In this document: in pieces, positions 1 to 64,000 of the stretch
Position numbering within the stretch: position 1 is the stretch's first letter
How the letters are laid out: each line of letters opens with the position of its first letter
Sequence record: OR352954
DNA: 64,000 nucleotides
Strand: one strand, 5' to 3'
Source of the DNA: Escherichia phage AV124
Program-made: the position numbers and the translations under genes
Notes under the pieces: generated by a model
Databases searched by the model: none
What the model saw: only the letters and a program-made list of their open reading frames with translations
What the model was told of the DNA's origin: nothing

Positions 1-1200
1 AGGCCCGTGCATGACAAGGACTATGTTTGTGTCGGGTACACACACGAAGAGATGATCGCCGCCGGATTTACACAGGTTGGTGCAAATTTTGCAGTATACC
101 TTCATCCTGAAACCAAAGAAGAATACGCACTGGCCCGTACTGAGCGCAAAACGGGTGAGGGCCATACTGGCTTTGAGACCTTCTTCAGCCCGGATGTAAC
201 TCTGGAAGAGGATTTATCGCGTCGTGACCTGACGATCAATGCGATGGCTAAAGACATGGAAACAGGATTTATCATTGATCCGTTCAACGGTATGCATGAC
301 CTGTGCAACAGGACTCTTCGTCATACCACTTCGGCATTCATGGATGACCCATTACGTATCCTGCGACTTTTCCGATTCAAGGCCCAGCTGGGTGATGGTT
401 GGACTGTCGATCATGAGACATATAGTCTCGCTTACAACAACCGTTACCGCCTGGCAGAAATTAGCCCAGAACGCAAATGGAAGGAGATGGAGAAAGCTCT
501 TAATTCCAACAACTTTATGAGTTATGCTTACGAAATGGCCGTGCTTGGTGAACTCCCAGAGCTAGATGCCCTTCATGGTGTAGAGCAACCACCTGAGCAT
601 CATCCAGAGGGTGATGCCTTCATCCACACCCTGATGTGCCTGGAGCAGGCAGACAAAACCTTTTGCTCTCCTCAGGTGAAATTTGCGGTGCTGTGCCATG
701 ACTTTGGAAAGGCGATCACTTTCCGTAAGTACGGTAATCTCCTCGGTCATGAAGAAGCTGGTCTTGATCCTGTGCGGACGCTGTGCAGTCGAATTCGAGT
801 TCCTAACGAATTCAGGGATATTGCACTGTACGTGACAGAGCACCATACTCGTGTGCATTGCATTTTGGGCCGTGGGAATAATAAAGGAATCAAGCCACGT
901 TCCATGATGAAGCTTTTCGAAGCCGCAGGTAACGTGGCTAGTCAGAAGACACAGGACAAGGTGTTTGCCTTAGCAGACGCTTGTTTCTGCGATGCCCGTG
1001 GTCGTGGTGCCACGCACGCAGATAAGGAATACCCGCAAGGAAAAATTCTCCTTGATGCTTTCGATGCGGTTGTAAATACGGACAGCAAGGCGGTATCTTC
1101 AGCAATGCTGGAGAAAGGAAAAAGCGGCAAGGAGATCGGTGAGGCGATCCGTGTTGCACGTATTGATGCAATTCGTAATGTCCTTAAGGAGAGATCATGA
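1..1200 (+). CDS. cca: tRNA nucleotidyltransferase (CCA-adding enzyme) with HD domain; 5' end truncated by window edge
   Basis: Frame open from base 1; translation (DKDYVCVGYTHEEMIAAGFTQVG, YALARTERK, RRDLTINA, HHPEGDAFIHTLM, CHDFGKA) matches head and HD-domain motifs of bacterial class II CCA enzymes; track start at 7 is an internal GTG. Confidence 0.85.
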   Translation, partial: RPVHDKDYVCVGYTHEEMIAAGFTQVGANFAVYLHPETKEEYALARTERKTGEGHTGFETFFSPDVTLEEDLSRRDLTINAMAKDMETGFIIDPFNGMHDLCNRTLRHTTSAFMDDPLRILRLFRFKAQLGDGWTVDHETYSLAYNNRYRLAEISPERKWKEMEKALNSNNFMSYAYEMAVLGELPELDALHGVEQPPEHHPEGDAFIHTLMCLEQADKTFCSPQVKFAVLCHDFGKAITFRKYGNLLGHEEAGLDPVRTLCSRIRVPNEFRDIALYVTEHHTRVHCILGRGNNKGIKPRSMMKLFEAAGNVASQKTQDKVFALADACFCDARGRGATHADKEYPQGKILLDAFDAVVNTDSKAVSSAMLEKGKSGKEIGEAIRVARIDAIRNVLKERS

Positions 1201-1655
1201 AACTTGTAAGTCACGAAGATTTTAACTTGTGGTGGATAAGACGTTCTCCAAAGAATATTATAGACGCGAAGGCAGAGTATGCTCGACTTGTGGCGAGATG
1301 TGATTACCCGGCTTGGGAATTCCTTAAGTTCTTGGAAAAAGAGGCGAACAACTTTAGGACTGCAAATGAAGGGAAAAGGAAATTTCTTGTGTGGAAAAAT
1401 GGAGAGCTTCCTTTCCGCATAGAGAAGGTGGAAATCTTCGATATAACTGAGTATGGGGCTGATCACGCAATCAGTTTTAAAGGAATTTCTTGGGCGACTC
1501 TGTTTGAGAGAACGCTGCTCAACCATGCGTTAGCAAGACTTTTCAACCTGGCAGACAGCCACACGGAAAAAGATGAGAAACTGCTTGAACTTGAATCTTT
1601 CCAACAGACCAGAAATGAACTTGGGAATTGGCTGGAGGAGCAGAATAATGCCTAA
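1197..1655 (+). CDS. hypothetical protein
   Basis: ORF overlapping cca stop by 4 nt (coupled); no recognisable motif. Confidence 0.45.
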   Translation: MKLVSHEDFNLWWIRRSPKNIIDAKAEYARLVARCDYPAWEFLKFLEKEANNFRTANEGKRKFLVWKNGELPFRIEKVEIFDITEYGADHAISFKGISWATLFERTLLNHALARLFNLADSHTEKDEKLLELESFQQTRNELGNWLEEQNNA

Positions 1656-1857
1656 GGACAAAGAGGAGTACACTTACGAGAAACACCATTTCTTTCTGGA
1701 CAAACACGCAGGGAAACAAGTTTGTGCTTGGTGCGGCTTAGTCGCCCTGCGTAACAAGGCCACAGACTGGTGTATCGAAAAAGGTTGTAATTATCGCTTG
1801 CATCCAAGCTACAAGGGTGCTATGTTTAAATACACAGAGTTCTTTAAAAAAGGATAG
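1648..1857 (+). CDS. hypothetical small Cys-containing protein
   Basis: ATG at 1648 preceded by GGAGGAG; track ORF 1573..1857 shortened to SD-supported start. Confidence 0.4.
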   Translation: MPKDKEEYTYEKHHFFLDKHAGKQVCAWCGLVALRNKATDWCIEKGCNYRLHPSYKGAMFKYTEFFKKG

Positions 1858-1861
1858 AAAA

Positions 1862-2173
1862 ATGAATTATCTTGATGACGTTGTACTCCCTGTATGGAGA
1901 TTTATTTTTGATAACGCAGCCTTGTTGGTTATCGTTCTAAGCATCTTGGCTGGATTGTGTGTTGGTATCGTTTATCGTGCAGAGGATGATACAATCTGGG
2001 ATAAGTATGGAATACCGGCTTTTATAGCTGCTATGTGCGGTTTATTCCTTCCGGTGATTATAGGCTTGGGTATTCTACTTCTTCCTGCATTTATATTCCT
2101 CGCCATAACTGCGGCTATCAGTTTGGGGGTGTTCCTTCTGGTTAAGTTTGTGAAGGAAAGGAAAGAAAAATGA
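1862..2173 (+). CDS. hypothetical membrane protein
   Basis: ATG at 1862 after AAGGA; two long hydrophobic stretches. Confidence 0.45.
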   Translation: MNYLDDVVLPVWRFIFDNAALLVIVLSILAGLCVGIVYRAEDDTIWDKYGIPAFIAAMCGLFLPVIIGLGILLLPAFIFLAITAAISLGVFLLVKFVKERKEK

Positions 2174-2385
2174 TTTTTGCCATTATCTATATTATTCTCA
2201 GTATTATCACAGCGGGAGCTGTAATTTATTACACCCTTCGTGAACAAGATTTGCTGAGGGTAGAAGATATTTTAACTTCCCTGATCTGCGGTGTTTTTTG
2301 GTGGTTAACTATTTTATGCGGCGCCCGTGCTTGGATAGGAAAGCATCTTAATAGCAGGACAGTTGTGTATAGGAGAAAGAAATAA
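2170..2385 (+). CDS. hypothetical small membrane protein
   Basis: ATGA overlap with upstream gene; hydrophobic N-terminal half. Confidence 0.45.
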   Translation: MIFAIIYIILSIITAGAVIYYTLREQDLLRVEDILTSLICGVFWWLTILCGARAWIGKHLNSRTVVYRRKK

Positions 2386-2876
2386 TGAAGACACGCATGT
2401 ATTGCGTAGTAAATCAGTATATTGCAGGTATCCATGCCGGAATTCAGTCTGCTCATGCCATGACTGAAGTGTTCTTAGACTACCCACAGCGTAGGAACAA
2501 GGCCAGCAACCTGTTGTGGGACTGGGCGGATAGCGATAAGACGATGATCGTCCTTAATGGTGGCTACCAGTCAAACTTACAGGACCTTTGTTCAAAATTG
2601 CGGTTTCTCAGTGGCACTTACCCGTGGGCATTTTTCTGTGAAGAACACGATGCTCTAAACGGGGCAATGACAGCAGTTGCTGTTGTACTGCCGGAGTATA
2701 TGTACAACCCACAATACATGGAAGTTACGGATCTCGTATATCGACCAGGCCAACTCGTAGGGCCGCAGATTGCTAACCAGTACCGGGACGAGCTGGGCAA
2801 TGTGGTCCACAACTACACCCAAACAGAGAAAGACTTGATCACCATGATCAAATCCTTCCGCCTGAAAGGCGAATAA
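2385..2876 (+). CDS. peptidyl-tRNA hydrolase, Pth2-like
   Basis: GIHAGIQSAHAMTEV and PQRRN...MIVLNGG resemble the GKxAAQCSHAA / IQRRN...KVVVK core of Pth2-family hydrolases. Confidence 0.5.
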   Translation: MKTRMYCVVNQYIAGIHAGIQSAHAMTEVFLDYPQRRNKASNLLWDWADSDKTMIVLNGGYQSNLQDLCSKLRFLSGTYPWAFFCEEHDALNGAMTAVAVVLPEYMYNPQYMEVTDLVYRPGQLVGPQIANQYRDELGNVVHNYTQTEKDLITMIKSFRLKGE

Positions 2877-2877
2877 T

Positions 2878-3252
2878 ATGAATGATGTTCGTGGTGATAC
2901 TCTCAAGGTCGGCGACTCAGTTTATATTTATTTCGGGTACAATGAACTAAAACCTGGTATTGTAAAGCAGATCCGTGGTAAGCTGGCTAAGGTGCTGGTT
3001 GATGCATACCCTAACCGGGAAGACGACGAGAGTCGTTATTCCCTATCTAAGTGGAAACCTGGTGTCTGCATGATCAAGGCTGATGAGCCTACAGGTTGGT
3101 ATCCCGACGAGGTTATCCTACTCTTAGAAGAGATCCGCAGGTTGCGGGATGAGGCCCCTAGTAACAAAGAAGGTTTACCGACTAAACAACTATGCCAATA
3201 CCTCTTGAATTATTGGGATAGAAAACGACCATGTAACCTAGTCTGTTCATAA
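2878..3252 (+). CDS. hypothetical protein
   Basis: ORF directly after upstream stop; no motif. Confidence 0.5.
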   Translation: MNDVRGDTLKVGDSVYIYFGYNELKPGIVKQIRGKLAKVLVDAYPNREDDESRYSLSKWKPGVCMIKADEPTGWYPDEVILLLEEIRRLRDEAPSNKEGLPTKQLCQYLLNYWDRKRPCNLVCS

Positions 3253-3261
3253 GGAGAGATA

Positions 3262-4332
3262 ATGGAAAAGTTTGAAGTGATGCGATGCTATTCCGGTAGC
3301 CTCGCTTATGGCACAAATCTTCCAACTAGTGATGTGGATATTCGGGGTCTGTTCTGCGCCCCACCTAAATTCATCCGCACGCCGTTCTTTAACATCAAAG
3401 AGCAAACCTTGGAAGATGAAGAGGATGGGAAGATTTATGAGTTGACAAACTTCATGAGATTGTTTTCAGAGATGAACCCCAACATCATTGAACTGATGTT
3501 TGTCGATGACAAAGACATTTTACAAACCTCTGAAGTTTATGAATATCTTCGCACAATGGCCCCGGCACTGCTGACCAGTAAGGTAGCGTTCTCCTTCTCT
3601 GGGTATGCGATGGCACAGCTTAAACGTATTCGCGGTCATGATAAGTGGATCAGCAATCCGCAGCCTGAAGAAAAGCCTACGCAAAAAGAGTTCTTCCGAT
3701 TAGTTCACAACTATAGTGAGAACGAATTCCTTGCCGGGGCAATTAAGCACGATCGCTTCATGGAAGCAATGAACAATCTCAACGATATGTGTATCCTTGT
3801 ACCTTATGGGAACGATATCTATGGGGTGATGGAAAACTTCAGTAGCTCAGGGATGTTCAATGCTAACGGTTCAATTCGCCATGTTGACTATCAGCAACTT
3901 TCTGACTCTGACAAGCGGAGAAAACCTGTCTTTATTGTCAAATATTTGGCAGAGGAACACAAACAGGCCAAAGAGAAGCATCGTAACTATTGGACATGGA
4001 AACAGAACCGAAATGAAGTTCGTCACCAGCTCGAAGTTGATTTTGGTTATGACACGAAACATGCGATGCACCTTGTGCGCCTGATGCGTATGGCAGAAGA
4101 GATTCTTTCTGATGGGAAGGTCCTAGTGAAGCGTCCTGATGCTCAGGAACTTCTCGACATCCGGGCAGGTAAGTGGACTCTTGACGAACTGCTCTCTTGG
4201 GCTGATGAGAAGGACCGTTATATTCGTGAGGATCTGTACAAAAAGACACAGCTTCCTAAAATGGCGGATCTTGACCTGTTTGCTAGGGTTCTCATGACGG
4301 CTCAGGATATGTGTTGGAGTAAACTGGTATGA
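3262..4332 (+). CDS. Pol-beta superfamily nucleotidyltransferase
   Basis: N-terminal GS-x9-DVD motif (YSGSLAYGTNLPTSDVDIRG) typical of Pol-beta-fold nucleotidyltransferases; SD GGAGAG upstream. Confidence 0.55.
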   Translation: MEKFEVMRCYSGSLAYGTNLPTSDVDIRGLFCAPPKFIRTPFFNIKEQTLEDEEDGKIYELTNFMRLFSEMNPNIIELMFVDDKDILQTSEVYEYLRTMAPALLTSKVAFSFSGYAMAQLKRIRGHDKWISNPQPEEKPTQKEFFRLVHNYSENEFLAGAIKHDRFMEAMNNLNDMCILVPYGNDIYGVMENFSSSGMFNANGSIRHVDYQQLSDSDKRRKPVFIVKYLAEEHKQAKEKHRNYWTWKQNRNEVRHQLEVDFGYDTKHAMHLVRLMRMAEEILSDGKVLVKRPDAQELLDIRAGKWTLDELLSWADEKDRYIREDLYKKTQLPKMADLDLFARVLMTAQDMCWSKLV

Positions 4333-4541
4333 TTGAAGCACTGGTAGGAATATTTGGTGTTGCATATTCAATCATTGGCGTGATATACTCAATCAGGATG
4401 GAAAAGGACACAGTCCTTAAGCAAATCTATAAAGCCAAGACGGACCGGGACTGGTCTGAAATTTGTTTCACCATCGGTTTTGCATGGCCCTTCGGGGCCT
4501 TAATCCACTATGTTATGAGGAGAAGAAATGCGACAGCTTGA
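4329..4541 (+). CDS. hypothetical small membrane protein
   Basis: ATGA overlap with upstream gene; hydrophobic segments. Confidence 0.4.
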   Translation: MIEALVGIFGVAYSIIGVIYSIRMEKDTVLKQIYKAKTDRDWSEICFTIGFAWPFGALIHYVMRRRNATA

Positions 4542-4704
4542 GTTTATGGGGAGAATGGTAGAACTGGTTTCCGAATGGCAATCAGAATATAAGATGCACA
4601 GGAATCTCTCCGAAGAGCCTGAGAACTGGCCCGACACCAGAGATCAGGAAGATTGGTTGGGTGATTTCTTTGTTTGGCTACAATGTAAGGGGTATACAGT
4701 ATGA
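4528..4704 (+). CDS. hypothetical small protein (58 aa)
   Basis: ATG at 4528 preceded by GAGGAGAAG; below track size cut-off; fills gap between neighbours. Confidence 0.3.
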   Translation: MRQLEFMGRMVELVSEWQSEYKMHRNLSEEPENWPDTRDQEDWLGDFFVWLQCKGYTV

Positions 4705-4937
4705 GCTATGGGCCACTGACCGCAGAGCAGGCTAAGATCCTGCAAGACCGTTATTATGAGCAGCAAGGTATCAAGAAAGTTGTCTGGCCTTCTCCCGGTG
4801 ATGGTGATACCGGAACTGTGAAATGCATGCACGACGCTTGTCCTAATTGTGGTGGCACGGGTGTCAGAAAAGATGGCACTGGTTTATGCGTTCACGGCAT
4901 CTCTTGCCCTTGCCCTAAATGCAGCTTTAAGTGCTGA
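4701..4937 (+). CDS. hypothetical Cys-rich protein (putative zinc-binding)
   Basis: CPNCGG...CVHGISCPCPKCSFKC cysteine cluster. Confidence 0.4.
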   Translation: MSYGPLTAEQAKILQDRYYEQQGIKKVVWPSPGDGDTGTVKCMHDACPNCGGTGVRKDGTGLCVHGISCPCPKCSFKC

Positions 4938-5009
4938 ATCGTCCCTATCTTATATGATAACCCTGTTTTTCATGATAAAATGGATCTATCATTAAGATAG
5001 GAGGCTAGT

Positions 5010-5489
5010 ATGTTTCAAAAGATTGTACGTGAACACCCTATCCTTCGAGAGCACTGGCATACTCTGCTGGAAAAGGGTTTTATAGAAAACTCAAAAGGTT
5101 GCATCGCTCTCGTAAGGGAGCCTGTGACAGAAGAACGAGTTCTCGTCATAAGGGATGCCAAAAACGGCATCCTTTTTTCTATCAAAGTTGGTCGTCTGGA
5201 CGTCACTAGGGGTTCAAATACCATAAGACCAACAACTTACACTTTTCGTGTTGGAGACATGGGGAAGCTCTATCCAGAACATCTGGAAGAGGCCTTTGAT
5301 AGTTATGAAGGGTTCGAAGCCTCTATTCGTGATCTCTATAGATCGTTGGATAGGATTATCAGTGAACACAAGAAAACGCTAGGTGTAAAATACCGAGTAA
5401 AAGACTGGTTCAGAAATTCCAATAACCGCTGGTTTCTCCTAGCGGCAGTTCTCTACGGCCTGTTGACGGTATTTCTGACCTTGCACTAA
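5010..5489 (+). CDS. hypothetical protein with C-terminal transmembrane helix
   Basis: SD AGGAGG before ATG; C-terminal hydrophobic stretch WFLLAAVLYGLLTVFL. Confidence 0.5.
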   Translation: MFQKIVREHPILREHWHTLLEKGFIENSKGCIALVREPVTEERVLVIRDAKNGILFSIKVGRLDVTRGSNTIRPTTYTFRVGDMGKLYPEHLEEAFDSYEGFEASIRDLYRSLDRIISEHKKTLGVKYRVKDWFRNSNNRWFLLAAVLYGLLTVFLTLH

Positions 5490-5501
5490 GAGGAGATTCT
5501 T

Positions 5502-5876
5502 ATGAGAGATCGTCAGGAGTATTATCGTCAGTATGCCGCCCGTCGTCGTGAGATTGATCGTCAGCGGCGTTCTACACCAGAAGGTAAAGCAGAACAACTT
5601 CGTATCCGTCTTGCCCGTATTGAAGCAGAGAAACGCGCTACCCTTCATAGTGAGTGGGATGAGTTTGTCAGGGATGAGGCTGATCACTTGTGTTCTGTTC
5701 GTTGTGAAGATACTGGTATCAAGTGGGAACCAGACCACATGCTACCACTAAGGGCAACCAAAGTATCCGGCCTTAACTGTGGTGATAATATACAGGTGAT
5801 ACCTGCAACTCTCAACAGGAAGAAGAAAAACCGTATGATTTATACCGAAATGAATGAATGGTTGAAAGATGTATAG
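5502..5876 (+). CDS. HNH endonuclease
   Basis: WEPDHMLPL...GLNCGDNIQVIPATLNRKK resembles the HNH His-Asn-Asn core; SD AGAGGAG. Confidence 0.5.
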   Translation: MRDRQEYYRQYAARRREIDRQRRSTPEGKAEQLRIRLARIEAEKRATLHSEWDEFVRDEADHLCSVRCEDTGIKWEPDHMLPLRATKVSGLNCGDNIQVIPATLNRKKKNRMIYTEMNEWLKDV

Positions 5877-5908
5877 AAAAAACCCGGCGATTGCCGGTTT
5901 TTTTTTTA
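5877..5908. terminator. bidirectional rho-independent terminator
   Basis: A6-CCGGC-GATT-GCCGG-T10; stem-loop flanked by A-run and T-run between convergent genes. Confidence 0.65.
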
Positions 5909-6202
5909 TTGACCTTTGGATAGCTTTTCTATCACGAGATGGTCTGAATCATCCAGGTGCATCAGGTGATCAACTCGGATATCATGCAGGTATGGGAGTC
6001 CATCAACGTGGCAAAGAAACCATGATTCGTGACGAGGATAATATCCATTTACACCGAGAACGGTCTTCTCCAGCACAAGACAACGTTTACCGTTAAGGAT
6101 ATTATTCTCCGAGAATCCATACAACAGGCAGATTGAATCAACACAAACCTTATGGTCTGGCTCATTACGATCAGGCATACCACTATCTTCTAATTTCAGC
6201 AT
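5906..6202 (-). CDS. hypothetical protein
   Basis: Minus-strand ORF inside plus-strand block; overlaps upstream ORF by 7 nt. Confidence 0.4.
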   Translation of the reverse strand: MLKLEDSGMPDRNEPDHKVCVDSICLLYGFSENNILNGKRCLVLEKTVLGVNGYYPRHESWFLCHVDGLPYLHDIRVDHLMHLDDSDHLVIEKLSKGQ

Positions 6203-6435
6203 TTTTTATCTCCAAAGTTAAGTTCGCCATTCAACTTTTGTACACGGTGCGGGAGAATTTCCTGCCACCACCAATCCTTCTCATGAAGACGATAAGACAC
6301 ATAGACCTCTACGGTATCCTCGTCCTTACGGACAGTCCTGGTATAGATATCCCGAATGGTTGCTTCGAATTGACCGTCAACAAGGACGACCTCGTAAATT
6401 TTGTACTTGTCTTGTTCAAGAATTTGTTCTGACAT
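6196..6435 (-). CDS. hypothetical protein
   Basis: Minus-strand ORF, first gene of a two-gene opposite-strand cassette. Confidence 0.4.
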   Translation of the reverse strand: MSEQILEQDKYKIYEVVLVDGQFEATIRDIYTRTVRKDEDTVEVYVSYRLHEKDWWWQEILPHRVQKLNGELNFGDKKC

Positions 6436-6644
6436 TTTATCTCCTATTTGATTCTTTTTCCACCATGTTTTTCATAGATGGAGATGACTTTTTCTAAGTC
6501 TAGCACAGAAACGGTCTCGACAAACTCCACTCATCCTGTTCAAGCTCTTCTGCACAAGTAACACCGAAATCACTATAGTTCAAAATCAACCTCCTCTAAA
6601 GTCTGTACGGGGAGTATACCAACAAATTTGGTATCAATCAACTG

Positions 6645-6672
6645 TTGACACGACCTCTTTTTCTGTCATAAT
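6645..6672 (+). promoter_or_regulatory. sigma70-like promoter (TTGACA-N16-CATAAT)
   Basis: Consensus -35 hexamer and near-consensus -10 in intergenic region. Confidence 0.4.
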
Positions 6673-6842
6673 GCCAAGAAAAACAATTTCAGAGGAGAAA
6701 TCCTTGAGCATATTGTCAAAGCTGTCACCAACAACCAGAAAAAGAGAGACCAGTTTGAGAGAGGCTCATTAAATCGGGCAGTGATGACAGTGGCTATCGA
6801 TGAGCTTTTGTATGTTGGAGATTTCATAATGAAGAGGGGCGC

Positions 6843-6992
6843 ATGAAAAAATTCTGCGTCTATGGGTGGGTGAGCGTTGACAACGGCTGGTATTTGTGCA
6901 AATCTAGTGTCAGTGAAGACGAGCTTGCCAAGTTGCTGGACTACTACCGTAAAACTTGGCGTTATGTTAAGGGGATTTCTTACAATGAATAA
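6843..6992 (+). CDS. hypothetical small protein (49 aa)
   Basis: ATG after AAGAGGGG; below track cut-off. Confidence 0.3.
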   Translation: MKKFCVYGWVSVDNGWYLCKSSVSEDELAKLLDYYRKTWRYVKGISYNE

Positions 6993-7281
6993 ATTTAGGC
7001 TAAAATGTCAGGGTGGGCGATGGTGGGTTCAGGAAAAGTTCTTTGGATTCATGTGGCTAACCATTTGGAATTCCTCTTTGACGAAAGAAAGTGCAATGGC
7101 AAAGATTGCAGAGCACGTTCAGGAAAAGGAGGATGAGTGCATTTACTATCCAACACAGGAAGAGATTATCTCCGCAGTCTCTGCTAAAATGGTGCGACCA
7201 AGTACACCTCCCTCTCCACCAGCAGACTACTCTTTAAAAAGGAGACAGATATGTTCGAATGGTTTAAGCGAAGAAAGCTAA
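6988..7281 (+). CDS. hypothetical protein
   Basis: Track ORF 6877..7281 trimmed to internal ATG overlapping upstream stop (ATGAATAA). Confidence 0.4.
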   Translation, partial: NKFRLKCQGGRWWVQEKFFGFMWLTIWNSSLTKESAMAKIAEHVQEKEDECIYYPTQEEIISAVSAKMVRPSTPPSPPADYSLKRRQICSNGLSEES

Positions 7282-7520
7282 ACCTGATAGGTACATCAAA
7301 GTGGCAAATCAACTGGACAGATACAGGGTGTCAAGAGAAAGGGGTGTGGCTATATTACCAGTCAGAAAGTGGTAGACGGGAGATCGAATCATCTGCCATT
7401 CCCTGGGTCTATAAAGGTATGGGTGGTGAAACTCGCCTCCCAGGATATCCTGAGGCCCTGACGTGGTTGCGAGGAGGCACCCTACCAAAAAGCTTTGTTG
7501 GTGTTAAGGAGACGTTATGA
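7251..7520 (+). CDS. hypothetical protein
   Basis: SD AAGGAG before ATG. Confidence 0.45.
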   Translation: MFEWFKRRKLNLIGTSKWQINWTDTGCQEKGVWLYYQSESGRREIESSAIPWVYKGMGGETRLPGYPEALTWLRGGTLPKSFVGVKETL

Positions 7521-7762
7521 TTCAAGACGATTTTGAGTTGATAAAAAGAAACCTTCAGGAGTCTAGGAGCAATGGGATTTATTTCCGTGACCCGGCATGG
7601 CTGAAAGGAATTTACATCTATCTTTCCCAAAAAGGTAGTTTGTACATGGTCTACAACTTGGAGGACATGTTTGGAGGTGAGGGTTATCGATACACCCAGA
7701 TCAACGAGTACGATCTCCCTAACCTCGGTTGTAACTTTGAGATTTGGGAAGGTTCTGTATGA
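7517..7762 (+). CDS. hypothetical protein
   Basis: ATGA overlap with upstream gene. Confidence 0.45.
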   Translation: MIQDDFELIKRNLQESRSNGIYFRDPAWLKGIYIYLSQKGSLYMVYNLEDMFGGEGYRYTQINEYDLPNLGCNFEIWEGSV

Positions 7763-7935
7763 TTGAAATCTGGAAAACCTTGGGGTGTGTCATCATGACC
7801 ATTATTATGGGGACTGGCTTGGTGCTGACAACAGAATTCCGTGAATTCTTAGGGATGTTGTTGTTTGGAATGGCATTCGCATTCTGGGCTAACCTTTTCC
7901 TTGTCCGTTTTTGGCGGCTATTAGAAAATTATTAG
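7759..7935 (+). CDS. hypothetical small membrane protein
   Basis: ATG after GGGAAGG; hydrophobic throughout. Confidence 0.4.
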   Translation: MIEIWKTLGCVIMTIIMGTGLVLTTEFREFLGMLLFGMAFAFWANLFLVRFWRLLENY

Positions 7936-7943
7936 GAGACCAC

Positions 7944-8102
7944 ATGGGAAGCACTTTTACTGTTCAATACTGGACAAACGCCTACGAAGGCGAGTATAAA
8001 TACTACGTGTTCTGGCAGGGCGAGAGCTTTGACGAGGCCATTCGGCAGATGGTAAAATGTAAGGACAAAGGCTACGGTTGCGTGAAGCTGGAATGGCGTT
8101 AA
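7944..8102 (+). CDS. hypothetical small protein
   Basis: ATG after AGGAGAC; track ORF 7911..8102 trimmed. Confidence 0.35.
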   Translation: MGSTFTVQYWTNAYEGEYKYYVFWQGESFDEAIRQMVKCKDKGYGCVKLEWR

Positions 8103-8196
8103 CATATGGGCGCGAAGCGCCGCGCCGCCTCAATCCAGTACCCCCGCTACGCCGGGGCCTGGATTTTGCCGTCGATCTTTTTGTGAAGGAGTTTTC

Positions 8197-8304
8197 GTGG
8201 AAAATGTTAAAAAGGCATTAGAGCATCTTGATACAACGCGTCCCGGTATTCGATGGGCGGAAGGAGTTTCTAAGTTAATACCGACACCGGGAGTTATGAA
8301 ATGA
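8197..8304 (+). CDS. hypothetical small protein (35 aa)
   Basis: GTG after AAGGAG; ends in ATGA overlap with next gene. Confidence 0.25.
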   Translation: MENVKKALEHLDTTRPGIRWAEGVSKLIPTPGVMK

Positions 8305-8495
8305 CCACAGAAGAATACCTGAAAGAACTCTCTGATGAGCGACTGATTGAGTATGCCGAGACGGCAGAGAGTTACCTGGTAGAACACCCAGAACCTGAAA
8401 TTCTAAAAGGTCGTAGCCAAGTCCGTAAATGGGCCAGCTTTGCTCGTGAAGAGCTGGAACGTCGTAGATTAACGAAGGTGGGGAATGGAAAATAA
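8301..8495 (+). CDS. hypothetical protein
   Basis: ORF in co-directional array. Confidence 0.45.
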   Translation: MTTEEYLKELSDERLIEYAETAESYLVEHPEPEILKGRSQVRKWASFAREELERRRLTKVGNGK

Positions 8496-8805
8496 CATAA
8501 CCAGTCTTATTAGAAAGATAAGAGATATTTTCCCGCCTCAAGTAGACGTCAGTTGGGTAGGAAAAAACGGAAAATGTTATCAAGTAGCCTTGGTGCTCAG
8601 ACACATTTTCCCGGATTCAGAAATATGTTACTCCCCAAGTGAAGGCCATGTTTATACCAAAATAGGGAAGGTGTTCTACGATATAGAGGGGGCACATTTA
8701 TCCGTCCCTCCCGATACCACCAGATTGGATCATAACCGTGGGCACAAGCCGCACAGATGGCATAAAAGCTTTGGTGACATACCTATCGATAAATGGATAA
8801 TATGA
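8485..8805 (+). CDS. hypothetical protein
   Basis: ORF overlapping upstream gene end. Confidence 0.45.
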   Translation: MENNITSLIRKIRDIFPPQVDVSWVGKNGKCYQVALVLRHIFPDSEICYSPSEGHVYTKIGKVFYDIEGAHLSVPPDTTRLDHNRGHKPHRWHKSFGDIPIDKWII

Positions 8806-8806
8806 G

Positions 8807-9043
8807 ATGAACACCCTAAACACCTACACGAAAGTCTTTCACTTCTGGTGGCAAAATCTGGGAAGGCTCGATGTCGGCTCAAAAGATGAGGCACTCAGAG
8901 GTTGGCGAGACTGTATGCTTAAGCAGCACGAAATCAATGACAAAGGGAGTATCCTTCGGGGAACAGATGCTTATTGCTTGGGGTGGAACGCCGCTGTCGA
9001 GTTTATTCTTGGGGAGAATTACTATGGCTTACAGAACATTTGA
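8807..9043 (+). CDS. hypothetical protein
   Basis: ORF starting 2 nt after upstream stop. Confidence 0.45.
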   Translation: MNTLNTYTKVFHFWWQNLGRLDVGSKDEALRGWRDCMLKQHEINDKGSILRGTDAYCLGWNAAVEFILGENYYGLQNI

Positions 9044-9227
9044 TGAATGGAACGCCCGTGGGAGGATCGTCAAAAAGGGCGAGAAAGCTATGGGTCACCT
9101 TCTTGACGGAACTGCTCTTTTTGGGAAGGAACAGACCAAAGGGAAAAAGAGTCGTGACTGGGGAGAGACTGACCTGGGTGATGCGCCAGACTCCTGGTAC
9201 ATGGGTGGGCCTGAGGATTATTATTAA
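9024..9227 (+). CDS. hypothetical protein
   Basis: Track ORF 8871..9227 trimmed to internal ATG near upstream stop. Confidence 0.35.
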   Translation: MAYRTFDEWNARGRIVKKGEKAMGHLLDGTALFGKEQTKGKKSRDWGETDLGDAPDSWYMGGPEDYY

Positions 9228-9511
9228 TGAAACATATCCTACTGAAGAAGTGCAAACCTATAACCTACTGCAAATTCTGCAAAGCCATTGGTATACGCAG
9301 GCGTTGCACAGTTATGACGAAATACCAACCGCCGTGGGGACTGCGTGACTGGTACAAGCATTACGCCTGTGATGAACACAAACACCTGATTGAAGACCCC
9401 GACCCACGGGGAATCATGGAAGCTGCTGCAAAGAACCCTGCCCCACCACAAAAAGTTGCACGTGATGAGCACCACACAGAAGCTGACTATCAAACCTGGA
9501 TGAGGCTATAA
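9227..9511 (+). CDS. hypothetical Cys-containing protein
   Basis: ORF in array; CKFCK and CDEHKH motifs. Confidence 0.45.
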   Translation: MKHILLKKCKPITYCKFCKAIGIRRRCTVMTKYQPPWGLRDWYKHYACDEHKHLIEDPDPRGIMEAAAKNPAPPQKVARDEHHTEADYQTWMRL

Positions 9512-9940
9512 ATGATAAAACATTGCCATAATTGCAGTGCCTGTTGTGAAGTTATCGCCATAGATAACATCACGCACGAAGAATTTCACGAAAAGGTCAG
9601 GACCGGAAGAGTATCGGCTATCCACGGGGAGATGATGAAACCAATCTCCAGGGATGAGGCCTACAAACGGAATCCTCTTGTTGTTACAGGTCGTGAAGAG
9701 GTTGGTAAAGGAACAAAACACTTCACCAGCTACTTTACCTGCACAAAGCTGAAAGACAACAAGTGCTCAATATACGGGGATCGCCCGTACATGTGCAGCG
9801 GATATCCGTTCTATGACCGAGTGCCTGTGGACACACAATCACATGCTTCTCTGTGCAAGACACAGCTTCGCAGGAAGGACACCCCGTACTCCTCAACATG
9901 CACGTATGTCCCAAACCTGATCGCAGTCAAGAATATCTGA
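9512..9940 (+). CDS. YkgJ-like putative zinc/iron-chelating protein
   Basis: CHNCSACC near N-terminus and GDRPYMCSGYPF resemble the CxxCxxCC / RPxxC signature of the YkgJ family. Confidence 0.4.
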   Translation: MIKHCHNCSACCEVIAIDNITHEEFHEKVRTGRVSAIHGEMMKPISRDEAYKRNPLVVTGREEVGKGTKHFTSYFTCTKLKDNKCSIYGDRPYMCSGYPFYDRVPVDTQSHASLCKTQLRRKDTPYSSTCTYVPNLIAVKNI

Positions 9941-9950
9941 CCCACACAAC

Positions 9951-9981
9951 AAGGGAGCCTGAAGAGGCTCCTTTTCTTTTA
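9951..9981 (+). terminator. rho-independent terminator
   Basis: GGAGCCT-GAAG-AGGCTCC stem-loop followed by TTTTCTTTT, directly after last plus-strand gene. Confidence 0.6.
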
Positions 9982-9993
9982 TCTAAATTTTCC

Positions 9994-10022
9994 TTGACGT
10001 AAACAGTCAGCCCTGATATAGT
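9994..10022 (+). promoter_or_regulatory. sigma70-like promoter (TTGACG-N17-TATAGT) reading into ORF-poor region
   Basis: Hexamers with 17 nt spacing just past the terminator. Confidence 0.35.
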
Positions 10023-10834
10023 CATTATACGCCAAATCTCCTGAAGCGGGAGGATACAATCACCACCCCTGCGTGAAAGGTTGCACATCCCATTAACACA
10101 CATAATATGAAGGGTCTCCCCGATATGTCGATAAAACACCATTTCATAAACACATTGCCGTAACGTGTCGATGCCATAAACATTACGGTGCGAAGCACTT
10201 TGCCAAAGGCAAAAACCTCCGGTGCTATAAATATATCGCCTTGGGCGATTAGCCAGAGGCTAACCCGTACACGGGTAAATATATCGCGTAAACAGGCCCC
10301 TGTTTTCCCCGTATAACCACCCCTTCCCCCCGTGGGGAAATCAAAACATACCCCCTGCCGAAAATATCACTTGCCGAAAAATATCATGGCTTGGTCCTTG
10401 GGTAAAAAATATTGTATTCGCACCATCTGCGGTGTTAGACGGACAGCTCCGGGCGTCAACTATCTTTACGGATCTTTACAAAATATCATGGGCAAGGTCG
10501 ATCCGGTTCCCGGTTCCTCGGGGCCTCTTCAGGCATGATAGTTACTTGCCGAAACTAATAATAATTGGGTGTGTCAGATAGCAAGCTTATGGTTTGCCAG
10601 CTTAGAGCACGATTTGCTATTGACTTGTTTATATTTATATGAATTACACCATTTAACATAAAACACGTTATACGCACTGACCAACAACGCATAGCAGACT
10701 AATAATGCCCCAATGTTACCAGTGTGACGCATAGGACAGCCGCTTCAGGTCATTACATGGTGTGACTGTTACTGTGGTGATAGTTTCATATGTGATTATT
10801 CATGTTTTAGGGTTGTTTTGTGAATGAGACGACG

Positions 10835-10889
10835 AATGAGAATCATTATTATTTCGATTTCGAATTCAATTTCGAAATGAGAATCATTC
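10835..10889. repeat. two copies of palindrome AATGAGAATCATT flanking TTCGA-rich palindromic core
   Basis: AATGAGAATCATT at 10835-10847 and 10877-10889; related copies at 19711-19723 and 19744-19758. Confidence 0.6.
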
Positions 10890-11179
10890 CGCAAATATAA
10901 ATATTTTGTAAATTTATAAATAAAAGCTTGACGAGGGAAGAGAATCGTGTTTAGCAATACATACTCTTTGAGCATCATTATCATTTGCGACTAATTCCCA
11001 TAAACCCTTGCTACGCAAGGGATTGATAGATATTTTCGATAATAAAAACACTTGACACTTCAGATAAAATCATGCTCAAAAACAAGCCTTTTCTCATAAG
11101 ATACGATCATCATTCTAATGGTTTGTCAACCATTAAACACGAATTAATTTGATTAAACTGCTAATTGTTTACAGGGTTT

Positions 11180-11530
11180 ACTATCATCAGCGACACAATA
11201 ACACAATGCCCTTCGGGTTGTTTTCGCCACGGAAAACAATGTCCAGATTGACCAAAGGGGTTTTGTGAATCCCCTTTATCTGGACACAATAACACTAGGG
11301 CGATCAACGATAGTTGATCGGTGTTATCGTGGCGATGTGATAAAGTTTCATTGCTAATCATTACAGATGTAATGATAATATACTGTGATAATTTCGTCCT
11401 TGATCGTAGCGTCTACGAGCCACGATAACGCGAACGAGAATGCGATTTGTTCGCATTTGAGTTACCCTAGTGTTATTGTGTCGCTCGCTCCGCTCGCGCC
11501 ACTCCCCACGATTCGCGAACGAGAAATTTT
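11180..11530. repeat. nested inverted- and direct-repeat cluster (origin- or operator-like)
   Basis: GGACACAATAACACTAGGG (11283) vs reverse complement at 11464; GATCAAC-GATA-GTTGATC; GTTATCGTGG vs CCACGATAAC; CGAACGAGAA twice; several GC hairpins. Confidence 0.55.
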
Positions 11531-12142
11531 ATTGACAGAAAATGATTTCTATGCTCATAAAAAGCCAGTTCACACAATGAGTTAGATGAGGAAAGTTATC
11601 ATTATAGTGATTTATGCTCATATTCACTTCCAGTGCATAGAAATTCATGATTTATTCAGTTAATAACATGCGTTATTAATTAGGTGGGGTTGTGGGGTGA
11701 AAAGCCAGGACCGACACACAATTAAACGCAATATAAAGCGTTTTGAGCGTGGTTATCGGTTACCCTCATCATGGTATGTCTTGTGTTAGATCTCAATTAT
11801 GCACTTTTTTGCATAGCGGCGGGGCCGTGGTGTGGGTTGTTTATGGTGTGGATCTGCAAAGAGAAAAGCCAGGTAAAAACCTGGCCTTTGTGTGATTGTC
11901 TTATGACTGGCTAGCCATATTGTTTTAGATAGTTTACAGCGGAAATTATTGCTTGTGCTCGGCTGTACTCTTCGCCGTTCACACGATAGCGCCGCGCGCC
12001 TTTATGGCACTGGGTGATCATAACCTGGATTATTCCATCCATAACATAGAATGCTTTACTTACGAATAAAATCATCTGATACTTTGCAACCGTGATCCGT
12101 GGCGTATGTTATCGCGTCATCAATTTTTAACATGTCACAACC

Positions 12143-12355
12143 TCATTCATTGATTAGTTTAAATTCCGCTTCAGGGTGATAAAGATCAGCCATATAGCGC
12201 ATTTTGTAATAGAAAGATACTTCCACAATGTGAGGCGCTTCGATTTCTATTTGTGTGATGAGAACGCTACCCGGCTTAAATCCTGGGGCGATGTCCGGTA
12301 ATTCGATAATCATTCCGCCTTTTAAATCTTTCGCTTTTACAGTTCCCATGATCAT
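12143..12355 (-). CDS. hypothetical protein
   Basis: First ORF of leftward block; ATGA overlap with upstream gene. Confidence 0.45.
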   Translation of the reverse strand: MIMGTVKAKDLKGGMIIELPDIAPGFKPGSVLITQIEIEAPHIVEVSFYYKMRYMADLYHPEAEFKLINE

Positions 12356-12585
12356 TAGCCTTTTTTACGTTTCATTACTTTGATCGCTTTTATGCCTTTT
12401 TGTTCGAAAAATTCCGGGCTTCGCAATTGTGCGGCACTGCTACGGCTTTTTACCTTAGTAGACAATACACCATAATAGCGCCCGTCATCATACTGACCAA
12501 TAAAATAAAAATCGTTTACGCCATATTTTTCATCCCCTGCTTTCTGGATGATTTCGGATAACTTGTCAATACTAATATTAATCAT
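12355..12585 (-). CDS. hypothetical protein
   Basis: ORF in co-directional minus-strand array. Confidence 0.45.
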   Translation of the reverse strand: MINISIDKLSEIIQKAGDEKYGVNDFYFIGQYDDGRYYGVLSTKVKSRSSAAQLRSPEFFEQKGIKAIKVMKRKKG

Positions 12586-12633
12586 AATTGCTTTACCTCA
12601 AAGGATAGCGGGGCGGCTAGCGCCCCGGTTTGA

Positions 12634-12963
12634 TTATTTGTTAAGCTCTTTATATTCAGCGATCCAGCGGGTAAAAATCTCATACTGTTTTTGTGCTGCT
12701 TTCGCTGTTTTGTGAGAGATAACAGTTATATACCAGCAATTTCCTAAAACATAACCGGATGAATGATAAACCCACGGATATTTCGGATCGATCTCTTTCA
12801 GTTCTTTTTGACGTTCTGGGGACTCGCTCCAGACGTGAGAGACAAAATCAACGGCAGTATAACGGGGAACTTCAAGCGGGACACGCTGACCGAAAGCGTC
12901 AAACTTAAAATTGTGCGACTCTAAATGCTTGTCTAAAAAGGTGAAAAATTCTGATTTTGTCAT
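12634..12963 (-). CDS. hypothetical protein
   Basis: ORF in minus-strand array. Confidence 0.45.
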   Translation of the reverse strand: MTKSEFFTFLDKHLESHNFKFDAFGQRVPLEVPRYTAVDFVSHVWSESPERQKELKEIDPKYPWVYHSSGYVLGNCWYITVISHKTAKAAQKQYEIFTRWIAEYKELNK

Positions 12964-12969
12964 TTCCGT

Positions 12970-13137
12970 TTACCTCGTCAAGTTGTTTTCGTTTGTTTGC
13001 CCTACGAGATAAATAATAATATAAGCGGGGATCGCTGTAAATAGCTCTTTACGTATCTTTACATTACTGTCGTTGTTGAGAGTAATTCTCATTACCGGAA
13101 TAGCGGGCACCTCCGGTGGCTTTCCTCCGGTATCCAT
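12970..13137 (-). CDS. hypothetical small protein (start uncertain)
   Basis: Track ORF 12970..13242 trimmed to internal ATG; weak SD; hydrophobic C-terminus. Confidence 0.25.
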   Translation of the reverse strand: MDTGGKPPEVPAIPVMRITLNNDSNVKIRKELFTAIPAYIIIYLVGQTNENNLTR

Positions 13138-13210
13138 CGTTGCCGCTTCAAAAAAGAATAGCAAAAACCAGGACCGAAAGCAAGCCCTAGAATTGTAAAG
13201 ATTTTGCCTA

Positions 13211-13678
13211 TCATACCAGGCCGGATCGCTTCGCCTTTGCAATGTCTGAATATAATTTCCTGAAGTATGCCGGGCCTCGCTCGTTTACTCTCACATATTC
13301 ATCACGCGCCGCCAACTGGTGATCGTCGGGTAATAACCCATGATAACCACTGCTAACAACGGCAATCCGCTTTTTGTTGCAGTCATAGTAAACATATGAA
13401 CCATCGGCTAGATAAATTGTGCAGTTCTGCCGGATGTAGGGTATCAAATACGCGTTGCCCTGGTGCCGGATTTTGTAAAGCGCCATTTGTCCATTGTAGA
13501 TCCGGCGGACGTGATAAGGGTCATTGATTGCCTGGTGAATGTTTTCCTTCCAGGCCTGGCGAGCGTTGCCAACATTACGGATCAGCGCTTCCACCTCTGG
13601 GATCACGACGTTAGCACGGGCGGCGGCTTTTGCCTGGTCTGATAATTCATCGTAATAAAACATTCGTACACTAATCAT
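13211..13678 (-). CDS. hypothetical protein
   Basis: ORF in minus-strand array. Confidence 0.45.
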   Translation of the reverse strand: MISVRMFYYDELSDQAKAAARANVVIPEVEALIRNVGNARQAWKENIHQAINDPYHVRRIYNGQMALYKIRHQGNAYLIPYIRQNCTIYLADGSYVYYDCNKKRIAVVSSGYHGLLPDDHQLAARDEYVRVNERGPAYFRKLYSDIAKAKRSGLV

Positions 13679-13873
13679 TTTTTAATCCCCATGAAAGGAA
13701 AGCAAGCCAGATCGGCGGGGCGCAAGTGGTTAACACGTCGCCAGCCTTTTGGCGTTTCAACAAAAACGCGGTTTTCAATCCAGTGATAAATTTTACCAGA
13801 TCGCATATTGAGAAAACGTATCATTTGCGTTTATCCGTAAAAGTTGCCCCGGATCGCCGGGGCCTGGTGTACA

Positions 13874-14644
13874 TTATGCCACAATGGCGGGACGGTTTAC
13901 AACGGTTGTTTTTACGTCCTGATAGGTATCGTGTTTTTTAACGGTAGCCTTAAACTTAACAACCGCGCCAACCGGGCCGAACTCTTTTGATCCGATGTAT
14001 GTTACTAGGTCATCGCCCTGGCGGACTTTGATAATATAGTATGATGATTGATTCCATTCATCAATTTTGAGATAAGAGAAAACGATCTCACCCTCAAAAA
14101 CCAGGCGATCGCCAATGTTACCGATCCAATTGCTTTTTAAATCCTCGGCTTTACGCTCGGCGCGTTTCTGGTCACGGGCTGCAATGTAACCATGATCAAG
14201 AGCATAACCCAAACACGCCGCGCTTAGTGCTTCCATTACCGGGCCGTTATCTGGCTTGTTTGCCATATCAGCAAAAAATAAAACATAGGATTCTTTAACA
14301 TCGGCAAACGTTTTACCGCAATGCTTGCCAAAAGGAAAGCGCCCCGCTTCGATTTCTTCGATCCGGGCGGTATCGACGATCGACAATTTACCGCGACGTT
14401 GCCCCAGCTCAAAATCTGCGTAGCCTGCAAAAACTTGTTCAAAGTTTTCTGTGTTGGCGATCCGCGCGGTTACTCGATCAAAATATTCCTTTGCTTTAGT
14501 TTCTGCTTTTTGGGGATCGGTTGAAAGATTGCAGATGTAAGAATCTGCAAAAACGCCACCGCCAAAGTTACGGCGGCGCAATGTATACATTGCATTCAGC
14601 TTGCCGGAGTCGATGTAATAGGTAACGGTGATTTTAGTAGTCAT
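13874..14644 (-). CDS. hypothetical protein (FPFGKHCGKT motif)
   Basis: 256-aa ORF; hairpin CCCCGG-ATCG-CCGGGG downstream of stop. Confidence 0.5.
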   Translation of the reverse strand: MTTKITVTYYIDSGKLNAMYTLRRRNFGGGVFADSYICNLSTDPQKAETKAKEYFDRVTARIANTENFEQVFAGYADFELGQRRGKLSIVDTARIEEIEAGRFPFGKHCGKTFADVKESYVLFFADMANKPDNGPVMEALSAACLGYALDHGYIAARDQKRAERKAEDLKSNWIGNIGDRLVFEGEIVFSYLKIDEWNQSSYYIIKVRQGDDLVTYIGSKEFGPVGAVVKFKATVKKHDTYQDVKTTVVNRPAIVA

Positions 14645-14751
14645 TCTGTTTTACCTCGATTTGTGGGCCGTCGCATCATTGCCGCCCTATACATTAAATA
14701 TAATAAAAGTCGCTCACGTTTGCAAGCGACTTTTTAGATTAATTTTCTCAA

Positions 14752-15075
14752 TTAGTTAGCACGGAAAACATCGTTTACAATAGCAGTTGTAAACATCCAG
14801 ACCAGATCCGGGGTGGTTATCGGCAGGCTGTCAGCCTGTTTTATTGTTACTCCGCTTCTTTCAAGAGTGTAGGCGATAAAATGACGGTTTTCAAGTTTTC
14901 CACTATGTGATTGAATAGATTTTTCAGTACGGATCAGGACGGTTAAACGGTCCGCTTGTTCGCTGTCATTCTCATGACAAAACACTAACATGGTTTTTTC
15001 TCCCTGGCGATTAAAGTCACAATTAACATTATCGTTAACATTTTCCAGAAAGAAAAATTTGTTTGCCTTTTCCAT
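14752..15075 (-). CDS. hypothetical protein
   Basis: ORF in minus-strand array. Confidence 0.45.
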   Translation of the reverse strand: MEKANKFFFLENVNDNVNCDFNRQGEKTMLVFCHENDSEQADRLTVLIRTEKSIQSHSGKLENRHFIAYTLERSGVTIKQADSLPITTPDLVWMFTTAIVNDVFRAN

Positions 15076-15146
15076 ACTATTTTACCTTTTTGTTAGTGGG
15101 CCAATCTTGCCCGGTCCAAGTAATATAGCCTAACCGGGCCGGGTGA

Positions 15147-15443
15147 TCAATGATTATTTTCTTTTTCGGCGTACATCTGGATCAAGCTGGCTGCGTCGAT
15201 ATTGTCAACAAAAAACGAGGATACCGCCACCGCCGGATCACCGTCTACTGGTTCACCATCCGGCATAGGTTCGACTTCTGGCGATGGTATGCACGCCGGA
15301 TTAATCCAGCGCCCATAGCGCTGATAGTCAACGGCGACGATCTCGCAAGTCAATTGATCATCATAGCTTTCTACTACATAATCGCCACACTGTTTTAAGG
15401 CTAGCGCACTATAAAAACACACACCCGCGAATACTTCGAACAT
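15147..15443 (-). CDS. hypothetical acidic protein
   Basis: ORF in minus-strand array. Confidence 0.45.
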   Translation of the reverse strand: MFEVFAGVCFYSALALKQCGDYVVESYDDQLTCEIVAVDYQRYGRWINPACIPSPEVEPMPDGEPVDGDPAVAVSSFFVDNIDAASLIQMYAEKENNH

Positions 15444-15453
15444 GTTAACCGCC

Positions 15454-15696
15454 TTATTTTTTCAGAGTAATGATCGGGCGCTTGTCGCCCTCTTTGACGC
15501 CAGGATCTAACGTATCGCAGATCCCCACTTGCTCACCCTTTTTCAAAGTGTAGCTGTTTTCGTACACCTCGCAAGCTTGTTCGTCATCAAAAACTTTCTT
15601 TACAGTCCAATCACATTGTAATGACATTGAACTAACAGAAATGTGACAAGCTAATAAAATAAATCCGAACATGGTAGCCGCCTTAATGGGGCGCAA
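15454..15696 (-). CDS. small lipoprotein (predicted lipobox LLAC)
   Basis: N-terminus MRPIKAATMFGFILLAC: basic n-region, hydrophobic core, L-L-A-C lipobox; mature part about 63 aa. Confidence 0.5.
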   Translation of the reverse strand: MRPIKAATMFGFILLACHISVSSMSLQCDWTVKKVFDDEQACEVYENSYTLKKGEQVGICDTLDPGVKEGDKRPIITLKK

Positions 15697-15710
15697 GGCC
15701 CCGCTATTGA

Positions 15711-16034
15711 TTATTTGTTGATCTGGTTTGTCTGATTATAGATCCCATATTGAACACGGGACACGGTAACAGATTGAGGGAGTAAGCAACGAACACGATC
15801 CGCGCGGTTGTCATATTTTTTAATATGCGCCGGAGTATTGTTGCGGGTAAACTTAACACGCAAACGTAATTTATTTGGATCGCGGTCATCGATGCCGGTT
15901 ACCACACCGAAAGCGATTTGGCCATAGTTATGATAAACCATTTTACCCAGAAATTTTGATTCAAGATCGGCGATGTTAGATTTTACGTTTTGCATGTTGT
16001 TTACCTTTTTCAGAGTGGCGGTGAATTCCGCCAC
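15711..16034 (-). CDS. hypothetical protein
   Basis: ORF with SD-like AAAAAGG before ATG. Confidence 0.45.
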   Translation of the reverse strand: MAEFTATLKKVNNMQNVKSNIADLESKFLGKMVYHNYGQIAFGVVTGIDDRDPNKLRLRVKFTRNNTPAHIKKYDNRADRVRCLLPQSVTVSRVQYGIYNQTNQINK

Positions 16035-16295
16035 TGATTAAAGGATAGCATAACGCCGACAGGATGCAACAAATATTTTTAGAATTGTTGAGAACTGTTC
16101 TCATATGCAGTGATATGCATAGAAAATCGCTGTTATGCAATTAGTTTCAACTGGTTACTAAATTTGTGGCGTTTTGAGCGTGGCGCGGCTATCCGATACC
16201 CTCTAAAACGCCCTCAAATCGATTCTAAGCGCTTCAATCTGTAGCCCTGGTAAGTGCATTGCTACGCTGAGATCTCGCTAAATTCACTTTTTTGC

Positions 16296-16324
16296 ATAAA
16301 AAAGCCGGGGATAATTCCCCGGCC
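16296..16324 (-). terminator. rho-independent terminator (minus strand)
   Basis: GCCGGGG-AATTAT-CCCCGGC followed by TTTTTTAT on minus strand just after stop of 16328..16543. Confidence 0.6.
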
Positions 16325-16327
16325 TGG

Positions 16328-16543
16328 TTACTCACCTGTTACGGCGTATCGCTGCAAATTACGTTTACGATCGGCAAGGCGTTTATTTAACTTCGGGTCG
16401 TACTGGTCCGGCGACCATTGAACCGCGATCCGTTCCGGCTTATGCCGTTTATTGTTACGCTCTCGCCGCTCGTTAGTCTCACCAAAAGCAAGGCGATCGC
16501 GCTGGCTTGTCATCTTCTCAAAGTTGCGGCTTTTTGCTGTCAT
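16328..16543 (-). CDS. hypothetical highly basic small protein
   Basis: 71 aa rich in R/K/E (RRERNNKRHKPER); possible nucleic-acid binder. Confidence 0.45.
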   Translation of the reverse strand: MTAKSRNFEKMTSQRDRLAFGETNERRERNNKRHKPERIAVQWSPDQYDPKLNKRLADRKRNLQRYAVTGE

Positions 16544-16880
16544 GTTTTGATCCTCTGTGGTTGTATGTTTCCGCTCGCCATTCCGCGATCTGTTTTTTGC
16601 GATACTCGATCAGCTCTTCGATGTAGTCGAAAGATCCCTCTTTATGTACCAGGACCACGCCGCCCCGGTGTTTAATCTCACAAATCAGGCCGCTACCCTC
16701 CAAATCATTTAACGGCCCGGATCGCCTGGTGTGGTACTCCTCCCCCTGGAAGCAATATTCTATATAATGAAACATTGTTTTAACCCTGTACCAGTAGTAA
16801 AACCACTTCAGAACACGCCAGATCCTGACGTGAATTTTTGCATAATAACAAAATATGAGTAGAATCAAAAATTCTTTCAT
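16518..16880 (-). CDS. hypothetical protein
   Basis: Track ORF 16518..16952 trimmed to ATG adjacent to upstream stop. Confidence 0.35.
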   Translation of the reverse strand: MKEFLILLIFCYYAKIHVRIWRVLKWFYYWYRVKTMFHYIEYCFQGEEYHTRRSGPLNDLEGSGLICEIKHRGGVVLVHKEGSFDYIEELIEYRKKQIAEWRAETYNHRGSKHDSKKPQL

Positions 16881-16881
16881 A

Positions 16882-17277
16882 TTACGCCGCGCTGTTTTTA
16901 AATGGCTTATCCCATGATCCGAACTGTAGATCGATATAGTGACCAACATCAAAATAATCTGTCATCACGTCGCTATTGTTATAATTATCAGTGTCTAGCG
17001 CTTCAATGATTTTTTCAAGCGTTGCGGTAAACTCTTTATCACTCGAATAAGTATGAGCGTTATAATGGTTAACACTGATATATGTAAAGCCGTCCGGGTA
17101 TCCTTCTTTAACTGATTTATGATCCATTTTAGACACAAGATCAAACGGCGCGGATCGGATAGTGCAAACAATAGTTGAATAGTGACGGATCGCAAATGTT
17201 GCTTTCCAACCTTTGGGCAATACAGCTTTTACCGCTTCGACAATTTTCGCTTTCTTCTCTTTATTCATGTAGGCCAT
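16882..17277 (-). CDS. hypothetical protein
   Basis: ORF with SD AAAAGGTAAAC before ATG. Confidence 0.45.
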   Translation of the reverse strand: MAYMNKEKKAKIVEAVKAVLPKGWKATFAIRHYSTIVCTIRSAPFDLVSKMDHKSVKEGYPDGFTYISVNHYNAHTYSSDKEFTATLEKIIEALDTDNYNNSDVMTDYFDVGHYIDLQFGSWDKPFKNSAA

Positions 17278-17336
17278 TTTGTTTACCTTTTAGGTTATGC
17301 CGGGGACAATTCCCCGGCTTTAATCAGTATAGCGGT

Positions 17337-17849
17337 TTAAAGAATCTTTGCAACGTCTTTATAAGACCATGCAAAAAGAGAATTTTGCTTACCTGGTGCA
17401 ACGTCCGCCAGACGTCCAGCAAATCGGGCGCGGTTATGGGGGAACTCAAAGACTACCACGCGCCCGGATATCATTTCCACGCGATCACCGTTTTTCAGAA
17501 GTTTAATCCGGTCAATCAGTGCTTTATGCTCTTTTTTGTGTTTAACATGTTGACGACAAGCGGCGCGCCAATTAACGGAGAATTCATCTTGTTGCGTGGA
17601 TCGCTTAAGGAATTTTTCAGGACAATTGTAATAACACGGGCCGCAGGATTCATCCATATCTTTATAAAAAACCATACCATCTTTGCGGGAAAGGATTGTA
17701 ACACGAATGTAAAGACTTTCATCTCTCGCCCTTGCAAGCTGATAAACTTCATTGCCTACAATAGACGTTTCGATCACGCGGTTATCAGTCAGATAATTTT
17801 CAACAAATTTTTTGTTATTAAGATTAGAATAAATGCTAGTCCAGCCCAT
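17337..17849 (-). CDS. hypothetical protein
   Basis: ORF with SD GAGGTAAATAAA before ATG; downstream of consensus promoter. Confidence 0.5.
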   Translation of the reverse strand: MGWTSIYSNLNNKKFVENYLTDNRVIETSIVGNEVYQLARARDESLYIRVTILSRKDGMVFYKDMDESCGPCYYNCPEKFLKRSTQQDEFSVNWRAACRQHVKHKKEHKALIDRIKLLKNGDRVEMISGRVVVFEFPHNRARFAGRLADVAPGKQNSLFAWSYKDVAKIL

Positions 17850-17891
17850 TTTATTTACCTCGTTTAGTGTTTAATTTGTTGGTGCCTGGTA

Positions 17892-17921
17892 ATTATAGGC
17901 CCTTTCCGGGCCTGGTGTCAA
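17892..17921 (-). promoter_or_regulatory. sigma70 consensus promoter TTGACA-N18-TATAAT with hairpin-forming spacer
   Basis: Minus-strand read: TTGACA CCAGGCCCGGAAAGGGCC TATAAT; -35 overlaps stop of upstream gene. Confidence 0.5.
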
Positions 17922-18703
17922 ATGATACGTTCGAATTTATCGAATCTTTTTGCGGATCTGCCGTGAACGTCGATCACGACGTTGGCGCGTTTACCATCGC
18001 ATAAGCCGCAATCTAAGCAGCTAATGTTGTGAGTGGTATTAACGCAAGTGATCTCGCCCTCCAGGCGGCGCATATTGTGAGTTTTCACGCGGAAAGTTTT
18101 ATAACCCTTGCGCCATGCTGTGATCGCTTGTTTTTCCGTATCGGCTGAGATCTGGCAAATGGTAGCGATACGATGATCAAAATTCTTATGGTGGATCTGG
18201 TGAGTGTACCCCGTATTGCCTTGCGTATGGTTGACCATGTTTTGCCATACCTCAAAAGGGACCGCCGCCGGATCGCCGTAGGAACCTAAACGGATATAAC
18301 GCCCCGCAAAATGTACCAGATCGCGAGAATCAAGATCTTTATAATTGCCTTTTTTGTAAGACTTCCAGACTGACAGCGGGGCCTGGTGTAATGTCACATA
18401 ACAAGCGCCGTTTAAGCTGGTACGATGGGGACACATACCGCAAACAGATGAATCAAGTTTTTTAGCGCTCGCTTCCAGTGGGCTAACATCCTCACGCATG
18501 ATCCAGGTTTGAACCATATCGCCAGTCTTATCGTTAGCGGTTGACATTGTAGCAATGACCACGATCGGGGCCTTATCCAGGACTGACGGGCCTTTATATA
18601 ATACATAACCCTTTTTTGCTGTGGATTTTTTACCCGGTACACTATGCACGATCTCGGATTCAGAGTTGACAACCAGACCATTATTAAGTTTAAACGTAGA
18701 CAT
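17918..18703 (-). CDS. hypothetical protein
   Basis: 261-aa ORF; several Cys (CGMCPH, CLDCGLC). Confidence 0.5.
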   Translation of the reverse strand: MSTFKLNNGLVVNSESEIVHSVPGKKSTAKKGYVLYKGPSVLDKAPIVVIATMSTANDKTGDMVQTWIMREDVSPLEASAKKLDSSVCGMCPHRTSLNGACYVTLHQAPLSVWKSYKKGNYKDLDSRDLVHFAGRYIRLGSYGDPAAVPFEVWQNMVNHTQGNTGYTHQIHHKNFDHRIATICQISADTEKQAITAWRKGYKTFRVKTHNMRRLEGEITCVNTTHNISCLDCGLCDGKRANVVIDVHGRSAKRFDKFERII

Positions 18704-18795
18704 TGCTTTTTACCTCGATTTATCGCGGCCCTTGCCGCCTGAGAAAACACTTTAGCAAGGGCGCTAACTGAAAGCAAGCGCCCAGGGTAAAATAT

Positions 18796-18963
18796 TTTAT
18801 TTAGCTAGTGATAAGGTTTTTCCGTGGTTGATCCCAGGGATAACCCATTGCCCGGCGCCATCTTTAACAGGCTGACGTAAACGCGCCGCCGTGGTTACCT
18901 TGCTGTTAACATTACGGGCAAAAGCGCGGGCCTGGTCACGGGTAGTAAAAGAAATATTTTTCA
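18796..18963 (-). CDS. hypothetical small protein (55 aa)
   Basis: ATG after GAAGAGG on minus strand; below track cut-off. Confidence 0.3.
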
Positions 18964-19252
18964 TGTTGTAGCCTCTTCAGTAGATGTAATTTTGTTTTGC
19001 CCTGGATTTTGGAGATCCTCACCTTTCCGGGCCAGATTGAATCCTCATCGCTTGCGCTTTACTCCACGCCCCACTATTTCAACCGGGGGCCTTGGATTCA
19101 CCCCGCCCCGGTGAGATGAATATTAAGTGATAGCGATCCCCGCGTCAATCCCCTGGATGAAAATAAATTAAAAATATTTTTGTTCGTGTGGGCTTGCGCC
19201 CCGGCCTGGTTAGTGTACTATATAAGGACTCCCACAAATAAAGGTAAACGAA

Positions 19253-19438
19253 ATGGAAAACGCAAAAGTGATAACGAGTGAAACAATGGTTACCCTTTCC
19301 ACCTGGGAGACGGAAAGCGCAGCGCCCCAGGTTAGGATCGTGCCTTTACCCTTCGCGTTGAAAATGTATAATGCAGGATTTACCAGGGTGAGAATTGTTG
19401 CGGAAAATGGGGAAGTGATCGCGGACTCCTGGGAGTAA
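19253..19438 (+). CDS. hypothetical small protein (plus strand, within minus block)
   Basis: ATG after AAAGGTAAACGAA; promoter-like TTGCGC-N16-TACTAT upstream. Confidence 0.3.
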   Translation: MENAKVITSETMVTLSTWETESAAPQVRIVPLPFALKMYNAGFTRVRIVAENGEVIADSWE

Positions 19439-19818
19439 AAAATATTTTATCACGGGGCTTGCAAACGGCCCCGACCTGGGTTATATTTATCAGACAGGAG
19501 AAGAGACGCCACCCCCACGGCGGAAAGGCGGGGCTAACATACCAGGCGCGGCGATCTGGTTGGAAGGTGGATCGCCGGTAGCTCGCCTTAAGCCTGTTTG
19601 TAAAGAATTGTAAAGACGATTGCAACCGGGGGTAGGATATACTATATTATACACATAGCGGGAACATTGAAACCGGAGTACAAAACACCGGGGGTGCCTA
19701 TCATTCAGCAAATGAGAATGATTACCATTCAAATAACTAAATAAGAATGCTTCTCATTCAACAAAAAATTTAAATATTGACTTCTGATTTTTCGTGTGAG
19801 ATACTGAGCGATACCCCT

Positions 19819-20024
19819 AAAAAATTTTTTCGCGTAAGAAAACAAATACGATCTGGAAATTGAGATCTCGATCGAGAACCGGGCCGAAAAATTTTTTCTA
19901 GAGAGAAAACAATTACGATCTCGATTTTGAAAAACCGATCGAGAACCCGGTTGATACAGAGAAAAATTTTTTGATAGTGAGAGCAAATACGTTTTTGAAA
20001 ACGAAAAGTCGATCGAGAACCCAG
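19819..20024. repeat. three tandem imperfect direct repeats of about 70-75 bp
   Basis: Each unit has AAAAATTTTTT, GAGAAAACAA(T)TACG and CGATCGAGAACC; units start near 19819, 19887, 19962. Confidence 0.7.
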
Positions 20025-20297
20025 AGTTTGCTACCTGAAAATTTGAGTTATCTTTTTCGCTTATTTGAGATAAATGTCCAATCTTGATGCCAAGATACCT
20101 ATAGCAATCATACACTTGTGCATCATTTTTCGACATAGCTCCCACAAAGGTTTGAGATAATCTACTCCCAAAACTCTTGATTTAAAAATTTGCAGGGAAG
20201 ATGAAATCCGTTTCAAAAACGATTTTGAAAACCATTTCGAATTTTAAAATATCTTTGGGATATTAAATATCATACAAATATCCCACAGTTTTGAATC

Positions 20298-21134
20298 TTA
20301 TCTGGGATTGAAAATATCCTTCCATTTAATAATATCATAGGTTGTGCCTGTAGAAATTTCATACATTTTAATCTCATCTGGGGTCGGATTACAAATGTCA
20401 ATGAAAAATGTGCTCAATACAGAAATCAGGAACCGTTCTGTCTTTCCTGGGACTGTGTAAACAATACGCATATCACCGGGAATAGGAGAAATGGCCAAGG
20501 AGGTAGGGCCATTCATAAGTGTAACGGTATTATCAGCAATCTTGATACGACCATCGACACCATACACCAAATCATGGACAGAAGAATAATGTGCAAGCAC
20601 CTCTACTACCGGGTTACCGACAAGGTTCACGAGGTAATCAAGATACAGGTCTCGCCATCCACGATTCTGCATCATGTACCGTATATGGGAACCTCCATCA
20701 AACATCTCGCCCAGTTGCTCTGCGATCCAGGCAACACCATTTGCAATGTCTTCTCTGTTCCAAGTGTTGTCGATATCTAAAATATCCTTGCTGAACTTGT
20801 TCAAACGGCGCATAGCATTGAGTACATACTCACCTCTTTCAACGAAGGCACGTTCAGTGTCTTTTGCATAATCGAGAAGCCCTTCAACCTCTGATCCTGT
20901 GGCGTATTGCTTAAGGTCATCAAGCACACTTTCCACACTGGCCTTGGCCTGATTGAAAGTATACTCATCAGTCTCGTCAGTAGAGAATTCTACACCACCA
21001 AGGGCGTATGTAGCATCATCATAGAGCTTTTTGAGATCATGACGCATATCCGGGAAGTCATAACCAACCTTGTTATGAGGGATAAGTTCAAGAGTGTTTA
21101 AAATAGTAGTCATCGTATATCGTCCTGTAATCAA
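20298..21134 (-). CDS. hypothetical protein
   Basis: 278-aa ORF; no motif. Confidence 0.5.
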   Translation of the reverse strand: MITGRYTMTTILNTLELIPHNKVGYDFPDMRHDLKKLYDDATYALGGVEFSTDETDEYTFNQAKASVESVLDDLKQYATGSEVEGLLDYAKDTERAFVERGEYVLNAMRRLNKFSKDILDIDNTWNREDIANGVAWIAEQLGEMFDGGSHIRYMMQNRGWRDLYLDYLVNLVGNPVVEVLAHYSSVHDLVYGVDGRIKIADNTVTLMNGPTSLAISPIPGDMRIVYTVPGKTERFLISVLSTFFIDICNPTPDEIKMYEISTGTTYDIIKWKDIFNPR

Positions 21135-21394
21135 TCCTGAGGCGTTTTATTAAAAGGCAGTACGTTTGCCTATCTTACATGCTAAAAACCCCGCTACGGC
21201 GTTCCTACGCATCATACGGGGTATTCTAGCATCTGTTTTTCAGTCACGTTTCATTTGGTAGCGCATATACGCCATATTCATTCTGTGTTTGACGTTGTAA
21301 GTTACCGGAAGATGACCAAATACAAAGTAACAGACATCATACAGGATCTCCCAGAACTTAAAAACCAAATATTTAGACCGTTTTTCTAAGCTCA

Positions 21395-21805
21395 TCATCT
21401 CACCTCCACAGGTTCAATAAAATAGTTCTGGCCTTGTTTTGTTTGACAAAATGAACCAATGTACCAGACACCGCCGCCGCCATGCTGGGTGATACGGAGA
21501 ATATCATACCCACCAAGCTTTTCTGGTCTTTTGACACTTGCTGGTGCATCGACTATCTTCATCAACAAATCAAACCCAGACATTGACATCAGGAACTTGT
21601 TCCCGTCTTGATCGACCATTTCAATATTCGCAGCAGAACGACCACGACTGAATCCAGTATACTGGAGTTTCAGCTCTCGAATTTCATGACGATCGGAAAC
21701 ATCCACCTTATCTTCCATCTTCCAGTCATGGGCGTACCCGGTATACCAAGCATTACTGCCCTTCAGGTATAGTGCGGGGTATCCGCGCTTTCCTAACTTA
21801 GCCAT
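21395..21805 (-). CDS. hypothetical protein
   Basis: Track ORF trimmed to ATG with GAGGG SD overlapping upstream stop. Confidence 0.45.
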   Translation of the reverse strand: MAKLGKRGYPALYLKGSNAWYTGYAHDWKMEDKVDVSDRHEIRELKLQYTGFSRGRSAANIEMVDQDGNKFLMSMSGFDLLMKIVDAPASVKRPEKLGGYDILRITQHGGGGVWYIGSFCQTKQGQNYFIEPVEVR

Positions 21806-22148
21806 GCTTACCCTCGTTCTTTTCAATACCAAGGATCATACCCTGGAGTTGCTGTTTCATTGGAATCAGGATTGGCATATCGTCAATCCAGACATCTGGT
21901 GTCCAGCGATTTTCTGCACACACCTGTGCCTTTTGTACACCACTACAGTAGATTATCTTGATATCCAGCTCATTAGCCCAGAACTCAATGTCCGAGTTAT
22001 TATCAGTCGGATATCGGAAGGTAACGAAACGAACATCAAAGTCACCCTCGATGACCATCAAATCAACAATGTGATGCCACATGGTTGGATTTAACGTGAA
22101 AGTATCATCGAAGTCAAGTGCTATTTTCTTTTTCTCGAATGGTTTCAC
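21798..22148 (-). CDS. hypothetical protein
   Basis: ORF in minus-strand array. Confidence 0.45.
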   Translation of the reverse strand: MKPFEKKKIALDFDDTFTLNPTMWHHIVDLMVIEGDFDVRFVTFRYPTDNNSDIEFWANELDIKIIYCSGVQKAQVCAENRWTPDVWIDDMPILIPMKQQLQGMILGIEKNEGKHG

Positions 22149-22531
22149 TCAGCCTCCCACTTGACTACAATCCCATGTGCTGACAAATACTTTTCAACAC
22201 TGACCTTGCATTCCAGCCGACACGCATTATGTATTGCTGCCAAATCATCATTGCCGAATTCACCATCAACGTAATCAGATGGTAATCGGCGGGATGCTAG
22301 ATTCACGGTGACGGTGCGGGACTCCAACTGAGAAATCCGCTGCTGCACCTTCTCCAGCGCCTCTACCAGCGCGAGAACGTTGACAGGGTTAGCAAGACTA
22401 ATAAGATTTATCTTTGACTTATGAACGGTACAAATCTGATGGCCTTCCTCAAACCATTCACTGTCGTAATTTTTAATAACGCGCACTGCTGCCGCTTTCA
22501 GGCTCTGCGCCAGTTCGTTGATATCAATCAT
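22145..22531 (-). CDS. hypothetical protein
   Basis: Track ORF trimmed to ATG preceded by AAAAAGGA. Confidence 0.45.
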   Translation of the reverse strand: MIDINELAQSLKAAAVRVIKNYDSEWFEEGHQICTVHKSKINLISLANPVNVLALVEALEKVQQRISQLESRTVTVNLASRRLPSDYVDGEFGNDDLAAIHNACRLECKVSVEKYLSAHGIVVKWEAE

Positions 22532-23174
22532 GCTGAGAATCCTTTTTATCTTCTTTTGTTTTGGCGGCTGCATCCAACTCTTCAGTATATTTCTTGATTT
22601 GAGCATCAAGATACTTAATGGTGCTATCAGCCAGTTGTTGTGTACGTGGTGACTCAACCACATTCTGACCTACATACGCTGCCAGCATCTTATAGGCCGT
22701 CTCTTTCTGCGGCATAAAGTTAGCGTACAGGATACCTAGGAAACATATAACCATGCCAAAGACTGCGATCTTACGTGGACCTTTGGTAACATCCTTTACC
22801 ACAACAGGTGTTGTTGATTGGCCTTCCTTCCGGGTTACTTTGTAGATTGTGGACTGCTTAATATCGTTGCTGGAGACCCTTCCATTCGGCAAGCGAACTC
22901 GAAGCGTATTATCACTGTTCCATACCGTAACGATTTCAATCGTATCCCCGGCCTTACATCCATTCCAGTCTTGATTAAGAATCAGGTTTTCACCTTCGAA
23001 GAACTGATACCCTAAGGCTGTACCATTCTTCTCAAGATCTTCATAAATCTTCTGACCGAAATAGCAACCGGCGTATGCGAGAGCAGAGATAAGCATCAGA
23101 GCAACCCAACCACCATAATTACCGTCTGTAGTCAGAACATCAATTACATAAATCAGAAAAGGCCATGAACCCAT
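22524..23174 (-). CDS. hypothetical membrane protein (two TM segments)
   Basis: Hydrophobic stretches near N-terminus and mid-protein; Lys-rich C-terminus. Confidence 0.5.
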   Translation of the reverse strand: MGSWPFLIYVIDVLTTDGNYGGWVALMLISALAYAGCYFGQKIYEDLEKNGTALGYQFFEGENLILNQDWNGCKAGDTIEIVTVWNSDNTLRVRLPNGRVSSNDIKQSTIYKVTRKEGQSTTPVVVKDVTKGPRKIAVFGMVICFLGILYANFMPQKETAYKMLAAYVGQNVVESPRTQQLADSTIKYLDAQIKKYTEELDAAAKTKEDKKDSQHD

Positions 23175-23199
23175 TTTGTAATCTCCTCTTAGGATAACT

Positions 23200-23460
23200 T
23201 TAATTAAGTGTTAAATTTCCAACAGTTTCAATGAAGCCGAAGGGCATAGAGAATACCTTCACCATATAAATCTTGTCCTTACCATCTTCATAGTAAGGCA
23301 CAACTACAACATCATCAGCTCCCAGAGGAAGCATAGTCATAATCATACCAGAATCTACAACGTATTCAAGCACAGCTTCTTTGGTGGCAGGAATTTCTTT
23401 CTCTGTTTGTTTGCTTTCCAACAGGCCACCACGGTGTTGACGAATACGGATCGTTTTCAT
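23200..23460 (-). CDS. hypothetical protein
   Basis: ORF in minus-strand array. Confidence 0.45.
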   Translation of the reverse strand: MKTIRIRQHRGGLLESKQTEKEIPATKEAVLEYVVDSGMIMTMLPLGADDVVVVPYYEDGKDKIYMVKVFSMPFGFIETVGNLTLN

Positions 23461-23777
23461 TTGTTGTCGGCCTCGCGCCGCCCCCAGTTAAGTCGTTCAT
23501 AAGATTCACTGTCGCCCATGCCTCCATCACATAAGCGAACAAGTTCGCACTTCCACACACATCTAACACCCGTAAACGGGTTAGCTCATGGCTAATCCAC
23601 TTGTGGATGACTGAAGTGATGAATCACTTCCTCTTGAAACTAACTATACACTAACTAAACCATAGATCAAGATCTTTTTATAAAGATCTATGTTTTATGT
23701 TTTTAAGATCTTATGTGTATTATTTTATATATGTATTCATGTGCAAAATTTGCATGACACGAGACGCAAAATTTGCA
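23461..23777. promoter_or_regulatory. operator-like palindromes in intergenic region
   Basis: 32-bp near-perfect palindrome CATAGATCAAGATCTTTTTATAAAGATCTATG (23661-23692); direct repeat GCAAAATTTGCAT at 23743 and 23766. Confidence 0.4.
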
Positions 23778-24056
23778 TCACAAGACGGTGTACTCATACG
23801 TACTCATCCCTCTGCGTTCTGTAGATAGATACCCTAGTGCCACGAGGTTTTTTATGGATGTACTGATTGACCTTTCAGACACACCCGTAGCTTCACTAAT
23901 CGTTTTATAACTAGCAAAGTATTTCTTCCCTTTTGTCTCTAAGTATCCTGCCTTGTACTTTATGTGGAGCAGGACACGAAGATCTGTGCATGACAGGTTC
24001 TTATCATGCAGCTCTTTTTCGTCACAAGCTACCCACTTCTCACTCTTTTTTGGCAT
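23778..24056 (-). CDS. winged-helix DNA-binding protein (putative transcriptional regulator)
   Basis: ASYKTISEATGVSERSISTSIKNLVALGYL is a typical HTH recognition pattern; start trimmed to ATG after GGAG. Confidence 0.45.
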   Translation of the reverse strand: MPKKSEKWVACDEKELHDKNLSCTDLRVLLHIKYKAGYLETKGKKYFASYKTISEATGVSERSISTSIKNLVALGYLSTERRGMSTYEYTVL

Positions 24057-24450
24057 CCAAGTATTTCTCCAAATGAGTGAGTACAACCCCTTGGGCATAC
24101 TCTTGAGATGCATCATTGTGGTGAAGAACAGCCAGATCACATCCAAGTTTGTGCAAACTCCTCTCGAATGGAGACAAGTGTGTCATCATAACTTCGACCA
24201 GACTAAGCTCTTCTTCTGTGATGTGGAGGGGATCATCCGTGAAATCCCTGGAGATGAGAATCTCTCTCTCACCTCCTTCTCCGTGACCATAGACCTCGAC
24301 AATCCTCCTGTTACAGAAAATTTCGTACTGATAGCCGTTCCAATCTTGACCGTCTTGGGCTTCAAAGTTCACAATGAGGCAACAACCAAGCCCCAACAAG
24401 AGTACCTGGAAATCCAAATTGTGAACAATTTTTTTATTTAAAGTGTTCAT
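24040..24450 (-). CDS. hypothetical acidic protein
   Basis: ORF in minus-strand array. Confidence 0.4.
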   Translation of the reverse strand: MNTLNKKIVHNLDFQVLLLGLGCCLIVNFEAQDGQDWNGYQYEIFCNRRIVEVYGHGEGGEREILISRDFTDDPLHITEEELSLVEVMMTHLSPFERSLHKLGCDLAVLHHNDASQEYAQGVVLTHLEKYLDAKKE

Positions 24451-25873
24451 CTAAGTCCACAGCTTTTCCAAATGGTGGAATCCAACCCTTGCGCCCACCG
24501 CAGATAACCCAGAGAGTGTTGTACTTACGCCCCCAGCTTGAGCCACGATGTCTCAGGTCCTCTATGTAACCATCTGTGAAGATTATAACCTCTTTTGCCT
24601 TAGGAATAAACTCATCGATGTACTCAAAAGCACATGCAGCAGTTGTCCCACCAGTCGATGTAACTCTGTAATCCAGAATTTCCTTTATGTTATCCTGTGT
24701 GTACACGTTGACGTTGCCAACTTGGGTTGACCAACAGAACAATGTGATACGGAAACATTGGTACAGGGTGCTCAAAGCGATTATCTCATTGAAGATACGT
24801 GTCATTGTTTGACGAGAGATAGAACCTGAAACGTCAAAACCGATTACAATATCAACAGTCTCTGTTCTTTTTCTGCCAGGCATAACCATGAACTGTTTCT
24901 TAGTTAGAGCGCCGTGATCACGAAGGACTTTTGTCATTCCTCCTGATCGACGACCTAAGACCCGATAAGTACGGTCTGATTTAACACGAGAAATCATTCG
25001 CTGCTTAATGATTTGCAGGTAATTAATCTTCGGTTTACCTTTTTGTGCGATTAATTCTCTGGCTTCTTTTGGCCCTTCACCACCTGCGGCTTTCATAGCA
25101 GCGTCAATCATGTCCTCAGACCAAGACATATCCTCATCTTCCTGATCAGCAGACTTCTGTGGGTGTGGGTCCGTATACCCCAGGATGTCAAGGTCTTTAT
25201 CATAATCCCCTATGTGCGCTCCCAGCGGCTTACCTTCACCGTCACCAATCTCTTCCGGTAGTAGAGCATAAATCTCTTCAGCCGTTTTTCCCTCATATTG
25301 GTAATCGCAATAACAGTAAGCAAGGAAACCAAATTCTTTTGACTTATCAAACACTTGTCGATGAGTGAACCATTTCAAACTCTCGGCTTTCTGGCCCAAC
25401 TCCTTGACTAGGTCAGTATTGATATAGTGATCAGCGGCGATGTTGAAACGTTTGCGATCAAATGTTTTCCCACGAGACATGTGGTCGTTGGTGACATGGC
25501 GGACCTCATGCATCATGATGAATACAATTTCTTTCATGGTCTTTTGACGATAAAATACATTGATGTACTCTTTGTAATCATCTTTTTGCTGTTGTGTCAT
25601 CATCGGATGCTTGTCAATACGAGCAAAGACTTTTTTCTTGCGATCAGCAGGCATACCCATAATGAACTCTGGGTTAAAGTATAGATTGCGATGATCAGTT
25701 GCTGCGGTTGGAAGCCATGCACAGTCAACTATCAGCGGCATACCGCTTAATAATGTCCCATAGAATGGTCGATTAGTAAGTAAAGCGATGCGGGCAGACT
25801 GAACTCTCTTCAGTGCTTCATCAGCCAGTTCCATAATGCTTTCTTTTTCATCAGTATACATTCTTATCTCCAA
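24434..25873 (-). CDS. vWA domain protein with N-terminal HExxH metallopeptidase-like domain
   Basis: HExxH motif (MMHEVRH) in N-terminal half; MIDAS-like DVSGSIS in C-terminal half. Confidence 0.6.
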   Translation of the reverse strand: MEIRMYTDEKESIMELADEALKRVQSARIALLTNRPFYGTLLSGMPLIVDCAWLPTAATDHRNLYFNPEFIMGMPADRKKKVFARIDKHPMMTQQQKDDYKEYINVFYRQKTMKEIVFIMMHEVRHVTNDHMSRGKTFDRKRFNIAADHYINTDLVKELGQKAESLKWFTHRQVFDKSKEFGFLAYCYCDYQYEGKTAEEIYALLPEEIGDGEGKPLGAHIGDYDKDLDILGYTDPHPQKSADQEDEDMSWSEDMIDAAMKAAGGEGPKEARELIAQKGKPKINYLQIIKQRMISRVKSDRTYRVLGRRSGGMTKVLRDHGALTKKQFMVMPGRKRTETVDIVIGFDVSGSISRQTMTRIFNEIIALSTLYQCFRITLFCWSTQVGNVNVYTQDNIKEILDYRVTSTGGTTAACAFEYIDEFIPKAKEVIIFTDGYIEDLRHRGSSWGRKYNTLWVICGGRKGWIPPFGKAVDLDEHFK

Positions 25874-25910
25874 GAAAAAAGGCCATCAGTTACGATGGCC
25901 TTATTATAGG

Positions 25911-26171
25911 TTAATTCATCACCCTTTGCAATGCAATTTGGGGTAAAAATTCATCTATCCCCTCAACCCTGAAACCCCACGCTAATTGTGGACCAGGCGC
26001 TCCCGGAAGGTGAGGAACAGCAAACAAGACGATCCCATCAATAGCTCCGCGAATCGCGTTCTCTGTGAAAGTCTCTACCAGATCCCCGAAATTAAGACCC
26101 GGCCTGAAGCCAGCATTCAGCATTTTTTGCTCTGGCGCGGATGCAGGCCTGCCCAAGATATCTTCGTACAT
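25911..26171 (-). CDS. hypothetical protein
   Basis: ORF in minus-strand array. Confidence 0.4.
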   Translation of the reverse strand: MYEDILGRPASAPEQKMLNAGFRPGLNFGDLVETFTENAIRGAIDGIVLFAVPHLPGAPGPQLAWGFRVEGIDEFLPQIALQRVMN

Positions 26172-27037
26172 TACACCACCTTGTTGAGCATTGCTGCAAC
26201 TTTTGGCAGGCTCAGGCCCGTCTGGATCATCAGTTGGGTCATCGCAGTTTCCATTTTCTTGGAGACAATGATGAAATTATCTTTGGCAAAGCCAATGTTC
26301 AGATCCAGAATCAGAATAGATTTCGGTTCTTCAGTTAATTTTTCACCAGATAAGGCACAGGTGTTGCGAATGTATCGTGCCTTAAATTGCGAATAGGTGA
26401 CCGATACAGACATTCCAGCCTCGTGGAAGGTGTTGCAGTAACGGGCATACGCCAATGCAACAGAGACGTCCTCAGGCAACTTCTGGGCCTCTTTCTGAGC
26501 ACTTGTCTCTTCCGCCGCAGGTTTTTGGTTGTGAACATGTTCTTCGGCATTATCCATAGCGTTCTGCATTGTCTCTTCAGTATTCATTTCGTTCTCCTGT
26601 TGTGGGATATATTTGGTTTTCAGTTTTTCAAGGTGGTCTTTGGACATGTTCAACATCATGGCCTTTACTATTTCGCGATCTAAAGGATCTTGAATCAGTA
26701 TAGATGTTGTCTTGTCAACTAAACGGTCCTTAAGTTGGTTTGCGCGAAGCATAACCACACAGACGTTTCCCCGGACATACCCTTTCGAGTCATCGATTCT
26801 CTCTATAGACGGATACCTTGGGTTAGCTTCCTCACCATCATTCGCGATGTTGGTACTGAAAGGTAGCCCCGTGTAATCACAAGAGCCGTGGCCCAAAAGC
26901 TTGAATCCGAGCATACGCATATCTTGCATTGTTAAATCACAGTCAAGGCCCCGTTTTCGAGCATTCAACTTCTTATGCTTCAAACGATTCCTCAACTTTT
27001 CCACTTCTTCAGGTGTAAACTCTTGTAATACAGACAT
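26171..27037 (-). CDS. HNH endonuclease-like protein
   Basis: CDYTGLPF...PSIERIDDSKGYVRGNVCVVMLRANQLK matches phage HNH nuclease core; SD AAGGAG. Confidence 0.5.
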   Translation of the reverse strand: MSVLQEFTPEEVEKLRNRLKHKKLNARKRGLDCDLTMQDMRMLGFKLLGHGSCDYTGLPFSTNIANDGEEANPRYPSIERIDDSKGYVRGNVCVVMLRANQLKDRLVDKTTSILIQDPLDREIVKAMMLNMSKDHLEKLKTKYIPQQENEMNTEETMQNAMDNAEEHVHNQKPAAEETSAQKEAQKLPEDVSVALAYARYCNTFHEAGMSVSVTYSQFKARYIRNTCALSGEKLTEEPKSILILDLNIGFAKDNFIIVSKKMETAMTQLMIQTGLSLPKVAAMLNKVV

Positions 27038-27076
27038 TTCTAACTCCTTGGGTCTTGCCCGTTCTTAGTAAGGTGA

Positions 27077-27104
27077 TTATCACCATTCGGAAAAGGGTTG
27101 TCAA
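27077..27104 (-). promoter_or_regulatory. sigma70 consensus promoter TTGACA-N17-GATAAT (minus strand) in divergent region
   Basis: Minus-strand read TTGACA ACCCTTTTCCGAATGGT GATAAT upstream of SD AAGGAG and ATG at 27037. Confidence 0.5.
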
Positions 27105-27170
27105 CCCTTGATTTCTAAAAAGTGGCGGTGTATCTTTGTCCATTATTCGTATAAGAGGGTAAGTGAGATT

Positions 27171-28178
27171 ATGAGCAAAGTAGATATTAATGTAAAACCA
27201 AACGAGGCTTGGAATGAGGAGCGAGATTTCATAGATAAGTTGTTACAAGGGAAGCAGGCTGCTCAAGAGAGATTTCTTTCAACTTTTGAGAGGGACAGAC
27301 ATGTTGACAATCCCATCACCCGCTTTATCGAGTATCTTCGTGGGGTGGGGGATCAGAATCCTGTGTTGGAAATTGTTTTGTCTTGCCTTCATAAACTTCC
27401 CACACATGGCGGACCTTTTTATTGGGAATGGTTTGATGGTAATGATGAGGATGTGATGGATTTCGCTTTTGATATGAATCGGAAGACTACCTCTCATTCC
27501 CTATCCAGTATGGTGGCAGAGCATAGAACACATCGCACAGGCGGAAATCATCCTTGGTCAGATCGTTTAACAGAGACAGTGGAACTTTGTTTTCATGGTC
27601 ATGGGAATAGTGAGGCGTTTAAATGCTCGTTCTGGGATTTTTCACACCGTACCCGCAATTTTCTTTATCATTTGAAGCCTCTTCTTGAGGATATGTCGAA
27701 TGGGGATGACCTTCGTTTAGTTGTAGAGTATGCGAGTCATCAAAGAAATGCCTCGATATCGTGGAAGAATCTCCCTGCTGGTCGATTTGAACTTCTGCAT
27801 GTGAGGCTGGTTTGTGGTGACTTGGTTCTTTACTCTGACTATCTTGAGCCTTCGGCGTTCGATCGTGTTTGTAGCCAACTGAACCATTCTGTTATCAACA
27901 TCATGAACAGAAAGATCGCTAATAAGGCACGTAAAGCAATGTTCGTTTGTTCTCCGAAAGAAACGATGTTCCACTTGGAATATGACCCCAAGCTACAGAG
28001 CATGATGGAGGGGGACTCCCCGACAGAAGAAGAACTCATGATGATGTCTATTGCAGGATATGAAGATGAGTTTTGGCTTGACAACGTAAAATCTTTCGAT
28101 AGACTGAACATAAAACCCTTTAACCTAGAGGAAGCTGTCAAATGGTATCAACAGACAAGAGTTGTATTCAAGCTTTAA
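27171..28178 (+). CDS. hypothetical protein
   Basis: First gene of rightward block; track ORF 27108 trimmed to ATG after AGAGGG. Confidence 0.5.
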   Translation: MSKVDINVKPNEAWNEERDFIDKLLQGKQAAQERFLSTFERDRHVDNPITRFIEYLRGVGDQNPVLEIVLSCLHKLPTHGGPFYWEWFDGNDEDVMDFAFDMNRKTTSHSLSSMVAEHRTHRTGGNHPWSDRLTETVELCFHGHGNSEAFKCSFWDFSHRTRNFLYHLKPLLEDMSNGDDLRLVVEYASHQRNASISWKNLPAGRFELLHVRLVCGDLVLYSDYLEPSAFDRVCSQLNHSVINIMNRKIANKARKAMFVCSPKETMFHLEYDPKLQSMMEGDSPTEEELMMMSIAGYEDEFWLDNVKSFDRLNIKPFNLEEAVKWYQQTRVVFKL

Positions 28179-28651
28179 GTCCAGCACAAGAACTTGCTTT
28201 GGCAATTAAAATTGCAGCAGAAGGCCACCTGAATCAGAAAGATAAGGGTGGTAACCCGTACATCCTTCATCCACTGAAGGTAATGCACTACCTGAAGACT
28301 GATGATTTTCAGCTCATGGCTATCGCTGCCCTACATGATGTTATCGAAGATACTGACGTTATGGCGGCTGATCTCGTGATGATGGGATTCTCCAACCGTG
28401 TTGTCTGTGCAGTGGTCCTACTGACGAAGACACCAAACCAGTCACCAGAAGAATATTTTCAGGGTATTGCAAGCAACTACGACGCGGTTCGTGTGAAGCT
28501 TGCAGACCTGCGTCACAACTCTGACGTTCGTCGCCTGAAAGGTCTGACAGATAAGGATTTGTTGCGTGTTCGTAAGTATCACGACATGTATCTTCGTTTG
28601 ACAAAGATGAAAGAACACCACGAAGCGATCAACGTCTTATCTAAACTATAA
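28142..28651 (+). CDS. HD-domain phosphohydrolase, SpoT/RelA (p)ppGpp-hydrolase-like
   Basis: GNPYILHPLKV and AALHDVIEDTD match the SpoT-type HD hydrolase signature. Confidence 0.75.
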   Translation: MVSTDKSCIQALSPAQELALAIKIAAEGHLNQKDKGGNPYILHPLKVMHYLKTDDFQLMAIAALHDVIEDTDVMAADLVMMGFSNRVVCAVVLLTKTPNQSPEEYFQGIASNYDAVRVKLADLRHNSDVRRLKGLTDKDLLRVRKYHDMYLRLTKMKEHHEAINVLSKL

Positions 28652-28710
28652 AGGAGTGCCACTGATGACAATTAAATCAAGTGATGAATTTGAACTGAGG
28701 GGGATAAAAA

Positions 28711-29088
28711 ATGCCTGACTGGAAAACTACTCTTGACATAAGTGATATATGGTCTAAAAGAAATGGTGAATGCGGCAGAGAAGACTGGACAGACAAGACG
28801 GTGCATGAGCTTGCTAAGGAGATAGCTCGTCGTCTTGAACGGAAATTCCCTCGCGAGTCAAACTATGACAACTGGGATAATGGCTGCGATTATGAGCTGT
28901 GTGATATAATTGGCTATTTCCGGGATGTTTCAACATACCCAGATTGGTTAGCCTCTATTGCGGAATGTGAGAATGAGGGGTATGATGCCGACCCAATTCG
29001 CCATTATACACCCTTGCGGGAATTCAACGACATCATGAAAGATTTTTATGATTGGTGTGATGAAAATCGTGTTTGGGTGGATAAATAA
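28711..29088 (+). CDS. hypothetical protein
   Basis: ORF in array; Trp/Asp-rich. Confidence 0.45.
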   Translation: MPDWKTTLDISDIWSKRNGECGREDWTDKTVHELAKEIARRLERKFPRESNYDNWDNGCDYELCDIIGYFRDVSTYPDWLASIAECENEGYDADPIRHYTPLREFNDIMKDFYDWCDENRVWVDK

Positions 29089-29151
29089 TCATTGCAATGG
29101 GGGAGGATCAAATGTATCCTGCTCCCGAATTTCATTTACAGGAGACAAATA

Positions 29152-30348
29152 ATGTCAAGTCGCAACATCTTTTCTGGTAACTGGATCACTTTGCGTGATC
29201 TCCCGCCGCTCGTACAATTTTGCCAGCGTCACAAACGTTCACTGATGATCTTCGGCGGGGCAGGTATTGGTAAAAGTCAGGCTGTGAAGCAAATTGCGGA
29301 TTCTCTTTTCGGGCCTGGTGATAACTTGGTAGACTTCCGCTTGGCTGATAAAGATAACACCGACCTCACCGGGGTGCAGATTCCATACACCGATGACAAT
29401 GGTGTTACTCGCACAGTGTACGCCTTGCCGGATTTCTGGCCTCGTGATCCTAACTGGAAAGGTATTGTGTTCCTTGACGAGCTTCTCCACGCCGAGCCTT
29501 ACCTTCAGAAACTGGCATTCCAAATCATGCTGGACCGTCGAATCGGGACCTACCAGTTCCCTGAAGGGGCTGTACTGGTTGCTGCTGGTAACCGTGCTGG
29601 GGATGGTACTGCCGTGACTGCACTGGAAGCTCCTTTGGCTAACCGTATGATGCTGGTAGAGCTTACCTATAGCGCATCGGTGTTCATCGAAGACTATGCC
29701 ATGCAGAACGGTATTCATTCGTCAATCATTGGTTTTCTGTCTCGTAAGAACAGTGCTATTGAAAACTATGAAGAAATGCTGGATATCGGGTGTCCTTCTT
29801 TCGCCACACCGCGTACTTTAACTTACGCCAGTGATGTATTGTACGATTACGATGCTAATTTGCTGCCTGCCAACCTAGCTAAGGTTGCTCTTCAGGGCTT
29901 CATTGGCACACCTTTAATGGCTGAACTGTGGGCATACCACACTAAGATTCGTAATATGGTCCCGATCGAAGACGTTATGAACGGTACTGCCCAAGACCCC
30001 GGAGACCTTCCATCCGATAGTTTGTGGATTTTAGGTTCCGAAGGTGCTATTTGGTTGCGTAAGGCTATTGCAGATACCAACTACACCGATGATCAGATTA
30101 TTGAATTCTCTGGTAACTTCCTACAGTATCTTTATGATCACTTTATGGACCAGAACCGAGACTTCGTAAGCTCTATTTTCCTGTCGTTCATTAAGGAAAA
30201 TGCATTCGGTAAGGCGCTGTTGACCACTGCAAGCAACCGTGACAAGCTTCCTGCACGTTTGTTGAAGGCAAAGCCCATCATAATGAAAATTATGGCAGAC
30301 TTCCAGGTCAACTACGCTGAAGATATTAAGCTTATCGAAGGAAAATAA
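29152..30348 (+). CDS. AAA+ ATPase (AAA_5/MoxR-like)
   Basis: Walker A GGAGIGKSQ, Walker B VFLDEL, sensor region AAGNRAGDGT; start trimmed to ATG after AGGAGA. Confidence 0.6.
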   Translation: MSSRNIFSGNWITLRDLPPLVQFCQRHKRSLMIFGGAGIGKSQAVKQIADSLFGPGDNLVDFRLADKDNTDLTGVQIPYTDDNGVTRTVYALPDFWPRDPNWKGIVFLDELLHAEPYLQKLAFQIMLDRRIGTYQFPEGAVLVAAGNRAGDGTAVTALEAPLANRMMLVELTYSASVFIEDYAMQNGIHSSIIGFLSRKNSAIENYEEMLDIGCPSFATPRTLTYASDVLYDYDANLLPANLAKVALQGFIGTPLMAELWAYHTKIRNMVPIEDVMNGTAQDPGDLPSDSLWILGSEGAIWLRKAIADTNYTDDQIIEFSGNFLQYLYDHFMDQNRDFVSSIFLSFIKENAFGKALLTTASNRDKLPARLLKAKPIIMKIMADFQVNYAEDIKLIEGK

Positions 30349-30350
30349 TA

Positions 30351-30379
30351 TTGACAGCCCCTCTTGGGGCTGTTATGCT
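30351..30379 (+). promoter_or_regulatory. sigma70-like promoter TTGACA-N17-TATGCT with hairpin in spacer
   Basis: TTGACA GCCCCTCTTGGGGCTGT TATGCT; spacer forms CAGCCCC-TCTT-GGGGCTG stem-loop. Confidence 0.4.
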
Positions 30380-30411
30380 TCATGTATCAAACAAAACGAG
30401 GATAGACTCAA

Positions 30412-30750
30412 ATGCAAATTACTGAAACTCTGAATGATCAACAACGTCTTATGTCTTTGGGACACAAAGAAGCTCTCCAACAGACATTCCCTATTTTCAA
30501 CGAGCTGACTGCTGACGGCTATGAAGTTGAGTTCTATTATGTGGATGGTTTTGGTGGCCTGACCATCGTTCCAAGCGTGAAGCGTATCCGCGTTAAGGCA
30601 AACCAAGAAGCGTTAGCGGATGCTGATTATTGTTCTAGCTTCGCGCACAAAGTACGCCAGTCTTTTGAATCGCGTCTGACTAATCCTAAATTCTTGGCAG
30701 GCCAGAAAATTTCTACCAGACTCAAACACAAGGGTCATTACAGTGTCTAA
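30412..30750 (+). CDS. hypothetical protein
   Basis: SD AGGATAG before ATG. Confidence 0.45.
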   Translation: MQITETLNDQQRLMSLGHKEALQQTFPIFNELTADGYEVEFYYVDGFGGLTIVPSVKRIRVKANQEALADADYCSSFAHKVRQSFESRLTNPKFLAGQKISTRLKHKGHYSV

Positions 30751-30903
30751 TTCTGTGATCTACAAAAACCAGTTTCGTAACATCTGGCGCAAGTTTGTTA
30801 ACGGTAAAGGCTATGTGTCTGGTGACCAAGGCCTCACTTGGACAGAAAACGGTGCCTCTGAGGACTTGATAAAGCGATTACCTTATTACGTGGAGGTTAA
30901 AGT

Positions 30904-31203
30904 ATGATCCGTTCACCCGGTTTTGGTTATATCTACATCCCAGATTTCACTGGGGAAGATCGTCTTGTTAGGATCAGTGATCTTGACATCAGTGATATTG
31001 AAAATCAGGCACGATATGGACAGGCTGAAAAAGAGTGTTATATTCGTACAGATAATGGCTTCTGTCAGACAAGCTGGACATCGGGCATAACTGCAATGGA
31101 AGTTCTTGAGAAGATTGCTAAACACGATAAAGATAATCTTGGAGCCTTCCGTGATTATGCACATCGTAACCGGATTGTCTTAATGAAGGGGGAATTATGG
31201 TAA
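30904..31203 (+). CDS. hypothetical protein
   Basis: SD GGAGG before ATG. Confidence 0.45.
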   Translation: MIRSPGFGYIYIPDFTGEDRLVRISDLDISDIENQARYGQAEKECYIRTDNGFCQTSWTSGITAMEVLEKIAKHDKDNLGAFRDYAHRNRIVLMKGELW

Positions 31204-31523
31204 AAAACTTTTCGAATTCTGACGATATCCCTTCTTCTGTACCAATTACGGAAGAGCATTTCCAGATTGTTGGTAATGCGTGGGAGTTGGTTATGTCATA
31301 CAAACCAATTTGGTATGATGTTGAAGCACTTTCCTACTTCTTCGTGTTCTGCTCTAATCGAGACAGCATGTATAAGCCTGCTTGCGATGCTGTTGATCGA
31401 CTCTATGGTGAGATCAAGAATGAAGGTTGGAACGATAATCGAATTCAGCGTTTCAAGAACTTAGATGCTCTGTCGCGTGAAATTCATGATACGACCCCTG
31501 ATATGTTCGTTCAGGACATGTGA
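31197..31523 (+). CDS. hypothetical protein
   Basis: ORF overlapping upstream stop. Confidence 0.45.
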   Translation: MVKNFSNSDDIPSSVPITEEHFQIVGNAWELVMSYKPIWYDVEALSYFFVFCSNRDSMYKPACDAVDRLYGEIKNEGWNDNRIQRFKNLDALSREIHDTTPDMFVQDM

Positions 31524-31795
31524 TGAGAGACATACCTGAGAGCAAGTATCAATGCTTCTGGAAGTGCCGCCGCTGTGGAACATTCCTACGCCTAGGTGTT
31601 AGGTATTGTGATTGCGGCTGTCAGGAGATCGTTGCAGAGCTTATAGGTCTCGATGTGCTGGCAAGTTATGGCTACCTTCCCGACCGAAAGGTAGAGGTTG
31701 AATTGAAAGGCCAAAAACCTAAAAGGTTAGAAGATTTGCGAAAAGCACAAGCGTATCTGAATGAACTTATCAAACTGGTGGAAGAAGATGGCTAA
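31520..31795 (+). CDS. hypothetical zinc-ribbon protein
   Basis: CFWKCRRCG...CDCGC cysteine pairs. Confidence 0.45.
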   Translation: MMRDIPESKYQCFWKCRRCGTFLRLGVRYCDCGCQEIVAELIGLDVLASYGYLPDRKVEVELKGQKPKRLEDLRKAQAYLNELIKLVEEDG

Positions 31796-31964
31796 GTTTA
31801 AATTCCAGAAATCTGAGCTAAACGAGTGTTGGTGGCTTGACACCGCCGACTGTGTTATGGCAGGATACACCTATCGACGGCATCGGGTTTTTGTTGTCTG
31901 TGCGAAAAATCGTGCGGATGCTATTGAATCCATGAAAGAGTTTAAAGAGAGGAGTTGCAAATGA
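31791..31964 (+). CDS. hypothetical small protein
   Basis: Track ORF trimmed to ATG after GGAAGAAG. Confidence 0.35.
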   Translation, partial: AKFKFQKSELNECWWLDTADCVMAGYTYRRHRVFVVCAKNRADAIESMKEFKERSCK

Positions 31965-32473
31965 AGGAGAGCGAAGAGGCATTGCAGGCACTTAAATCTT
32001 CCTTCTCATATGACCCTGAGACAGGTTTGTTTACTTGTATCAATCCTCTCGCTCGTCGTCATTTTGGTAAGGTTGCAGGCACAAAAAGGAAAGATGGGTA
32101 TATACGCCTCGGTGTTAAGGTAAGCGGCAAGCTGAAAATGTTTCTCGCGCATAGGGTTGCCTGGGCTTTTTATCACGGTGTGTGGCCTGATGGCCTTATT
32201 GACCATAAAGACTGGGACAGACAAAATAATAAAATAGACAATCTCAGGGTTGTTGACAAAAGCACAAATAATTATTATTATTCCCCTTGGAAAGGGAAGT
32301 CACAGACAGGTTACAGGGGTGTTAGGATAGATAAAAGGAGAAATCCTCCCAGATATCAAGCTATTTTCTGCGACACTCATCTTGGGATGTTCTCTACAGC
32401 AGAAGAGGCATATGCTTGCTATCAAAAGTATGTTATGAAGACACAGGAGATTATCGCAGATGCTGAAATATAA
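31955..32473 (+). CDS. HNH homing endonuclease with AP2-like DNA-binding domain
   Basis: HRVAWAFYHG...IDHKDWDRQNNKIDNLRVV (HNH) followed by GYRGVRI...YQA (AP2-like). Confidence 0.65.
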   Translation: MQMKESEEALQALKSSFSYDPETGLFTCINPLARRHFGKVAGTKRKDGYIRLGVKVSGKLKMFLAHRVAWAFYHGVWPDGLIDHKDWDRQNNKIDNLRVVDKSTNNYYYSPWKGKSQTGYRGVRIDKRRNPPRYQAIFCDTHLGMFSTAEEAYACYQKYVMKTQEIIADAEI

Positions 32474-32951
32474 AGTTGGTGATTTGATTAAAGCTATTCA
32501 AGATGGTGAAGTAAATGTTTTTGGTCATGGTTGTAATTGCTTTGTGACTATGGGTAGCGGGATCGCCCCGTTGATCAAAGAAGCATTCCCTAAGATGTAC
32601 GCTGCCGACCTGAAAACTGAGAAGGGCGACAAGACCAAGCTGGGAACCTGTACAATGGCCTTTTTGAATGATGGGTCTCTCGTAGGATTTAATCTGTACT
32701 CACAGTACGGTTATAATCGCCGCAAACAGGGTCTCAGGGACCTTGACTACAATGCCCTGTATGATTCAATGGTTGAAATGAAAAAGCTCTTACAGAGCTA
32801 TACAGACGGCCCTATGGACACCTATCGAATCGGGTTCCCTAAACTAGGTGCTGGGCTTGCAGGGGGTGACTGGAATGTCATCGAAGCAATGATCAAATCA
32901 ATCTTCTTTGATTGTGATGTAACTGTGTACATTCTGCCGGAGAAAAAGTGA
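32460..32951 (+). CDS. macro domain protein (ADP-ribose binding/processing)
   Basis: GDLIKA..VNVFGHGCNCFVTMGSGIAPLI and IGFPKLGAGLAGGDW match macro-domain core motifs. Confidence 0.65.
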   Translation: MLKYKVGDLIKAIQDGEVNVFGHGCNCFVTMGSGIAPLIKEAFPKMYAADLKTEKGDKTKLGTCTMAFLNDGSLVGFNLYSQYGYNRRKQGLRDLDYNALYDSMVEMKKLLQSYTDGPMDTYRIGFPKLGAGLAGGDWNVIEAMIKSIFFDCDVTVYILPEKK

Positions 32952-32952
32952 T

Positions 32953-33126
32953 GACAGAAAAGAAAAACCTACACCCTGATACTGCATATGATCGTATTGT
33001 TGCGGCAATTCGTGCAATCGACCCGAAATTGGTAGACGCCCTTGACAGAAAGGATGCCCTCAACGATATTAATGATGCTTGCTATGAAGTTTTATGGCAA
33101 GATTGGATGGGGGATGATGAATGATT
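32953..33126 (+). CDS. hypothetical small protein (57 aa)
   Basis: Below track cut-off; start overlaps upstream stop, stop overlaps next start. Confidence 0.3.
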
Positions 33127-33330
33127 GAACTTAAAGACGGCATGGTGGCCCACACCAAGAAGATCGACCTTCACGTTGGTAACACAGTGTTTACATACAA
33201 TGCACCACGAGGAAAGAGCTTTGTTGTTCTTCTACTTGGCGTAGAGAAGCCGGATGGTCAAGGAGAAGGTATTCAGATTGACGAATGGCTGAATAGTCGT
33301 GGCTGGAAGCTGGAGGGTCCTGATGAGTAA
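33121..33330 (+). CDS. hypothetical protein
   Basis: ORF in array. Confidence 0.4.
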   Translation: MIELKDGMVAHTKKIDLHVGNTVFTYNAPRGKSFVVLLLGVEKPDGQGEGIQIDEWLNSRGWKLEGPDE

Positions 33331-33541
33331 ATCGGTTTTTGTCATCTATGACACTGTTGACAAATGCCTCTGGAACCACAAAGCCAAGATTGGGTGGATT
33401 AGTTCCGGCGCGGCGAAGAACGCCTGGAATCTTGCCCACGCAACCTGGAGTGGGAAGCAGTATTTTGATGACCAGCAAAGATATGTAGTTCTTGAGCTTT
33501 CTGGCGGACACGTTAGTAAATTATTTGAGGAGAATAAATGA
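33323..33541 (+). CDS. hypothetical protein
   Basis: Track ORF trimmed to ATG after GGAGGG. Confidence 0.4.
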   Translation: MSKSVFVIYDTVDKCLWNHKAKIGWISSGAAKNAWNLAHATWSGKQYFDDQQRYVVLELSGGHVSKLFEENK

Positions 33542-33894
33542 CCATGAATGAATCTGTAGATTCTGCAACCACCCCAATGATCGGTGGTAAGATTTACGCT
33601 GGCGTTATCATCAACGCCCGTCCGTTTGTGGAGGTATGGCCCCGTTGTATTTGTGGTTATCTGGCTGGCAAGGATCATCACAACCGAGGGTTTGATAATG
33701 GCCCTATTCGTACCTCCACGGTGCAAAGCCTGCTGCTGGAGAATGGTAAGCTATTCGCCATCACACTGAATAGCGCTTATCGCCTAGAATCTGTAGATCT
33801 GGCAGCTTTTCTTAATTGTCCTGGGTGGTTCGATGACCTTGATAATTTGATCACTCAGGCTGTAGCTCCTAAAAAGGGGGTGTCCATTGACTAA
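33538..33894 (+). CDS. hypothetical protein
   Basis: ATGA overlap with upstream gene. Confidence 0.45.
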   Translation: MTMNESVDSATTPMIGGKIYAGVIINARPFVEVWPRCICGYLAGKDHHNRGFDNGPIRTSTVQSLLLENGKLFAITLNSAYRLESVDLAAFLNCPGWFDDLDNLITQAVAPKKGVSID

Positions 33895-34930
33895 ACCAAT
33901 TAAATACCCAAGCACCGCACAGTTCCGTCAGGTTATCCGCACCATGCATGATAAACTGACGTTCGACGGTCTTGATGAAGAAGGCAATATCAAGCGTAAG
34001 GTTTTGCCACCGGACGCATACTTGATCCCGTACATTGGTACGGTTAAGCTCCACGGCACAAATGGTAGCGTGGTATTCCACTCTGAGGATGAAGTTGTCT
34101 TCCAGTCCAAAGAGCGTGTCGTTACTGTAGGTGACGATAACAATGGCTTCGCGGCTTTCATGTCTCGAAAAGACACCTCAGAGCTGCTTTCCCAGGTTAA
34201 ATACCTGTGTGAAGTCAATGAAGTTGAGTTCCAGTTCCCGGTTGAAATTGCTGGTGAATGGGCTGGTCGCGGCATTCAGAAAGGTGTTGCCATCACTGAA
34301 GTAGAGCCATTCTTTGCTATCTTCCGTGTGGCTGTAGGCCGGGATGAGGCGACGGATACCCTCAACTGGCTACCACCAACGTTCCAGTTTGGAATGGGAT
34401 TGCCGGATGCTCGTATCTACAGTATCCTTGACTTCGGTTACTGGATGGCTAATATCCCATTCAATGAGCCAGAACTTGTCCAGAATGACTTGGCAGAACT
34501 GACTCGTGAAGTGGAAAACAAATGCCCGGCAGGTAAGTTCTTTGGCGTAGAAGGTATCGGTGAAGGCATTGTCTGGTCTCCAAAAGATCCTGAGCTTTCT
34601 AAAATCTCTGGTCTGTGGTTTAAAGTCAAGGGTGATAAACATTCTGTATCCAAAGTTAAGACCCTGGCAGCGATCGACCCAGAACGCCTCGCAAGTATGC
34701 GTGAGTTCGTTGAGTACGCTGTGACGGAAGCACGTCTTGAGCAGGGTGTTAGCGAAGTCGGTCTTGACCAGACTAAGATTGGTGAATTCATTGGATGGAT
34801 TAACCGAGACATCAACAAGGAAGAGGGTGATGTTCTGGAAGCCAGCTCCATGACCATGAAAGATGTTGGTAAGTTTATCAGCAACAAAGCTCGTGCATGG
34901 TACATGACTCGTCTGAGTGAGGAGGGCTAA
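33887..34930 (+). CDS. RNA ligase, Rnl2-like
   Basis: Nucleotidyltransferase motif I KLHGTN, EIAGEWAGRGIQKGV (cf. T4 Rnl2 FGEFAGPGIQKNV), motif IV EGIVW, motif V WFKVKGDK. Confidence 0.75.
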   Translation: MTKPIKYPSTAQFRQVIRTMHDKLTFDGLDEEGNIKRKVLPPDAYLIPYIGTVKLHGTNGSVVFHSEDEVVFQSKERVVTVGDDNNGFAAFMSRKDTSELLSQVKYLCEVNEVEFQFPVEIAGEWAGRGIQKGVAITEVEPFFAIFRVAVGRDEATDTLNWLPPTFQFGMGLPDARIYSILDFGYWMANIPFNEPELVQNDLAELTREVENKCPAGKFFGVEGIGEGIVWSPKDPELSKISGLWFKVKGDKHSVSKVKTLAAIDPERLASMREFVEYAVTEARLEQGVSEVGLDQTKIGEFIGWINRDINKEEGDVLEASSMTMKDVGKFISNKARAWYMTRLSEEG

Positions 34931-35112
34931 TGGCCCTCATTGTAGCCACAACGCGGTCTGTTGAAAAAAGACCTGGACATTCTTTCACCGAGTGTGATAC
35001 CTTGATTTTCGAAGATGAAGAACAGGGAAAAAAGTTTGTTAAAGATAACAAACAGTTTGTCTATAATGTCCAAAAAGCGAGGGTCATTAAAAATGGTGAG
35101 ACCAGAACCTAA
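34930..35112 (+). CDS. hypothetical small protein
   Basis: ATGGCC overlapping upstream stop. Confidence 0.35.
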   Translation: MALIVATTRSVEKRPGHSFTECDTLIFEDEEQGKKFVKDNKQFVYNVQKARVIKNGETRT

Positions 35113-35278
35113 GTTTAAAGTCGGGCAGACAGTCAAAGATACCTGGAGCGGCAAGGTTGGCCCTATTTCCACCATGTACTTTTCAGAAGGAGACCAGTAC
35201 AACAAGGCAGAATGGGCATATTCTATAGACCATATCGGGTGGTTATTCCATCCAGAGTCTGACTTGGAGTCGGTGTAA
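35093..35278 (+). CDS. hypothetical small protein
   Basis: Track ORF trimmed to ATG after GAGGG. Confidence 0.35.
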   Translation: MVRPEPKFKVGQTVKDTWSGKVGPISTMYFSEGDQYNKAEWAYSIDHIGWLFHPESDLESV

Positions 35279-35697
35279 TGGGTCTTCGTGAATACTTAGC
35301 AGTCAAATTAAAACATGCAAAGGGGCAATCTATGGTTAAAGTGAATGGTAATACCATCACGATCAACGGGAATACCGTCGTTAATGGTGACATCATTGGT
35401 GGAGACTTGAGTATTTCTGCAAATGGGGATAAAATCCTCATCAACGGAAAAGAGGTCTATACCACTTCTGATAAAAACATTACCGTAGTCATCCACGGAA
35501 ATACAGGAAGCATAAACACCACATCTGGTGGTGTGAAGGTGTATGGCACAGCAGGTAATGTTAAGACTGTTTCTGGTGATGTCCGTATCGAAACAGGGTC
35601 ACTTGCAGATGTGACTACCGTCTCAGGAGATGTTATAGCAGAAACCATTGAAGGTAATGTGAAAACAGTTTCAGGAGATGTTTCTCACCGTCGTTGA
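35278..35697 (+). CDS. beta-strand repeat protein (bactofilin/GIN-like repeats)
   Basis: Repeats of TVSGDV / NG-x-I pattern throughout the 139-aa product. Confidence 0.4.
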   Translation: MGLREYLAVKLKHAKGQSMVKVNGNTITINGNTVVNGDIIGGDLSISANGDKILINGKEVYTTSDKNITVVIHGNTGSINTTSGGVKVYGTAGNVKTVSGDVRIETGSLADVTTVSGDVIAETIEGNVKTVSGDVSHRR

Positions 35698-35701
35698 TAT
35701 A

Positions 35702-35724
35702 CAGCCCCATTATGGGGCTTTTTA
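35702..35724 (+). terminator. rho-independent terminator
   Basis: AGCCCCA-TTA-TGGGGCT followed by TTTTT. Confidence 0.55.
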
Positions 35725-35739
35725 ATTTGGAGTGTAAAT

Positions 35740-36270
35740 TTGAAATTGAAAAATATGATTTTGGCAACCGCCTGTATCCTTTCTCTGACTACCACACCTG
35801 TCTTAGCCAAAGAAAGTGTAAAGAAGCCCAAAGTTATCCATCTTTGTAAGAAGGATGACACAGCGGTAAACATTTTAGCCTGCAACATGTACAAAGAAGC
35901 TCGTGGAGAGAGTGATTCCGGGTTAATGTCGATCGCATTCGTAACTTTGAATCGTAAGGATAACGATAAGTACCCTGGAACAGTAAAGAAGATCGTCTAC
36001 CAGCCCGGACAATTCTCCTGGACATCTTCAGGAACAACGTTTAAAGTCTATGAAAAGGATCGCTGGGAGAAGGCACAAGAGTTTGCAAAAGTTCTGATCA
36101 AGATTCATAAACAAAACAGGGTCGTCTACGATGCTCTGGACATAACACATGGAGCAACCCACTACCATTCACGAAAAGTAAAACCCTACTGGACAAAGGC
36201 CATGCTACGCACAGTCAGGATCGATAACCATATCTATTATAAAGAGAAAGAAGATTCTCAGGGGGCATGA
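35740..36270 (+). CDS. secreted cell wall hydrolase, SleB/CwlJ-like
   Basis: N-terminal signal peptide (MKLKNMILATACILSLTTTPVLA); NMYKEARGES...VTLNR...YQPGQFSW matches SleB/CwlJ catalytic-domain motifs. Confidence 0.6.
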   Translation: MKLKNMILATACILSLTTTPVLAKESVKKPKVIHLCKKDDTAVNILACNMYKEARGESDSGLMSIAFVTLNRKDNDKYPGTVKKIVYQPGQFSWTSSGTTFKVYEKDRWEKAQEFAKVLIKIHKQNRVVYDALDITHGATHYHSRKVKPYWTKAMLRTVRIDNHIYYKEKEDSQGA

Positions 36271-36274
36271 ACTC

Positions 36275-36430
36275 ATGAAGAAATTCTTAGCAATATTTGT
36301 TTGCATTACCCCTTTGTGTGTGATATTGTCACTGTCACAGCCCATATATTGGGAACAAATTTGTGGAGCATACGCAATAGGTATGGCTACAGCGGCCTTT
36401 AGACTAAATACAAACAACTGCAAAAAGTAG
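36275..36430 (+). CDS. hypothetical small membrane protein (51 aa)
   Basis: Below track cut-off; hydrophobic; weak SD. Confidence 0.25.
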   Translation: MKKFLAIFVCITPLCVILSLSQPIYWEQICGAYAIGMATAAFRLNTNNCKK

Positions 36431-36439
36431 GAGAAGTAG

Positions 36440-38431
36440 ATGATAATCGAGCGTAATGAGAAGAAGGTAGAAGTTAGTACCAACGTCAAACGCTATCAAG
36501 CTGGTATCGCGATCAATGCTGAAACTTTCAGTATCTTGATCGATGGTATTTATGAGGACAAGATCCTTGCTGCCTGTCGTGAACCCCTGTTCAATGCGGT
36601 AGATGCACACACAGAAGCCGGATGCCGGGACAAACCGATTATCATCCACTCCCCAACGGACTTGGAACCGTGGTATTCTGTCAAGGATGGTGGTATTGGG
36701 ATGGACTTTGACATGGTTACCCAGACCTTCATGATGCTGGGATCGTCCACTAAACGTGAATCCAACGATCTGATCGGTGCGAAAGGTATTGGTTCCAAGG
36801 CCCCGTTCACCGTTACGGACATGTTCAGTGTCATCTCTATCAAAGATGGTACTAAAACTGTGTACTCTGTTCATAAAGACCAAGGTATTCCTGAGGTTGT
36901 TCCTCTTCACGAGTCTAAAACCATAGAAGAAAATGGTGTTGAAATCAAATTCAACGTTGATCCGACAGAGACTGAGAAATACCGCCGTGCAATTATTAGT
37001 TGCCTGCGTTATGCTAAGTTCCCTTACGAGATCAATGACCCGTTTGTGACTTCATCTATTCGAGACCGTACCTACCCGGTGCAGTATACGTTCAAAGATG
37101 AAGAATCTGGTTGGATGCTGGAAATGTATTCGTCGGTATCTAACAACGCCGATAGCGTTGTGGTTATGGGACAACAGCCATACAAGTCAAAGTTTCTGAG
37201 CAATAACCCTGAATGGCCTTTAATGATGGTTTCCATTCCGATCGGGGATTGTGACGTAAACCCAGGACGTGAATGGACTATCGAGGGTAAGAATGACCGT
37301 GGATTCGAAGAGCGTCTTAAGGCATTTGTCCAGACTGCCCTTGATCGTCGTGGTGAAGAAATCTATCATGAACTCCGTAAGCTTTCAAATCTGGCTGATG
37401 TATTAGCTTATATGAAGCGGGTAGGTGGTTGGTTTGCCACTAAATATGGTGCAAAGTACATCGCAGAACTCTTCGCAGAGCACACTAACTCTTTGAATAT
37501 TAAAGAGTGCGTGACTTATAATGGTCATGGTGAAAAGCGGAGGATGGATAAGACATACTCTTACACAGACATGATGAACGGCTTCCACCTTGTCTACAAC
37601 GATATTAATAAACTTGTTCGTAGCCGTTGTAATCAGTTATTTGATGTAACAGGCAAGGCCGTCTATCTGACGGACAATCTTGGTGTGGCACAAATGTGTG
37701 ATAATCCATTCTTTGCGGGAATGGTCCATAAGCTGTCGGATTTGGAAAAGCGTCCAGCATCGAAATCGGATAAAAAGTATGGCGGATATAGCCTGTATGA
37801 ACCAGGGCATCCAGTATGGATCATTGAGCAGAGTGGAGCTATTAGGAAAACACGTATCTCCCGTGCGGAATTTGATGATATCAAATATGCCATGGTCTAT
37901 TCTGGTGGTCAGGCACGAGGGACTTGTGACCTTGGGTCTACGGCGTACCTTTCTAACCGTCATCAACCGGAGACCTTCTTGTCAGATCTTGGTATTGATG
38001 ATAAATTATACATCGTACCTTTAAACCGAGTGAGTTGGCTGGATGATGATGTTAGGATGATTACACAGGACGACCTTTATAAGGTTGCAAGTTCAAACCT
38101 GTTGGATTATCATCTTAGTCAGTTAACCAGACAGCGTGAGTATCGCTCTCTCTTGGACGACTTAAAGGGAATAGGTGTAGAGGTTGTCAAAGATCCTGAA
38201 TACAAGCAAAAGGTTAATATGGCTAACACTCTTTACAATATTAAAGGTTATTATAGTGCAGAAAGAACTGCGAAGAGAATCATCAATGGACGTATTCGTG
38301 TTGGGAAAAGTCTGATTAACAAGGTAAAAGAGCGTTACCCGTTGCTGAAACACGTCCCGATGCAACATTTTAACTCACCAGAGGTGGTTGAGTACCGTAA
38401 ATTTATTGATAGCAAAGGAGAAAATAAATGA
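36440..38431 (+). CDS. rIIA: rIIA protector from prophage-induced early lysis (GHKL ATPase-like N-terminus)
   Basis: N-terminal 150 aa align closely with T4 rIIA (MII..E, REPLFNAVDAH, VKDGGIGMD, ESNDLIGAKGIGSKAPF). Confidence 0.8.
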   Translation: MIIERNEKKVEVSTNVKRYQAGIAINAETFSILIDGIYEDKILAACREPLFNAVDAHTEAGCRDKPIIIHSPTDLEPWYSVKDGGIGMDFDMVTQTFMMLGSSTKRESNDLIGAKGIGSKAPFTVTDMFSVISIKDGTKTVYSVHKDQGIPEVVPLHESKTIEENGVEIKFNVDPTETEKYRRAIISCLRYAKFPYEINDPFVTSSIRDRTYPVQYTFKDEESGWMLEMYSSVSNNADSVVVMGQQPYKSKFLSNNPEWPLMMVSIPIGDCDVNPGREWTIEGKNDRGFEERLKAFVQTALDRRGEEIYHELRKLSNLADVLAYMKRVGGWFATKYGAKYIAELFAEHTNSLNIKECVTYNGHGEKRRMDKTYSYTDMMNGFHLVYNDINKLVRSRCNQLFDVTGKAVYLTDNLGVAQMCDNPFFAGMVHKLSDLEKRPASKSDKKYGGYSLYEPGHPVWIIEQSGAIRKTRISRAEFDDIKYAMVYSGGQARGTCDLGSTAYLSNRHQPETFLSDLGIDDKLYIVPLNRVSWLDDDVRMITQDDLYKVASSNLLDYHLSQLTRQREYRSLLDDLKGIGVEVVKDPEYKQKVNMANTLYNIKGYYSAERTAKRIINGRIRVGKSLINKVKERYPLLKHVPMQHFNSPEVVEYRKFIDSKGENK

Positions 38432-39663
38432 GCAATCTTTTTAAATCCCGTGCAGATGCTCGTGTTTGTGCTGCAAGTCGTGGTATGAAAGTTGTGGACC
38501 GTGGTGTATCTCCGGCGGTCCTGGCAGAGGGGCGTTGGATGGTTGTCCCCAAAGACAGTATTGGTGCTTCCCCGGAAAAGACGATTTCCTTCGATATGGA
38601 AACTTACCCTGCGCCAACTGCTTCTATGTTCTTTGCGAGTCGGGGAGAAGCCCGAGCATTCTCTAAGACTGTACAGAATGCGAAGATTATCGATCATGCA
38701 AAGACAACAGCAGGACATGACAAAGAGGAGGGGGTTGTCAAGGACCTTGGCAAGCGTGGTAAGCGCTGGGAAGTGGTGTTCGTAGTTTCTGATGTAGAAG
38801 TGAGCATTACTGTTCCTCAGCTTCCAGAACCTACACCTGTGCCTATTAAGATTTCGGTTGTTGATGACACGAAAGCTGATCCCATTGTCATCATGACACC
38901 AGGCAACGTTTCCATCACACTTCCCGATGGAACTATTCATACTCTGGGCAGTAACAGCGAAATCTTTAACGACGTTGGTATGTTACTGTTAAACAACAAG
39001 ATCGACGAAGCCGTAGCTCTTATTGAGGCGGGAATCGCTGCAAAAGCTGAGGTGGCAATCGATCTTGGACCGGATATGAAGCTACTCGACGGTGTTCTAT
39101 ACTGGCACGGCATCAAACAAGAAAGCGGTATTGCTCGCCGTATTGTTTCGGATATCGAGACCGGGAAGTTCGATAACCGTTATGTTGAGTTCATGCGTAA
39201 ACTGATGCTCAACCCTTCTTACAAATCGGTTGAAATGCTGTACGACTTCCTGGAGCATAACAAGTTTGAGATCCTGGAGAATGGCAACATCTTGGCCTAC
39301 AAGGGGCTTAAACGCACTGAGAATGGTCCTCGTGACTGGTTCACAGGCTTGGTCCCTAACTGGGCTAACACCACCGTCACGATGCCAAGAAACATGGTTG
39401 AAGATGACCCAACCAAAGCTTGTAGTCAAGGGCTGCACATCGCTTCCAAGGAATATGCCCGCGATTATGGCAATGTGGTTGAGGTTTCTGTTGACCCGGC
39501 AGACATTGTTAGCGTACCATATAACTACAATAACAAGAAATGCCGATGCTGCCGCTATGAAGTATTGACAGGAAAAGAAAAGCCAGCAGGTGCTCCTGAT
39601 GTTATTGTTGTGGGTGTAAGGGGTGCTATCCTGGACGAAATTTATCTCGATAAGGAGGATTAA
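38428..39663 (+). CDS. rIIB: rIIB protector from prophage-induced early lysis
   Basis: C-terminal region matches T4 rIIB (CSQGLHIASKEY vs CSRGLHVCSKSY; IVSVPYNYNNKKCRCCRYEV vs VVSIPIDYNDAKMRTCQYEV); directly downstream of rIIA. Confidence 0.75.
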   Translation: MSNLFKSRADARVCAASRGMKVVDRGVSPAVLAEGRWMVVPKDSIGASPEKTISFDMETYPAPTASMFFASRGEARAFSKTVQNAKIIDHAKTTAGHDKEEGVVKDLGKRGKRWEVVFVVSDVEVSITVPQLPEPTPVPIKISVVDDTKADPIVIMTPGNVSITLPDGTIHTLGSNSEIFNDVGMLLLNNKIDEAVALIEAGIAAKAEVAIDLGPDMKLLDGVLYWHGIKQESGIARRIVSDIETGKFDNRYVEFMRKLMLNPSYKSVEMLYDFLEHNKFEILENGNILAYKGLKRTENGPRDWFTGLVPNWANTTVTMPRNMVEDDPTKACSQGLHIASKEYARDYGNVVEVSVDPADIVSVPYNYNNKKCRCCRYEVLTGKEKPAGAPDVIVVGVRGAILDEIYLDKED

Positions 39664-40970
39664 TGTCTGATTTTGGAGTGGGAACGGAAGAGGCCTTAGG
39701 TGCTATCATTGAAGGCAAAAACGTTTTCATTACGGGGCCGGGGGGCAGTGGCAAGAGCCATCTGATCAAAACAATCCAATCCCTGTATCCAAGTTCAACA
39801 TTAACAGTGGCCCCGACAGGGGTCGCTTCACTTAATGTTGATGGAATGACAACTCATCGAGCTTTCGGGTTATCAATGGGGATAGCCACAGAAGATGATG
39901 GTAAGACAGTAAAAACTAAACCTAAAAAACTTTTAAAAAGCAAATCTCTTGAGCGTATCATTATTGATGAAATATCTATGGTCCGAGCCGACAAATTGTG
40001 GGAAATGGATCAGAAACTGCGTGTTGCGAGAAGGGAGCCTAAGAAAGCTTTCGGCGGTCTTCAGGTCATCATGTTTGGTGATTTCTTTCAGAACCCTCCC
40101 GTTCTGACAGAGTCTGAAGAAAACGCTTACTTTGAACTCCACAGCACAGAATTATCTTGTTTCTCAGACACTTGGGGAGAGATAAGTCCATACCCTGTGC
40201 TTCTTGACAAGATTTATCGTCAAAACAGCGTGCATTTTTCATCGCTATTGAATCATATGAGGAAAGGCGAGCGTATTGATGAAATAGTTAAATTCCTCAA
40301 CAATCAGTGCTATTCAAAGGGTGCAGCACTGAATGCGATTACCCTAACTTCAACTAATGCCGCAGCGGAGCGTATCAACAAAAAGCATTACGATCAGATA
40401 CCGGGTGAAGAGGTTATTTACAAAGCCTCCAAAACAGGAGATTTTGCCCAGCGTCCAGTTGCTGAGAGTCTACACCTCAAGGTAGGGACTCGTGTCATGA
40501 TCACCGTTAATGATCAGAATCCAGATGAAGACGGTCCTAAATTTGTCAACGGAACGAGGGGTATTATCAAGGCTCTCGGAAAATTTTCGGTAGATGTTGA
40601 GCTGGAAAATGGTAAGATCGTAGAGATCGAAAAGAATGTGTGGGAGAATGTAGAATACTTCCCAAGAAAGGTTATCAAGAATGGTAAGACTGAAGAGGAA
40701 TTGGAAAAGATTGTTGTTGGAACATACACAAACTTGCCCATTCGCCTTGGTTATGCAGTGACCATTCACAAAGCTCAAGGCTTGACTTTGCCAGAGGTTA
40801 ATATAGACTTTGGTTATGGAGCTTTTGCTCCTGGGATGGCCTATGTTGCCTTTAGCAGGGCCACTTCTACAAAAGGTTTAAGATTGTTGCGTCCGGTTAA
40901 AGAACGTGATATTATCGTAGACCAAAGAATTGTTAAATTCTACAAAGACACATTCCCAGGAAAATTTTAG
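39663..40970 (+). CDS. SF1B DNA helicase, Dda/RecD-like
   Basis: Walker A ITGPGGSGKSH, Walker B IIIDEISMV, C-terminal TIHKAQGLT motif. Confidence 0.75.
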   Translation: MSDFGVGTEEALGAIIEGKNVFITGPGGSGKSHLIKTIQSLYPSSTLTVAPTGVASLNVDGMTTHRAFGLSMGIATEDDGKTVKTKPKKLLKSKSLERIIIDEISMVRADKLWEMDQKLRVARREPKKAFGGLQVIMFGDFFQNPPVLTESEENAYFELHSTELSCFSDTWGEISPYPVLLDKIYRQNSVHFSSLLNHMRKGERIDEIVKFLNNQCYSKGAALNAITLTSTNAAAERINKKHYDQIPGEEVIYKASKTGDFAQRPVAESLHLKVGTRVMITVNDQNPDEDGPKFVNGTRGIIKALGKFSVDVELENGKIVEIEKNVWENVEYFPRKVIKNGKTEEELEKIVVGTYTNLPIRLGYAVTIHKAQGLTLPEVNIDFGYGAFAPGMAYVAFSRATSTKGLRLLRPVKERDIIVDQRIVKFYKDTFPGKF

Positions 40971-40979
40971 GAGAAAATA

Positions 40980-41438
40980 ATGGCATCATATTCTCGTCTG
41001 GAGCTGGTAGAAAAGTTCCGCAAAGAACTTGAAGTATGGAATCAATGGCAGGTTCCTCGCTCTGAAAAAGCTATGGACACTACCCACATCCAAATGGCCT
41101 CTCTTGACGAGATGATGTCTGCTTATGGGTATGTCCCTCGTCGTCTTTCGAACTTCCCAGAAGTTAAAGATGGTCGCTTTGGCTACCAGCTTGCATTCCC
41201 TCGATGTAAAAAGATTTGTCGCCCATTCTTTATCTCGTTACAGGATGCAGTTAGCATCCATAATGGCAATGGGTACAAGGGGAATCCATTCCGTAGGTTG
41301 GGGGATCGCATGAGTTTTGCTCTACAGAACCGTATTGTTGAGCAGGTGGCGGTTCAGAGGGATAAGTCTTTGGAAGGTGGTATCAAATCAACTAAGAAGT
41401 GGATTAAGTTCTATGAGGAGAACAAAAATGCAGGTTGA
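40980..41438 (+). CDS. hypothetical protein
   Basis: ORF in array. Confidence 0.45.
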   Translation: MASYSRLELVEKFRKELEVWNQWQVPRSEKAMDTTHIQMASLDEMMSAYGYVPRRLSNFPEVKDGRFGYQLAFPRCKKICRPFFISLQDAVSIHNGNGYKGNPFRRLGDRMSFALQNRIVEQVAVQRDKSLEGGIKSTKKWIKFYEENKNAG

Positions 41439-41610
41439 AGATTTTACCGACTTGAGTAAGGTAACAACAGAAAAGCTAATGAAACTCCGTGATATCGCTC
41501 AAGATTATCACGATGAGATGCAGCAAGCTGAACTGGAAGCGTGGGAAAGACTCCAAGATATAATTCATGAAATTGTCAAGAGGGCGAAGAATGTTCAAAC
41601 GTCTAATTAA
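41428..41610 (+). CDS. hypothetical small protein
   Basis: Track ORF trimmed to ATG after GAGGAGAA. Confidence 0.35.
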   Translation: MQVEDFTDLSKVTTEKLMKLRDIAQDYHDEMQQAELEAWERLQDIIHEIVKRAKNVQTSN

Positions 41611-41905
41611 CTGGCTCTTTGCCAAAGAGGATGACACCACAGAAAATGAAGTTCGGGTATTCGACTTCACAGAGCAAGGGCCTGGTCATGACATCACTAT
41701 GCGAGTAATCAATGATGGTGAATATGCAGAGGCAGTGGTTGCCCTGAAACTTGCGGATCTGCCGCCTGCGGTTGGTGACTTCATTGTCGTAGTTTTAGAT
41801 GGTGTCCACAATACTTTTGTGGTAGAAACAGTGGAAGGCGTGAGCCTGACAGTTACTAAATTGACCCTGACTCGTTATGAAGGTGCAGAAGATGAAACAT
41901 CGTGA
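41591..41905 (+). CDS. hypothetical protein
   Basis: Track ORF trimmed to ATG after GAGGG. Confidence 0.4.
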   Translation: MFKRLINWLFAKEDDTTENEVRVFDFTEQGPGHDITMRVINDGEYAEAVVALKLADLPPAVGDFIVVVLDGVHNTFVVETVEGVSLTVTKLTLTRYEGAEDETS

Positions 41906-42374
41906 AAATATTTGTAAGCTTATTGATGATTTGAAGCGCATCGCAAGACAAGCAACACCAGGTAAGTGGTGGATAGATTCACATGGCCATGCTATGGTTG
42001 CATTTTCAACGGAAGATGCTGGCATGGAAACAGTGTTTGTGACAGACGGGAATATGGGTCCGGTTGTGCGCCATGAGAACACAGGTAATCTCTCGGCTTG
42101 GCGCAATGATATGGATGCAACATACATTGCGACTGCCTGCCCTCAGAATGTGCTGGCAGTTCTGGAATATCTAAGTTCTGGTGCTAACGCGTGGAATACC
42201 ATAAGCACTTATATGGAAACTCGCCTGCATGGTGATGCAGCCGCTTTACGTAATGATGTAAGCCGGAAGTTGTTTGATGACGGTTGTCATAGTGCAGCAA
42301 TCCATGCAATTCAGTTTATCGAGGCACTGATTGACCAGAATATTGAATTAAAGGCCGAACTGGAGTCTAAATGA
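41892..42374 (+). CDS. Ead/Ea22-like protein
   Basis: QATPGKWW motif characteristic of the Ead/Ea22 family; start ambiguous (41877 or 41892). Confidence 0.45.
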   Translation: MKHRENICKLIDDLKRIARQATPGKWWIDSHGHAMVAFSTEDAGMETVFVTDGNMGPVVRHENTGNLSAWRNDMDATYIATACPQNVLAVLEYLSSGANAWNTISTYMETRLHGDAAALRNDVSRKLFDDGCHSAAIHAIQFIEALIDQNIELKAELESK

Positions 42375-42607
42375 TAAAAGATTGTTTTGGGAATGAGGCG
42401 AGAGTTGGCGACAAGATCGCCTTCTCTCAAGGCAATGCTGGAGCAAAAAAGTGGGAATTCGGGGAGATTACCCGGATAACCGATAAGTGCATATATTTTC
42501 ATGGTCGCGCCGGGGGAATGTTCCGTGACTGGCGTGATGATACCGAGCTTCGCCGTGGAGAAGGCGCGTTCGTAATTAATTTAGAAGCGAGAGGACTTAA
42601 TGAGTAA
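42371..42607 (+). CDS. hypothetical protein
   Basis: ATGA overlap with upstream gene. Confidence 0.45.
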   Translation: MIKDCFGNEARVGDKIAFSQGNAGAKKWEFGEITRITDKCIYFHGRAGGMFRDWRDDTELRRGEGAFVINLEARGLNE

Positions 42608-42884
42608 AGCCGCACTTCCTGTAGAGATCGAATTCAGTTATGACCACCCTACTGCTGGTGTCGTCACCGTCGAAGCACTTTATTCTGTGATGGAAGGCGA
42701 CCGTAACAGTCGTGAAAGCGATGTAGATTACAACGGTTTCCAGGATCTGGAGTATTATGCTGTATTCTCTGGAGATAAACAGATCTACGTTGACATTCCA
42801 GATGATGTCCTATACCATCATTTACGCGAGTATATCCGCAATCTTGAAATTGTAGGTTGCTTCCAGGAAGAGGAGGATTTTTAA
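42600..42884 (+). CDS. hypothetical protein
   Basis: ORF in array. Confidence 0.45.
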   Translation: MSKAALPVEIEFSYDHPTAGVVTVEALYSVMEGDRNSRESDVDYNGFQDLEYYAVFSGDKQIYVDIPDDVLYHHLREYIRNLEIVGCFQEEEDF

Positions 42885-43102
42885 TGAAACACGAAGTTAA
42901 AGTCGTTGAATTCGAATTCGGTAAACACAGAGGTCCAGACTATGTGGCTAAAGTGTTGGCAGAACATCTTGATGAAGGATATACTATCGTAGGGCAATCT
43001 GAAAGTGCTAGATATCTGACCTACACTCTAGTTAAAATTATCCCAATTTCCATGACGGGTACGGTAACAAATGCCGATCACCAAGGGGTCAGTTTCCACT
43101 AA
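42884..43102 (+). CDS. hypothetical protein
   Basis: ATG after GAGGAGGA. Confidence 0.4.
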   Translation: MKHEVKVVEFEFGKHRGPDYVAKVLAEHLDEGYTIVGQSESARYLTYTLVKIIPISMTGTVTNADHQGVSFH

Positions 43103-43805
43103 GGGAGGCCGTTTGAAGAAGAAAGTGATCATTCTTTATGATTACACTTCGGTCATGGCGCGTCCTTGGTTAGAGGCTGGCTATGAAGTTTGGACTTTTG
43201 ATGGTCAACATTCACCAGGAGTCACCCGCGAGGGTGACCTTGTTAAAGTCGGGATGTGGTTCTTCCACGACAAGACCGTTCAACAAGCTCAAGAGATCAA
43301 AGAAATGGTTGGTGACAATGTTCACATCGTCTTTGGTTTCCCGGAATGTACTCACCTGACCAATGCGGGTTCACGTCATTGGGCTAAGAAAAGAGCAGCA
43401 AACCCTAACTTCCAGAAGGAAGCAATGGAACTTTGCCTATTGGTAGAGAAGGTTGGAGATTTATATAATGTTCCGTGGGCCTTTGAAAACCCTGTCGGTG
43501 TTCTTTCTTCAATGTATCGAAAACCTGATTACATGTTTGATCCTAAGGATTACGGCGGGTATCTCCCAGCCAATGATATACACCCACTATATCCGCACGT
43601 ATACCCTCCTCAGGACGCGTATAACAAGAAGACGTGTATTTGGATGGGTAATGGCGCAAAACAGCCTGACAAGCTTCCTGTGAAGGAATTGTACAAGGAC
43701 AATCCGGGCTGGAAGAAGTGTGGTGGCAAATCCACCAAGACTAAAAATATTCGTAGTTGTACACCTCGCGGTTTTGCGGAGGCGTTTTACCAGAAAAATA
43801 AATGA
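43071..43805 (+). CDS. DNA cytosine-5 methyltransferase-like protein with degenerate SAM-binding motif (start ambiguous; alternative TTG at 43113)
   Basis: LEAGYEV (post-motif I region), FGFPECTHLTNAG (motif IV-like PC), AFENPVG (motif VI-like ENV); canonical FxGxGG replaced by YDYTSVMARP. Confidence 0.35.
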   Translation: MPITKGSVSTKGGRLKKKVIILYDYTSVMARPWLEAGYEVWTFDGQHSPGVTREGDLVKVGMWFFHDKTVQQAQEIKEMVGDNVHIVFGFPECTHLTNAGSRHWAKKRAANPNFQKEAMELCLLVEKVGDLYNVPWAFENPVGVLSSMYRKPDYMFDPKDYGGYLPANDIHPLYPHVYPPQDAYNKKTCIWMGNGAKQPDKLPVKELYKDNPGWKKCGGKSTKTKNIRSCTPRGFAEAFYQKNK

Positions 43806-45877
43806 GAGGGATAATGGGAAATGGACCGGATTGGGCGGCGTATCGCAAAGGCGGCAATGAAAACCCAAGAGCAGGTTTTGGAAGTAATCGCGGAGGCAAG
43901 TTGAGTTATAGTAACAATCGAGTAGAAGAGACCCTGGAATCAGTGCTGTCTGGCACCCGCATCATGGCTGTTCCCGAAATGAGTCTCTCTCTTGAAGCAG
44001 CACAGTATTTTAAGATCCGTTCTGCGGTATCCCCGGCGGATGGTATCACCCCGGTAGCAACATACTTGCCATATTATGATAAGTATGGGAAACTGACAGG
44101 ATTCAAGAAACGTGACTGGACGCTACAAAAGGAGAAGACGGGACACTTTTCAACTGTTGGCGCTGTGAAGGCATCATCTCAGTTCTTCGGGCAGCATGAA
44201 GCCTCTATGGGTGTTGGTCGTAAACAGATCAATATCGTAGAAGGTGAAGGTGACGTATGCGCAGCATGGCAGGCAGCGTATGAGATGGTCAAGGCTATGT
44301 CTACCAGCCCAAAAGCCAGTAAAGGCGTTAAGGACTGGGCCGATAGCATCCTAAAAGGTATCCGTCATATCCAGAACGACGAAGACATTGGCGGTCTTCC
44401 GACACTACCTTATGTCGGATTAAACTGTGGTACTGCAAACGCTGTTGATACTTTCGCAAACAACGAAAAGTTCATTCGCAGTTATGAGAAGGTAGTCTTA
44501 GGTTTTGATAACGATGAAGCAACAGCGTTAGAAAAAGAAAAGAAAATAAAGAAAGGTAAAGAAGCAACCGACGATGTAGCCAGCTTCCTGCTGTCAGAAA
44601 ACATTTACGTTGTGCGATATCCCAACGAGCGTAATGACCCGGATGGCTTTAAAGACATTCGTGACATGTTTGATGCTGGTAAGATACGTGAACTTTACGC
44701 AATGTTCACCAAAGCAGACGATCGCTATGTTCCTGATAAATTGATCGGTCTTAAGGATATCACCATTGAAAACCTTCGTAAGAAGAAAAAAGATGGTGTT
44801 CCATTACCGGGTATGCCGGGGCTTTACAACCTTACCAGAGGCCCTCGTACTGGTGAGCTTTGGACATTGACCGGGCCGTCTGGTGGTGGTAAGTCTACAA
44901 TCTCTCGTAAGATTGAATACGCAATCATTGATTATCTTCGTGATATGTCAATTCCCCGCCTCGATGGCTGGACCGAGAGTGAGAAAGTAGCTATCATCCG
45001 GCTGGAAGAGGATGAAGAAGAGTCTGTAAACAGCTTGTATGCTGAAGAGCTGAAGGTGGACCCTAAGGCATTTGTTGCTGACCCGGAGCAGTTCTTAACC
45101 GAAGAGCAACACCTTGAAATTCACCAACGCTGGATTAGGGAAGATAAGATTAAGATCTTCGATCACTTTGGTTCTATCCCGACAGACCAGCTTATTCAGA
45201 AACTTAAGCAGATGGTGTTCCTTGATGGTTGTAAATGGATCATCCTCGATCACCTGTCGATGGTAATCTCTGGTCTTAAGTCCGACAACGAACGTCGAGA
45301 CCTTGATAACATCATGACCGAGCTGGCGGCTTTCTGTAAGAAGTACGATGTTTTCATCTTATCAATCAGTCACATGAAGCGTAAAGAACTTCAGCTTCCG
45401 AAAGATAAAGATGGGAATCTATTACCGTTCTGGTATCCGGTCCGTAAAGAAGACCTGCGCGGTTCTGCGGCCCTTGAACAACTCTCATGGGTGGTTCTGG
45501 GTGTTGAACCAGAAGAGCTTCCTGACCGCTCCCGTGGACGTGTACGTATCGTGGTGCTGAAGAACCGCCCACACAAAAAACTGGGTATCGCTGATACAAT
45601 GGTTATGGATGACAACGGGCAGTTCTCCGATGCTTCCGGCTGGGAATGGGAAGATGGGATGTTCAAGCTTAATGGTGAAGTTATGCTTCGTCCTCAGAGT
45701 CTGATCCATCAACTCTCTCTGGAAACTCCGGTTGGAAAGGTAAATGTTCCGGCACCTGAGTATAAGCCAACCATCGATCTTGATAGGACACCAGTCCCTA
45801 CTCTTGATCCTGACGATGATACGCCTTTCGCCCCGATAGGATTGCAATACGCAAAACATGCAATTTATGTAATTTAA
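43802..45877 (+). CDS. primase-helicase (TOPRIM primase fused to DnaB-like helicase, T7 gp4-like)
   Basis: TOPRIM motifs IVEGEGD and GFDNDEA; helicase Walker A GPSGGGKST and DnaB-like WIILDHLS. Confidence 0.8.
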   Translation: MRGIMGNGPDWAAYRKGGNENPRAGFGSNRGGKLSYSNNRVEETLESVLSGTRIMAVPEMSLSLEAAQYFKIRSAVSPADGITPVATYLPYYDKYGKLTGFKKRDWTLQKEKTGHFSTVGAVKASSQFFGQHEASMGVGRKQINIVEGEGDVCAAWQAAYEMVKAMSTSPKASKGVKDWADSILKGIRHIQNDEDIGGLPTLPYVGLNCGTANAVDTFANNEKFIRSYEKVVLGFDNDEATALEKEKKIKKGKEATDDVASFLLSENIYVVRYPNERNDPDGFKDIRDMFDAGKIRELYAMFTKADDRYVPDKLIGLKDITIENLRKKKKDGVPLPGMPGLYNLTRGPRTGELWTLTGPSGGGKSTISRKIEYAIIDYLRDMSIPRLDGWTESEKVAIIRLEEDEEESVNSLYAEELKVDPKAFVADPEQFLTEEQHLEIHQRWIREDKIKIFDHFGSIPTDQLIQKLKQMVFLDGCKWIILDHLSMVISGLKSDNERRDLDNIMTELAAFCKKYDVFILSISHMKRKELQLPKDKDGNLLPFWYPVRKEDLRGSAALEQLSWVVLGVEPEELPDRSRGRVRIVVLKNRPHKKLGIADTMVMDDNGQFSDASGWEWEDGMFKLNGEVMLRPQSLIHQLSLETPVGKVNVPAPEYKPTIDLDRTPVPTLDPDDDTPFAPIGLQYAKHAIYVI

Positions 45878-45933
45878 TACCAACTGAGAGGTGGGCGACG
45901 GTACAGTCTAGCCCACTTTGAATAGGAGGAATC

Positions 45934-48300
45934 ATTAAAGGTCTGTTTATACTGGATAACGAGGCCGATGGCCTGTTAGACGAAGTAACTAAGTACCATT
46001 GTACTTTGCTGAAAGAATTCGGAGTCAACAACTGGAACCTGTTTTTAGACCCCGCACACCCTGAATATGAAAGCGCTGTAGCCTTTGCCAGGAGCAAGAA
46101 GGATGCTAATCTTACAATTCGTTCATACGACGAGCTGGAAAGCTTCCTGAAGACTTGTAGAGCCATTGCGTGTCACAACCTGTTTGGTTATGACCTGCGC
46201 CTGTGGAAGAAGTTATCGGGCATTGAATATGATATGTTCAAAGACCCGAAGTGCATGGGGACGATTGGGGATACACAGGTAAATCTCTACGACACCCTCT
46301 CTATGAGCCGTGTGCTTTATCCTGACCGTCCATTACCTAACGGTTGCCCTGACTCTGTTCTTAACCCGGTAACCGGGAAGCGAGACCGTGTAGGTCCTCA
46401 TGGCCTGTTGGCCTGGGGCTACCGCGTAGCAAACAAGAAAGTTCAGATCGATGACTGGCGTAACCAACCCTTGTGGGAATACGTTAATCGTGTCTGGGAA
46501 GACGTTTTAATCAACGAGTTAGTATGGCAATCCCTGATCGATGAATCTACAGGTGCTCGCTGGCCTGATGACAAGCAGTTCATGTACAAAGATAAACCGG
46601 AAGGGATGCGGCAGATCAACTGGAAGAACGCGCTACGCCGCCGTATGTTGACTGATTACCTGATGATTGAGCAAGAAATTCAGGGTGTTCCATTCAATAA
46701 GCATGAAGCTGAAAAGCTGAGAGACCGTATTGATGTAATGATGAAAGAGATTGAGGAAGAAGTAGAACCTCAACTCCCGCTCAAAGAGATGACGAAGTCT
46801 CAACAGCCAAAATTCCCTGCTAATCCTTTTGATGGTGCAGGAAGAATTTCCCATCACGGGTGGAATTGGTTAGAATACAAGCTGGGATATCCAGTTAATC
46901 GTGAAGCGCTGGAATTCAAAGGTCCACCGAAGACGGCGTTTAAAGGTAACGGTGATGTAAGTGCAGCAGGGGAAAGATACTGTATCCAGAATGGTGTTGA
47001 AGACCCGGCAGCGATGCCAGACTTCATTAGAAGCCAGATAAAGAAAGAGAATACCCTTGTCCCATTGCCACCAGACCTAATGGAAAAGGCAATTGCCGAT
47101 CTTCGTGCTGGAAAGATGCCAGACCTGATGGTTCCGATGAAGATCTCGAACCAGGACGACATCAAGAAGTACCTGATCCGCGATGCGGGATGGAAACCAA
47201 CGCTCTGGCGTGTTAAAGATGTGACGAAAGACCAGTTCAAAAAGACCCGCGATGATGCGGAGGTTGATGGTCTGGTGCGTAAGTACATCGAAGAACTTGG
47301 AGAGTCCGAGTATAAATCTCTGATTCTTGAGCACTTAAATAATAGTGACGCAAAGTTCAATATCTCGGAAAACAAGTTCGACCATCGTCATGGTTCTGAT
47401 CGTGTTTACGAGGAGGTCTTCAAGAAGTTCCGACGCAAAGCTCGTCAACTGCCGACTTCACCACAGTTGAAGGATAACTTTGGCAAGCTGTGTCCTAACC
47501 TTGAAGTTATCGATGTTCACTTGGCTAAACAGATTGTTAAGTGGCTGTCATTACGTAACCGTCGTTCTGTTCTCGACCCTATTGACGAGGATAAAAACGA
47601 TACAGGGCTGTTGAATCATCCTCGCCTGGCGATTGATGGAAAACTTCCAGCTCGTTTCTCTGGTATCACTAACACCGGGCGTTGTAAGCACACCATTTGT
47701 GCAAACATGCCTAAGCCAGATCCTAAGGTGTTGTTGGGTAAAGAGATGCGTGGTCTCTGGGGTGTGACCGATGAATATTACCAGGTCGGTATCGATGGTT
47801 CTAACCTCGAAGGTATGATCGCGGCATGGGGTGCATATCAGTTCGATGGTGGTGAATACCTCCGTATCATGGAAAGTGGAGATGCCCACGCACGAAACGC
47901 CGAGGCATACACCAAAGCTTCTGGTACTCTGGTAACGCGTAACGGTGGTAAAGGGGTAACCTACGGCATCATGTATGGTGCTCAGGCAGCTAAGATTGCA
48001 GCAATGCTTCACATTTCCCTTGACAAGGCACAGGCGGTAATCGATGCTTTCTGGGATAGTAACTTTGGTTTGAAAGGTCGTAAGGAATGGCTTGAAAACT
48101 TCTGGGAAGCAACGGGTAAACGTTATATCCCTGGTCTCGATGGTCGTAAGATTTGGACCCGTTCTAAGCACTCTCTTCTGAATGCTTTCCAGCAAAACGG
48201 TGGTGCATCTCTATTCGATCTGGTTGGTATCCTGCTTCACTGGGAACTGATCAAACGTGGCTGGTATGATGATGACGTTCGTCGCCTGATTTACTACCAT
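45934..48300 (+). CDS. DNA polymerase, family A (T7 gp5-like), 5' exon; apparent non-canonical start
   Basis: Alignable to T7 gp5 (LDNEADGLLDEVTKYHC exo I region, GPHGLLAWGYRV, motif B KGVTYGIMYG); frame open from 45922 with no ATG/GTG/TTG before conserved exo I motif; exon ends at YYH just before motif C. Confidence 0.75.
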
Positions 48301-49071
48301 AAATAACATTGTGGCTTTGTGAGGTAACTCACATCGAATAACTCCTTTAATTGCTGGGAGGCTAAGGTTGATATTCACTCGATAATAGAGTAAAATACAA
48401 CTATGTTAATCAGCAGCGAAGAGGATCAATGAAAAGTGTAAACTACCACGGATATGTGGTTTACGAAGACGGAACCATTATCGGAAGGCGCGGGAAACCG
48501 ATGCAAAAGGTAGATAATGGGAGGGGCTACCTAATTGTAAGTCTCTACCTTAATAAAAGAACAACGACAAAAGCTGTGCATGTTTTAGTGGCTGAGTGTT
48601 TCGTTCCCAACCCGGATAACCTCCCAGAGGTTGACCACAAGGATGGTGATAAGACCAACAACCACTACACCAACCTCCGCTGGGTAACAAGAGGTAAGAA
48701 CATAGAACATTGCTACACGTTGGAAGGTAGAAGTGCAACAGGTATTGCCAATGCAAACAGTAAGTTGTCAGAGGGAGAAGTGGAGAAAATCTGCTACCTC
48801 TTGCAGGAAGGCTTTAGTCAAGCTGCCATCCGAGACATGGGCTACCCATACGGAACAGTTAGGGCCATCAAGCAGAGACGACAATGGCTGCATATATCAT
48901 CTTCGTATCATTGGTCTTAACGTTCAGAGGCCAGCCGAAAGGCGTAGACGAGCGAGTGCCGTCGAAATGGGGAGCATCCTGAAAAGGATGGTGATATGGT
49001 CCGATCCTACGTGAAAACGTATGGCAACACGTAATGGTGTGGGCGAGATTAACGACCTCGCTAAACTTTTG
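48301..49071 (+). mobile_element. putative group I intron in DNA polymerase gene, carrying HNH homing endonuclease
   Basis: Polymerase frame stops at YYH-K-stop; in-frame C-terminal continuation DEYQ resumes at 49072 and restores motif C HDE; upstream exon ends in T, intron ends in G; internal ORF has own SD. Confidence 0.6.
48429..48920 (+). CDS. HNH homing endonuclease (intron-encoded)
   Basis: EVDHKDGDKTNNHYTNLRWVTRGKN HNH core; SD GAGGA before ATG. Confidence 0.7.
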   Translation: MKSVNYHGYVVYEDGTIIGRRGKPMQKVDNGRGYLIVSLYLNKRTTTKAVHVLVAECFVPNPDNLPEVDHKDGDKTNNHYTNLRWVTRGKNIEHCYTLEGRSATGIANANSKLSEGEVEKICYLLQEGFSQAAIRDMGYPYGTVRAIKQRRQWLHISSSYHWS

Positions 49072-49419
49072 GATGAATACCAGCTCCAGGTTCCTAAGAA
49101 ATACCTGAAGAAGTGGGAGTTCGACACCCTGGAAGAGGCAACAGCTTTCGTCAAAGAATGGGAAGCAAAAGGCCGGGTATTTGACGGACATGAATGGAGA
49201 AAGGCCGTCAAAGATGACAACGGTGATAAAGTCAAGGATGCGGAAGGCAATACAGTCTACGAAGGTATTTTCGGGGACGATGGTAAAATCCACATCCAGT
49301 ATTGCCCTGTTGGTGAAATGGTCGTAAGATGTGTAGAGAAGGCCGCTCGTATCATGGGCAGTCCTGTACATATCACAGGGGCATATCTTACGGGCGCCAA
49401 TTGGGCGCAATGTCATTGA
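49072..49419 (+). CDS. DNA polymerase, family A, 3' exon (motif C to C-terminus)
   Basis: DEYQ...TLEEATAFVKEWEAKGRVFDGHEW...ANWAQCH aligns with T7 gp5 C-terminus (HDEIQ...RTEEIAQVV...WVGDHW...PNWAICH). Confidence 0.65.
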   Translation, partial: DEYQLQVPKKYLKKWEFDTLEEATAFVKEWEAKGRVFDGHEWRKAVKDDNGDKVKDAEGNTVYEGIFGDDGKIHIQYCPVGEMVVRCVEKAARIMGSPVHITGAYLTGANWAQCH

Positions 49420-49437
49420 TATATAAGGATATTTTAT

Positions 49438-50073
49438 ATGGAATTATGGAAAGACATCCCCTCTACGGAGGGGAGATACCAAGTAAGTAATTATGGAAGA
49501 ATAAAAAGGCAACGGTATTCTCGCATAAACAGCAATCAAGCAGCAAGTTGGGAGCAAGTATATGAAACAAAGATATTAAAGCCTTCAAAGGACACACACG
49601 GTTACCTACAAGCTTGTTACCTTGTGGAAGGAGAGAGGACTATAGCCCTGGTCCATAGGCTTGTTGCAGAAGCCTTCCTTGCACCGCCAAGTCAAGAGTT
49701 GATAGATGAATGTATGAAGGCTGGTCACAAAGTGGTTCTTGTCAACCACAAGGATGGAAACCCACTTAACAACCATGTTGACAACCTTGAGTGGTGTACT
49801 CCTTCTTACAACAATGAGTATAGTCCCCAAGATTATTCAAATAGGTCTGGGGATAACTGTAAACATGCGGTTCTTAAAGAATCTGATGTTGACAAAATAC
49901 TGGAACTACGTGGTAAAATGAGTCAGCAGGCCATCGCGGATATGTTCGATGTGAAACAGATCACTATCAGCAACATTTTCACCGGAAGGTCTTGGTCTTC
50001 TTATACCGGAATACCTCGCAAAGAGCGTAACAAAGGAAAACGTGCAGCTAAGACCAAACTGTTATCACAATAG
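49438..50073 (+). CDS. HNH homing endonuclease (free-standing, NUMOD-like N-terminus)
   Basis: IPSTEGRYQVSNYGRIKR N-terminal module; HNH core VNHKDGNPLNNHVDNLEW. Confidence 0.7.
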   Translation: MELWKDIPSTEGRYQVSNYGRIKRQRYSRINSNQAASWEQVYETKILKPSKDTHGYLQACYLVEGERTIALVHRLVAEAFLAPPSQELIDECMKAGHKVVLVNHKDGNPLNNHVDNLEWCTPSYNNEYSPQDYSNRSGDNCKHAVLKESDVDKILELRGKMSQQAIADMFDVKQITISNIFTGRSWSSYTGIPRKERNKGKRAAKTKLLSQ

Positions 50074-50081
50074 GAGATACC

Positions 50082-50309
50082 ATGTTTCCGAACAAACCTA
50101 AAGAAGCCACCCATTATTTTATGTATCCAGGGCATCCTACTCCGGGTGGTAATTGGGCATACTATGTCAGCTTTTTCAGGAAAGTTGCAGGTGAGTGGAT
50201 GGTGTACACTACCGATACCGACAATGAGTACCCAGGCTGGACATTAGCTTCTCGACGCTATAAGAATAAAAGCTTAGAGACTATGATTGAATATTTGCAA
50301 GAAATTTAA
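50082..50309 (+). CDS. hypothetical protein
   Basis: SD GGAGA before ATG. Confidence 0.45.
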   Translation: MFPNKPKEATHYFMYPGHPTPGGNWAYYVSFFRKVAGEWMVYTTDTDNEYPGWTLASRRYKNKSLETMIEYLQEI

Positions 50310-50405
50310 AAAATAGTGTTGACACCCGTTTCGAATAGCATTAAAGTGTATCACATGAAGACGAGAGATCTCGCTTCAAAACAACCTCACAAACAGGAGA
50401 ACGAA

Positions 50406-52436
50406 ATGACCGCAAAATATGAAACCGTACCTTATGCTGACTTCGTAAAAGCTCTGAAAGCTCAGTTCGCTGTCATGCAAGCGCTGGGTGCGCTTTACAC
50501 GGTCGATGTACCGAAAGATGAACTGTACGACCTGTACCTTGATTCTTTCCCGGAAGGCACCAACCTGATGTATAAAGAGCGCCGTGAATACGACTGCAAC
50601 TGCTGCAAGAGCTACATCCGTACTCTGGGCCGCGTAGTTGCTATTCACAACGGCAAGCTGGTATCTATTTGGGACGTTAAAGTTGGTGGTTATTACCAAG
50701 TAGTTGCCGATGCGATGAAAGCGCGTGTTGAAAGCTCCGAGATCCGCGATCGCTTCTTCCACTTCGAAGGCCGCGTTGGTACTGAGAGCAACGTAGTTCT
50801 CCTGGAAAATGGGAAAACCAAAACCTGGACCCACTTCCATCAGGCCCTGCCTCGCGAACTGGTTAAACGTGGTGAAGATATCCCTTCTGCCCTGGGTGAG
50901 TACCGTGACAACGCAACTGTGCTGGCACGTTCTCTGAAAGATATCGATATGGACTCTGCCGAAACGGTAATGGACCTGATCAACCAAGGCTCTCTGTACC
51001 GTGGTGATGAGAAAAAGCACATTGTTGCTGCCTTTATTAAGGCGAAACGTGCATACGACAAAACGCCGGAAGACCAGCGAATGAACTTCTGCTGGAAACA
51101 AAGTGAAACGCTGGGTAGACTGGGTCGCTTCCGTAATGATGTCATCGGAACACTGATGAGCGATCTGGCAGAAGGTGTTGATCTTGAAGCCGCAGTGAAG
51201 TCCTTTGAAGACAAAGTCTCAGGGACCAACTACAAACGTACTACTGCTCTGGTAACTCCGGGCATGATCAAGGCAGCACAAGAGAAAGTTGAAGCCCTCG
51301 GCTTGACTGAATCTCTGGCACGTCGCTTTGCGGTGACCTCTGACCTGACGATCAACAACGTGTTGTTTGCTGACCGTTCTGCAAAGGCCCAAATGAACGT
51401 ATTCGAGCAACTGGCAGCGTCAACCAAAAACGCGCCTAAGTCACTGTCGAAAGTGGAAGAGATCAGCATTGAGGATTTCATCAACAACGTTCTACCGAAA
51501 GCGGACACTATCGAAGCGCTGGTTGAAGGTCGTCTGACACCGAACCTGATGAGCTTGGTTGCCCCGGCAAACGCAGGTGCTCCTAACCTGTTCAAATGGG
51601 ATAACGGCTTCTCCTGGTCGTATAATGGCGAAGTAACTGACTCCATCAAGGAGCGTGTGAAAGCCGCTGGCGGCAGCGTGACTGGTGACCTGCGTGTTTC
51701 GTTGTCTTGGTACAACAGTGATGACCTCGACCTGCACGTATTCGAGCCTGGTGGCGGTCAAATTTACTTCGGTAACAAACGTGGTCGCTCAACGGGTACG
51801 CTGGATGTGGATATGAATGCCTATGGCAAGTCAGACGCACACCATCCGGTTGAGAACGTTACGTGGGAAAATGAGCGTAATATCACGGAAGGTGTTTACA
51901 AGGTTGTTGTTAACAACTATAATAAGCGCATGACTGATCGCGTTGGCTTCGAAGTCCAGATGGAATACAAAGGCCAAGTGTTCAACTTCGCATACCCGCA
52001 AGCTTTGGGTAATAGCAAGAGCCAGACCGTTGTAACATTTAAGTATTCTCGTGCGAAAGGTGTTGAAATTGTAGACAGCATCGGGCATACTAAGCAATCT
52101 AAAGAAGTGTGGGGCGTCTCTACCGAGACCTTCCAGAAAGTTTCTCTGGTGCTAAATTCTCCTAACTTCTGGGATGGTCAGACCAAAGGTAACAAACACT
52201 ACTTCTTTATGCTGGAAGGTTGCATTAACCCTGACGATACTCGTGGCTTCTACAATGAGTATCTGCGTGACGAGCTGCATGAGCATCGTAAAGTGTTCGA
52301 AGTGTTGGGTTCCAAGCTCAAAGCTGAACACTCCGCTGATCAACTGAGCGGCCTGGGCTTCTCGTCTACCCAGCGTAATGAGTTGGTTGTGAAGGTGACT
52401 GGTTCTTTCAACCGCACCCTGAAGATTAAGTTCTAA
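50406..52436 (+). CDS. hypothetical protein (676 aa), strongly codon-optimised
   Basis: ATG after AGGAGAACGAA; CTG/CGT/GGT/GAA/AAA-dominated codon usage and higher GC than flanks; hairpin after stop; track start 50316 likely upstream extension. Confidence 0.6.
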   Translation: MTAKYETVPYADFVKALKAQFAVMQALGALYTVDVPKDELYDLYLDSFPEGTNLMYKERREYDCNCCKSYIRTLGRVVAIHNGKLVSIWDVKVGGYYQVVADAMKARVESSEIRDRFFHFEGRVGTESNVVLLENGKTKTWTHFHQALPRELVKRGEDIPSALGEYRDNATVLARSLKDIDMDSAETVMDLINQGSLYRGDEKKHIVAAFIKAKRAYDKTPEDQRMNFCWKQSETLGRLGRFRNDVIGTLMSDLAEGVDLEAAVKSFEDKVSGTNYKRTTALVTPGMIKAAQEKVEALGLTESLARRFAVTSDLTINNVLFADRSAKAQMNVFEQLAASTKNAPKSLSKVEEISIEDFINNVLPKADTIEALVEGRLTPNLMSLVAPANAGAPNLFKWDNGFSWSYNGEVTDSIKERVKAAGGSVTGDLRVSLSWYNSDDLDLHVFEPGGGQIYFGNKRGRSTGTLDVDMNAYGKSDAHHPVENVTWENERNITEGVYKVVVNNYNKRMTDRVGFEVQMEYKGQVFNFAYPQALGNSKSQTVVTFKYSRAKGVEIVDSIGHTKQSKEVWGVSTETFQKVSLVLNSPNFWDGQTKGNKHYFFMLEGCINPDDTRGFYNEYLRDELHEHRKVFEVLGSKLKAEHSADQLSGLGFSSTQRNELVVKVTGSFNRTLKIKF

Positions 52437-52486
52437 TTAAACAGCCCCTTCGGGGGCTAATATTGAAATCATAGAGGAGATAAAAG

Positions 52487-52882
52487 ATGACCACTACTAA
52501 CCTGTTCGAAGTTGCCACCCGTAAAAAACTGCGTTTTGCAAGTCCGAAAGGTCTACTGACCACAGAAGATCTGTGGGATCTGCCGATGACTGGTAATACC
52601 AGCCTAGATACGGTTTCCAAACTGGCTAACCGTGATGTGAAAGCATCTGCTGAAGAAAGTTTCGTTGTCGAGGCCAGTGCTGTAAATGGCGAAGCAAACC
52701 TGAAGCTGGATATCCTGAAGTACATCATCTCGGTGCGTAAAGCGGAGATCGCGGATCGCCAGGCAGCGAAAGAGAAGGTTGAGCGTAAGCGTAAACTTCT
52801 GGACCTGCTGGCAGAGAAGGATAACGAGAAAGATGCAGCGATGACTCGTGAAGAAATCCTGAAAGAGCTGGAATCTCTGTAA
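52487..52882 (+). CDS. hypothetical protein (131 aa), strongly codon-optimised
   Basis: ATG after AGGAGATAAAAG; same codon bias as upstream gene; followed by terminator. Confidence 0.55.
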   Translation: MTTTNLFEVATRKKLRFASPKGLLTTEDLWDLPMTGNTSLDTVSKLANRDVKASAEESFVVEASAVNGEANLKLDILKYIISVRKAEIADRQAAKEKVERKRKLLDLLAEKDNEKDAAMTREEILKELESL

Positions 52883-52889
52883 TCTGCCC

Positions 52890-52914
52890 GCCAAGGCCCT
52901 TCGGGGCCTTTTTG
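52890..52914 (+). terminator. rho-independent terminator
   Basis: AAGGCCC-TTCG-GGGCCTT followed by TTTTT. Confidence 0.6.
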
Positions 52915-52927
52915 CATTGGAGAAAAA

Positions 52928-53287
52928 ATGAAAGTAACTGGCAAACAAACTGTTGTACAGAACGTGGAAGTAGATATCTCTGATGAAGAGATCATGAATA
53001 TTGTCAAGGCACAAACACCAGACTACCTCGCAGATGTCCTCACCAAAGAACTGCTGAGGAACTTCATCTATAGCTTGCCAGCAGATTTTACTGGTGAGCG
53101 GGCCGTGTGGGAAACACGTAAAAGAGGATATGAACCGTTTCTTGTACTTGTCCATGTAGACGCTTGGTGGGACTACCACAACAATGTTGGTGTGGATGAA
53201 GAAGTCAGACCGCTCACCGAAGAAGAAACGGCAAAATATAATATGATTTGCGGTTTGCGGGACTACATTAAGCATCTGCAAAAATAA
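52928..53287 (+). CDS. hypothetical protein
   Basis: SD GGAGAAAAA before ATG. Confidence 0.5.
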   Translation: MKVTGKQTVVQNVEVDISDEEIMNIVKAQTPDYLADVLTKELLRNFIYSLPADFTGERAVWETRKRGYEPFLVLVHVDAWWDYHNNVGVDEEVRPLTEEETAKYNMICGLRDYIKHLQK

Positions 53288-53356
53288 TTCAAAAGCCTCT
53301 TGACTTCATGGTTGAGGGGCTTTATTGTTATGGAAGCTAAATAACCTGGGGGGTGT

Positions 53357-53524
53357 ATGTTAGAGGCAATCAATTATTTCTTTTTAGTTCTGGCAGCAGT
53401 GGCCTGTGTTTCTTGTGCCTTCGGTGCTGTCTTTTCAAAAGATGAAACACACCGTACGGTGTACGTGCTTTGTGCAGTCATCAACGCCGCTTTTACGGTG
53501 CATCTCTGGAGTATCGCCCTATGA
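53357..53524 (+). CDS. hypothetical small membrane protein (55 aa)
   Basis: ATG after GGGGGG; hydrophobic; below track cut-off. Confidence 0.3.
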   Translation: MLEAINYFFLVLAAVACVSCAFGAVFSKDETHRTVYVLCAVINAAFTVHLWSIAL

Positions 53525-53715
53525 AGCTTTCACATTTTATTTATGCTGTGTTAGGCCTTATGGCCCTGACCATGCTGACAACGTTGGGGCTTTCATTTAC
53601 AGCAGGTCATGAGCAACAAACAAAAGAAATTTTGGGCGCAGGTTTCGGTATGTTCATGCTTGAATTCTTCCTGCTTCTTTTGGGAGGCGTGATTGTGGAT
53701 ACTTCCGGCTGGTAA
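53521..53715 (+). CDS. hypothetical small membrane protein
   Basis: ATGA overlap; two hydrophobic helices. Confidence 0.4.
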   Translation: MKLSHFIYAVLGLMALTMLTTLGLSFTAGHEQQTKEILGAGFGMFMLEFFLLLLGGVIVDTSGW

Positions 53716-53725
53716 GGAGAAATAA

Positions 53726-53932
53726 ATGCGTGGATTTATGCCTTTGGTGAAACCTTTAGTAATCGTTGGAATAATTGTGGTAGTGGCGCTTTTTATTGTT
53801 GACACAGCAGATACCGTCACTCATAATTGTAAGCCTAACGGTGAGCAACGCCTTGCAAACAGTGCGGATGGCATTGTCGTTGAGAACAAACTGATCTGCG
53901 ACGGTGGTCGCGTGAAGTGGTCTCGCTACTAA
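53726..53932 (+). CDS. hypothetical small membrane protein
   Basis: SD AAGGAGAAA; N-terminal TM helix. Confidence 0.45.
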   Translation: MRGFMPLVKPLVIVGIIVVVALFIVDTADTVTHNCKPNGEQRLANSADGIVVENKLICDGGRVKWSRY

Positions 53933-53967
53933 ATCCTGACTAAATAATCTCAAGAGGAGAAAAACAA

Positions 53968-55056
53968 ATGACGATTACTCGCGGCCTTATCTTCGGGAAG
54001 TTTGCACCCCTGACCAACGGGCATATTGAATTCATTCGCCAGGCGGCTTCGCAGGTTAGTGCTCTGTACCTGTTCCTGTCATATGATCAGAAATTCGTTG
54101 ATGCACAACCAGAATGGATTCGTCCAAAGCTGGGGCTTGCTGATCGTTATCGTGACCTGCTGGATGTTATTGCCGATGAGGGACTTGACAACGTGAAGGT
54201 AGACTACGTTGATGAGTCGAATATCCCAGGATACCCTGAAGGCAGTGCTGCCTATGCAAAACTGATCCGTGAAAAGCAACCGTTCGTTAAGTACGATTTT
54301 GCTTTCTCTTCTGAGCCGGAGTATGAGTCTTACTTCAGTGAGTTCTTCCCTGAAGCGAAGCATGTAGTTATCGACGCAGAACGTAAAGCTGTTCCTATCT
54401 CAGCCACGATGATCCGTAATGATCCGTACAACAACTTCTACAACCTAGCGTGGCCTGCACGTAAGCGCTTCATGAAGAAGGTTGCCATCATTGGTGTTGA
54501 GAGTACGGGCAAGACAACCCTGACAAAACATCTGGCGCATACCTTCGGTGCTGGTTGGATTCCTGAGATCGGACGGCTTATCTGTGAGCGTGAATATCAC
54601 TCCAGTGAGTTCGCAATGTCTCGTGAAGACTACCTGCGTATCGCTATGGAGCACCGCCTGAAGGAGATGGAGTTGGCTGGTTGGGGTGATCGTGGGGTTA
54701 TGTTCTCTGACACCACAAACCTGATCACACACTTCTCTGGTGTTTGTGCTGATAAGATCGACTACGCAGACCTGTTGTTCCGGACACTAAGCCGTGAAGA
54801 GAGCTACAACTTCTATGACCTGTTCCTGCTCCTCACACCAGAGGTTCCGTGGGTTGCTGATCCTCTTCGCTTGCAGGATACACCAGAGAAACGTAAAGAA
54901 ACCCATTCTTTGCTTGACACAATGATCAGAGCATCTTACGATACAAGCAAGGTGGTGGTTATCTCCGGCAGTGATTACGAAGAGCGTACTCAGAGAGCTG
55001 AAGAAGCTGTCCGTAAATTGCTGAATATCAAAGGAGAACAAGATGGATCAAACTAA
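53968..55056 (+). CDS. nadR: bifunctional NMN adenylyltransferase / ribosylnicotinamide kinase (NadR-like, no HTH domain)
   Basis: N-terminal nucleotidyltransferase signature GKFAPLTNGHIEFI (GxFxPxHxGH); C-terminal P-loop GVESTGKTT; layout as NadR catalytic domains. Confidence 0.75.
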   Translation: MTITRGLIFGKFAPLTNGHIEFIRQAASQVSALYLFLSYDQKFVDAQPEWIRPKLGLADRYRDLLDVIADEGLDNVKVDYVDESNIPGYPEGSAAYAKLIREKQPFVKYDFAFSSEPEYESYFSEFFPEAKHVVIDAERKAVPISATMIRNDPYNNFYNLAWPARKRFMKKVAIIGVESTGKTTLTKHLAHTFGAGWIPEIGRLICEREYHSSEFAMSREDYLRIAMEHRLKEMELAGWGDRGVMFSDTTNLITHFSGVCADKIDYADLLFRTLSREESYNFYDLFLLLTPEVPWVADPLRLQDTPEKRKETHSLLDTMIRASYDTSKVVVISGSDYEERTQRAEEAVRKLLNIKGEQDGSN

Positions 55057-55468
55057 TCTGGCAATTCTTCAGTTCTTGAAAGAGGATTTGGAGAGAACCG
55101 AGGCATGGACTTTCCACTATGTTATTGAGGAGGCCTTAGACCTCAGTCCGATGGTGGTGGACATCTCCCTCACGCAACTGGAGCAGGGTAAGATGATCAC
55201 TCGCTGCCTGTGTGGTTGCAATGGCATTATGATTGCCCCTGGTGGGTATGAGGTGCTTCCAAAGCCTGAAAAGAAAGAGCAGATTCTGGTCTGGAAAACA
55301 GCACAAGGAGATGTTGTCAGGTTGACTCATATGGCAGATGATCATCTCCGTAACGCGATGGTATGGCTTCTGGAGCAGCCCTATTTGAGCGAAGAATACG
55401 AAGGTGTTGGTATAACGACATGGCTCAAGGAGATGTCAATTGAACTGCACAGGAGATTTTCACTATAA
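55043..55468 (+). CDS. hypothetical protein
   Basis: ORF overlapping nadR stop. Confidence 0.45.
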   Translation: MDQTNLAILQFLKEDLERTEAWTFHYVIEEALDLSPMVVDISLTQLEQGKMITRCLCGCNGIMIAPGGYEVLPKPEKKEQILVWKTAQGDVVRLTHMADDHLRNAMVWLLEQPYLSEEYEGVGITTWLKEMSIELHRRFSL

Positions 55469-55662
55469 TGGCGATCAAAGTAATCTCCGAAGGTACTCCG
55501 TTTACGGCAACGTGTAAGAGTTGCAGGTCTGTGGTTGAATACAATTACACGGATACCTATGTATATTCCTACACTGTTGCTCGTGGAATGCGGGTAGGTC
55601 ATGGTGCGTACCGCTGCATCACCTGTCCTGTGTGCTCATCAAGGATCAGGCATAATGGCTAA
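55468..55662 (+). CDS. hypothetical zinc-ribbon protein
   Basis: CKSC and CITCPVC motifs. Confidence 0.4.
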   Translation: MAIKVISEGTPFTATCKSCRSVVEYNYTDTYVYSYTVARGMRVGHGAYRCITCPVCSSRIRHNG

Positions 55663-56008
55663 GGTGCTCAACTTCTACCACATTGGTAAAGTGATCCCTG
55701 AAAATGCCGAATACATGGGGCGAGCAATGCCCCATCTAGGCCTGAAGCAATCTAAATTCGCTAACCCATATAAGTTGTCGAAGGATGAGCCTCGTGGAGC
55801 CACCATTGAGCGCTATCGCGTGTGGTTGTGGCAACAGATCCGTTCTGGGAAAATTACTATTCAAGATCTTCTTGACTTGGATGGTAAAGACCTTGTATGC
55901 TTCTGTAAACAGCCGAACAAAGAGGTGGCATGTCATTGTGATGTGATACTTGCGGCAATCGAATGGGCAAAACAGAGGAAGACAAATGGCAATTCATGCA
56001 AAAAGTAA
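55655..56008 (+). CDS. hypothetical protein (conserved Cys/His motif)
   Basis: Track ORF trimmed to ATG; VCFCKQP...CHCDVILAAIEW motif. Confidence 0.4.
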   Translation: MAKVLNFYHIGKVIPENAEYMGRAMPHLGLKQSKFANPYKLSKDEPRGATIERYRVWLWQQIRSGKITIQDLLDLDGKDLVCFCKQPNKEVACHCDVILAAIEWAKQRKTNGNSCKK

Positions 56009-56222
56009 TGGTCTGCTGATCGGCGGTAAGATCATCGAGGAGACACTGACAGGCTGGGTTTTCCAGGCAATGGATAACAAAGGTACTAATTTTGTGTTCA
56101 AGTCAGATGAGAAGAACCAAGTTTTTGACGGACCGAATGCTGTTGACGAAGCAATGGCTTGGCAAACTAAAGTCCGGGCAGAAATGAAAAATAAAAAGAG
56201 AAAGGGGCGCAAAAATGGCTAA
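55986..56222 (+). CDS. hypothetical protein
   Basis: Track ORF trimmed to ATG after GAGGAAG. Confidence 0.4.
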   Translation: MAIHAKSNGLLIGGKIIEETLTGWVFQAMDNKGTNFVFKSDEKNQVFDGPNAVDEAMAWQTKVRAEMKNKKRKGRKNG

Positions 56223-56475
56223 AGATACATGGGAAGTATTTCAGGATGACGACGAAATAAAGGTCATTGTCTCAGGCTCTCTTGAGGTAGGTGCCGGGTG
56301 GCGATCTTACAGCGACGTGTGTTCAGAGATTAATAACCTTGATGATGCAAAACTCATTGCCGCAGCACCTGAATTGCTTGACGCGGTTCTGGATCTGAAG
56401 TATAAGTTATACGGTAACGGCGCAGCAAGTCCTAAAATCGAGGCACTGTTGAAACGCTTGGAGAGAATTACATGA
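56215..56475 (+). CDS. hypothetical protein
   Basis: ORF in array. Confidence 0.45.
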   Translation: MAKDTWEVFQDDDEIKVIVSGSLEVGAGWRSYSDVCSEINNLDDAKLIAAAPELLDAVLDLKYKLYGNGAASPKIEALLKRLERIT

Positions 56476-56702
56476 ACAAATACTACTTCGCCTTCGGAAT
56501 GAACCAAGAAACGAAGGATGGTATGTCTCTCGGTAATTACTACGTCTGCATCGAAGCCAAACACCATTACGATGCCAGATTTGAGATGTTCGATGCTCGT
56601 GGCAGTTCTTGGTCTTTTTGCTACACAGAAGAAGAATTTGCTGGACAACCAGAAAAATATGGATTAAAGTCTATTTCGTTAGACGAAGTTCGTATCCGAT
56701 AA
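56472..56702 (+). CDS. hypothetical protein
   Basis: ATGA overlap with upstream gene. Confidence 0.45.
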   Translation: MNKYYFAFGMNQETKDGMSLGNYYVCIEAKHHYDARFEMFDARGSSWSFCYTEEEFAGQPEKYGLKSISLDEVRIR

Positions 56703-56722
56703 ACAATAGGAGAAAAGATTAC

Positions 56723-57424
56723 ATGATGAATCTATACGTAAAAACAACCTGGACAGACTTCTATGGTTGGACAAAACTCGAATACCTTTGGCTTCTAATC
56801 TGTTCTGCATCCATTGCAACGGTCTCTATCGTTACAGGTGGTACGGTGGTGGAGTTTATTTCCTCCGTCACAGGCATCGTCGGTGCGATTCTGGTTGCGA
56901 AAGGTAAACTTTCCAGCTACTATTGGGGCTTCATTGCCACGGTTCTGTATGCATATATCTCTTTCACGTACAAGTTGTACGGTGAGACGATTATGTACAC
57001 CCTGTTGTTCACCCCCATGCAGGTCATTGGCGGGGTGATCTGGGCGCGTAAGTTAACCGTCTCTGCGGATGGTGAGCGTGCGGATGTCATAAAGAAATAT
57101 CTGACCACAAAACAGCGCTGGATTGTTGGTATCGGGACATTGGTGACGATCGGATTATACGCCGAGTTCGTTAGCCTATTGAAAGGAAGTATGCCGGGTC
57201 TAGATTCTGCGACAGCAATCCTGTCAGTTCTAGCAACCTACCTGATGATGGTTCGTTATGCAGAACAATGGCTGATTTGGCTACTGGTGAACACTGTTGC
57301 AATTGTTATGTGGGTACAAGCTACGATTCATCATCAAGGAGCTGGTTCTGCAATTTTGGCTATGTGGGTCACATTCTGGCTCAACTCTCTTTATGGTTGG
57401 TATAAGTGGAGAAAGAATGGCTAG
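56723..57424 (+). CDS. pnuC: nicotinamide riboside transporter PnuC
   Basis: Multi-TM protein; TGIVGAILVAKGKLSSYYWGFIATVLYAYISF and C-terminal WLIWLLVNTVAIVMW resemble conserved PnuC segments; ATG after AGGAG; track start 56609 is upstream extension. Confidence 0.7.
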   Translation: MMNLYVKTTWTDFYGWTKLEYLWLLICSASIATVSIVTGGTVVEFISSVTGIVGAILVAKGKLSSYYWGFIATVLYAYISFTYKLYGETIMYTLLFTPMQVIGGVIWARKLTVSADGERADVIKKYLTTKQRWIVGIGTLVTIGLYAEFVSLLKGSMPGLDSATAILSVLATYLMMVRYAEQWLIWLLVNTVAIVMWVQATIHHQGAGSAILAMWVTFWLNSLYGWYKWRKNG

Positions 57425-57538
57425 AAAACTAGTGTACGGGGTGGGCGAGTGATTCAACGCTTTACGGAAGTTCTAGACGGTATACTGGAAGACATTTCAA
57501 ATTTACGTGAAACAACCAATTTTGGAGGGGGGTAATAT

Positions 57539-57910
57539 ATGATTGGATTTTGGGAATGGTTGACCATGCACAACAACTGGGTTCCTGGCGTTATCATGTA
57601 TGCAATGATGTTGCTATGGGCTTTGGTCATCGCTTTCCGTAGTACGTGGAAAGGGTATGTTGTTGCAATCGTCTTGATGGCTGGTGTTGGTGGTACACTG
57701 TTTAACTTCCTCAGCACATACCTTGACGGTTATGGAATGTATCAGCGCCATTATACTACTTGCGCAAAGCCAGAGGCTGTGGTATCATTCTATGTGTTTG
57801 ATGCAAAGAAAGAGCGCTGTTATAAACCTGTTGTTGGATTTGCACCTGTTGATGATAATCAGGTAAAGACTCTGACACCGAAACAAATGGAGACTGGAGA
57901 ATGGCTTTAA
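57539..57910 (+). CDS. hypothetical membrane protein
   Basis: SD GGAGGGGGG; two TM helices. Confidence 0.45.
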   Translation: MIGFWEWLTMHNNWVPGVIMYAMMLLWALVIAFRSTWKGYVVAIVLMAGVGGTLFNFLSTYLDGYGMYQRHYTTCAKPEAVVSFYVFDAKKERCYKPVVGFAPVDDNQVKTLTPKQMETGEWL

Positions 57911-58185
57911 CTCGTGAAGAACGCACAGGTGCCAAGTTTGTCGAGATGTATGAAGCAAGCTTAGGGGACAATCCTAATCTGGAAGAACAGTTAGTTCTCT
58001 CATATTTCAAGAAAAATGTAGAGGACCTGCCCGTGGACTTGTCTGATCCAACAAGTTTCCACAAAGCATTCCGGCAGGTTGACATCTGCCGTAAAGGTTA
58101 TCAAGACATGGTGATTTGGTCCCTGATGTCTGGTGGAGAATTAAATACAATCTGGAAAGTTTTGGAGGAATTTTATGCTAATTGA
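57901..58185 (+). CDS. hypothetical protein
   Basis: ORF overlapping upstream stop. Confidence 0.45.
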   Translation: MALTREERTGAKFVEMYEASLGDNPNLEEQLVLSYFKKNVEDLPVDLSDPTSFHKAFRQVDICRKGYQDMVIWSLMSGGELNTIWKVLEEFYAN

Positions 58186-58477
58186 TGAACTTGGTGTTAG
58201 TGGCCTTGTCCCAGATGCTTGGGCAGAGGCATATGGTAAGCCACAAGCTGATCCTCATTCTGTTTTCGCAGAGCTGCTTGGTGTAACACGACAACAAGCG
58301 AAGGTAATCAATTATGAGTATATGTACTCTGAAGAGGCCAAGCATGTTCGGGCGATCAAACTGTGGCATCTGGCGGGAAAAGAAACTCGGTATGTTTACC
58401 GGAAGCTTGCTAACCTCTTGTTGGAGAATGGGGTTATTGTTCCTCCACTGAGAGAAATTCTTGAAGAGATGGATTGA
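58175..58477 (+). CDS. hypothetical protein
   Basis: ORF in array. Confidence 0.45.
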   Translation: MLIDELGVSGLVPDAWAEAYGKPQADPHSVFAELLGVTRQQAKVINYEYMYSEEAKHVRAIKLWHLAGKETRYVYRKLANLLLENGVIVPPLREILEEMD

Positions 58478-58478
58478 A

Positions 58479-58883
58479 ATGACTAAAATCCGAAAATTTT
58501 TCAAATGGTTATTGGGGTTATTCAGTACAACAACGGTCGTATCTATAGGGAAAGGAAACAGCACTTTTGTTAGCCAAACAACCAAGGTGACCACAATATC
58601 TTCTGAAGAGCTTAATGAGATGCTCAACAAAGCCTTTCGTCAAGCAAGACAAAATAGTGAGCGTAGATTGAAAATGTCACCCCCAACGCCACCTTCACCG
58701 CCTAAAAGACGTGTGGTCGTGGAGGATGGCGGTTATCGCCGGAGAAATGATGATGCGGCGATCATCAATACAACCACGATTAGTGATACGTATACCCATC
58801 ATACGCCAAGTCACTCGTCAAGTAGTCATGACTCGTATTCCTCCTGTGATTCGAGTTCATCATTTTCAGGTAGTTGTGATTAA
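58479..58883 (+). CDS. hypothetical membrane-anchored protein with Ser-rich C-terminus
   Basis: N-terminal TM helix; Pro-rich linker; Ser/Cys-rich tail. Confidence 0.4.
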   Translation: MTKIRKFFKWLLGLFSTTTVVSIGKGNSTFVSQTTKVTTISSEELNEMLNKAFRQARQNSERRLKMSPPTPPSPPKRRVVVEDGGYRRRNDDAAIINTTTISDTYTHHTPSHSSSSHDSYSSCDSSSSFSGSCD

Positions 58884-58892
58884 GGAGATAAA

Positions 58893-59114
58893 ATGAAAAT
58901 TGGTTTCTTAGGTCTTTTGGCGTTGGTATTTATCACGCTTAAACTGTGCGGCGTGATCGCCTGGTCTTGGTGGCTTGTTCTACTGCCGCTCTACTTCGGG
59001 TTGGCACTTGTTGTTAGTTTCGGGGTGGTTTTTGTTCTCGGAGCTTTCGGTGTATTCGCTGCTTCTGCGCTTATTGAAAAACTCAAATTCTGGAATAAAA
59101 AATCTGGAAAATAA
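58893..59114 (+). CDS. hypothetical small membrane protein
   Basis: SD AAGGAGATAAA; two TM helices. Confidence 0.45.
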   Translation: MKIGFLGLLALVFITLKLCGVIAWSWWLVLLPLYFGLALVVSFGVVFVLGAFGVFAASALIEKLKFWNKKSGK

Positions 59115-59117
59115 TTA

Positions 59118-59146
59118 TTGACATAACGAGTGTAAAGGGGTAAGAT
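59118..59146 (+). promoter_or_regulatory. sigma70-like promoter TTGACA-N17-TAAGAT
   Basis: Consensus -35 with 17-nt spacer; hairpin AAGGGG-TAAGATA-CCCCTT overlaps -10. Confidence 0.4.
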
Positions 59147-59173
59147 ACCCCTTCACTCATAAATGGAGGATTG

Positions 59174-59512
59174 ATGACTGAAGAAGTAACCCCTACCAAC
59201 GAAGCACGATTCCTTGGACTAGACCCCAATCAGTTCGGAACTGTGGTCTTCCTCTCAAGTGCCAGCGTTCAGATGGCTGACCATATCAATTCTGAACCCG
59301 TCAGAAAAGAAATGGAACGTTTAATCAGTGAAGGCAAACACGAAACTATCGAAACGGCGTTGGCCTGGGTTCGTGGTCAGCGTAATGCTGTGATGCAACT
59401 GAGCGGAGCTTCAACCTTCGCGCAAAACCTTTTGGCGCAAGTTGAAGATATGTTGGTTGATCAACTTCTTGCTGTACCAGTTACACAAGCCGTTGAAGAA
59501 AAATCTGAGTAA
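59174..59512 (+). CDS. hypothetical protein
   Basis: SD GGAGG before ATG. Confidence 0.45.
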   Translation: MTEEVTPTNEARFLGLDPNQFGTVVFLSSASVQMADHINSEPVRKEMERLISEGKHETIETALAWVRGQRNAVMQLSGASTFAQNLLAQVEDMLVDQLLAVPVTQAVEEKSE

Positions 59513-59525
59513 TAAAGGAGAGAAG

Positions 59526-60713
59526 ATGAGCGTAGTAAACGAATACAAAGACCCAATGTCCGGCAAAGTAAACCACTTCGCAAAAGGCAGCATCAAATTC
59601 ATCAGCATCAAACCCGTGAAGAATGCTGATCAAGATGGTATTAAGCGTACCCACATCCCTGCACGTAACGGTCAACCTGCTAAGGTGATTGAAGCCACCC
59701 ACACTATCAGCTTTTTAATGCAGGAAGTTGATGCGGATAATAACGTGGTAGACCCACAGAGCCAAGGCGATTGGATTGGTATGGGTGAGAAGAAACTTCA
59801 CGCCAGCCACACGGATAAGGTTCAGGTCAAGTTTGATTCCGGTTATAAAGATATTCTAGCTGGCATGGTTGTATCTTTCCCGCTGAAAGTCTCTAAGAAT
59901 GGGGATAAAACCTATATCAACGGCACTTTAAGCGGTAAGACATTCAACATTCTGGATGAAAGCAAAGCGGGCCAAGCTGCCCCTCGTCAACAGCAGTCTT
60001 CTGCCCAGGCAGCACAGTCGGGCGGTGGTGTTAAGATCTATGGTGAGATTACCGAAATCGTAGGTAATCTGGCGACTGTTAATGACGAGAAGAACGGCCC
60101 CGGCGGTGTAGTTCTTTCCGATGAACAACTGGCACAGGTATCTGTTGGTGGACGAATGACTGCCTTTGTGGATATGTCTAACGGTAACATCCTGAATGGA
60201 TTCAAAGCTTACGGCCCCGCAGGTCAGAACAACGGCGGTTCTGGTGGTAAAAAGAGTGGTGGGTACGACCAATTTGGTGTTGAAACAGGGCACGCCATTA
60301 ACGGTCTGAAAGAGTTGATGGGTGCTGGTTATAAAGTGAAGGATGAGCTGGAGACAGCTAAAGCCATTCACCGTGCCACATTGGATATGAAAGCGTTCGT
60401 TGCGGAGCGTACTGGTAAGCCAGTCGATTCTAACCCGGTTGGTGCAAGTGCAGGCAACGCAATTCTGGTTGCATGTAGCCGTTTCAATGCTAAGTCAGAT
60501 GTTTCTGAAGCAACGATTCTGAACGCAGCCAAAGATGTGTATACAAAGCTCTCTGAGCCGCTTTATACGTTCATTAGTGAAAGTGCCAAGGGTGCCGATC
60601 AAACTCCGTCACAGCCCGTCCAGGAGCGTTTAACGACACCTCCTGCCCAAGAGGCGCCCGCTATGGATTTTGATGAGCCACCGATGGACTGGGACGAAGA
60701 AATACCGTTTTGA
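59526..60713 (+). CDS. single-stranded DNA-binding protein (SSB-like)
   Basis: Gly-rich linker (GQNNGGSGGKKSGG) and acidic C-terminal tail MDFDEPPMDWDEEIPF typical of SSB; ATG after AAGGAGAGAAG. Confidence 0.55.
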   Translation: MSVVNEYKDPMSGKVNHFAKGSIKFISIKPVKNADQDGIKRTHIPARNGQPAKVIEATHTISFLMQEVDADNNVVDPQSQGDWIGMGEKKLHASHTDKVQVKFDSGYKDILAGMVVSFPLKVSKNGDKTYINGTLSGKTFNILDESKAGQAAPRQQQSSAQAAQSGGGVKIYGEITEIVGNLATVNDEKNGPGGVVLSDEQLAQVSVGGRMTAFVDMSNGNILNGFKAYGPAGQNNGGSGGKKSGGYDQFGVETGHAINGLKELMGAGYKVKDELETAKAIHRATLDMKAFVAERTGKPVDSNPVGASAGNAILVACSRFNAKSDVSEATILNAAKDVYTKLSEPLYTFISESAKGADQTPSQPVQERLTTPPAQEAPAMDFDEPPMDWDEEIPF

Positions 60714-60715
60714 TA

Positions 60716-61141
60716 ATGAAAAGATGTTCTAATTGTGGGGCTGAAAAGCCCCTTGAACAATTTCAGATCAGGAGGGCTTCTAAGGATGGATATACCGCAT
60801 CGTGCAAGATTTGTCTTAAGGAACGCGACCGAATCAGGGACCAAGATCCTGAACGTAAAGCAATGAAAGAACGATACGTTAAAGGTATCGGAAGAGAAGC
60901 GGCAGCACGAGCAAAGCGGAAGTATATCGAGAAGAATCCGAAGAAGAGATCTGTGCATATAAAAACAGGTAATGCGATCCGTGACGGCAAGATATTTAAA
61001 CAGCCTTGTGAAGTTTGCGGAAGTGAAAATGTACAAGCTCATCATTGTGATTACGATAAACCTTTAGAGGTTATGTGGCTATGTCCTATTCATCATGAAG
61101 AGTGGCACAGGCAATACGGCGAGGCAAAGAACGCTATATAA
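60716..61141 (+). CDS. HNH endonuclease (zinc-finger type)
   Basis: CSNCG...CKIC zinc-finger pair and HHCDYDKPLEVMWLCPIHHEEWH HNH core. Confidence 0.65.
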   Translation: MKRCSNCGAEKPLEQFQIRRASKDGYTASCKICLKERDRIRDQDPERKAMKERYVKGIGREAAARAKRKYIEKNPKKRSVHIKTGNAIRDGKIFKQPCEVCGSENVQAHHCDYDKPLEVMWLCPIHHEEWHRQYGEAKNAI

Positions 61142-61173
61142 AAGAAAAGGCTCCCAAATGGGAGCCTTTTTTA
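61142..61173. terminator. bidirectional rho-independent terminator at strand switch
   Basis: A-run, GGCTCCC-AAAT-GGGAGCC, T6; between convergent HNH (+) and tail fibre (-) genes. Confidence 0.7.
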
Positions 61174-62934
61174 TTACGGTCTTTGATAGACAGCTACATC
61201 ATAGACAGTCCCTCTTCCACAATAGGTTACTTGTAGAATTGTAACTGAATTTGCAGTAGTGCTGATCGTACCACCATTTATGATTTTATAAGATGCATCA
61301 AGGGTGACGGCATGTCCGCCAGTTGCATCCTGGAACAGATAGATCGTGGCAGTAAAAGCACTACCAAGATTTGCCCAAGGCCCGATAGTTAAAGTATTTG
61401 TCACATCTACGTTGTAGATGTTATTCATCTTCGTCAGATCAGAGCCTGTCCCTCCTGGTGTCCAAGTTGTTCCTGCGGAAGGTGTGGTAACAGAACCAGG
61501 GGTTGTTCCTACAAAATTCGCAGTGACCTTAGGAGCCGTTGCTTCACCCGTAATAACGAGGGATGCACCTTTTAGAGACCCGTATGCCTCTATTGTGGTG
61601 GTTGCCAGAACGGAGTTAGGGTTAATGTCCTTCCCGTTGACATCAACAGAAACGCCCGTTAGAGTACCAAGTACGTTAAGATTGTTTACAGTTGTTGTGC
61701 CTGTCCCACCATTATTAAGGTTGGCGTTTCCAGTAACTGTAAGGTTGGTGCTTACCGTAGCTGCCCCAGTAACTGCAAGCAGGCCCGTGATGGAGAGGTT
61801 TCCTGCAACAGAGCTAGCACTACCGGCTGTAAATCCCCCAGTTAATGTGCTGTTTCCATCGACTGTTAATGAACTTACTACGCCTAAATTCTGAATAGAG
61901 GCACTTCCGAGAGTTGTTACACCGTTTACAGTTAGATCAGACCCTATCTCGGCTGTTGTCGTTGTGGCAATAGAGTTGGGGAGAATGTCTAAGCCATCAA
62001 CACCGACATTGACACCGGACAACGAACCCGTTACTCTTACGTTTTCAAGTTCTGTCGTTCCGGTTACCTTAAGTCTTGGTTCCGTAGAGGCCTTGGAAGA
62101 GTTCCCTCGGATATACACATAGTCGAAGGTGTTATTACCGACACCAGTTAATGACATTGTGGTGTTATCTGCACTAGCTGTCCCATTCACAATAACTGCG
62201 GAAGTCAGATTATTGGTTTGAACAGAGTTCGGAGATATGATAGTCTTCAGATAGTTAGAGGCAGCGGTGTAGTCAAAAGAAAGAGTGGCAGTTTGTCCAG
62301 ATAACGAAATTTTCTGGAATTTACCAAGCACACCAGAGGCATCAAGCGTCCCACCAAATTGGGATGTCCCAGAAACAACCAATGTGTTAAGGGTTGAAGC
62401 ACCAACCACCGTAAGAGCAGCATAACTTGGAGAAGACCCAGCAAGAGAATTGATCGCTGCTGCGACAGCCAAGTTGACAAATGCAGTTGTCGCTATTGCA
62501 CCACTATTACTTCCCTGAGCAGGGGTAGGCGCTGTCGGAGAACCGACAAATGCAGGGGTATTAAGAGGTGCAAATTTTTCAGAAACTACAACGGAGTCAT
62601 TATAAACTTTCCAAGCGGTGCTTGTGGACGGATCGGCAGGTAAAGTGATAGGTGTAGATGGTGACGCTCCTGGGGCATACCACCAGAAAGTCCCTGCTGA
62701 ATTGGTGAAGGAATACAGTTGATTAAAAACTGTCGCCTGTGTACCAGCCACCCAAGGTTGTGGTGGTGTTTTAAAATACACATTGTCAAGAAGCGCTTTA
62801 CGTAATGTTGGAATCGTGCTACCATCTTCTACAATAACAGTGTCGATCGCCGATCCGTTGACCACCTTATGGAGACGCTCAGAATCCTCGATAACCTGAT
62901 CCACAGCCTGTTCAAATTGTGTTGTATCAGCCAT
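61174..62934 (-). CDS. tail fibre protein
   Basis: 586 aa, Gly/Ser/Thr/Asn-rich with repeated TVxG / LTVTG beta-rich segments typical of phage fibres. Confidence 0.6.
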   Translation of the reverse strand: MADTTQFEQAVDQVIEDSERLHKVVNGSAIDTVIVEDGSTIPTLRKALLDNVYFKTPPQPWVAGTQATVFNQLYSFTNSAGTFWWYAPGASPSTPITLPADPSTSTAWKVYNDSVVVSEKFAPLNTPAFVGSPTAPTPAQGSNSGAIATTAFVNLAVAAAINSLAGSSPSYAALTVVGASTLNTLVVSGTSQFGGTLDASGVLGKFQKISLSGQTATLSFDYTAASNYLKTIISPNSVQTNNLTSAVIVNGTASADNTTMSLTGVGNNTFDYVYIRGNSSKASTEPRLKVTGTTELENVRVTGSLSGVNVGVDGLDILPNSIATTTTAEIGSDLTVNGVTTLGSASIQNLGVVSSLTVDGNSTLTGGFTAGSASSVAGNLSITGLLAVTGAATVSTNLTVTGNANLNNGGTGTTTVNNLNVLGTLTGVSVDVNGKDINPNSVLATTTIEAYGSLKGASLVITGEATAPKVTANFVGTTPGSVTTPSAGTTWTPGGTGSDLTKMNNIYNVDVTNTLTIGPWANLGSAFTATIYLFQDATGGHAVTLDASYKIINGGTISTTANSVTILQVTYCGRGTVYDVAVYQRP

Positions 62935-62945
62935 TTAAGGTCTCC

Positions 62946-63221
62946 TTATTTAATTTCTTGTTTATCTTCATCTTCCGCTGCCTTTATAGCTAAACCCCAG
63001 CGAAGTGAGATTAGCTTGCTTATAAGTTGTGGAGCTGCTACAGTAGGTGCATATACCCACATGTACCATTCTGTAAGGGTTCCTTTAAATCCCCAGTACA
63101 GGAAAACAGCCGTCATGGATGCCAGACCTATATTGCTCCAAAACTTGGTATGTGAGGCCTTATCAGGGTCTATAGGGGACCTGACTAAGTCCTTTAGGAA
63201 CTTCATTATTCGAGTTGGCAT
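62946..63221 (-). CDS. hypothetical small membrane protein (holin-like?)
   Basis: Track ORF trimmed to ATG after GAGGT; two TM segments, charged C-terminus. Confidence 0.35.
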   Translation of the reverse strand: MPTRIMKFLKDLVRSPIDPDKASHTKFWSNIGLASMTAVFLYWGFKGTLTEWYMWVYAPTVAAPQLISKLISLRWGLAIKAAEDEDKQEIK

Positions 63222-63234
63222 TTTACCTCGGGGA

Positions 63235-63708
63235 TCAATGAGTGAAGAATGGTAATGCCCTGGCAATCACCAACAGGCTTATGACAGTTGCAGTTTTTAT
63301 CCATTCCTTTATCGTCGTGTCTTTAAAATTTGCACAAAGTATGATAATTTCCATCCAAGTTTGGTAGGAAGAATTTATTACAAAATCAAAGAGTCCGGGG
63401 ATTATTAACGGAAACTGCATGGATATTATCTGGCAGAAGAGAATTGGCACTGCTACAGAGAGTGTTAGCTTTTTCTTCCATCCCGATAATATACACGCAG
63501 CACCAAAGATAAAAGAGATATCTAGGAACCAACATAGATTAAGGTAAAGAGATAGATCGAAAAACTGGGTGTTTGAAGAAAACCACCATAGGAGGGTATT
63601 CTCAAGAAAGATATGGACCATGCCAAAAACAGACATGATCCTTATACCTTTGTCAGAATGAAACAACAAAATAATAAAGCACAGAAAATAGAATACTGAG
63701 CTTATCAT
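63235..63708 (-). CDS. hypothetical multi-pass membrane protein
   Basis: At least four hydrophobic helices; ATGA overlap with upstream gene. Confidence 0.45.
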   Translation of the reverse strand: MISSVFYFLCFIILLFHSDKGIRIMSVFGMVHIFLENTLLWWFSSNTQFFDLSLYLNLCWFLDISFIFGAACILSGWKKKLTLSVAVPILFCQIISMQFPLIIPGLFDFVINSSYQTWMEIIILCANFKDTTIKEWIKTATVISLLVIARALPFFTH

Positions 63709-64000
63709 TTTGCGGATCTTTCCATTAACATCTGGAATTGCTTGGTGAGGTCTGTTCTTAAATCACCAACATCTCCCTTGATGTCCCTTCTAAGATCGGA
63801 AACATCATCCCTAATCGCTTTTAGCTTTTTATCTAAGATATCATCCAGCTTTTCTTTAGTGACCATTTCGGCCCTTATACGGATGATATCTTTGTCAAGC
63901 TCATCAAGGCGCTCTTGAGTCTTTTTGTAATCCGAGTACGTTATTCTTAGGACTCCGATCAGGACAAAGGTAATAACCCCCCAGACCGCCTTCAGGATAG
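63705..64000 (-). CDS. hypothetical membrane/coiled-coil protein, 5' end beyond window
   Basis: Minus-strand frame open to window edge; N-terminal-side TM (ILKAVWGVITFVLIGVL) then charged heptad-like region. Confidence 0.4.
   Translation of the reverse strand, partial: ILKAVWGVITFVLIGVLRITYSDYKKTQERLDELDKDIIRIRAEMVTKEKLDDILDKKLKAIRDDVSDLRRDIKGDVGDLRTDLTKQFQMLMERSAK

What the first reader, a model, noticed from the sequence alone, without database searches (positions are those of the whole stretch)
48301..49071. DNA polymerase gene interrupted at catalytic motif C by an HNH-encoding putative group I intron
The T7 gp5-like polymerase frame ends ...LIYYH-K-stop at 48304-48306, exactly where family A polymerases carry the essential HDE motif C. 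An in-frame continuation DEYQ...ANWAQCH at 49072-49419 aligns with the T7 gp5 C-terminus; joining 48300 to 49072 restores YYHDEYQ. The upstream exon ends in T and the intervening sequence ends in G, as expected for group I splicing, and the intervening 771 nt carries a complete HNH homing endonuclease ORF with its own SD.
Basis: partly seen in the sequence, partly recalled or inferred. Interest (0 to 1): 0.7.

Follow-up and report, generated by a model that had tools for sequence, protein, structure and literature searches.

The report
Self-splicing intron splitting phage DNA polymerase
The phage's DNA polymerase gene is interrupted, exactly inside its catalytic His-Asp-Glu motif, by a 771-base mobile group I intron carrying its own HNH nuclease gene; this is a real but well-known kind of selfish element, already shown to splice in a related phage.

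Summary
Window 48301-49071 (771 nt) is an insertion between the His codon (48298-48300) and the Asp codon (49072-49074) of polymerase motif C. Removing it gives a 2643-nt gene collinear with the uninterrupted polymerase of Klebsiella phage KB57. The insert is a group I intron of subgroup IA2. It has a U·G wobble at the 5' splice site, a terminal G, and helices P1-P10 with the P3/P7 pseudoknot and P7.1-GUA-P7.2. Across 11 homologous introns 97% of cells pair and 29 of 66 pairs show compensatory changes. Rfam scores the window below threshold (39 bits, E=3e-8) only because of the ORF; ORF-less homologues at the same site score 70-76 bits. The I-HmuI-like HNH gene loops out of P6a, whose stem buries its ribosome-binding site and start codon. 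The kind is already known. The homologous intron in Pectobacterium phage CB7 splices by RT-PCR, and T7-like phages ΦI/W31 carry an IA2 intron with HNH in P6a at the same polymerase site. The intron is 771/771 identical in a Salmonella phage whose flanking exons differ by 13-17%. It also appears as a precise insertion in lab-evolved Klebsiella phages. Interest is low to moderate.

The parts
46006..48300 (+). Exon 1 of the T7-gp5-like family A DNA polymerase (765 codons, TTG start; ends with His codon CAT 48298-48300 of motif C)
   Evidence: ORF list; Pfam DNA_pol_A hit 30.9 bits, below the curated cut-off of 34.3; the family A assignment rests on the T7 gp5 alignment; collinear with KB57 CDS
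48301..49071 (+). Group I intron, subgroup IA2, 771 nt
   Evidence: Exact indel relative to the KB57 intron-less allele; Rfam RF00028 39.3 bits, E=2.9e-8; covariation
48304..48306 (+). UAA stop that ends translation of unspliced exon 1 two codons into the intron (AAA/AAG UAA in all 13 homologues inspected)
   Evidence: Sequence
48297..48314 (+). P1: CCAU|AA (48297-48302) pairs with the internal guide UUGUGG (48309-48314); U48300·G48311 wobble marks the 5' splice site. CAUU 48307-48310 can pair with exon-2 GAUG (P10)
   Evidence: Rfam alignment; RNAalifold; MFE fold; invariant in 11 sequences
48318..48333 (+). P2 hairpin, 6 bp with GNRA-type loop GUAA
   Evidence: All 6 pairs show compensatory changes
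48342..48346 (+). P3 5' strand (pairs with 48970-48974)
   Evidence: 3 of 5 pairs compensatory
48352..48415 (+). P4-P5 domain: P4 48352-57/48410-15, P5 48360-62/48405-07, distal P5a-c 48366-48402
   Evidence: MFE fold of the window core; P4/P5 counts blurred by a one-base bulge that MAFFT misplaces in 5 sequences
48368..48396 (+). Putative intron-internal sigma-70-like promoter TTGATA-17-TAAAAT in the P5 extension, upstream of the HNH gene (inferred, weak)
   Evidence: Scan (count not above chance). The same position holds TTGAYA-17-TAnnAT in PBES02, CR9, A5-4 and PVP-SE1 and a weaker match (TTGACT-17-TAAAAG) in FV3. phiTE/CB7 have a stronger TTGACA-16-TATGAT further downstream in a longer P5 region. 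PVP-SE1's depositors annotated a promoter there
48416..48431 (+). P6 5' strand (48416-18) and P6a 5' strand (48422-31, AGGAUCAAUG), which contains the Shine-Dalgarno GAGGA (48421-25) and the AUG (48429-31) of the HNH gene
   Evidence: Duplex prediction and covarying P6a in PBES02/CR9, A5-4, FV3/FFH2, KP12, SYGMH1; P6 pairs compensatory
48429..48920 (+). HNH homing endonuclease gene (163 aa) looped out of P6a
   Evidence: Pfam HNH_3 39.6 bits vs cut-off 24.8; I-HmuI 1U3E E=2.3e-9; PHROG 59 E=8e-40
48909..48923 (+). P6a 3' strand (48909-18, CAUUGGUCUU, last codons of the HNH ORF) and P6 3' strand (48921-23)
48927..48933 (+). P7 5' strand (G48927, bulged A48928, GGCCA 48929-33); pairs with 48997-49002, forming the pseudoknot with P3
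   Evidence: 100% of cells paired, one compensatory pair U-A/C-G
48934..48963 (+). P7.1 (48934-36/48941-43), invariant GUA linker (48944-46), P7.2 (48947-53/48958-63): the subgroup IA2 signature
   Evidence: criterion as stated in PMC3428280
48970..48974 (+). P3 3' strand
48975..48990 (+). P8 hairpin
   Evidence: 5 of 6 pairs compensatory
48997..49002 (+). P7 3' strand (UGGUCC)
49006..49062 (+). P9 (49006-12/49017-24), P9.1 (49028-30/49037-39), P9.2 (49042-47/49057-62)
49071..49071 (+). Terminal guanosine (omega-G) at the 3' splice site
   Evidence: Sequence; conserved in all homologues
49072..49419 (+). Exon 2 of the DNA polymerase (starts with Asp-Glu of motif C; 115 codons plus stop)

Best explanation
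Window 48301-49071 is a mobile group I intron of subgroup IA2 in the essential family A DNA polymerase gene of a Mydovirus-like Klebsiella phage (Vequintavirinae). It sits between the His and Asp codons of catalytic motif C. Inferred mechanism, standard for group I introns: the pre-mRNA folds into the P1-P10 ribozyme. An external guanosine attacks after U48300 (U·G wobble in P1). The freed exon-1 3'-OH then attacks after omega-G49071, with exon 2 aligned by P10. This restores ...YYH-DEYQ... and an 880-aa polymerase. Unspliced RNA yields only a truncated, catalytically dead exon-1 product, because of the UAA two codons into the intron. The 163-aa I-HmuI-like HNH endonuclease encoded in the P6a loop is inferred to cut or nick intron-less polymerase alleles during mixed infection, so that repair copies the intron in (homing). 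Its Shine-Dalgarno and AUG are paired within the P6a stem, which should limit its translation from the folded intron. A possible internal promoter lies in the P5 extension. Shown here: the exact boundaries, the conserved and covarying core, the identity of the ORF, and horizontal spread. Shown in the literature for the homologue: in vivo splicing. Inferred: splicing of this very copy, endonuclease activity and specificity, and the regulation.
For: 1. Exact, unambiguous 771-nt indel relative to the uninterrupted KB57 polymerase; the joined exons are 2643 nt in both.
2. RF00028 is the only Rfam hit in the 64-kb window (39.3 bits, E=1.6e-6 for the window, 2.9e-8 for the region). ORF-less homologues at the same site score 75.6, 72.5 and 69.8 bits against a gathering score of 50.
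3. On 11 homologous introns, RNAalifold predicts P1, P2, P3, P6, P7.2, P8, P9, P9.1 and P9.2 on its own, with 26 compensatory pairs.
4. My full named structure, including the P3/P7 pseudoknot, has 97.4% of cells paired, against 35-43% when partners are slid. 29 of 66 pairs have changes on both sides, and 0 of 500 shuffles reach this.
5. The window's own core folds to P1, P2, P4-P5, P7.1, P7.2, P8 and P9-P9.2 with z=-3.4.
6. P7.1 and P7.2 are joined by an invariant GUA, the IA2 criterion.
7. HNH_3 domain and similarity to I-HmuI.
8. P6a closes the ORF loop and covaries between HEG lineages.
9. Splicing of the homologous CB7 intron (HNH CB7_50 between polymerase CB7_49 and CB7_51) was shown by RT-PCR (PMC7344957). 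That intron is row 'CB7' of my alignment.
10. Mobility: the intron is 771/771 identical in Salmonella phage SSE121, although the flanking exons differ at 43/330 and 58/345 positions. In addition, K54_rec1 equals its ancestor K54lambda1.1.1 over 4215+3509 nt plus exactly this 771-nt insertion.
Against: - No transcript data exist for this phage.
- The window's Rfam score is below the curated gathering score (39.3 vs 50), and Rfam's own alignment misplaces the ORF insert.
- P1, P10 and most of P7 are invariant, so they carry no covariation evidence.
- I trimmed the ORF inserts by hand before aligning, and I partly derived the structure from these same sequences. This flatters the slid-partner control.
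- An in-frame ATG at 49021 opens an ORF that runs into exon 2 and is annotated as a separate 'DNA polymerase' CDS in GenBank relatives.
- Endonuclease activity and cleavage site are untested.
Confidence: 0.93

Rival explanations
1. Split polymerase gene. A free-standing HNH gene has cut the polymerase into two cistrons, translated separately (766 aa ending ...YYHK, and 132 aa from ATG 49021), which assemble without RNA splicing. Reported precedents are the nrdA gene of Aeromonas phage Aeh1 split by mobE and the non-spliced CB7_245 case cited in PMC7344957.
For: ORF 49021..49419 starts with ATG in frame with exon 2. GenBank relatives annotate two 'DNA polymerase' CDSs. PMC7344957 reports one HNH-interrupted gene in CB7 that did not splice.
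Against: - About 270 nt of non-coding sequence around the ORF is conserved as a covarying group I core.
- ORF-less versions of the insertion persist at the same site and score 70-76 bits on RF00028. A bare HEG insertion would not explain this.
- ATG 49021 lies inside the P9 stem, has no Shine-Dalgarno upstream (GUGAAAACGU), and is not conserved. In SYGMH1 the annotated start is a TTG made of the last three intron bases.
- The break would separate His from Asp-Glu of the catalytic motif.
- The homologous CB7 intron does splice.
Confidence: 0.03
2. A decayed, splicing-defective intron. The phage carries a dead polymerase allele, or splicing depends entirely on a host or phage factor.
For: The Rfam score is below the gathering threshold. 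No direct splicing data exist for this copy.
Against: - Every core helix is intact in the window.
- The sequence is 100% identical in at least ten deposited records, eight distinct phage genomes, of viable phages from two genera.
- It was newly fixed in plaque-forming evolved phages K54_rec1-6 (PMC12654880). This requires a working polymerase.
- The low score is explained by the 497-nt ORF insert.
Confidence: 0.03
3. An intein or another protein-level insertion.
For: Inteins often sit in polymerase active sites, and CB7 has inteins in other replication genes.
Against: The reading frame closes two codons into the insert (UAA 48304-48306). The HNH ORF is in a different register with its own start. 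No Hint domain was found.
Confidence: 0

Closest known systems
Group I intron with HNH CB7_50 in the DNA polymerase of Pectobacterium phage vB_PatM_CB7 (Vequintavirinae, Certrevirus); Antibiotics 2020, PMC7344957
   Same: Same phage subfamily and the same insertion site (...YYH|DEYQ...). The ribozyme core is homologous and alignable (row CB7 of alignment A1; 5' 71 nt and 3' about 150 nt 90-94% identical). In vivo splicing was shown by RT-PCR.
   Different: CB7 carries a different HNH gene (137 aa, 35% identical over 95 aa). It starts in the P5 region and reads through P4'/P6, behind a strong TTGACA-16-TATGAT promoter-like site. The paper classed it as group I only because it contains an HNH gene; it reported no core structure.
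[quoted passage not shown]
   Same: Family A T7-type polymerase, subgroup IA2, HNH ORF inserted in P6a, and RBS thought to limit HEG expression. Inserted at 'site 881, E. coli numbering' according to PMC3428280. By my knowledge of Pol I (His881-Asp882-Glu883) this is the same His|Asp position.
   Different: Different phage family (podoviruses of about 40 kb vs about 145-kb myoviruses). I could not obtain the paper or AY769989/AY769990. Sequence homology of the two intron cores is therefore untested, and the site equivalence rests on one sentence plus recalled numbering.
Phage T4 td intron (IA2) encoding I-TevI
   Same: IA2 architecture with P7.1/P7.2, endonuclease ORF looped out of P6a, translation signals of the ORF sequestered in RNA structure, and the ORF served by its own promoter (my own knowledge, not tested here).
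   Different: Different host gene (thymidylate synthase) and a GIY-YIG rather than HNH endonuclease.
SPO1/SP82/Bastille and Pf-WMP3 DNA polymerase introns encoding I-HmuI, I-HmuII, I-BasI, I-PfoP3I
   Same: Group I introns in family A phage polymerases that encode nicking HNH endonucleases. The window's HNH protein matches I-HmuI (1U3E) at E=2.3e-9.
   Different: Inserted at a different site (674 in E. coli numbering, fingers subdomain; PMC3428280).

Membership tests
Group I intron (Rfam RF00028) | Significant match to the covariance model | tested here: met
   39.3 bits, E=2.9e-8 (region) and 1.6e-6 (whole window); the only Rfam hit in the window. This is below the curated gathering score of 50 because a 497-nt ORF interrupts P6. 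Homologues at the same site without the ORF score 75.6, 72.5 and 69.8 bits.
Group I intron (Rfam RF00028) | 5' splice site after a U that forms a U·G wobble in P1 with the internal guide sequence; 3' terminal G | tested here: met
   U48300·G48311 within CCAUAA/UUGUGG; G49071. Boundaries fixed independently by the intron-less allele.
Group I intron (Rfam RF00028) | Conserved core P3-P4-P5-P6-P7-P8-P9 with P3/P7 pseudoknot, supported by compensatory changes | tested here: met
   66 pairs, 97.4% of cells paired, 29 pairs with changes on both sides; slid controls 35-43% paired. P4/P5 only 84.8% paired because of a misaligned bulge. P7 has one compensatory pair; the rest is invariant.
Group I intron (Rfam RF00028) | P10 pairing of the 3' exon with the guide sequence | tested here: inconclusive
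   GAUG 49072-75 can pair with CAUU 48307-10 (4 bp including one G·U), but all positions are invariant, so there is no covariation evidence.
Group I intron (Rfam RF00028) | Excision restores an intact host gene | tested here: met
   Joined exons are collinear with the KB57 polymerase, 880 aa, and HDE is restored.
Group I intron (Rfam RF00028) | Guanosine-dependent (self-)splicing | not testable with these tools
   Only indirect: RT-PCR splicing of the homologous CB7 intron (PMC7344957).
Subgroup IA2 | Extra helices P7.1 and P7.2 between P7 and P3', linked by G-U-A | tested here: met
   P7.1 48934-43, GUA 48944-46 (invariant in 11 sequences), P7.2 48947-63 with 4 compensatory pairs. Criterion as worded in PMC3428280.
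HNH homing endonuclease (I-HmuI-like) | HNH catalytic domain above the curated threshold | tested here: met
   PF13392 HNH_3 39.6 bits vs 24.8. The motif vdHkdGdktNNhytNLrwvt aligns with I-HmuI 1U3E.
HNH homing endonuclease (I-HmuI-like) | Cleaves or nicks the intron-less allele near the insertion site and drives homing | not testable with these tools
   Indirect evidence only. There is a precise gain of the 771 nt in evolved phage K54_rec1 relative to its ancestor. The intron is also 100% identical across phages whose exons differ by 13-17%.
Intein | In-frame insertion translated with the host protein | tested here: not met
   UAA stop two codons into the insert; no Hint domain.
Split gene with separately translated halves (Aeh1 nrdA/mobE type) | Conserved translation start for the downstream half and no ribozyme | tested here: not met
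   ATG 49021 lacks a Shine-Dalgarno, lies in P9 and is not conserved. A ribozyme core is present.

The most novel reading that the evidence does not exclude
The deposited genomes of a published 12-phage evolution experiment (PMC12654880) appear to record this intron homing in real time. All six evolved 'K54_rec' phages carry the 771-nt intron. K54_rec1 is otherwise 100% identical to its ancestor (phage H, K54lambda1.1.1) over 7.7 kb around the site. The same 771 nt is present, base for base, in the co-evolving Mydovirus G (K45PH128C2). The paper, however, states that the acquired endonuclease genes were not shared with G and attributes them to an unknown prophage. If G was the donor, flanking markers limit co-conversion to under 61 nt upstream and under 54 nt downstream. 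That implies an active endonuclease cutting very close to the insertion site. Together with the three different endonuclease cargoes found in three different loops of the same ribozyme chassis (P6a HNH; P5-to-P6 HNH in phiTE/CB7; LAGLIDADG in P7.1 of PVP-SE1), this would make the family a tractable natural system for studying intron/HEG modular evolution.
Probability: 0.55. Interest if true: 0.4.

Novelty: already known. Interest (0 to 1): 0.25.

Why it matters
For annotation: the two 'DNA polymerase' CDSs and the 'HNH endonuclease' in this phage and in dozens of Vequintavirinae records are really one spliced 880-aa polymerase gene plus an intron-encoded homing endonuclease. Polymerase-based phylogenies and pangenomes should join the exons.

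For biology: it is one more case of a selfish intron parked in the most conserved codons of an essential gene. It shows unusually clear signs of recent cross-genus transfer (Klebsiella, Salmonella and Cronobacter phages) and of cargo swapping. It does not open a new question. The mechanism, the site and the intron class have been described since 2004, and splicing of the homologue was shown in 2020.

Tried and rejected
- **Rfam's ORF placement.** Rfam's own alignment puts the long insert between the P7 5' strand and P3'. Comparison with ORF-less homologues shows the true P7 5' strand is GGCCA 48929-33, after the ORF, and that the ORF sits in P6a. I rejected Rfam's placement.
- **P4/P5 counts.** MAFFT misplaces a one-base P4 bulge in the KP12/PVP-SE1/rV5-type sequences, which lowers the P4/P5 counts. 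I did not build a covariance model to realign, because the length forecast was too long. The P4/P5 figures are therefore an underestimate.
- **Co-conversion in the window.** I looked for co-conversion tracts in the window by comparing flanks with SSE121, KB57 and others. No tract is visible; exon 2 of the window is simply about 8% diverged from all Klebsiella relatives.
- **Promoter scan.** The number of sites is not above the shuffled expectation. The internal promoter rests only on positional conservation and on the PVP-SE1 depositors' annotation.
- **Missing sources.** I could not retrieve Bonocora & Shub 2004 or accession AY769990. Homology to the ΦI/W31 introns is therefore unverified.
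- **Unreliable annotation.** The annotations of OY978796.1 and OY979426.1 under the match are plainly out of register with the sequence and I ignored them.
- **Intein and group II readings.** I considered and rejected both on the sequence (stop codon after two codons; the only Rfam hit in the window is group I, RF00028).

Full report
**Observation**

- A long ORF, 46006..48306, ends ...DDDVRRLIYYHK*.
- A 163-aa ORF lies at 48429..48920.
- A third ORF, 49021..49419, has a frame that from 49072 onward reads DEYQLQVPKKYL...ANWAQCH.

phmmer against PDB chains finds T7 DNA polymerase as the best solved relative (E=6.5e-19). It aligns 'rrliyyHDEyq' of the joined protein with T7 'aymawvHDEiq', that is H653-D654-E655, motif C.

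**Exact boundaries**

A megablast of 47800-49600 against deposited phage genomes shows the window is a Mydovirus-like Klebsiella phage of the Vequintavirinae. Many close relatives match in two pieces with 771 nt missing.

Klebsiella phage KB57 has one uninterrupted 2643-nt polymerase CDS. Window 46006-48300 plus 49072-49419 is also 2643 nt and aligns with it without a gap, at 97.9% identity. The 45 nt before the junction and the first 32 nt after it are identical. The junction cannot be shifted by even one base. The insertion is therefore exactly 48301..49071. It lies between the His codon CAT and the Asp codon GAT.

**What the insertion is**

Rfam finds a single family in the whole 64-kb window: the group I intron model RF00028 at 48291..49023. 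It scores 39.3 bits, with E=2.9e-8 for the region and 1.6e-6 for the window.

This is below the curated gathering score of 50. The cause is the 497-nt ORF insert. Homologues at the same polymerase site that lack the ORF score well above 50:
- SYGMH1: 75.6 bits
- JLBYU08: 72.5 bits
- KP12: 69.8 bits
- PVP-SE1: 54.4 bits

I collected the same-site insertions from 13 phages. I removed the ORF-bearing loops using conserved anchors and aligned 11 distinct cores.

Three independent lines support the structure.
- RNAalifold predicted P1, P2, P3, P6, P7.2, P8, P9, P9.1 and P9.2 on its own, with 26 pairs changed on both sides.
- I then named a complete group I structure, including P4, P5, P7.1 and the P7 strand that forms the pseudoknot with P3. 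On it, 97.4% of 723 cells pair and 29 of 66 pairs have compensatory changes. The covariation score is 0.38, against 0.18±0.01 in shuffles (0 of 500 reach it). Only 35-43% of cells pair when the 3' partners are slid by 1-3 columns.
- The window's own trimmed core folds by energy alone into P1, P2, P4-P5(a-c), P7.1, P7.2, P8, P9, P9.1 and P9.2, with z=-3.4.

Caveats:
- I chose the trimming and part of the structure from these same sequences.
- The sequences are related, so the shuffle control is not a probability.
- P1, P10 and most of P7 are invariant.
- P4/P5 is undercounted because of a misaligned bulge.

**Anatomy in window coordinates**

| Element | Coordinates | Note |
|---|---|---|
| P1 | 48297-48302 / 48309-48314 | Splice-site U48300·G48311 wobble |
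| P2 | 48318-23 / 48328-33 | GUAA loop |
| P3 | 48342-46 / 48970-74 | |
| P4 | 48352-57 / 48410-15 | |
| P5 | 48360-62 / 48405-07 | With a distal extension |
| P6 | 48416-18 / 48921-23 | |
| P6a | 48422-31 / 48909-18 | |
| P7 | 48927, 48929-33 / 48997-49002 | |
| P7.1 | 48934-36 / 48941-43 | |
| GUA linker | 48944-46 | Invariant |
| P7.2 | 48947-53 / 48958-63 | |
| P8 | 48975-80 / 48985-90 | |
| P9 | 49006-12 / 49017-24 | |
| P9.1 | 49028-30 / 49037-39 | |
| P9.2 | 49042-47 / 49057-62 | |
| omega-G | 49071 | |
| P10 (possible) | exon-2 GAUG 49072-75 with CAUU 48307-10 | |

P7.1 and P7.2 joined by GUA is the criterion used for subgroup IA2 in PMC3428280.

**The ORF**

The 163-aa product has a Pfam HNH_3 domain (39.6 bits, cut-off 24.8). 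It matches PHROG 59 'HNH endonuclease' (E=8e-40). It also matches the solved nicking homing endonuclease I-HmuI of the SPO1 polymerase intron (1U3E, E=2.3e-9).

The ORF loops out of P6a. The 5' strand of that helix, AGGAUCAAUG, contains most of the Shine-Dalgarno GAGGA and the AUG. It pairs over 10 bp with CAUUGGUCUU, the last codons of the ORF.

The same closing helix exists with different, compensating sequences in PBES02/CR9, A5-4, FV3/FFH2, and in the ORF-less KP12 and SYGMH1. I infer that the folded intron limits translation of its endonuclease, as is described for other phage introns.

A sigma-70-like TTGATA-17-TAAAAT lies in the P5 extension (48368-96). The number of such sites is not above chance. 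However, a similar motif occupies the same place in several divergent HEG-bearing relatives, and PVP-SE1's depositors annotated a promoter there. This part is tentative.

**Rival: a gene split into two polypeptides**

GenBank relatives annotate two polymerase CDSs, and the window has an in-frame ATG at 49021. Several facts argue against separate translation:
- That ATG sits in the P9 stem, has no ribosome-binding site and is not conserved.
- ORF-less ribozyme-only insertions persist at the site.
- The break would separate His from Asp-Glu of the active site.
- For the homologous intron of Pectobacterium phage CB7 (HNH CB7_50 between polymerase parts CB7_49 and CB7_51, which is locus L011 in my alignment), RT-PCR showed a shorter product from cDNA than from DNA (PMC7344957).

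An intein is excluded by the UAA two codons into the insert.

**Mobility**

The 771 nt are 100% identical in Salmonella phages SSE121 and GEC_vB_MG, in Klebsiella phage K45PH128C2 and in K54_rec1-6. They are 98.8% identical in Cronobacter phage Csp-D17.

Over the adjoining exons, the window and SSE121 differ at 43/330 and 58/345 positions. At that divergence, about 100 differences would be expected in the intron. This indicates recent horizontal transfer between genera.

The ribozyme chassis also carries different cargo in different loops:
- the same HNH lineage in P6a (54-78% aa identity in CR9, PBES02, A5-4, FV3, FFH2);
- an unrelated-looking HNH (34-35% over 95 aa) that starts in P5 in phiTE/CB7;
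- a LAGLIDADG gene in P7.1 of PVP-SE1;
- nothing at all in KP12, SYGMH1 and JLBYU08.

**A by-product: possible real-time homing in a published experiment**

K54_rec1 is one of six recombinants of 'phage H' (K54lambda1.1.1) isolated in a published evolution experiment. It is 100% identical to the ancestor over 4215 nt upstream and 3509 nt downstream of the site, and differs only by the precise 771-nt insertion.

The co-evolving 'phage G' of that experiment is K45PH128C2 (Table 1 of PMC12654880). Its deposited genome contains the identical 771 nt. The paper states that the endonuclease genes gained by H were not shared with G. For this element that does not fit the deposited sequences.

If G was the donor, the nearest G/H differences (-61, +54) were not co-converted. 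The annotation of the two OY records is out of register with their sequence, which may explain the oversight. An unknown third Mydovirus donor cannot be excluded.

**Comparison with what is known**

According to PMC3428280, the T7-like phages ΦI and W31 have IA2 introns in their polymerase genes with an HNH ORF in P6a, inserted at 'site 881' in E. coli numbering. From general knowledge of Pol I, His881-Asp882-Glu883 is motif C, so this is the same position. I could not obtain that paper or the sequences, so homology of the cores is untested.

The SPO1/SP82/Bastille/Pf-WMP3 polymerase introns sit at another site (674). Within the Vequintavirinae the CB7 study already reports the intron and its splicing.

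**Verdict**

The finding is real and correctly interpreted, but it is an already known kind of element.
- Novelty: already known.
- Interest: 0.25.
- Confidence that this is a functional, spliced IA2 group I intron with an intron-encoded HNH homing endonuclease: 0.93.

Noticed in passing
window 47966-47968 (empty site); L002 3172-3885, L017 3168-3882, L007 1660-2331: A second intron site lies about 333 nt upstream in the same polymerase gene. It is empty in the window but occupied by a roughly 715-nt group I intron (RF00028 39.1 bits, E about 2e-7) with a 149-aa HNH gene in K54lambda1.1.1, K54_rec1-6, KP12, KpS11 and SSE121.
   Followed up: partly
window 49438-50073 (+): A free-standing HNH gene (211 aa; NUMOD4 + HNH_3 + weak HTH) starts 19 nt after the polymerase stop. 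It is absent at this place in KB57 and K45PH128C2 (window 49416-50069 has no counterpart there). A gene annotated 'HNH endonuclease' occupies the corresponding place in K54 phages (about 89% nt identity over the region). This looks like a second, independent mobile endonuclease next to the polymerase.
   Followed up: partly
L002 (PQ569687.1) 4216-4986 vs L017 (OY979426.1) 4215/4216 vs L018 (OY978796.1) 3502-4272: Lab-evolved K54_rec1 equals its ancestor (phage H) plus exactly the 771-nt intron. The identical intron is in co-evolving phage G, although PMC12654880 says the acquired endonucleases were not shared with G. This may be an unrecognised real-time homing event.
   Followed up: partly
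L017 (OY979426.1) and L018 (OY978796.1): The deposited annotations of these two records are out of register with the sequence. The DNA polymerase region is labelled PhoH-like, DprA-like, endolysin, ribose-phosphate pyrophosphokinase and so on, and most features are flagged partial or pseudo.
   Followed up: no
L002 626-1135; window about 45931-45939: K54 phages have an extra HNH endonuclease gene between the primase/helicase gene and the polymerase gene. The window and KB57 lack it (alignment breaks at window 45931/45939).
   Followed up: no
one search hits H139-H150 (Vibrio phage K412, Pseudomonas phage SPA01, Aeromonas phages phiA009/4L372D, Pseudaeromonas KLEP7): Parts of the intron core (especially P1-P3 with the guide sequence) match inside or beside DNA polymerase genes of phages outside the Vequintavirinae. 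The same-site intron family may therefore be much more widely spread.
   Followed up: no
window 49072-49419 vs KB57, K54, KP12: Exon 2 of the window is about 8% diverged (26-28 of 345 nt) from all close Klebsiella relatives, whereas the 330 nt of exon 1 next to the intron differ by 0-2%. This suggests a recombination boundary at or near the intron. The source of this exon-2 allele was not identified.
   Followed up: partly
window 48733-49014 (+): A 93-aa ORF in another frame overlaps the end of the HNH gene and the P7-P9 core. It is seen only in the near-identical Csp-D17 copy and is most likely spurious.
   Followed up: no

Follow-up and report, generated by a model that had tools for sequence, protein, structure and literature searches.

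Genes A and B of Escherichia phage AV124, which is described as a Klebsiella/E. coli phage, show a codon adaptation that comes close to that of phage capsid genes and are found together, in the same order, in hundreds of unrelated phages and in some bacterial chromosomes. The reading we favour, and which we put forward as a tentative one, is that the two proteins would form an accessory, self-contained complex that is abundant in the replication phase of infection and acts on a universally conserved ligand.

Both ORFs lie within the window, the whole stretch of 64,000 nucleotides of record OR352954 that was analysed, at the positions and with the lengths assigned to them in a preliminary description made from the sequence (Table 1). 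The strong Shine-Dalgarno sequence and the downstream GC hairpin that it attributed to each gene are found again, with a T-run following the hairpin only after gene B. The sigma70-like promoter upstream of gene A is absent from that description; it was called by a consensus scan and stands as a candidate, the start of transcription being unmapped. With its own predicted promoter, strong ribosome-binding sites and a putative terminator, the pair is laid out as one bicistronic unit. The hairpin between the two genes may serve as a partial terminator or as an RNA stabiliser. A hairpin 3' of gene B is present also in phages CBA120 and BCP78 and at loci L003, L004 and L008, and in phage CcrSwift a terminator is annotated at the equivalent place.

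Table 1. Coordinates of genes A and B of phage AV124 and of associated sequence features, numbered from the first nucleotide of the window
Feature	Positions	Strand	Description
Candidate sigma70-like promoter	50319-50347	+	TTGACA-17-TAAAGT upstream of gene A; consensus match 10/12
Shine-Dalgarno of gene A	50395-50399	+	AGGAG, read from the sequence; ATG 6 nt further on
Gene A	50406-52436	+	676-aa ORF; DUF8224 (PF26675) / PHROG 1735; five predicted domains
Segment of A missing from short family members	51711-52196	+	aa 436-597; most of the TerD-like beta-sandwich (aa ~426-565)
A-B intergenic GC hairpin	52443-52458	+	UUCG loop; -12 kcal/mol, z -2.7; no T-run on the + strand
Shine-Dalgarno of gene B	52474-52479	+	GAGGAG, read from the sequence; ATG 7 nt further on
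Gene B	52487-52882	+	131-aa ORF; PHROG 2018; small N-terminal beta-hairpin domain, then long helical hairpin
Putative intrinsic terminator after gene B	52893-52914	+	AAGGCCC-UUCG-GGGCCUU then UUUU; hairpin 52893-52910, -14.5 kcal/mol

The codon optimisation that had first drawn attention to these genes is real. With the E. coli weights of Sharp and Li, the codon adaptation index (CAI) is 0.495 for gene A and 0.534 for gene B, against a mean of 0.269 (standard deviation 0.069) for 119 ORFs of the window; gene A ranks first among the ORFs called and gene B lies above it. When synonymous codons are resampled from the window's own usage, none of 5000 resamples reaches the observed values (z = 14.2 for A and 8.3 for B), and weights derived from the phage's own capsid genes again place A and B as the top two. 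Both genes are enriched in CTG, CGT, GGT/GGC, CCG and ATC; they have no ATA or TTA and almost no AGA/AGG (one AGA). A GC content visibly higher than that of the flanks had also been claimed. Overall GC of A (0.493) and B (0.485) does exceed that of the immediate neighbours (0.41-0.46), but the difference is modest and the DNA polymerase and NadR genes are similarly GC-rich. GC3 reaches 0.544 in A and 0.504 in B, for a window mean of 0.453 (standard deviation 0.057).

Other phages give the same picture. In the related phage Seu621 the CAI of B (0.548) and of A (0.507) is exceeded, among the genes measured, only by those of the capsid (MCP, 0.692) and decoration (0.605) proteins, while NAMPT (0.465), tube (0.409) and sheath (0.383) rank below. 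Phage CBA120 of the Ackermannviridae provides an independent case of excess, with 0.511 for A and 0.548 for B next to neighbours at 0.21-0.41. Taking codon adaptation as a proxy, these values indirectly support the earlier proposal that A and B are abundant proteins. Transcripts of gp013 and gp014, the counterparts of the pair in phage Ma-LMM01, reach about the levels of those of neighbouring genes.

Since only capsid and decoration proteins are better adapted among the genes measured, A and B might be virion or assembly proteins (structural, scaffold or chaperone) encoded outside the structural module. We regard this as very unlikely because the pair shares the strand of the replication genes, remote from the structural cluster on the opposite strand, because its distant homologues in Ma-LMM01 are middle-class genes, and because neither protein has a structural match in PHROG or Pfam. 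The bacterial chromosomal copies, which have no phage genes around them, and the conservation of the pair in both myoviruses and siphoviruses with unrelated virions argue in the same direction. The suggestion of a recently acquired host-derived cassette, based on codons like those of highly expressed enterobacterial genes, does not survive and has next to no chance of being right: a blastn comparison with 5,426 complete E. coli genomes gives no match, the same bias characterises the phage's own capsid genes, and the family is old and phage-wide, with a conserved gene order.

No known family had been recognised for either protein, and this is essentially correct. The A protein, whose sequence is identical to WPK37715.1 of AV124, matches PHROG 1735 over residues 9-676 (E 6.8e-298), and B matches PHROG 2018 over residues 3-131 (E 4.9e-44). 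PF26675 (DUF8224) is precomputed on 120 of the 120 A homologues listed, one of which is 99% identical to A. A and B are plain members of these families, which have no assigned function. The literature searched contains no description of the DUF8224/PHROG 1735 family, nor of its obligatory A-B pairing, high codon adaptation or stand-alone copies in bacteria.

Gene B is found directly 3' of gene A in all six distant phage loci (L003, L004, Ma-LMM01, CBA120, BCP78 and CcrSwift) and in 80 of 80 loci from bacterial or archaeal genomes; across at least six phage lineages and all of these genome loci the order never changes. Profile comparison by hhalign identifies Ma-LMM01 gp014/gp013 as the counterparts of A/B with a probability of 99.4%, and those of CBA120, BCP78 and CcrSwift with 99.7-99.8%. 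The A family extends to 552 phage records covering more than 40 host genera, and to 6,921 representatives of 50% clusters. Compared across phages of Proteobacteria, Firmicutes and Cyanobacteria, the A proteins keep 40-58% identity over their full length.

In the Micromonosporaceae A is 83-92% identical across genera, yet 35 of 37 loci share no flank, and the conserved block comprises the operon and only ~150-250 nt upstream. The flanks encode NACHT, IS481 transposase, GH35, MacB/FtsX and NB-ARC-TPR proteins, with no phage genes. The pair moves as a unit and is in these bacteria a stand-alone chromosomal cassette, inserted at unrelated sites amid ordinary cellular genes. Its upstream region has a conserved palindrome, the candidate operator GGAAAYGCGTTTC, which is not known to fit the consensus of LexA, Rex, Zur or RecA-NDp. 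The rV5-like phage Bas54, which is otherwise syntenic, also seems to lack the pair, judging from its annotation table, where DNA polymerase is directly followed only by ORFs of 285-372 nt and where genes 0065-0223 include no hypothetical gene of ~2 kb (10.1101/2025.11.20.689424, supplement 3). A-B is a patchily distributed, mobile and accessory pair. In this it resembles the portable phage modules for RNA repair (Pnk with Rnl, or RtcB) and NAD+ salvage (NAMPT with NMNAT), which are likewise self-contained and patchy across unrelated phage families, and which are also well conserved, present in bacteria and located with early or middle genes. The likeness is one of distribution only, as A-B has no sequence or fold relationship to those enzymes.

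This distribution bears on a further possibility, that A-B is an abundant architectural scaffold, coat or compartment organising replicating DNA or assembly, with B as a coiled-coil. Near-capsid codon adaptation, expression alongside replication genes, the fold of B, which is mostly one long helical hairpin, and the failure to find a catalytic signature would all suit such a role. We consider it improbable in view of the apparent absence of the pair from the annotation table of the syntenic Bas54, of its solitary copies in bacterial chromosomes and of the lack of low-complexity or repeat features.

The pair is indeed embedded in the replication module of AV124, as first proposed. Within the window, rIIA/rIIB, a Dda-like helicase, a primase/helicase and the DNA polymerase, which it adjoins, are found upstream, and NadR downstream. 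The pair adjoins clamp loader genes in CBA120 and is placed between recA and thyX in Ma-LMM01, while short-form A genes lie between RNR and ligase/PNK/RusA. Ma-LMM01 gp013 and gp014 fall, like the replication genes, into class B5 of 'middle' genes (PMC5780444, supplementary file 4). Constant association of the phage pair with nucleotide-metabolism and replication genes might indicate that A is a highly made enzyme acting in the metabolism of nucleotides or NAD or in DNA modification, comparable to RNR or NAMPT, with B as a subunit that regulates or oligomerises it. Enzymes are typically well conserved across hosts, invariant polar residues form clusters in A (Y44, R59, C64-x-x-C67, Y276, R278, R306, E618, E632), and metabolic enzymes of the phage are themselves fairly high in CAI (NAMPT 0.465, RNA ligase 0.439). 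However, A and B exceed every recognised enzyme of the phage in this respect, searches of Pfam, NCBIfam, PDB sequences and folds lead to no catalytic family, and A shows neither a nucleotide-binding motif nor the signature of an NTPase or of any other known catalyst. An enzyme of this kind is accordingly an unlikely identity for A.

Host-takeover or anti-defence factors had been suggested in the preliminary description, and a counter-defence role aimed at a universal molecule is one possible form. In L023, L033 and L035, which are unrelated loci, a gene for RtcB is found at no more than 2.5 kb from A-B, a raw count of 3 in ~43 non-Micromonosporaceae loci. Thg1-like, PNK and ligase genes adjoin the pair in some loci, a Gad2-family gene is near it in L003, and AV124 also encodes NAD+ salvage genes and an RNA ligase. 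Such surroundings, the patchy and mobile distribution and a high abundance that would fit a sponge or decoy are consistent with a counter-defence module, in which A-B would sequester or destroy a signalling nucleotide, or repair or shield a universal immune target such as tRNA. This role is rather unlikely, for known sponges are small and fast-evolving whereas A is a 676-residue protein well conserved across phyla, and a stand-alone Micromonosporaceae copy under its own operator is unexpected for an anti-defence gene. PADLOC and PHROGs give no functional match: among the defence protein models of PADLOC-DB 2.0 there is none for A and a single one for B, at E 0.33.

AF2 models have a pLDDT of 85.9 for A and 87.2 for B. 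The only recognisable part of A is a TerD-like beta-sandwich, inserted in an otherwise unmatched core. The insert has the beta-sandwich fold of TerD and shares 12-15% identity with the TerD proteins compared (Klebsiella TerD 2KXT, Streptomyces SCO6318 2QZ7 and SAV2460 2QNG). It displays the invariant acidic motifs DDLDLH, LDVDMN and VEN, with invariant residues D440, D442, D467, D469, E483 and N484 in acidic loops, and is probably Ca2+-binding. TerD proteins are stand-alone polypeptides of ~190 aa encoded in Ter operons, whereas in A the domain is part of a much longer protein whose locus has no other Ter gene nearby. The pneumovirus M2-1 core domain (5NKX, 4CS7) also counts among the closest known systems.

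At the sequence level the A protein has no match to the Pfam TerD profile at E <= 1, and the top 25 Pfam families matched by 56 scanned family members do not include TerD. DUF2135 (PF09906, a YfaP-like beta-sandwich) gives a weak match in two of these 56 (best E 0.021) and none for A of AV124. Against PDB sequences, neither single-sequence queries nor the family profile yield anything at E < 0.1. Pfam detects no nucleic-acid-binding domain in A and, in ten longer family members, no additional domain that would offer a fusion clue. The predicted pI values of A (6.5) and B (5.7) are near-neutral, whereas many nucleic-acid binders are basic.

The TerD-like insert and gene B appear to go together. 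Every long-form locus examined has B directly 3' of A. Short family members lack most of the insert (Table 1), and in the three short-form loci no B homologue is found beside A within 4 kb flanks, so that in these loci A-family members without the insert are also without B. In the reading that we favour, A and B would act jointly, probably as a stoichiometric complex, with the helical B docked onto the insert or close beside it. The complex would be produced abundantly in the replication (middle) phase, would be neither a virion component nor a core part of the replisome, and would function as an accessory, self-sufficient module. Our best guess is that it binds or processes something universal, given the 40-58% identity that A maintains across Klebsiella, Bacillus, Caulobacter and Microcystis hosts. 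The full-length extent of this identity across phages of three phyla disfavours a host-specific protein as target, and the ligand could rather be a nucleic acid (RNA or DNA ends, damaged RNA) or a nucleotide-derived small molecule. The RtcB, Thg1-like, PNK and ligase neighbours and the invariant residues of the family, many of them Arg, Lys, Tyr, Trp and Asn, point weakly to nucleic-acid or RNA repair.

A bolder interpretation, possible though doubtful, is that DUF8224 and its helical partner constitute an unrecognised, self-sufficient two-protein machine that would combine near-capsid abundance and a Ca2+-binding TerD-like module with an activity undescribed for phages. A metal-controlled complex that handles or sequesters nucleic acid, instead of a variant of a known enzyme, sponge or scaffold, would be one example, and the machine would be common to virulent phages of many families and to some bacteria.

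The pair is present in more than 550 sequenced phages, including the therapy and biocontrol genera Mydovirus, Kuttervirus, Certrevirus and Tsarbombavirus, and in thousands of metagenomic protein clusters. Its genes are among the most strongly codon-adapted of the phages that carry them and are conserved across bacterial phyla; what they do is likely to be common to the way in which large lytic phages exploit cells. A module that is apparently abundant, conserved and portable, and that exists alone in actinobacterial chromosomes as well, represents a defined entry into phage 'dark matter'. Consisting of only two genes, which are clear deletion targets, it is a strong candidate for experimental study. 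E. coli phage genetics is in place (CRISPR-Cas13a selection, the Bas54 HIDEN-SEQ study) and transferable to CBA120.

The analysis also corrects three names that mislead in databases, 'DNA-directed RNA polymerase', 'serine protease' and 'SAP domain protein'. The first is attached to A in Seu621, BIS47, Gloob and Iguana, and all that speaks for it is how some GenBank and UniRef records name the product; neither profiles nor folds support a catalytic domain (double-psi beta-barrel DxDGD or T7-like palm), and this identity is barely credible. A PARP-like ADP-ribosyltransferase was considered on account of a PARP_reg match in two of 56 members (best E 5.9e-5) and of a 'YNE' motif. The family alignment gives an hhalign probability of 0.3% against human PARP1 662-1014, and there is no PARP fold match. 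A thioredoxin-like domain around the CxxC of A was rejected as no Trx fold is among the fold matches. An SSB finds no OB-fold either in the fold matches of A or in the secondary structure of B. Ackermannviridae encode an SSB of the gp32 type. The title of the LIMEstone paper presents this family as T4-related. The SAP/HeH DNA-binding domain annotated in phage KP12 is absent from the Pfam matches of A and from the top 25 families of the members scanned (n = 56). Residues 285-310 of A form a helix-loop-helix-like stretch, a resemblance that is visual only.

As the preliminary description had it, genes A and B are embedded in the replication module: genes for an ATPase, rIIA, rIIB, a Dda-like helicase, a primase/helicase and the DNA polymerase lie upstream, and a gene for a NadR-like NMN adenylyltransferase lies downstream. 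The region has 97-98% nucleotide identity to Klebsiella myophages of the KpS8/KB57/Seu621 group (Vequintavirinae, Mydovirus, about 143 kb), and WPK37715.1 of Escherichia phage AV124 matches the 676-residue A exactly. The strong Shine-Dalgarno sequence and the trailing GC hairpin described for each gene are both present, with a T-run only after the second hairpin, and a sigma70-like promoter precedes A. A and B form a bicistronic unit strongly adapted for expression. They lie 50 nt apart, with nothing but the UUCG hairpin in between, likewise in P8734 and VLCpiM5b; Seu621, KpS8 and KB57-type relatives carry there, as an indel, a further ORF of 70 aa that is poorly adapted in its codons (codon adaptation index, CAI, 0.203).

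Coordinates of the features discussed (window positions unless a locus number L is given)
Feature	Position	Strand	Description or basis
Gene A	50406-52436	+	ORF, 676 aa
Gene B	52487-52882	+	ORF, 131 aa
Shine-Dalgarno of A	AGGAG, 6 nt before ATG	+	sequence
Shine-Dalgarno of B	GAGGAG, 7 nt before ATG	+	sequence
Promoter before A	50319-50347	+	sigma70-like, TTGACA-17-TAAAGT
UUCG hairpin after A	52443-52458	+	-12 kcal/mol, without T-run
UUCG hairpin after B	52893-52910	+	-14.5 kcal/mol, then TTTT
A-B spacer	52437-52486		50 nt
Extra ORF between A and B of relatives	L001 11434-11646		70 aa
A region 1	aa 1-152		N-terminal alpha/beta domain, AF2 model
A region 2	aa 153-300		helical domain, AF2 model
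A region 3	aa 301-435		alpha/beta region, AF2 model
A region 4	aa about 426-565		beta-sandwich, AF2 model
A region 5	aa about 566-676		C-terminal alpha/beta region, AF2 model
RtcB genes near A-B	L023 4601-5941; L033 4365-5444; L035 10481-11755		
RNA ligase gene	33944-34930	+	PHROG 548
DNA polymerase ORFs flanking the intron	46006-48306; 49021-49419		
Group I intron	48291-49023	+	RF00028
HNH homing-endonuclease ORF	48429-48920		inside the intron
Free-standing ORF	49438-50073	+	211 aa
NadR-like gene	53968-55056	+	NMN adenylyltransferase
NAD+ salvage genes of relatives	L002 43895-46436		

Codon usage like that of highly expressed E. coli genes, first seen by eye, holds on quantification. With the Sharp and Li E. 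coli weights, A has a CAI of 0.495 and B one of 0.534, compared with 0.269 ± 0.069 over 119 ORFs of the window, and none of 5000 trials in which synonymous codons were redrawn from the window's own usage reached these values (z of 14.2 and 8.3, respectively). When capsid genes serve as reference instead, A and B once more lead all other genes of the window. Among 27 annotated genes measured in 71 kb of Seu621, structural module included, the major capsid (0.692) and decoration (0.605) genes rank first, followed by B (0.548) and A (0.507) and then by NAMPT (0.465), tail tube (0.409), sheath (0.383) and DNA polymerase (0.352). The "visibly higher GC" of the pair over its surroundings is real but modest. 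The bias of A and B has the same direction as that of the phage's own capsid genes, which argues for selection for expression inside the phage and not for foreign origin. Together with the lack of any blastn match (65-70% sensitivity) in 5,426 complete E. coli genomes, this makes a host origin unlikely and speaks against the recently acquired host-derived cassette proposed at first. CBA120, an E. coli phage of a different family (Ackermannviridae), has the same excess (A 0.511, B 0.548, neighbours including the clamp loader 0.21-0.41); high expression, as predicted from codons, is thus conserved along with the pair. In the transcriptome of Microcystis phage Ma-LMM01, gp013 and gp014 belong to class B5, the "middle" genes co-expressed with those of DNA replication, recombination and nucleotide metabolism, and their transcript levels are similar to those of adjoining genes (PMC5780444, supplementary file 4). 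The RNA ligase gene of the window has the second-highest CAI of the 119 called ORFs (0.439; B, scored separately, is higher), which suggests RNA repair or ligation as another high-expression function of the phage.

A matches PHROG 1735, a family of unknown function, from end to end; its homologues carry Pfam PF26675 (DUF8224), of which no mention was found in the literature searched. B matches PHROG 2018, also of unknown function. An exhaustive HMMER search with A gave 6,921 representatives of 50%-identity clusters (1,241 below 1e-30), the majority full-length with 40-58% identity. By tblastn A is found in 552 phage records, which include Ackermannviridae (CBA120 orf153), several Vequintavirinae genera, Caulobacter phiCbK-like siphophages, Ralstonia phiRSL1, Bacillus cereus Herelleviridae, Vibrio phages, Ma-LMM01 and Cellulophaga phi4:1. 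Database names of the homologues ("DNA-directed RNA polymerase", "serine protease", "SAP domain protein", "coil containing protein") are mutually contradictory and none is supported; an RNA polymerase identity, with neither profile nor fold support, is unlikely. In Dickeya phages RC-2014, Ds23CZ and Kamild tblastn covers only 12-39% of A, over several small annotated ORFs, so these phages may have a broken-up or interrupted copy. Full-length homologues are also present on eight plasmid records of 117-360 kb (e.g. NZ_CP037807, NZ_CP132310, NZ_CP081467) from Clostridioides, Shinella, Vagococcus, Bacillus and Paenibacillus, which may be extrachromosomal phages or phage-plasmids; 20 of the 22 plasmid records matching A are typed non-mobilizable.

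The arrangement is strictly paired. B lies directly downstream of A in two metagenomic contigs and in 80/80 loci from bacterial and archaeal genome assemblies. Profile comparison with hhalign identifies the same pair in Ma-LMM01 gp014/gp013 (probability 99.4%) and in CBA120 orf153/orf151, BCP78_0085/0084 and CcrSwift gp279/gp280 (99.7-99.8%), and a hairpin or annotated terminator follows B in most phage loci inspected. The genome scan revealed many complete-chromosome matches in Micromonosporaceae (Micromonospora, Actinoplanes, Dactylosporangium, Plantactinospora, Catellatospora, Phytohabitans), where A is 83-92% identical across genera and 35 of 37 loci have no common flanking DNA. The conserved block extends only from ~150-250 nt upstream of A to ~10-25 nt past B. 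Its flanks encode ordinary or island-type cellular proteins, among them NACHT and NB-ARC-TPR NTPases, IS481 transposase, GH35, phosphodiesterase, MacB/FtsX and a BTAD regulator; no phage genes were found in them. In the Micromonosporaceae loci (L040-L091) a conserved palindrome, GGAAAYGCGTTTC, stands some 30-80 nt before the start of A (L071 5920-5990, for example); it overlaps the -35 position, is followed by a TAGGAT -10 box and a strong Shine-Dalgarno, AAGGAGG, and is probably an operator for a repressor. Other cellular settings are a 3.5-Mb Sericytochromatia contig and Bradyrhizobium, where an RtcB RNA ligase gene is directly upstream. RtcB lies within 2.5 kb of A-B in three unrelated loci (raw count): Bradyrhizobium, a Lachnospiraceae MAG and a 132-kb Clostridioides difficile "plasmid".

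The rV5-like phage Bas54 has a replication module syntenic with the window, but in its annotation table the DNA polymerase is followed by small ORFs alone, and genes 0065-0223 include no hypothetical gene of ~2 kb (10.1101/2025.11.20.689424, supplement 3). This apparent lack and the lone bacterial copies point to a self-sufficient module subject to gain and loss, and not to a core replisome or virion part; a role of the pair in the virion is unlikely. As a module, A-B is portable and widespread.

In its AF2 model (pLDDT 85.9, pTM 0.54), A is made up of five regions. Family members of only 538-552 aa from Xanthomonas, Pseudomonas and Serratia phages, adjoining RNR, ligase, PNK and RusA genes, are without residues ~436-597, so that the TerD-like beta-sandwich (region 4) is an insertion into a conserved core. 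No B homologue was found within 4 kb of the short forms at three loci; in the loci compared, the insert and B thus occur together, from which we infer that B acts with the insert. Residues invariant across the superfamily include Y44, R59, C64, C67, Y276, R278, R306, W398, N400, W435, E618 and E632. In the model of B (pLDDT 87.2) a long helical hairpin comes after a small N-terminal beta-hairpin domain that carries the motif F-E-x-A-T-R-x-K-L-R-F...G-x-L-T-x-E-D-L-W-D-L; the fold matches of B are only generic helical hairpins such as uL29. The pI of both proteins is near-neutral (A 6.5, B 5.7).

We privilege the hypothesis that A and B would form an abundant complex made in the replication phase, with an accessory rather than a core role. 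Its conservation in hosts from different phyla, and its apparent ability to work in bacteria unaccompanied by phage genes, suggest that it acts on a universally conserved ligand. Our best guess, a weak one, is a nucleic acid or nucleotide-derived molecule, from the gene neighbourhoods (replication, RNR, ligase, PNK, RtcB, Thg1-like) and the kind of invariant residues. A metabolic enzyme is a rival reading; A has no P-loop or other known catalytic signature, and a PARP-like enzyme was rejected (hhalign probability 0.3%, no fold match). The pair could instead be a counter-defence sponge or repair factor; PADLOC matched no known defence protein. It could also be an architectural scaffold. Neither solved-structure relatives nor domain fusions informative on the function of A were found.

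Only the sequences are already catalogued, as DUF8224, PHROG 1735 and PHROG 2018; no function, characterised relative or publication was found for A-B. To all appearances it has not been described before that A and B are obligatorily paired, that their codon adaptation resembles that of capsid genes in two phage families, that A is built by insertion, or that a stand-alone cassette exists in bacteria. By the tests available, the module is far from every known system, although knowledge of its biochemistry may yet place it as an unusual variant of a familiar type. The pair is very well defined and widely relevant.

Neighbouring genes have features of their own. The NadR-like gene (CAI 0.377) belongs to NAD+ salvage, for which relatives also have NAMPT (0.465), PRPP synthetase and a nicotinamide riboside transporter; these salvage genes resemble the NAMPT+NMNAT pathway, which is reported to counter NAD+-depleting immunity. 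A group I intron interrupts the DNA polymerase gene; it matches Rfam RF00028 along the entire model (E 2e-7; 39.3 bits, short of the gathering score of 50) and contains an HNH homing-endonuclease ORF; the Seu621 polymerase is one unbroken 880-aa ORF. A free-standing 211-aa ORF of low CAI (0.212), endonuclease-like and HNH-like by eye, lies between the polymerase gene's end and the ORF of 75 aa preceding A; in Seu621 the equivalent position is taken by a hypothetical gene of 208 aa.

Follow-up and report, generated by a model that had tools for sequence, protein, structure and literature searches.

A predicted bidirectional intrinsic terminator at a convergent gene junction in a Mydovirus genome

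Bidirectional terminators are expected in phage genomes where transcription units converge, as set out in the paper on coliphage rV5, which places one between genes 26 and 27 (Kropinski et al. 2013, PMC3606486). In rV5, the unit with the late genes (genes 27–81) ends at such a convergent junction with a predicted bidirectional terminator (PMC3606486). Sigma-70-type promoters were predicted genome-wide in the same phage (PMC3606486), which implies host RNA polymerase, and the paper on CB7 reports no phage RNA polymerase gene (PMC7344957), which makes host-type intrinsic termination the relevant mechanism. In the Pseudomonas phage LUZ7, the bidirectional intrinsic terminator T50 has been validated in reporter assays, with 97–99% termination in antisense orientation (PMC10204088). 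Most phage terminators were weakly active when tested in reverse orientation (PMC10204088). For bidirectional terminators between convergent genes of E. coli, collision-driven termination has been shown (bioRxiv 10.1101/2022.10.23.513370), a mechanism that the LUZ7 authors also suggest for convergent gene pairs in phages (PMC10204088). Closest to the locus described here, the GenBank records of Proteus phage Mydo (MK024806, record 129669–129705) and Salmonella phage PVP-SE1 (NC_016071, record 24032–24073) carry terminator annotations for each strand of the corresponding junction. A literature search on Vequintavirinae transcriptomics returned no relevant transcript mapping for any member.

The window, that is, the whole stretch of 64,000 nucleotides analysed here, belongs to a Mydovirus (Vequintavirinae) with ∼97% identity to Klebsiella phage vB_KpnM_Iguana_ER37 and 94–97% identity to other Klebsiella, Raoultella and Proteus members. 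Mapping of the Iguana_ER37 annotation delineated a rightward block from ∼27.1 to 61.1 kb with genes for thymidylate kinase, rIIA, rIIB, helicase, primase/helicase and DNA polymerase, as well as NMN adenylyltransferase and PnuC, and a leftward block from 61174 with tail-fibre, tail-fibre assembly and baseplate genes. The blocks meet at positions 61142–61173, the entire 32-nt gap between two convergent stop codons: TAA of the rightward ORF at 61139–61141 and tta (TAA on the minus strand) of the leftward 586-aa ORF at 61174–61176. The features of this junction are as follows.

59526..60713, plus strand: conserved gene 5' of the endonuclease gene (phrog_4477); its open frame reaches back to 59442.
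60716..61141, plus strand: last rightward gene, encoding a free-standing HNH/His-Me-type endonuclease of 141 aa (phrog_2340 endonuclease, E 2e-43).
61142..61173: whole element, a predicted two-way intrinsic terminator filling the gap between the convergent stops.
61142..61148: A-rich run aagaaaa; on the minus strand the U-tract UUUUCUU, which runs on as UUAUAUA into the stop codon of the endonuclease gene.
61149..61155: 5' arm of the GC core stem, GGCTCCC, which covaries with the 3' arm across genera.
61156..61159: tetraloop aaat; TTTT or ATTT in close relatives, varying freely.
61160..61166: 3' arm of the GC core stem, GGGAGCC.
61167..61172: T-run tttttt, the U-tract for plus-strand transcripts; an a and the stop codon of the tail-fibre gene (tta) come next.
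61174..62934, minus strand: tail-fibre gene, 586 aa, last of the leftward structural block (phrog_4549 tail fiber, E 6e-209).

A first-pass annotation had put the element between the last rightward gene and the leftward tail-fibre gene. This position was exact, as the element is the gap itself and the leftward neighbour matched a tail-fibre family; records of relatives also name the counterpart of this gene tail fiber protein. The same annotation had called the element a boundary between the replication module and the late structural module. This was supported, as the gene content of the two blocks makes the element the boundary between a replication/nucleotide-metabolism module and a structural module, with the caveat that a mobile HNH-type endonuclease gene, not a replication gene, comes last on the rightward side. 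For the replication block, early/middle is probably the better label. The claim that the element marks the early-to-late strand switch carries a caveat too, as the junction is indeed convergent but is one of two in the window and not the sole one.

The second convergent junction, at ∼9.95–12.63 kb, carries two separate terminator-like hairpins ∼2.6 kb apart.

9951..9974: hairpin GGGAGCC-tgaaga-GGCTCC with a T-run on the plus strand; the T-tail is good on plus and weak on minus.
12609..12627: hairpin CGGGGCG-gctag-CGCCCCG.

The ∼2.6 kb between these hairpins contains no ORF of at least 100 aa, and four TATAAATA motifs lie at 10226–10922 within this junction. Across the window, this T4-type late-promoter motif had 5 matches versus 2.1 expected; no match fell near the tail-fibre block, and the motif search was uninformative on timing. 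Sigma-70-like sites were in excess over the first 20 kb (62 versus 37 ± 7). ARAGORN detected no tRNA or tmRNA genes in the window (1–64000), and Pfam no domain in the tail-fibre protein or in the protein encoded at 59526–60713.

Both the anatomy and the position of the element can be read directly from the DNA. On the plus strand, the gap consists of aagaaaa, GGCTCCC, aaat, GGGAGCC, tttttt and a final a. Positions 61145–61155 pair with 61160–61170 in a stem of 11 perfect pairs; its 7-bp core, closed by a tetraloop, contains six G-C pairs, and the last four A's of the A-rich run are able to lengthen it. With an A-tract 5' and a T-tract 3' of the hairpin, each strand encodes a hairpin and a U-tract, which follows directly 3' of the core (UUUUUUAUU on the plus strand and UUUUCUUUU on the minus strand, with a C breaking the latter at its fifth nucleotide). 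On both strands, the core of the terminator hairpin starts 7 nt past the stop codon, with no co-oriented gene beyond. The symmetric A-run/hairpin/T-run arrangement noted earlier was borne out: in either orientation the stem is followed by a U-tract, and the hairpin folds on both strands. RNA folding yielded a minimum free energy of −26.9 kcal/mol on the plus strand (z −6.5) and −26.1 kcal/mol on the minus strand (z −7.3), in each case equalled by none of 200 shuffles. The core hairpin accounts for −13.7 kcal/mol and the 11-bp form with its A:U extension for −18.0 kcal/mol on either strand. Within the 64-kb window, this is the sole perfect hairpin of at least 11 bp (loop 3–8; 0.09 expected by chance) and the sole symmetric A-run/GC-hairpin/T-run element (0.01 expected), with chance expectations derived from 100 dinucleotide-preserving shuffles of the window. 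A chance origin of the hairpin is ruled out.

A consensus terminator scanner called 61142–61173 on the minus strand only. An absent T-run was rejected as the reason, since six T's are present; the missing plus-strand call is probably an artefact, because greedy stem extension would absorb four of these six T's. In Rfam, no family reached its gathering threshold (best match Phe_leader, 31.7 bits versus a threshold of 55). Sub-threshold matches at 61033–61238 comprised Phe_leader (both strands), ctRNA_p42d, STnc40 and STnc100, and those overlapping the gap all contain the terminator hairpin or finish at it. A strong terminator attracts such weak matches from families whose models end in a terminator.

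To place the element among its relatives, we compared the junction preceding the tail or tail-fibre gene in 16 phages from about eight genera and two subfamilies (Mydovirus, Seunavirus, Henunavirus, Avunavirus, Certrevirus, Phapecoctavirus, Justusliebigvirus and one unclassified Stephanstirmvirinae phage). Diversity was drawn from the GenBank phage collection, and a scan of IMG/VR yielded 7 loci. For pair counting, each hairpin was anchored on its own fold by script; a MAFFT alignment of the 16 junctions was not used for the counts because it misregistered the 3' arm of stems beginning GGG. An A-run, a GC hairpin and a T-run were present at 16/16 junctions, in gaps of 27–64 nt. The phages carried seven stem sequences (GGCTCCC, GGAGCC, GGAGCCT, GGGAGCT, GGCACCC, GGGAACC and GGGAGCC), and Watson-Crick pairing was perfect in all 16 stems; core positions 3, 4 and 5 had three kinds of base pair each. 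When arms were swapped between stem variants, pairing occurred at 63% of positions. Loops varied even between close relatives (AAAT, ATTT and TTTT). The A-run was AAAGAAAA or AAAAGAAA in 12 of the 16 junctions and about as conserved as the T-run. These compensatory stem changes indicate that an RNA structure is conserved and not a fixed DNA recognition sequence, and the pattern is the one expected for an RNA hairpin that would have to work when either strand is transcribed.

The gene order at this junction has its own distribution. In rV5-type phages (Vequintavirus), at least eight further rightward genes, in place of the tail-fibre gene, come after the gene with the SSB-like tail (rV5_ev147, 3727–6224). 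Because the rV5 gene order differs, the junction architecture is common to Mydovirus, Seunavirus, Certrevirus and the examined Stephanstirmvirinae but not to rV5.

Overall, we consider it likely that 61142–61173 is a bidirectional intrinsic (Rho-independent) terminator used by host RNA polymerase. The bidirectional terminator proposed at first pass thereby keeps its standing as a prediction, with sequence features on both strands and with Mydo and PVP-SE1 annotated on both strands; the observation itself was confirmed, and the terminator interpretation was supported in every part that sequence can test. Rightward transcripts, from the replication/nucleotide-metabolism block that now ends with the endonuclease gene, would form the GGCUCCC-AAAU-GGGAGCC hairpin followed by UUUUUUAUU, and these early/middle transcripts would be released at about 61172–61176. 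Leftward transcripts from the tail-fibre/baseplate block would form the complementary hairpin followed by UUUUCUUUU, with release of the structural-gene transcripts at about 61139–61144. The overlap between the two transcript ends would equal the hairpin in length, and a protective 3' stem-loop would be left on both mRNAs. We propose that termination from both sides insulates the converging units from each other and limits antisense read-through. That termination actually occurs, how efficient it would be in each direction and when the two units would be expressed are points that we infer from these features, and host polymerase modification or late-transcription factors of these phages may alter how the terminator is read.

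Efficiency may also differ by direction, given the C that interrupts the minus-strand U-tract. Taken further, this would leave a terminator that is efficient in one direction only, the mirror tract on the other strand merely adding A:U pairs to the stem. Besides the interrupting C, the weak reverse activity of most phage terminators (PMC10204088) fits such asymmetry, as does the window's own terminator-like hairpin at 9951–9974 with its strand-dependent T-tail. However, the two U-tails at 61142–61173 score nearly alike (weighted 4.79 and 4.53, maximum 7.15), the A-run is conserved across the 16 phages to about the same degree as the T-run, and genes converge on the gap from both sides while it holds no other terminator candidate. 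We regard a one-way terminator as improbable.

Less probable still is a hairpin that acts mainly as a pause site, with release brought about by head-on and rear-end polymerase collisions and not by autonomous intrinsic termination. Collision-driven termination at convergent genes of E. coli (bioRxiv 10.1101/2022.10.23.513370) and its suggested extension to phage pairs in the LUZ7 study are in line with this. The E. coli elements are described, however, as unlike intrinsic terminators, whereas the element in the window has textbook intrinsic features on both strands; moreover, polymerases would seldom meet there should expression of the two units be separated in time.

The gene immediately upstream of the predicted terminator encodes an endonuclease whose open frame starts at TTG 60710. 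It contains the HHCDYDKPLEVMWLCPIHHEEWH motif of His-Me/HNH nucleases, and its Pfam match, DUF6510, scored 19.7 bits, below the cut-off of 26.4. Within Mydovirus, an endonuclease is present at this site in Iguana, the K54_rec series, KNP2, Ro1 and NDO71 and missing from Mydo, KB57 and KpS8. Homologues lie directly between the upstream gene and the terminator in EspYZU14 and LNA4 (Seunavirus), pEa_SNUABM_56 (Henunavirus), and nepoznato and phiWec188 (Phapecoctavirus), and the same-position homologues of these four genera share 41–72% amino-acid identity. The site was compared over the following intervals.

60690..61141 of the window: same-site comparison with L001 7270–7368, L004 3400–3830, L005 3030–3475 and L026 1715–2160.

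The least credible reading, that the palindrome is part of a mobile endonuclease cassette or a protein-binding or cleavage site and not a transcription signal, draws on the same-family endonuclease gene ending right at the A-run in six phages (Mydovirus, Seunavirus, Henunavirus and Phapecoctavirus), but the same hairpin stands in relatives without the endonuclease (Mydo, GAP31, PVP-SE1 and phAPEC8), compensatory change indicates an RNA structure, and a hairpin travelling with the cassette was rejected because stem type tracks the resident lineage (LNA4 as GAP31, the window as Mydo, EspYZU14 as PVP-SE1) and not endonuclease presence.

With the hairpin taken as a resident terminator, the endonuclease next to it merits a separate observation. 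The conserved protein encoded at 59526–60713 ends in an SSB-like acidic tip, DWDEEIPF (60660–60713), like that of bacterial SSB. In all compared genomes with an endonuclease at the site, the upstream protein has the C-terminus D(F/W)D(D/E)x(I/V)PF, with PF as its last residues in 6/6 genomes (five with an endonuclease of the window's family, plus CB7 with an unrelated HNH gene); the upstream proteins of phAPEC8 and 24-2-1 likewise end at PF. In Mydo, PVP-SE1, GAP31 and alia, which are without the endonuclease, the tip is internal and is followed by a 15-residue extension, APIGLxxGRNFIHCI. The endonuclease gene stands in place of this 15-codon extension in 3/3 matched pairs, and this replacement leaves the upstream protein with a free SSB-like IPF terminus. 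Between the window and nepoznato, the endonucleases are 72% identical and the upstream proteins 34%, over the C-terminal third only. That the endonuclease is more alike than its neighbour argues for horizontal movement to the same site.

The pattern of presence looks like site-specific homing beside the terminator. Tentatively, the stretch just 5' of the terminator, after the D-D-D-I-P-F tip codons, could be a recurrent homing site for one free-standing HNH-type endonuclease family, a possibility that we hold to be somewhat unlikely. This family may move between phage genera and even subfamilies, and the incoming gene appears to borrow both the transcription of the resident operon and the resident terminator. 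If so, the terminator would mark a safe insertion site, and insertion would alter the C-terminus of the host protein. The upstream gene is also mosaic within the genus over 59526–60600: the window protein is 98% identical to that of Iguana, 69% to that of Mydo and 78% to that of the Seunavirus PVP-SE1, in flanking DNA of 94–97% identity across Mydovirus. Upstream of about 60606, nucleotide searches lose the relatives without the endonuclease.

The significance of the element beyond annotation is small. In the examined stretches of Iguana_ER37, the closest relative, regulatory features are absent, so Mydovirus annotations can take over the element with good confidence. Its shortness (∼32 nt), symmetry and strong prediction make it a potential compact insulator part for use in both directions in Enterobacteriaceae, and the 16-phage set illustrates cleanly, on a small scale, how compensatory evolution maintains a terminator.

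Compared with described systems, the element shares with LUZ7 T50 a hairpin with flanking A-tract and U-tract, a convergent gene pair and a lytic phage. In contrast, phage and sequence are unrelated, and T50 has reporter and long-read RNA evidence, whereas the element in the window is known by its sequence. Like the E. coli elements of Wang et al. 2023 and Ju et al. 2019, it lies between convergent genes; theirs have overlapping 3' ends and a shared hairpin. The E. coli class of Wang et al. 2023 is described as unlike intrinsic terminators and as needing collisions, whereas the element in the window is canonical on both strands. rV5 belongs to the same subfamily and follows the same logic of a bidirectional terminator at converging units, but in the rV5-type gene order the SSB-tail gene does not adjoin a tail-fibre gene. 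The nearest counterparts are those of Mydo and PVP-SE1, whose terminator annotations are predictions like that for the window. Flanks align with Mydovirus records at 94–97% identity, and stem, A-run and T-run are identical to those of Mydo, the loop alone differing (TTTT versus AAAT); PVP-SE1 shares the architecture, with GGAGCC/GGCTCC as its stem. In all three phages the terminator lies between the SSB-tail-bearing gene and a tail-fibre or tail gene. Unlike Mydo and PVP-SE1, the window has the 141-aa endonuclease gene between the conserved upstream gene and the terminator, and this gene shortens the gap to 32 nt and brings its stop codon against the A-run. Judged by sequence and position, 61142–61173 is the orthologue of the predicted terminators annotated in Mydo and PVP-SE1 and an ordinary member of a well-known kind.
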